DNA of 13,491 nt from contig JAANOX010000165.1 of assembly GCA_020184695.1 (NCBI GenBank), forward strand, positions 1-13,491. Reading direction: 5' to 3'. Numbering within the stretch: position 1 is the stretch's first letter; each line of letters opens with the position of its first letter. This stretch comes from Histomonas meleagridis 2922-C6/04-290x. Lineage: Eukaryota > Protista > Parabasalia. The position numbers and the translations under genes are program-made. The notes under the pieces were generated by a model. The model was given only the letters and a program-made list of their open reading frames with translations. It did no database searches and was not told where the DNA came from. Below are positions 1 to 13,491 of the stretch, piece after piece.

Positions 1-21
1 GCGGAGCGAGCACACTCGGGG

Positions 22-90
22 GATTGGAGGGGTCTGAGGCCTCCGGAGGGGTCCGAAGGGCACCTCCGGAGGCCTCAGACCCCTCCAATC
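22..90. repeat. Perfect 28-bp GC-rich inverted repeat (hairpin) with a 13-nt loop that can close further to a C-GAA-G triloop
   Basis: 22-49 GATTGGAGGGGTCTGAGGCCTCCGGAGG is the exact reverse complement of 63-90 CCTCCGGAGGCCTCAGACCCCTCCAATC; loop 50-62 GGTCCGAAGGGCA; arms contain the internal palindromes GAGGCCTC and CCTCCGGAGG. Confidence 0.97.
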
Positions 91-107
91 TACCAGTGAA
101 AACTTAA

Positions 108-157
108 GGTCGGGAATGATCCCGAGGACCCTAGGGGCCCCGGGATCATTTTCGACC
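108..157. repeat. Imperfect 50-nt palindrome centred on CCCTAGGG
   Basis: GGTCG(108-112)/CGACC(153-157), AATGATCCCG(115-124)/CGGGATCATT(141-150), GG/CC, and the loopless centre CCCTAGGG (129-136); four mismatched or wobble pairs. Confidence 0.93.
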
Positions 158-726
158 GCATTATATACCTACCGTTTTTTGTGGAAAATGAATATATTGT
201 CACTTTTTACCAATGGAAAAAAAAAGAAGCAGATCTAAAAAACAAAAGCAGATCAAAATAAATTACATTGCAACAAATACATTCAACAAGTTTATCAGTC
301 AATAATATAATATTAATATTATACGAAATATTCAAGTTAATCAAAATATTCAAACAAGATCAAATATTGAAACAAGTCCAATAAAGCAAACTCATGTAAA
401 AAACATACCAAATATATACCCATATCTTAATGAAATTGTTAAAAATGTATATAGAAGTTCAAAAGTAACAAGATGGACTGCAGGTATACATATATAATGT
501 TCGATGGTTTATTTTTATTTCCCATCGTCCTATTCAATTTTCGAAGAGCAAATGCCCCTTCCAGCAATTTCAACACTCATTAAAGAACTAAGTTCTGAAA
601 TTTTGAATCAGGGAAATTAATGGGAAAAAACAAAATAATAATAATAATATAATATGCAGCACAAAAGACATTACGTTGAATTCATCTTCTCAAGAAATGG
701 ATCAATCTGGAAGATAATATTGTGCT

Positions 727-864
727 TGGACAAAAAAAGAAGAAAAAAAACTCAAAGATTTAAACAGCGACTTTGGTGGTGATCTCAATTGATAAATGGA
801 ATATTTACCTGATCGCTCTTCAGAGTCAATAAATAAGAAAATAACAAGAATGAACGTTAAGTAA
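727..864 (+). pseudogene. Myb/SANT-like repeat remnant
   Basis: Manual translation: WTKKEEKKLKDLNSDFGGDLN**MEYLPDRSSESINKKITRMNVK*, matching the WT.EED..L.....fG.....I...lP.Rs pattern; TGA-TAA at 790-795 and another in-frame TAA just upstream of the first W. Confidence 0.5.
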
Positions 865-919
865 AATTCTTAACTTTACTTGCCATCATATTGTGAGAAT
901 AATTCGTCGGCACCATTAT

Positions 920-1062
920 ACTGTACATTTAAAACAAAAAAATTATAGAAAACGATACGAGATAACGATTGCACTATTTACTGATTCGAAATAGTTGAGA
1001 GCGTCTCCTTCTTCATATGTGGTTATAACGTTCTCCGGAACTTTTCAATATTGATAATAATT
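920..1062 (-). pseudogene. Relic of the 3' end and downstream spacer of a Polinton pPolB gene (second, diverged copy)
   Basis: Reverse complement of 920-1046 aligns to 11181-11308 of this window at roughly 85% identity by manual alignment (..IINIEKFRRTL/TTYEEGDALNYF vs ..TITNVEKFPRTLKTTYEKGDVNNYF), with a 1-nt gap. Confidence 0.9.
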
Positions 1063-1902
1063 AATGCATAAAAATTTTCGTTCAAAGAACGTTAATCTCA
1101 TACAAATTTCACTACTATACACTATTATTAAACGAAGATTTTTACAAAATAATGGAAAATCGTAAATCCAGGGCAAAAAAGTGCCAACCGACAAACACTC
1201 TCAATCATCTCAGAAAAAAATCGAATGCGTTTGTGGGTCATTGAATTTTTTTTAGCAGTGGCAAAATATCAGAAAGCGCGTGATTTTGTCAAAATATACG
1301 TGGCGCCAAAAGTTCATTTGAGCCAAAGCCTCAATGCATCTTCCTGAAAGTTGTTCAACCAAAGATTGATCTTGTGTTTCCTTTCAAGGGGGCCAATATG
1401 AAGAAGATCACTACTCCATTTTGCCATTTGGACTAATCATGGTTATGACATTTTCGAATATTGAATTTAGGTCCACCAACATTTCATCCGACCACAATCA
1501 TTGATTTCGAAGCACAAGTGTTAAATGGTTTGTTTCATTCTATGTCCTAATATTCTTTCTCGCTGATAATTGATCAGTAATCAAACTCAAACAACACATT
1601 TTTCTAAAACACAATAATAACAACAATGACCTTAAGATCAGCGAAAACTCTCATTTTTTTGTTTTGTCATACTAATAATTGTTGATATCTATTTTTTTAA
1701 TTATTCCATTTTTTCCACTTAAGTTCACTGGTTAAACATATTTTATAAAGGTCTGCGTTTCAATGAAGTATCGATCACATTTGTTGATTTCCTACTTTTG
1801 GTTTTACATTTGTTACGGGTTAGGTCCTAACAACATTAGTCTAATTGGAAAACAACATAACCGTCCGGACAAAACCGTTAATTTATAAATTTGCAGATAG
1901 AA

Positions 1903-3671
1903 ATGGAAATAAAAGAAAGCACCCCCATTGAATTCATTGATTATATTAAAGGGAGAATTGGGATGAGTGCTTTTGATGATTTCAAGATCGATATCAAAGA
2001 CCAAATGGCGATCTATCGATGTCCATATTCAATTGTTGAGTCCAAAAAAAGAGACATTACATCATATGTTTGTTATAAGTGCAGGTTCAAGGATTGCCCA
2101 AGCCACTTCAGTGTGAAGTTCAGAGATTCAATCCTATGTATTTGTTCGGGTGAATGGATTCACAATCACTGCATAAATAAGAGATACGTTGAAAGTTTTT
2201 TTTGCCTTCTTACTTCAAAACAAAAAGAAGAAATTAATGATTTGGGTTCTAAAGGTGCTTCGCCATATTTTATTAGAAAAAATTTGAATTTATCAATTTC
2301 TTCAAATCAACTATACAACTATTCAAGAATGGAGTAAGAAGTATATTGTGACATTTCAAAAAAAAAATGATGGTTTCCATGTTTATCTTTAATTAATAGC
2401 TCCATTATATCCAAACCCTATGCACAAGATATTCGTGTGATGGACGATACTATGTGTACTAATAAGTACAGGTATCCAATAATTTTATGTTATTGCTACG
2501 ACGAGAATGACAAAGCTCAAATGATTGCTTTAGGTATTTTATTGGGGAAAACATTCAATGATTTTGTTGATTTGTTTATTATTCTTTCCAAATATATTAA
2601 TTTTAGAATATTTATATGTGATCGACTGGAATCTCAAAGAAAAGCAATTAAATATGTTTTTAAAACTTCAAAGATTGTATTTTGTAGAGTTCATATATTG
2701 AGAAATGTATCAGATCATTGTGGTGTTAATTCAGTTATATATCGAACGCTAATAAAATTATTTCATGGAGAAATGAAAGCATCAGATTTCGTTTCACTGA
2801 TTAATAATGAAATCCAAAAAAATACGAAAGAAAAATTTCATTTGCAGTTATTATTGAAACATCTTAAGTATTATGATTCGGAGATATTAGCTCATTATAG
2901 ACTAAGAAATCATTATACTTCGAATTTAGCAGAAGGAAATTTTTCTACAAATAAAAATTGGATAGATCATAAAATTGTTACATTAAAAGATATCATTGAT
3001 GCATTTTTATTACATGCAGAAATGCTTATTAAAAAAATATTGCAACAATAAGGATTTAAATCAATTTAGATTTATATCACGGTAAGCAACTTGGTAATTT
3101 ATGTTTCAATATTCTAAATACTGAATACGAAAAAATGAATAATATTATAAAAGTATATGTACAGATTTCTCCATTATTAAATAGTATTAATTCTGAAGAT
3201 TGTAATTGTAAAGTTAAAACAGAATTTGGTTTACCTTGTTGCCACATATTGTTTAATAGGTATAAAGCTGGTCTATTTCCTTTGGTCAAAGAAGAAGATA
3301 TTCCAGACATTTATTTTACACAGCATTTTGATGAAACAGAAGAAACAGAAATTCAAACCGTGCAAGTAAATAATAATTATAATATGTATAAGTATACAAA
3401 TCTTATGGATATGGTATCTCCAATAGCAGCAGATCAAATAGAAATCCAGAAATACATAAATTATTTGACAATCTTTTCATAGGATTTAACAATTTAAAAA
3501 CATGTTCCACAGGATCGCCTGAATTTATTGCACAGAGAGGTCGACCAATCACAAAACAATCTTCATTTATTGATCACCAAAAAAAAATGCGGTGCACATA
3601 AAACAAAAAGAACATATCGATGCCATAAATGTGGGAAAGAAGGATATAACTCAGCAACATGTAAACTATAA
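1903..3671 (+). pseudogene. Mutator-like (MULE) DDE transposase, disrupted by stops and frameshifts
   Basis: N-terminal FAR1/WRKY-like C-x4-C...H-x-H (CRFKDC...HNH); MULE core DDTMCTNKYRYP (first D), FICDR (second D), CRVHILRN (CxxH) and TSNLAEGNF (E); SWIM finger CNCKVKTEFGLPCCHI; RGRP in a shifted frame; C-terminal knuckle CHKCGKEGYNSATC (3621-3662, His to Tyr). In-frame stops at 2335, 2368, 3049 and 3480, plus frameshifts. Confidence 0.92.
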
Positions 3672-3720
3672 TAAGAGAATTAGACTCATATAAAGCAGTG
3701 GGAAATAAAAATAAAAAGAA

Positions 3721-3903
3721 AAGAATGATGAAAGATAAACAAAAAGAATGCTGAAAGATAAACAAAAATAATAACAAAAGTAATAAGAAAAGAATGATAA
3801 AAGATAAACGCGAAGAATAATAAAATATAAACTCAAAGAATGATGAAAGTAAATAAAAAAGAATGCTGAAAGATAAACGCAAAAATTAACGAAAGATAAA
3901 CGC
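3721..3903. repeat. 23-bp period minisatellite, about 7 degenerate units (consensus AAGAATGATGAAAGATAAAC + AAA/GC)
   Basis: Units start at 3721, 3744, (3767), 3790, 3813, 3836 and 3859; partial unit at 3891-3903. Confidence 0.9.
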
Positions 3904-4107
3904 AAAAAATAGAAGGGGCGACAAAGCCGTTTAAAAAACCGCCAAAATATATTTTTTGAATATTGGCCTAAATAAAGAACATGCCATCATTCAAAATACA
4001 ATATTTTGTAAAATATTGTTTTGTATTATATATATTGGGATATTATCCCATATCAACATACAGATATTAAGTAAGAAAACTATTTTTATTAAATATTTTT
4101 CGTTTAC

Positions 4108-4156
4108 AACATTCAATATTAAATGATTTACGCGTTACATTTTAATATTGAATGTT
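4108..4156. repeat. AT-rich palindrome, 16-bp perfect arms around an ACGCGT centre
   Basis: AACATTCAATATTAAA (4108-4123) / TTTAATATTGAATGTT (4141-4156); centre 4130-4135 ACGCGT. Confidence 0.9.
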
Positions 4157-4483
4157 ACAACATTCTAAAAGTTGGAAAAATAAAGAAAATCGATAATATC
4201 TAAAAAACGGCCAGACAAAATTTCTCGATATCATATATCCATTGTCTATATGATTCATTAACTCAAATATTTTGAAATTATCAAAATTTTATCGTAACGT
4301 TTTTCAATATTATTAATTGAGTATATCTGGTCGGATGGTGAAGCCGTTTAAAATTATAAAGAGATACAAGAAGAAAAATTTACTAAGTTAATTGGGATAA
4401 TTTAACATTTTATCTAATGGTAGAATATTTAGTCGGAGATAAAAGTCTTGAATTTCCTAATGATACCATAATACATAATTCTA

Positions 4484-4532
4484 TGACAATGTTTAATAAT
4501 TTTTGGACAACCGTAAAACCCCATTCAAAATG
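4484..4532. repeat. Left arm of the 49-bp inverted repeat flanking the tyrosine recombinase
   Basis: TGACAATGTTTAATAATTTTTGGACAACCGTAAAACCCCATTCAAAATG matches the reverse complement of 5522-5570 at 48/49 positions. Confidence 0.96.
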
Positions 4533-4587
4533 TTGGACTAAAATAAAACATTTTTTTAAATGATTTTTTATTAAATTAAGCTGGATA

Positions 4588-5498
4588 TTATTGTTCCAGC
4601 ACTCTTCGTTCCATTTTGGTGTATTCCATAAATATCGTGGATCGCCATCTTCCATGGCGTTGAATTACATTATCTTGGATACCCAGTTTTGCGGCAGCAT
4701 TCGCTCCGCCTTTTCTTAGGAATTGGGGAAAATATTCATTGTGTTCTTTAATTCCAATTTTTATCATAATACTTTTTGATTTTCCTCGAGAATGTTTTAT
4801 TAAAAAATTTAATAACCTTTTCATTTTAATCGAATTGTTTGAGCGAAAAAAAAAGTTGAACCCAATTAAACGAATTATGCGGTTGCTTGATAGGGTCACC
4901 CTTTATTATTATGAAACACATAGTACCACATGACAATGAATCATTTTTTGATCGTTTAATATTCAGATAAATTCCATCTTCTTCAATTTTAATGTCATTA
5001 AACTCAAGATTTGATAATTCAGAAAATTTTAGAAAACCAAAAAATGAAAGAGAAATTGCAGTAAAAAATTCTACATCTGAATATAAATTCTGATTCATAA
5101 TTTTATAAATTTTAATCATATTTTCTTTTGTAATTGTTTTTTTTTTGCTTTTTTAAGAAAAACTCCAAGTTTTCTTTGAATTAATTTAATGTAATTTCGG
5201 AATTCAAGTGATTTCGTATCATCATTTTGTTTTTGTGAATTGTAGTAATAAGAATAACTAGAAATAAATAATTTAAATGTGCTATATTGTATCGGTGATT
5301 GACAAACATTTAATTTAAAGTGTAAAAATCCTCTAATTTTTGCTTCTGTTAGAGGAAATGGTGGAGGAGCTCCTCGTATTTCTTTCATTGTTCTTTCATA
5401 ACTATTTAAATATGATTTATATGTGCTAACAGATGAAGAGAATTAATAGCGAATGCTTCCGACTCTTTTGTTGCCTCAACGAAGTCTTCAAAGTTCAT
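4588..5498 (-). pseudogene. Tyrosine recombinase of DIRS/Crypton type, about 300 codons, frameshifted and catalytically degenerate
   Basis: Reconstructed from ATG 5498: MNFEDFVE..NSL/SSVSTYKSYLNSYERTMKEIRGAPPPFPLTEAKIRGFL (core-binding domain), FFGFLKFSEL (R box, R to K), IKRSKND (catalytic K), YFPQFLRKGGANAAAKLG (HxxR box, H to Q) and IQRHGRWRSTIFMEY (GxW and catalytic Y). Several frameshifts, two of them at A-runs. Confidence 0.9.
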
Positions 5499-5500
5499 TT

Positions 5501-5520
5501 TGTGACCGGCCACGGTCACA
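5501..5520. repeat. 8-bp perfect inverted repeat TGTGACCG-GCCA-CGGTCACA just upstream of the recombinase start
   Basis: Read directly from the sequence. Confidence 0.9.
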
Positions 5521-5521
5521 T

Positions 5522-5570
5522 CATTTTGAATGGGGTTTTACGGTTGTGCAAAAATTATTAAACATTGTCA
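5522..5570. repeat. Right arm of the 49-bp inverted repeat flanking the tyrosine recombinase
   Basis: See 4484-4532; lies about 24 nt upstream of the reconstructed recombinase ATG. Confidence 0.96.
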
Positions 5571-5591
5571 CAAAATGGAAGTTATTGTCAA

Positions 5592-5614
5592 CAACCGTCG
5601 CGAAGCGACGGTTG
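5592..5614. repeat. 10-bp perfect GC-rich hairpin with a GAA triloop (GCGAAGC core)
   Basis: CAACCGTCGC-GAA-GCGACGGTTG. Confidence 0.95.
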
Positions 5615-5900
5615 ACCAAAAACTTCTAATTTTTATGTCTCAATGACCGTTAATTTGGTTGCCTGTTCAAAGTGCAAAATTTTAACCTTAGTTATAACGT
5701 ACAAAATGAACATTAAAAATTCTCATCGTGCATTGAAATATACAAACAACATTTTTGCAAAACGTTACGATGGAATCCCAAAAATATCGAATTTTCGTGC
5801 ATTAATCGATATACAGAGAGTTTATTTTTGGAATTACTAAGAATTTTGTTCATAGGAAATTATTTGTTTATTTGTTTTTATTTTGTTCATAGAGAGTTGA

Positions 5901-6173
5901 TCGAATTCTTCAAACAAAAAAAATATAAAAGTATCAATATCAATAACTGATAACAAAAAGCCACCACTTACTAATAATATTCATTATTTAGAGATTCATT
6001 TAATTCAATTAGAAAGTAATTTCGGAAGATGGTATCAAGCATTTCTGTATGAATCAAAGAACGATGAAGTTAATAATATACTTATATCACATAAAATACC
6101 TGATAATCATGAATTCAAATCAGTATTTGATATGAATTCTATCGATCCCAATAGATTTAAAGCTCTAGTTTGA
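5901..6173 (+). pseudogene. Open frame of about 90 codons with no upstream ATG; probable 3' part of a frameshifted gene of unknown function
   Basis: Stop-free from 5901 to TGA 6171-6173 (..KVSISITDNKKPPLTNNIHYLEIHLIQLESNFGRWYQAFLYESK..FKALV*); an A-run at 5916-5923 could join it to RELIEFFKQK upstream. Confidence 0.35.
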
Positions 6174-6185
6174 ATAAAAAACAAT

Positions 6186-6197
6186 AATCACTTCATT
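6186..6197 (+). promoter_or_regulatory. Double initiator-like motif AATCACTTCATT
   Basis: Identical 12-mer 6-7 nt upstream of ATG 6204 and of ATG 13224 (minus); contains TCACT and TCATT, matching the trichomonad Inr TCAY(T/A). Confidence 0.55.
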
Positions 6198-6203
6198 TTT
6201 TTA

Positions 6204-6422
6204 ATGTCTGAGGATGAATTTCTTTTTACATTTGATTTCTATGATGATTATTTCAATAATTTTAACACTTCACCTGTTGACAATGCTCAAAGCAATACGA
6301 AAAAGACAATTTATGTTACTAATGTTTTTTCTTCATTATGGTCAGTAGAAAAAATTGTTAAAGAATTAAATAAACAAATAAATAATGTTTATTTTATTTA
6401 TTTTCTTTTTCATAAGGTATAA
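6204..6422 (+). CDS. Hypothetical 72-aa protein (possibly a truncated element gene)
   Basis: ORF track; preceded by the double-initiator motif AATCACTTCATT (6186-6197); tail overlaps the convergent ORF 6394-6600. Confidence 0.5.
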   Translation: MSEDEFLFTFDFYDDYFNNFNTSPVDNAQSNTKKTIYVTNVFSSLWSVEKIVKELNKQINNVYFIYFLFHKV

Positions 6423-6600
6423 CATATATTTCACTATTTTGTCTTAAAGCTGAAAATGGTATTGGTTTCTCAAATATAATTGCATTCGTAAATGATACCC
6501 TTCTCTGTTTTACTATATCTTTTAAATTTGTAATTTCAGGAATATCTAACCTATTTTTGTTATAATAGGTTTCTATAACCTCAGGTTTATAATTAGACAT
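6394..6600 (-). CDS. Hypothetical 68-aa protein
   Basis: ORF track; TCATT initiator about 10 nt upstream of the ATG; A/T-ending codon usage like the neighbouring structural genes. Confidence 0.6.
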   Translation of the reverse strand: MSNYKPEVIETYYNKNRLDIPEITNLKDIVKQRRVSFTNAIIFEKPIPFSALRQNSEIYVIPYEKENK

Positions 6601-6635
6601 AAATAAAAATGATTTAAATTTTATTAAATTACAAT

Positions 6636-6722
6636 GAATTTTTGAAACTAAACTATGACAAATGGGACGCAGGCGTCTTTTATGGACGCCTGGGATTTGG
6701 CATAGTATAGTTTCAAAAATTC
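6636..6722. other. 87-nt intergenic stem-loop
   Basis: GAATTTTTGAAACTA/TAGTTTCAAAAATTC (15 bp) continuing to a 28-bp basal stem with 2 mismatches, an internal loop, then CAGGCGTC/GACGCCTG (8 bp) and a short T-rich loop. Confidence 0.93.
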
Positions 6723-6747
6723 AAAACAATATATAAATAATATTTTA

Positions 6748-7017
6748 TTATTTCTTTTGTCCAACTAGCGCATTTGCTACACCATCTATAACAGGTGAGA
6801 ATTTATCTGCTATTTTAATTCCTTTTGCAATAGCACCTGCATGTCCAGGTAAATTTTCTATTCCAGGTATTTTACCTACTGTATTTACAACAGGTTTAGC
6901 TACTTTATTCCATACATTACCAATAAATCTTCCAACTGGTTTAATAATTTTATCTCTGAAGTAAGCACCTGCTTTTTTAAATTCATTTTTAATTTTGTTC
7001 CAAAAACCCCAAGCCAT
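6748..7017 (-). CDS. 89-aa basic amphipathic protein; candidate membrane-lytic virion protein (adenovirus pVI-like)
   Basis: Likely start MAWGFWNKIKNEFKKAGAYFRDKII at 7017 (the ORF track extends it to 7092 through low-complexity sequence); i/i+3/i+4 hydrophobic periodicity with Lys on the other face. Function is inferred. Confidence 0.65.
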   Translation of the reverse strand: MAWGFWNKIKNEFKKAGAYFRDKIIKPVGRFIGNVWNKVAKPVVNTVGKIPGIENLPGHAGAIAKGIKIADKFSPVIDGVANALVGQKK

Positions 7018-7051
7018 AAATAATAATAAAAATAAAATATTAATTCTTTTT

Positions 7052-7270
7052 TTATTGATAAAATATAGGATGGATCTTGTCATTTGCTTCATTACCTATA
7101 TTTTTACTTATATTTTTAAACAATGGGATTATTTTATCACCGGTTTCTAATATTTTATCCACAGGTAACTTTTTAATAGGTGTAATTTTTTTAATGTCTT
7201 TTTTACGTTGTTTCGCGAATTCATCACCTTTCACAATATGAGGACTAATTTTTGTAGATCCTTCTTTCAT
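7052..7270 (-). CDS. 72-aa Lys-rich protein, possible virion core/DNA-condensing protein
   Basis: ORF track; KQRKKDIKKITPIKK; AAAAAAA-ATG context; divergent from the capsid candidate. Function is not supported beyond composition. Confidence 0.55.
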   Translation of the reverse strand: MKEGSTKISPHIVKGDEFAKQRKKDIKKITPIKKLPVDKILETGDKIIPLFKNISKNIGNEANDKIHPIFYQ

Positions 7271-7370
7271 TTTTTTAAGTTAAGGTCCTATTTTCTTTAT
7301 TCCGTTTTTTGATTTATTCCACAAACCCCACTTAATTAAATATTATGGAAAATATTTTTCATTTTCATCA

Positions 7371-8997
7371 ATGTATTATAATGATACGCAATCTAAAAAT
7401 GAACAAGATGATCAAGGTAATGTTGGTGCTTATTTTGATCATCTTAAAGATTTAATTGCTAAAAATGATGGTACTCGTTCTATTATTTTAAGAACTGAAG
7501 ATTGTCATGATCAAAATGCACCTTTTAATCAATCACAAGAAACTAGATTAAGAATTACTCATGGTGATCATATGGTTTCACAAATAACTGAAGGTTTTAT
7601 TAATTTTAAACTTAGAATAACTGTACAATTATCAAAAGCTATTTCATCTAGTAATTTGACAGATCCTGAGAATTTAGCTAAAATATTTATAGGTTTTAAG
7701 AGTTCTAATCAATTATTAGATCAATGACAAATTATGTCTAATAATATTTCTACTGGTTATCAACAAAATGAATGTTGTCGTGAAGGTTATTGTTATTCTA
7801 CAATTAAACCCTATGCTGAAAAGAAAACTAGAAAATATACACATTCTTTATATGAAAATGTTTCAGAATATTCTCAATCTGTTTGTGGTACTTATGTTGA
7901 TTTAAATACAATTGCAGATGGAAATAAACATGATATCGAATTTGAAATGAATCTTCCATTTGAAGATATATTAGCTTTACAAGCATTTGATTTATATCCA
8001 AATAGATTAGTTGGTGATATTGAATTAAAGTTTTATGTTATTCAAAATGGTTTAATTTGGTGTCAAGTAGATCCACGTAAAATTAAAGAAGTTAAAGAAT
8101 TTTTAGAAGATTCTTCTATTAATGCTACATTTAATAATTTACCTTTATTTACTCATGGTTTTACTCAAATTGGTAATTCTGCTAATATAACTACTACATT
8201 TAAATGTGATACTGAAACTAATCATACTATTGATACTGCAACTGAGAATGTTTCTTTATATTGTACAGGTTTAACAGTAGTTTCATGTAAATCTAATATG
8301 TTTGGATTTGGAGTTAAAGAAGAAACTTTAAATAAAATAGCTCAAATACTTCAACAACCTGGAGGTTTATTAATTCCTTCACAACAATTAGATTATAATG
8401 CATTTGCTTTAGCTGCTACTGAATCTGGTATACAATCTACTATTAATATGCCTTTATTTAATGTTACAACTATTACAGTTGTATTTCCAAAAACATGCTA
8501 ATGATTATACTTGTTTTGATAATCCTATTTATAATAATGTACAATTAACTATTGCAGGTCAAAATTATCCTGATGAACCAGTAAGTACTTTAGGTGCTAG
8601 ATTTTTACAATATCAATTAGTTGCTTCTGATTTAGATGGTGGTATACAATGTACTAAAGAATTCGAAGATTCTTTAACTATGGATAGAAATGATTCTAAT
8701 GGTACAAGATATAATAATACATTAAGTGATGCTACCTCATTTATGCTTAATATACAATGTGAACGTTCGCGTGGTGGTTACGTATTTGATGGTTTAGATT
8801 CTAATGGACAAAATATACCAATACAAATTAAGGGACAACCTATTTATACACAAGCTAATGACACTTATTATAATGTCGATGATGCTGGAAATCATCCACC
8901 TGCACCACAATTATTTATATGTCGTGATACTTATTTCACATTAGATTTGCATAACGGTTTGAAATATTATGCTAATGGTACTCCTGATGGTTATTAA
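7371..8997 (+). pseudogene. Probable major capsid protein (about 540 aa), interrupted by one TGA and one +1 frameshift
   Basis: ORFs 7371-7727 and 7734-8501 are in the same frame, separated only by TGA 7725-7727 (LLDQ*QIMSNN). Removing one A from the A5 run at 8489-8493 joins 8461-8997 (VVFPKHANDYTCFDNP). Beta-strand-like, Asn/Thr/Gly-rich sequence, and its size and position suit a double jelly-roll MCP; fold not verified. Confidence 0.7.
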
Positions 8998-9064
8998 ATA
9001 AAAAATTATTTCCAATTAGATCTCATTTTTTTTAGATTAAAAAAAATTGAAATTATTTTTTTGT

Positions 9065-9304
9065 TTAGTGGATGACTGCATAGATGGCTGCAGTTAGTTG
9101 TTCATAAAACTTTTGAACAACATCAGGGCGCAAATTTGGTCCAGAAGTTTCGATCCAATGCATGAGTAAATCTACACTTCCTGGTACAAGGCATTCGATT
9201 GGCTCTCGTGTGTTCTCATACGTGCTTCAATGGACGAGAAAAGTCACAATACCATTCTCGAATCTAATTGCCGAGATGCTTTGGACGCTATACTCAGGTT
9301 CCAT
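9065..9304 (-). pseudogene. 79-codon chromodomain-containing ORF with one in-frame TGA (absent from the ORF track)
   Basis: MEPEYSVQSISAIRFENGIVTFLVH*STYENTREPIECLVPGSVDLLMHWIETSGPNLRPDVVQKFYEQLTAAIYAVIH*; fits EY.VE.I...R...G...YLVKW..Y..TWEP.E.L, with TGA (9227-9229) at the conserved Trp; AAAATG start context. Confidence 0.72.
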
Positions 9305-9326
9305 TTTAGTTGGAAAAAATATGATG

Positions 9327-11246
9327 CCAGTGATGAACAAATATTCAAAGGCCCTGATTGTGGATTTAAATTATTAAATTATTTACCAAATAACTCAACT
9401 TGTTATTTCCATAATTTAGCTTATGATTCTAAATTTATTGCTAAATTTGGAATAATAAAAATCCACAATTAAGGGTACAAAAGTATTATCAATGGACGTT
9501 AAATTCAATGATAAATTAATTTATTTTAGAGACACATTACCTATTCTTACCTGCAAACTTAAATTATTACCTTCAATGTTTGGTATTGAAGGAATCAAAA
9601 AAGAATTATTCCCCTACCGTTATTACACCTTAGAACGTTTAAAATCTGGGGTAGGGTTAATCGATGAAGCAGGTATTTATGAAGACAAACCTTGGGATGA
9701 AAACAAATATGTTGAATTCTTTACGAATATCAATAACATCCCTAATTGTCGCATAGATGAAGCCACTTTTAACATGTGGGAATATGCGATATTTTATTGT
9801 CGTCAAGACGTTACTATATTACGGGAAGGGTTTAACAGATTCTGCATTGGTTTTCAACAATCATTTAATATTTCACCTTTTAATTATTTATCTATTTCTT
9901 CTTTAGCCAATGCTGTATTTACAAACAAAGTTTATTCAGTTAATCAGAATTTATTTCAAGTAGGTGGTCACGTTAGACACTTTTTATCAAGAGCAGTTTA
10001 TGGAGGTAGATGCATGACTGCATACAACAAAAAGTGGCATGTCAAAGAAGAATTATGTGACTTTGACGCCGTATCATTATATCCCTCCGCTATGGCTCGT
10101 ATAAGTGTTATTAACGGTCCACCGAAAGTTATTCAAGAAGATCAATTAAATTTAAATTACTTAAATGCAAATACAAATGCATATGTTGTTGAAATTCAAA
10201 TTACAAAAGTTAGCAAACATTATCCCTTCCCTCTTATAGTTCAAAAGATTAATGGTTTAAACCTAAATGACGACAATAACATTAGTGAAGAAAATCCCGT
10301 CACTATGGTCGTCGACAATATAGCCTTGGAAGATCTTATAGTTTACCAAAATATACAATTCAAACTAGTACAAGGTTATTATTGGGATGAGGGTTATGAT
10401 CCCACCATTCAAGGTGTTATCCAAGAAATATTCCAAAAACGGGTGGAATATAAACGTCAAAATAACCCTCTCCAACAAATATATAAATTAATTATGAATA
10501 GTTGTTACGGCAAAACGATAGAAAAGCCGATCAACAAGGAATGGAAGTATTTGAAGAAAGGCGATAGAGCCGATAACTACGCCTCTAAAAATTACTTCCG
10601 TATAATCGAACGCATAAAAATTGAAGATTCTGATATAGAATCCTTCAATATAAAACGTCCTATAGATAAGCATTTTAACTTATCATTATTAGGCGTTCAA
10701 GTATTAAGCATGTCGAAACGTATAATGAACGAAGTGATGTGCTTAGCATATGACATTGGCTGTAAAATCTTTTATCAAGATACAGACTCAATGCATATAG
10801 TAAAATCGGATTTACCTAAATTAGAAACAGCCTTCGAGACTAAATATAATAGAAAATTAATAGGTAATAATTTAGGGCAATTCCATTCCGATTTTACTAG
10901 TGATGATGATAGAAGCGATGTCAACTGCGCAGTTGAAAGCTACTTCATCATGAAGAAAACCTATATCGATAAATTATTATATAATGATGGTGGTATAGGT
11001 TATATGTCTAGGGCAAAAGGTATACCTACCGATACTAGATATATACATGCAAATCTTGATTATGATGATGATATAATGAAATTGTATCGTTCTTTATATA
11101 AAGGTAATGAAATAGAATTTAATTTATTATTAGGTACAACCAAATTTAAATTAAATTCTAATCAAACTATCACTAATGTCGAAAAGTTCCCGAGAACGTT
11201 AAAGACCACATATGAAAAAGGAGACGTTAACAACTATTTTAAATAA
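9327..11246 (+). pseudogene. Protein-primed family B DNA polymerase (pPolB); 5'-truncated or atypical, with one +1 frameshift
   Basis: ExoII YFHNLAYD, ExoIII YCRQDV, motif A DFDAVSLYPSAM, motif B KLIMNSCYGK, motif C YQDTDS, and K-Y...KG. Removing one A from the A5 run at 9457-9461 joins the two ORFs (GIIKSTIKGTKVLSMDV). No ExoI DxE motif found upstream. The start coordinate marks where similarity becomes visible. Confidence 0.95.
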
Positions 11247-11463
11247 GTAAAAAGTGCAATCGTTATTTTGTATCGTTCTTCTGAATTTTTTTGTTTTGAA
11301 TGTACAGTTCTATCGTCATTCAAAAAGTGAAAAGTGCCAAAATGCTTAACGGTTTTTGAGCGTAACTTTGAAAATGAATGGTTTATATTTTATATCTCTC
11401 AAAGTCGGGCCATGTAAGATTATATCAAAATTGTGATACATTCAATTGACTTCACTGAATAAT

Positions 11464-12790
11464 ATGCAAACTAATAATAATTGCATGTGTGTGATGGAGG
11501 GTGAACGAAAGGCTTCCAGCGAATCAACCATAACCTCGAATAACATAAGTCCAGTTTGTGTTTTGGGTAACGTGGCACAAGGGGAAAAGTTGGACGTAGT
11601 GCCCCCCGGTGGAAGCCAACGCAGTACTGTTGATAGTGAAAACAAAACACAGGGCACATTTCCTGTGTTGGGCGTAATTCGCGACTCCAGAACTGGGACT
11701 TCTGTGTTAAGTGAGGAATCTGAGCTTGAGAGTATGTCTTCTTCTCAGTCTGAGTCGGAAGAACCTCCTAGACCCAAGAACTGGAAGTATGAGTTCCCTT
11801 ATTATTTCGATGAGGGTAACGATGATTCTTCTAGTCAAGCATTCTCGCAAGAGATGAATGGGTACTATGAAGTTGAATCAATAGTAAACTTCATGGTGGA
11901 GGAAGACTCAAATGGAGTCGGCAATGCACTTTGGTGTGTTTGTTGGAAAAGAATAAAGGGTGAACCAACACCCCTAAACAATTGGGAACCAACAAAACAC
12001 TCTTAGTCATTGTAAGAACGCGGTAGCCTTCTTTATAGCTATGCTTAAAGATGGTAGTTCCAAGAAGTTTTCTCCACCTTCTTCGCGTTTGATTCCTGCA
12101 CTGAGAGCCGCTGAAGCCGGTAACTTGTTTACTGCGCAAGAGTATCAGAGGTACTTTCATACCAATAGGTCTACTCTTCTGGGTATGAGACAAAAGTATC
12201 TAGACATTCAGCGGAAAGAAGACGATTTGGTGTTCTACCTGAAGGGCATTGATAGTACTCCACGTACTAAAAAAGCTGAACAACATGCCCTAAGGGTAGT
12301 CATCAAAAAAGGCTGGGATAATCTAAGCCACGATTCTCGAGAAAATGTTTACTCGAGAATGGACGAACTAAGGTTCGAATGTCCAGTGGCACATAGATTC
12401 ATTTCTCAGCTATACTCTCGCGAGCGTCAAATAGAAAGGTTTCCTGCAGTTGTCCCTAAGCCACTGCATGATAGTGTTCATCCTGAAAAGTTTGAAACTA
12501 AAAATAATAATACTAAAAAGGATGATCCACCACCTAAAAAGCAGTACTTAGAGGACATTCATCCGGATACTGAGGAAATCTTTCTAAATGACCCCGTTTT
12601 AAAGCCAGTAGCCTTAATGGCACCGCGTCCTCGGGAGGATTATGAAGTTGGTCTACCAAAAACAAGAGCTCCCGATGAGATTGCGTATGCCAAGAAATAC
12701 CCCCATCTAAAGGTGGTTACGCCTAGGACAAGACCTCAACTTTCACGAAAGAGTCCTAAAAGGCCACAAGATCCACCAGGAAGTCATTAA
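11464..12790 (+). pseudogene. About 441-aa protein with a central chromodomain, split by a +1 frameshift at 12001
   Basis: GYYEVESIVNFMVEEDSNGVGNALWCVCWKRIKGEPTPLNNWEPTKH; skipping T12001 continues LSHCKNAVAFFIAMLKDG into ORF 12041-12790, completing the WEP..NL.HC...I..F chromodomain helix. Ser/Glu-rich N-terminus and Pro/Lys-rich C-terminus. Confidence 0.8.
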
Positions 12791-12843
12791 ATAAGTAAAA
12801 AATGACTTACTCCAATATTTTTTTATTAATAATAATTTTCATT

Positions 12844-13224
12844 TTAAGTGTTTTCTTCTTGAGTTTGTTGAGTTAATGTATTAGCGTATTGTTGCAATAC
12901 ATTTAATTTACCTAAGTAAGCATTATATTTATTTAAATCATTATTAAATATTTGATTTAACAATTCCATTTTAGATATTTGATAAGCTTGATCCAATTGT
13001 TCAGGCGTTATATTTTGTAAAGGATTCTTTATAGTAGGATGATATTTTTCATCTATAAATTTATAAATTTGTTTTCTAAGTAAATTATGATATTTATTAT
13101 ACACAGTTACAGTTACTGTTATTACATTTTTATTTTTTACAATAGAAAAGGAAGGTTTAATATTAATTGCACTAAAATCACAATCTTTAAATTCTTGTGC
13201 AAAGCATGTATAAAGAGCTTCCAT
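12844..13224 (-). CDS. Hypothetical 126-aa protein
   Basis: ORF track; AATCACTTCATT motif (reverse complement at 13232-13243) upstream; the TAA stop is part of TAAA. Confidence 0.7.
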   Translation of the reverse strand: MEALYTCFAQEFKDCDFSAINIKPSFSIVKNKNVITVTVTVYNKYHNLLRKQIYKFIDEKYHPTIKNPLQNITPEQLDQAYQISKMELLNQIFNNDLNKYNAYLGKLNVLQQYANTLTQQTQEENT

Positions 13225-13231
13225 TAATAAT

Positions 13232-13243
13232 AATGAAGTGATT
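13232..13243 (-). promoter_or_regulatory. Double initiator-like motif AATCACTTCATT
   Basis: Plus strand reads AATGAAGTGATT; see 6186-6197. Confidence 0.55.
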
Positions 13244-13263
13244 TTATAAAATTATTTTATTTT

Positions 13264-13491
13264 ATGGAAAACGATATTAATATTGATGCCTTAGATAATA
13301 TGATTGATTATTGTTTATATAAAAATAAACCTAAATTAAATGAAGAATTAATAAGTGAAATTCATCCAGAAGTAAAATGTACCTTATAATTCTATAAATA
13401 TAGTAGTAGGTAGACAAAGAAGTGGGAAAACTCAATGTATAATTAGAGAAATTATTAAAATTAGTAATATTAGTCCTAGAACTCATTTATT
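13264..13491 (+). pseudogene. 5' part of an A32/FtsK-like genome-packaging ATPase, frameshifted near 13381 and cut by the window end
   Basis: ATG 13264 (MENDINIDALDNMIDY..HPEVKC); the +1 frame from 13382 reads PYNSINIVVGRQRSGKTQCIIREIIKIS, with Walker A GxxxxGKT at 13409-13432 after a hydrophobic strand. Confidence 0.85.

What the first reader, a model, noticed from the sequence alone, without database searches (positions are those of the whole stretch)
9065..12790. Polinton-like virus with two different stand-alone chromodomain genes flanking its DNA polymerase
Seen: a 79-codon antisense chromodomain ORF (9304-9065) directly upstream of pPolB, and a ~441-aa protein with a central chromodomain (11464-12790) directly downstream. 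Neither appears whole in the ORF track. Established: chromodomains bind methyl-lysine through a Y/W/(Y,F) aromatic cage; in chromoviruses and in some Polinton/virophage integrases they are fused to the integrase. Here they are not fused to any integrase. CD1 keeps Y-(W)-Y if the TGA was TGG; CD2 keeps Y and W but has Ile at the third position. Inference: a histone-mark reader pair that could steer integration into heterochromatin, shield the provirus from silencing, or sense chromatin state for reactivation.
Basis: partly seen in the sequence, partly recalled or inferred. Interest (0 to 1): 0.82.

Follow-up and report, generated by a model that had tools for sequence, protein, structure and literature searches.

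The report
Protist virus carries free chromodomain genes
A DNA virus integrated in a protist genome (likely Histomonas meleagridis, a poultry parasite) has two unrelated stand-alone chromodomain genes that would likely act as decoys or adaptors against host chromatin silencing, and their position on either side of the polymerase likely results from a rearrangement of this one copy.

Summary
Both genes are real chromodomain genes in an endogenous Metamonada-type Polinton-like virus, most likely of Histomonas meleagridis. CD1 (9304-9065, in-frame TGA) belongs to a 68-79 aa family with intact members. Its profile hits LHP1/HP1, and a confident model of an intact member matches HP1-type chromodomains. 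CD2 (11464-12790) has seven annotated H. meleagridis relatives and weaker, sub-threshold chromodomain support. It follows pPolB in other copies too.

The 'pair flanking the polymerase' does not hold. This pPolB lacks its N-terminus and Exo I motif and starts at a breakpoint 11 nt from CD1's ATG. Other copies continue there with polymerase sequence. CD1 lies on a single contig in each DNA run and sits convergent to the capsid gene. Of 88 related pPolB loci, 1 carries a CD1 relative and 0 carry CD2.

The third cage residue is Ile/Val in all CD2 copies and aromatic in only 2 of 4 CD1 members. Best reading: swappable accessory genes that likely work as chromatin decoys or adaptors (about 0.4), not as integration targeting. 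I found no published description in ten searches. New variant of a known kind.

The parts
9065..9304 (-). CD1: stand-alone chromodomain gene (chromo fold plus two C-terminal helices) with an in-frame TGA at 9227-9229; convergent with the capsid gene
   Evidence: TGA present in contigs of X1, X2 and X7
9305..9316 (.). Breakpoint between the CD1 segment and the truncated pPolB (A-rich, 11 nt upstream of the CD1 ATG)
   Evidence: (depth step, loose end before 9316, contig 8978-9344 across it)
9316..11246 (+). pPolB lacking its N-terminal part and Exo I motif; frame change near 9456 not supported by the contig spanning it
   Evidence: Pfam DNA_pol_B_2 E 2.4e-39
11247..11463 (+). pPolB-CD2 spacer with a TCACT initiator-like motif about 12 nt before the CD2 ATG (motif recalled from trichomonad promoters); shared by other copies
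   Evidence: (records 11244-11619 and 11115-11322)
11464..12790 (+). CD2 gene, about 441 aa: low-complexity N-terminus, acidic tract, chromodomain, helical bundle, Pro/Lys-rich tail; frame change near 12001
11863..12034 (+). Chromodomain of CD2 (residues about 134-190; Y135, W161, I164; WEP motif)
   Evidence: 40 of 62 residues identical to the most distant relative P0010
12212..12439 (+). Predicted four-helix bundle of CD2, no specific fold match (coordinates mapped by hand from the P0007 model)
   Evidence: (pLDDT 82-87)
7371..8997 (+). Major capsid protein gene (Metamonada type), in three frames
   Evidence: 67-81% identity to L040; shares motifs by eye with T. foetus MCPs in PMC10120064 Table S3
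12844..13224 (-). Conserved small PLV gene of unknown function that precedes the ATPase in relatives
   Evidence: 26-39% identity in 12 of 88 loci
13264..13491 (+). 5' part of the packaging ATPase gene (Walker A motif by inspection), cut by the window end
   Evidence: 58-82% identity to ORFs of related loci; ORFs in L061 and L022 hit Pox_A32 weakly

Best explanation
CD1 and CD2 are two unrelated stand-alone chromodomain genes in an integrated Polinton-like virus, likely swappable accessory cargo whose products would act as decoys or adaptors that blunt host chromatin silencing of the provirus. Shown: both have a chromodomain (CD1 by profile and fold, CD2 by weaker profile evidence); both have intact relatives; CD2 sits in the variable slot after pPolB in several copies; the CD1-pPolB contact is a breakpoint. 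Inferred: CD1's normal place is the variable slot convergent to the capsid gene; both were captured from outside the core virus; the window is a deleted or rearranged copy that cannot prime its own replication. Proposed mechanism, untested: CD1 is a bare reader fold without an effector domain, so it would occupy histone tails or HP1 partners and compete with host readers. CD2 would dock on nucleosomes through an HP1-like acidic tract plus a cage-degenerate chromodomain, and bring in partners through its helical bundle. My odds: chromodomain identity 0.97 (CD1) and 0.9 (CD2); viral accessory cargo 0.85; not a flanking pair 0.9; decoy/adaptor role about 0.4.
For: CD1 family: P0142 (H. meleagridis, intact, 63%, E 1e-21), P0144 (41%, E 5.6e-6) and L047:365-571 (E 4.2e-12; best E 0.89 among 5 x 3847 shuffled ORFs). 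Same short length across members 29-63% alike. Profile hits LHP1 E 5.6e-4 and HP1 E 2.7e-3. Model of P0142 pLDDT 84; all listed Foldseek rows are chromo-fold structures, best E 4.5e-3, rmsd down to 1.2-1.6 A; VIA Z 7.4 and 7.0 to Oxpecker and HP1. CD2 family: 6 clusters, 7 proteins, all H. meleagridis, 43-91%; the chromodomain (40/62) and acidic tract (27/43) are the best-kept parts. P0010 and pPolB P0014 have consecutive accessions and the same 201,077-bp longest contig. Contigs about 10% divergent run from the pPolB stop into CD2. Slots are variable: relatives hold other small ORFs or nothing after pPolB, and L061 holds an HNH gene convergent to its MCP. A contig in X6 leaves the window at 9061 into a minus-strand frame ending in KEME-stop, as P0142 does (by hand). 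GC3 is 35-41% in CD1/CD2 against 27% in pPolB and 4-12% in the capsid-module frames. T. vaginalis is reported to have many HP1-like readers (PMC8638923, passages).
Against: No binding, localisation or silencing data. The cage is not conserved (CD2: Ile/Val third position in 7 of 7; CD1: Tyr in 2 of 4), so methyl-lysine competition may be weak. No sequence reaches the Pfam Chromo cut-off (best 22.1 of 25.1 bits). The CD2 chromodomain modelled poorly (pLDDT about 30-40) and ranked only 25th-29th in Foldseek, E about 2. The window's CD1 has a real stop. The genomic context of P0142 and P0144 could not be fetched, so they may not be viral. In L047 the CD1 relative also lies upstream and antisense of a (5'-truncated) pPolB, about 600 nt away, which favours some CD1-pPolB link. 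H3K9/K27 methylation in H. meleagridis was not checked.
Confidence: 0.42

Rival explanations
1. Passenger genes: host-derived chromodomain genes or fragments were picked up by the element, amplified with it, and now have no role for the virus.
For: Absent from 87 of 88 related loci and from 19 of 19 contaminated MAGs searched with the CD1 profile; degenerate cages; real stop in CD1; annotated CD2 relatives differ in length; foreign GC3.
Against: CD2 relatives 43% alike stay next to pPolB and keep the chromodomain best; CD1 keeps its length and 14 invariant columns across three members 29-39% alike, one in another organism's pPolB locus.
Confidence: 0.25
2. Nucleic-acid or virion role: the chromo fold binds DNA or RNA, or a non-histone partner, for example condensing or coating the viral genome, and does not read histone marks.
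For: Incomplete cages; CD1 sits next to the capsid gene; chromoshadow and CHD-type domains score almost as well as HP1 chromodomains in the fold search (Z 6.2-6.9). Nucleic-acid binding by some chromo folds is recalled, not tested.
Against: Sequence identity is higher to histone-binding chromodomains (28-32%) than to chromoshadow domains (7-11%); CD2 keeps an acidic tract before the domain; most relatives lack both genes, which is unlike a structural protein.
Confidence: 0.15
3. Integration targeting in trans: the free chromodomains bridge an integrase or recombinase to heterochromatin, as the fused domains of chromoviruses and adintoviruses are thought to do.
For: Precedent for fused domains (PMC8502044 and PMC3605345, passages); group II chromovirus domains also lack cage residues; a tyrosine-recombinase-like gene is in the window (by motif).
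Against: No fusion; the recombinase-like gene has its own 58-bp inverted repeats and no match in any of 88 loci, so it may be a separate element; relatives lack the chromodomain genes.
Confidence: 0.1
4. A conserved chromo-pPolB-chromo module whose two readers work together.
For: Layout in this window; L047 has a CD1 relative upstream and antisense of a pPolB.
Against: Breakpoint at 9315/9316, missing pPolB N-terminus, single-contig cover of CD1; no second locus with both genes among 88; the L047 polymerase is truncated at a different place and its downstream side is not held.
Confidence: 0.06

Closest known systems
Metamonada (MMN) group Maverick-Polintons/PLVs (PMC10120064; section 9, passages and supplement rows read)
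   Same: Same kind of host; pPolB, MCP and packaging ATPase; the paper lists 61 and 72 MCP hits in two H. meleagridis assemblies; MCP motifs shared by eye with its T. foetus MCPs.
   Different: The word 'chromo' does not occur in its main text; gene cargo of H. meleagridis elements is not described in the parts I read; this copy has a truncated pPolB.
Integrase-fused chromodomains of adintoviruses/Polintons and chromoviruses (PMC8502044, PMC3605345; passages)
   Same: Chromodomain on an integrating element; group II chromovirus domains also have incomplete cages.
   Different: Here the domains are separate genes, optional, and not at the C-terminus of an rve integrase; CD2 keeps cage positions 1 and 2, whereas group II lacks 1 and 3.
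HP1/LHP1/Chp1/CBX and CDY/CDYL chromodomains
   Same: Fold and motifs (for CD1; CDY family best for CD2); the Glu of the WEP/REP motif is kept.
   Different: No chromoshadow or enoyl-CoA domain detected; CD1 has REP for WEP, an L-x-P-G turn and a second helix; CD2 has loop insertions, Ile/Val at cage position 3 and an unassigned helical bundle.

Membership tests
Chromodomain (PF00385 / chromo fold) | Three-stranded sheet plus C-terminal helix matching solved chromodomains - CD1 family | tested here: met
   (model of intact member P0142); profile E 5.6e-4 to LHP1
Chromodomain (PF00385 / chromo fold) | Same fold - CD2 family | tested here: inconclusive
   Right topology but pLDDT about 30-40; Foldseek E about 2; 8 of 10 Atlas structure rows are chromodomain clusters at TM about 0.3; sequence evidence consistent
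Chromodomain (PF00385 / chromo fold) | Pfam Chromo score above the curated cut-off of 25.1 bits | tested here: not met
   Best 22.1 (P0010) and 21.9 (P0144); window CD2 domain 15.4; window CD1 and P0142 no hit
HP1-type methyl-lysine reader | Complete three-residue aromatic cage | tested here: not met
   CD2: third position Ile/Val in 7 of 7. CD1: complete only in P0144; the window copy has a stop at the Trp position; P0142 and L047 have Gly third
HP1-type methyl-lysine reader | Binding to H3K9me or H3K27me | not testable with these tools
   needs a binding assay
HP1 protein | C-terminal chromoshadow domain | tested here: inconclusive
   No Pfam hit; CD1 has no room for one; the CD2 C-terminal domain models as all-helical without a specific match
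Chromovirus/adintovirus integrase chromodomain | Fused to the C-terminus of an rve integrase | tested here: not met
   CD1 members are 68-79 aa; no rve hit in CD2 relatives or the window ORFs
Metamonada-group Polinton/PLV | pPolB | tested here: met
   5'-truncated in this copy
Metamonada-group Polinton/PLV | Major capsid protein of the Metamonada type | tested here: inconclusive
   Motif match by eye to structurally assigned T. foetus MCPs and high identity to ORFs in related loci; no Pfam or PDB sequence hit; not folded here
Metamonada-group Polinton/PLV | Packaging ATPase | tested here: inconclusive
   Only the 5' part is in the window; Walker A by inspection; no Pfam hit
Metamonada-group Polinton/PLV | Integrase (rve or YR) and terminal inverted repeats of the element | tested here: inconclusive
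   YR-like motifs at 4588-5442 without a profile hit; element ends not identified; window ends inside the ATPase

The most novel reading that the evidence does not exclude
Gut-protist Polinton-like viruses have twice captured HP1-like chromodomains and keep them as free, exchangeable anti-silencing factors, with the 76-aa CD1 family spread across viruses of different hosts: a viral counter-measure to protist heterochromatin not described for Polintons, PLVs or virophages in the papers I could search.
Probability: 0.3. Interest if true: 0.75.

Novelty: new variant of a known kind. Interest (0 to 1): 0.5.

Why it matters
How integrated Polinton-like viruses stay silent, escape silencing and reactivate in protist genomes is open. 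Chromodomains in these elements were described as integrase appendages in the papers I read. Two free chromodomain families, with small intact natural members that fold confidently, give direct test objects: peptide arrays, nucleosome binding, and comparison of CD-bearing with CD-free copies inside one genome that holds about 60-70 capsid genes. The finding also warns that gene order in a single endogenous copy can be a deletion artefact.

Tried and rejected
No whole genome is held for this window, so copies could be compared only through protein records and run contigs. Word-indexed homologue search with CD1: no candidate; the exhaustive HMMER search found the family, where 4 of 7 hits were repeat-protein noise and 1 was an unrelated multi-chromodomain protein. 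phmmer of CD1 against the PDB gave MOB1 hits at E about 0.24, rejected as chance. IMG/VR scans: CD2 none, CD1 none, MCP none, pPolB one locus, a virophage with Sputnik-type capsid hits. MAGs behind 19 of the 25 genome loci: CD1 profile 0 of 19; PF00385 1 of 19, by inspection a Ty3-type retroelement integrase. Pfam scan of 90 ORFs picked from related loci: no Chromo hit. Fold searches with the full CD2 model gave only generic helical-repeat matches (best Z 9.6 at rmsd 7.3); an HMG-box-like reading of the helical part, suggested by eye, got no support there. CD1 homodimer prediction: no answer, score 0.00, alignment not used; neither for nor against. Expression: no RNA holder listed. Four runs guessed to be RNA, all of one study, have contigs over CD2 (X5, X6) and one contig over CD1 (X7, 9104-9309); these may be DNA and are not counted as evidence of expression. 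The GC3 gap between pPolB and MCP also exists in L040 (27% vs 11%), so it does not mark CD1-pPolB-CD2 as one acquired block. Reading 920-1052 and 11175-11308 as the element's terminal repeats was rejected: the match is a pPolB 3' end at 86% identity, and viral genes continue beyond it. Earlier scan findings: nothing in three look-ups.
Full report
What is there. The window holds, left to right: GC-rich hairpins, a Myb-like pseudogene, an inverted pPolB tail, a MULE transposase, a tyrosine-recombinase-like gene between 58-bp inverted repeats, a small amphipathic ORF, a major capsid gene (7371-8997), CD1 (minus strand), pPolB, CD2, a conserved small gene and the start of a packaging ATPase. All six clusters that match CD2, and the closest pPolB (95%), are annotated as Histomonas meleagridis, so the host is very likely that parabasalid. 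No genome was held. PMC10120064 (section 9, passages and supplement rows read) lists 61 and 72 MCP hits in two H. meleagridis assemblies and defines a Metamonada MCP group; its T. foetus MCPs share motifs with the window's MCP by eye. That supplement was cut when stored, so later rows, including its transcriptome table, were not seen.

CD1 is a chromodomain. Alone it gives no Pfam hit. The exhaustive HMMER search returned 7 proteins, 2 of them full-length homologues: P0142 (H. meleagridis, 76 aa, 63%, E 1e-21) and P0144 (metagenomic, 77 aa, 41%, Pfam Chromo E 1.7e-4). A fourth member lies in metagenome contig L047 (E 4.2e-12; best shuffled control E 0.89). The three-sequence profile hits LHP1 (E 5.6e-4), HP1 and Chp1. 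The P0142 model has pLDDT 84 with three strands and two long helices. All listed Foldseek rows are chromo-fold structures, though none reaches E 1e-3, and VIA ranks Oxpecker and HP1 chromodomains first (Z 7.4 and 7.0), chromoshadow domains just behind. The Atlas feature search agrees at a borderline score of 0.90.

CD2 is probably a divergent chromodomain. Read through with X, the domain scores Pfam Chromo E 0.017; 4 of 6 relatives hit Chromo, best E 1.5e-4, none above the cut-off. The best PDB sequence matches are CDY/CDYL domains. The model has the right topology but low confidence there, and a confident four-helix bundle further on with no specific match; it was built on P0007, whose annotation lacks about 25 residues of the linker. 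Between the window and the most distant relative, the chromodomain (40 of 62) and the acidic tract before it (27 of 43) are the best-conserved parts. The frame change is absent from every contig that covers it in four runs, so the gene is probably intact in the organism.

The layout. CD2 follows pPolB in other copies: P0010 and the pPolB P0014 have consecutive accessions and the same longest contig (adjacency inferred, orientation unknown); contigs about 10% divergent run from the pPolB stop into CD2; the annotated N-termini of P0007 and P0011 match the spacer. CD1 does not normally precede pPolB, as far as these data show. Eleven relatives of 693-1025 aa first match the window at 9314-9344, after their Exo I motif (found by pattern in 10 of 11), and the window lacks that motif. 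In pPolBs of this class the N-terminus carries the terminal protein (PMC11161782, passages), so this copy likely cannot prime replication. In two DNA runs the CD1 body is covered by a single contig while both flanks are covered tens of times deeper; these depths are not copy numbers. One contig crosses both junctions with no differences, and other contigs run upstream of 9316 into polymerase-like sequence. Most copies leave the window's sequence at about 9005, right after the MCP stop, and a few at 9057-9061; one of these continues into a frame ending like P0142 (hand translation of 30 letters). I read this as a variable slot convergent to the MCP. L061 has an HNH gene in the equivalent place. 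Whether the junction is an internal deletion, a tandem junction or an inversion cannot be told here. Against this reading, the CD1 relative in L047 also lies upstream and antisense of a pPolB, about 600 nt away, though that polymerase is truncated at another place and an unrelated ORF converges on the CD gene.

Distribution. Of 88 loci fetched by pPolB similarity, 1 has a CD1 relative and 0 have CD2. Only 40 hold 1300 nt or more after the polymerase and 38 hold 400 nt or more before its frame, so absence is partly untested. The closest longer relatives keep pPolB, the small gene and the ATPase in the same order, with other small ORFs or nothing where CD2 sits. GC3 is 35-41% in the CD genes against 27% in pPolB and 4-12% in capsid-module frames, which fits later capture.

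How it likely works. The HP1 cage is Y-W-Y (PMC3605345, passages). All 7 aligned CD2 sequences have Ile or Val third. In CD1 the third position is Tyr in 2 of 4 members and the window copy has a stop at the Trp. The Glu of the WEP/REP motif is kept throughout. Selection therefore seems to keep the fold rather than a canonical trimethyl-lysine pocket. An optional, effector-less or adaptor-type reader fold carried by an integrated virus fits a decoy or adaptor against host silencing best (about 0.4). T. vaginalis is reported to have an unusually large set of HP1-like readers (PMC8638923, passages). Passenger status (0.25), nucleic-acid or virion binding (0.15) and targeting in trans (0.1) remain open. 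All functional steps are inference.

Novelty. Ten full-text searches and term look-ups in PMC10120064, PMC10675990, PMC8502044, PMC11161782, PMC8547959, PMC5803895 and two 2026 preprints found chromodomains only in integrases or nested retroelements. One preprint (10.64898/2026.06.19.733378, passage) says Metamonada PLVs remain ungrouped. Subscription papers and preprint supplements were not searchable, so a prior mention cannot be excluded. Verdict: a real and apparently undescribed kind of cargo in a known virus group; the flanking-pair idea is rejected. Interest 0.5.

Noticed in passing
window 920-1052 (-): Inverted copy (86% over 135 nt) of the pPolB 3' end and its downstream 60 nt: a remnant of a second, diverged polymerase gene.
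   Followed up: partly
window 682-861 (+): Myb-like pseudogene with several stops, converging on that pPolB remnant; Pfam Myb_DNA-binding E 3.4e-4, below the cut-off. Host gene or another cargo in the post-pPolB slot is not known.
   Followed up: partly
window 4588-5442 (-), repeats 4478-4535 and 5519-5576: Tyrosine-recombinase-like gene in three frames (motifs by inspection, no profile hit) enclosed by 58-bp inverted repeats at 93%; may be a small separate element or an invertible segment.
   Followed up: partly
window 1882-3671 (+): Broken MULE transposase with SWIM finger (Pfam MULE E 5.3e-9), followed by a 23-nt period A-rich tandem array at about 3681-3933.
   Followed up: no
window 22-90 and 108-157: Two GC-rich near-perfect hairpins at the window start, then an ORF remnant 213-617 that resembles a P-element-type transposase start by recalled motif only (no Pfam support).
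   Followed up: partly
window 6748-7017 (-): Small amphipathic ORF divergent from the MCP; relatives in L045 and L061 by tblastn, similar starts in L023, L026 and L040; resembles adenovirus protein VI by recall, untested.
   Followed up: no
L047:1-2103: CD1 relative converging on an unassigned ORF (2-334; no Pfam or PHROG hit; looks like an ssDNA-virus capsid by recall), then GC-rich non-coding DNA, then a pPolB that also starts mid-gene.
   Followed up: partly
window 9456 and 12001; MCP frame changes near 7724 and 8500: Frame changes in pPolB and CD2 are not supported by the contigs spanning them, so the window may look more decayed than the real locus; the MCP ones were not checked.
   Followed up: partly
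L002-L026: 25 contigs filed in bacterial or archaeal MAGs carry close relatives of this protist-virus pPolB, likely eukaryotic-virus contamination of those bins.
   Followed up: no
window 9057 (contig in X1): Another copy joins the MCP end and the shared terminator region to a different minus-strand gene end that does not clearly resemble CD1.
   Followed up: no
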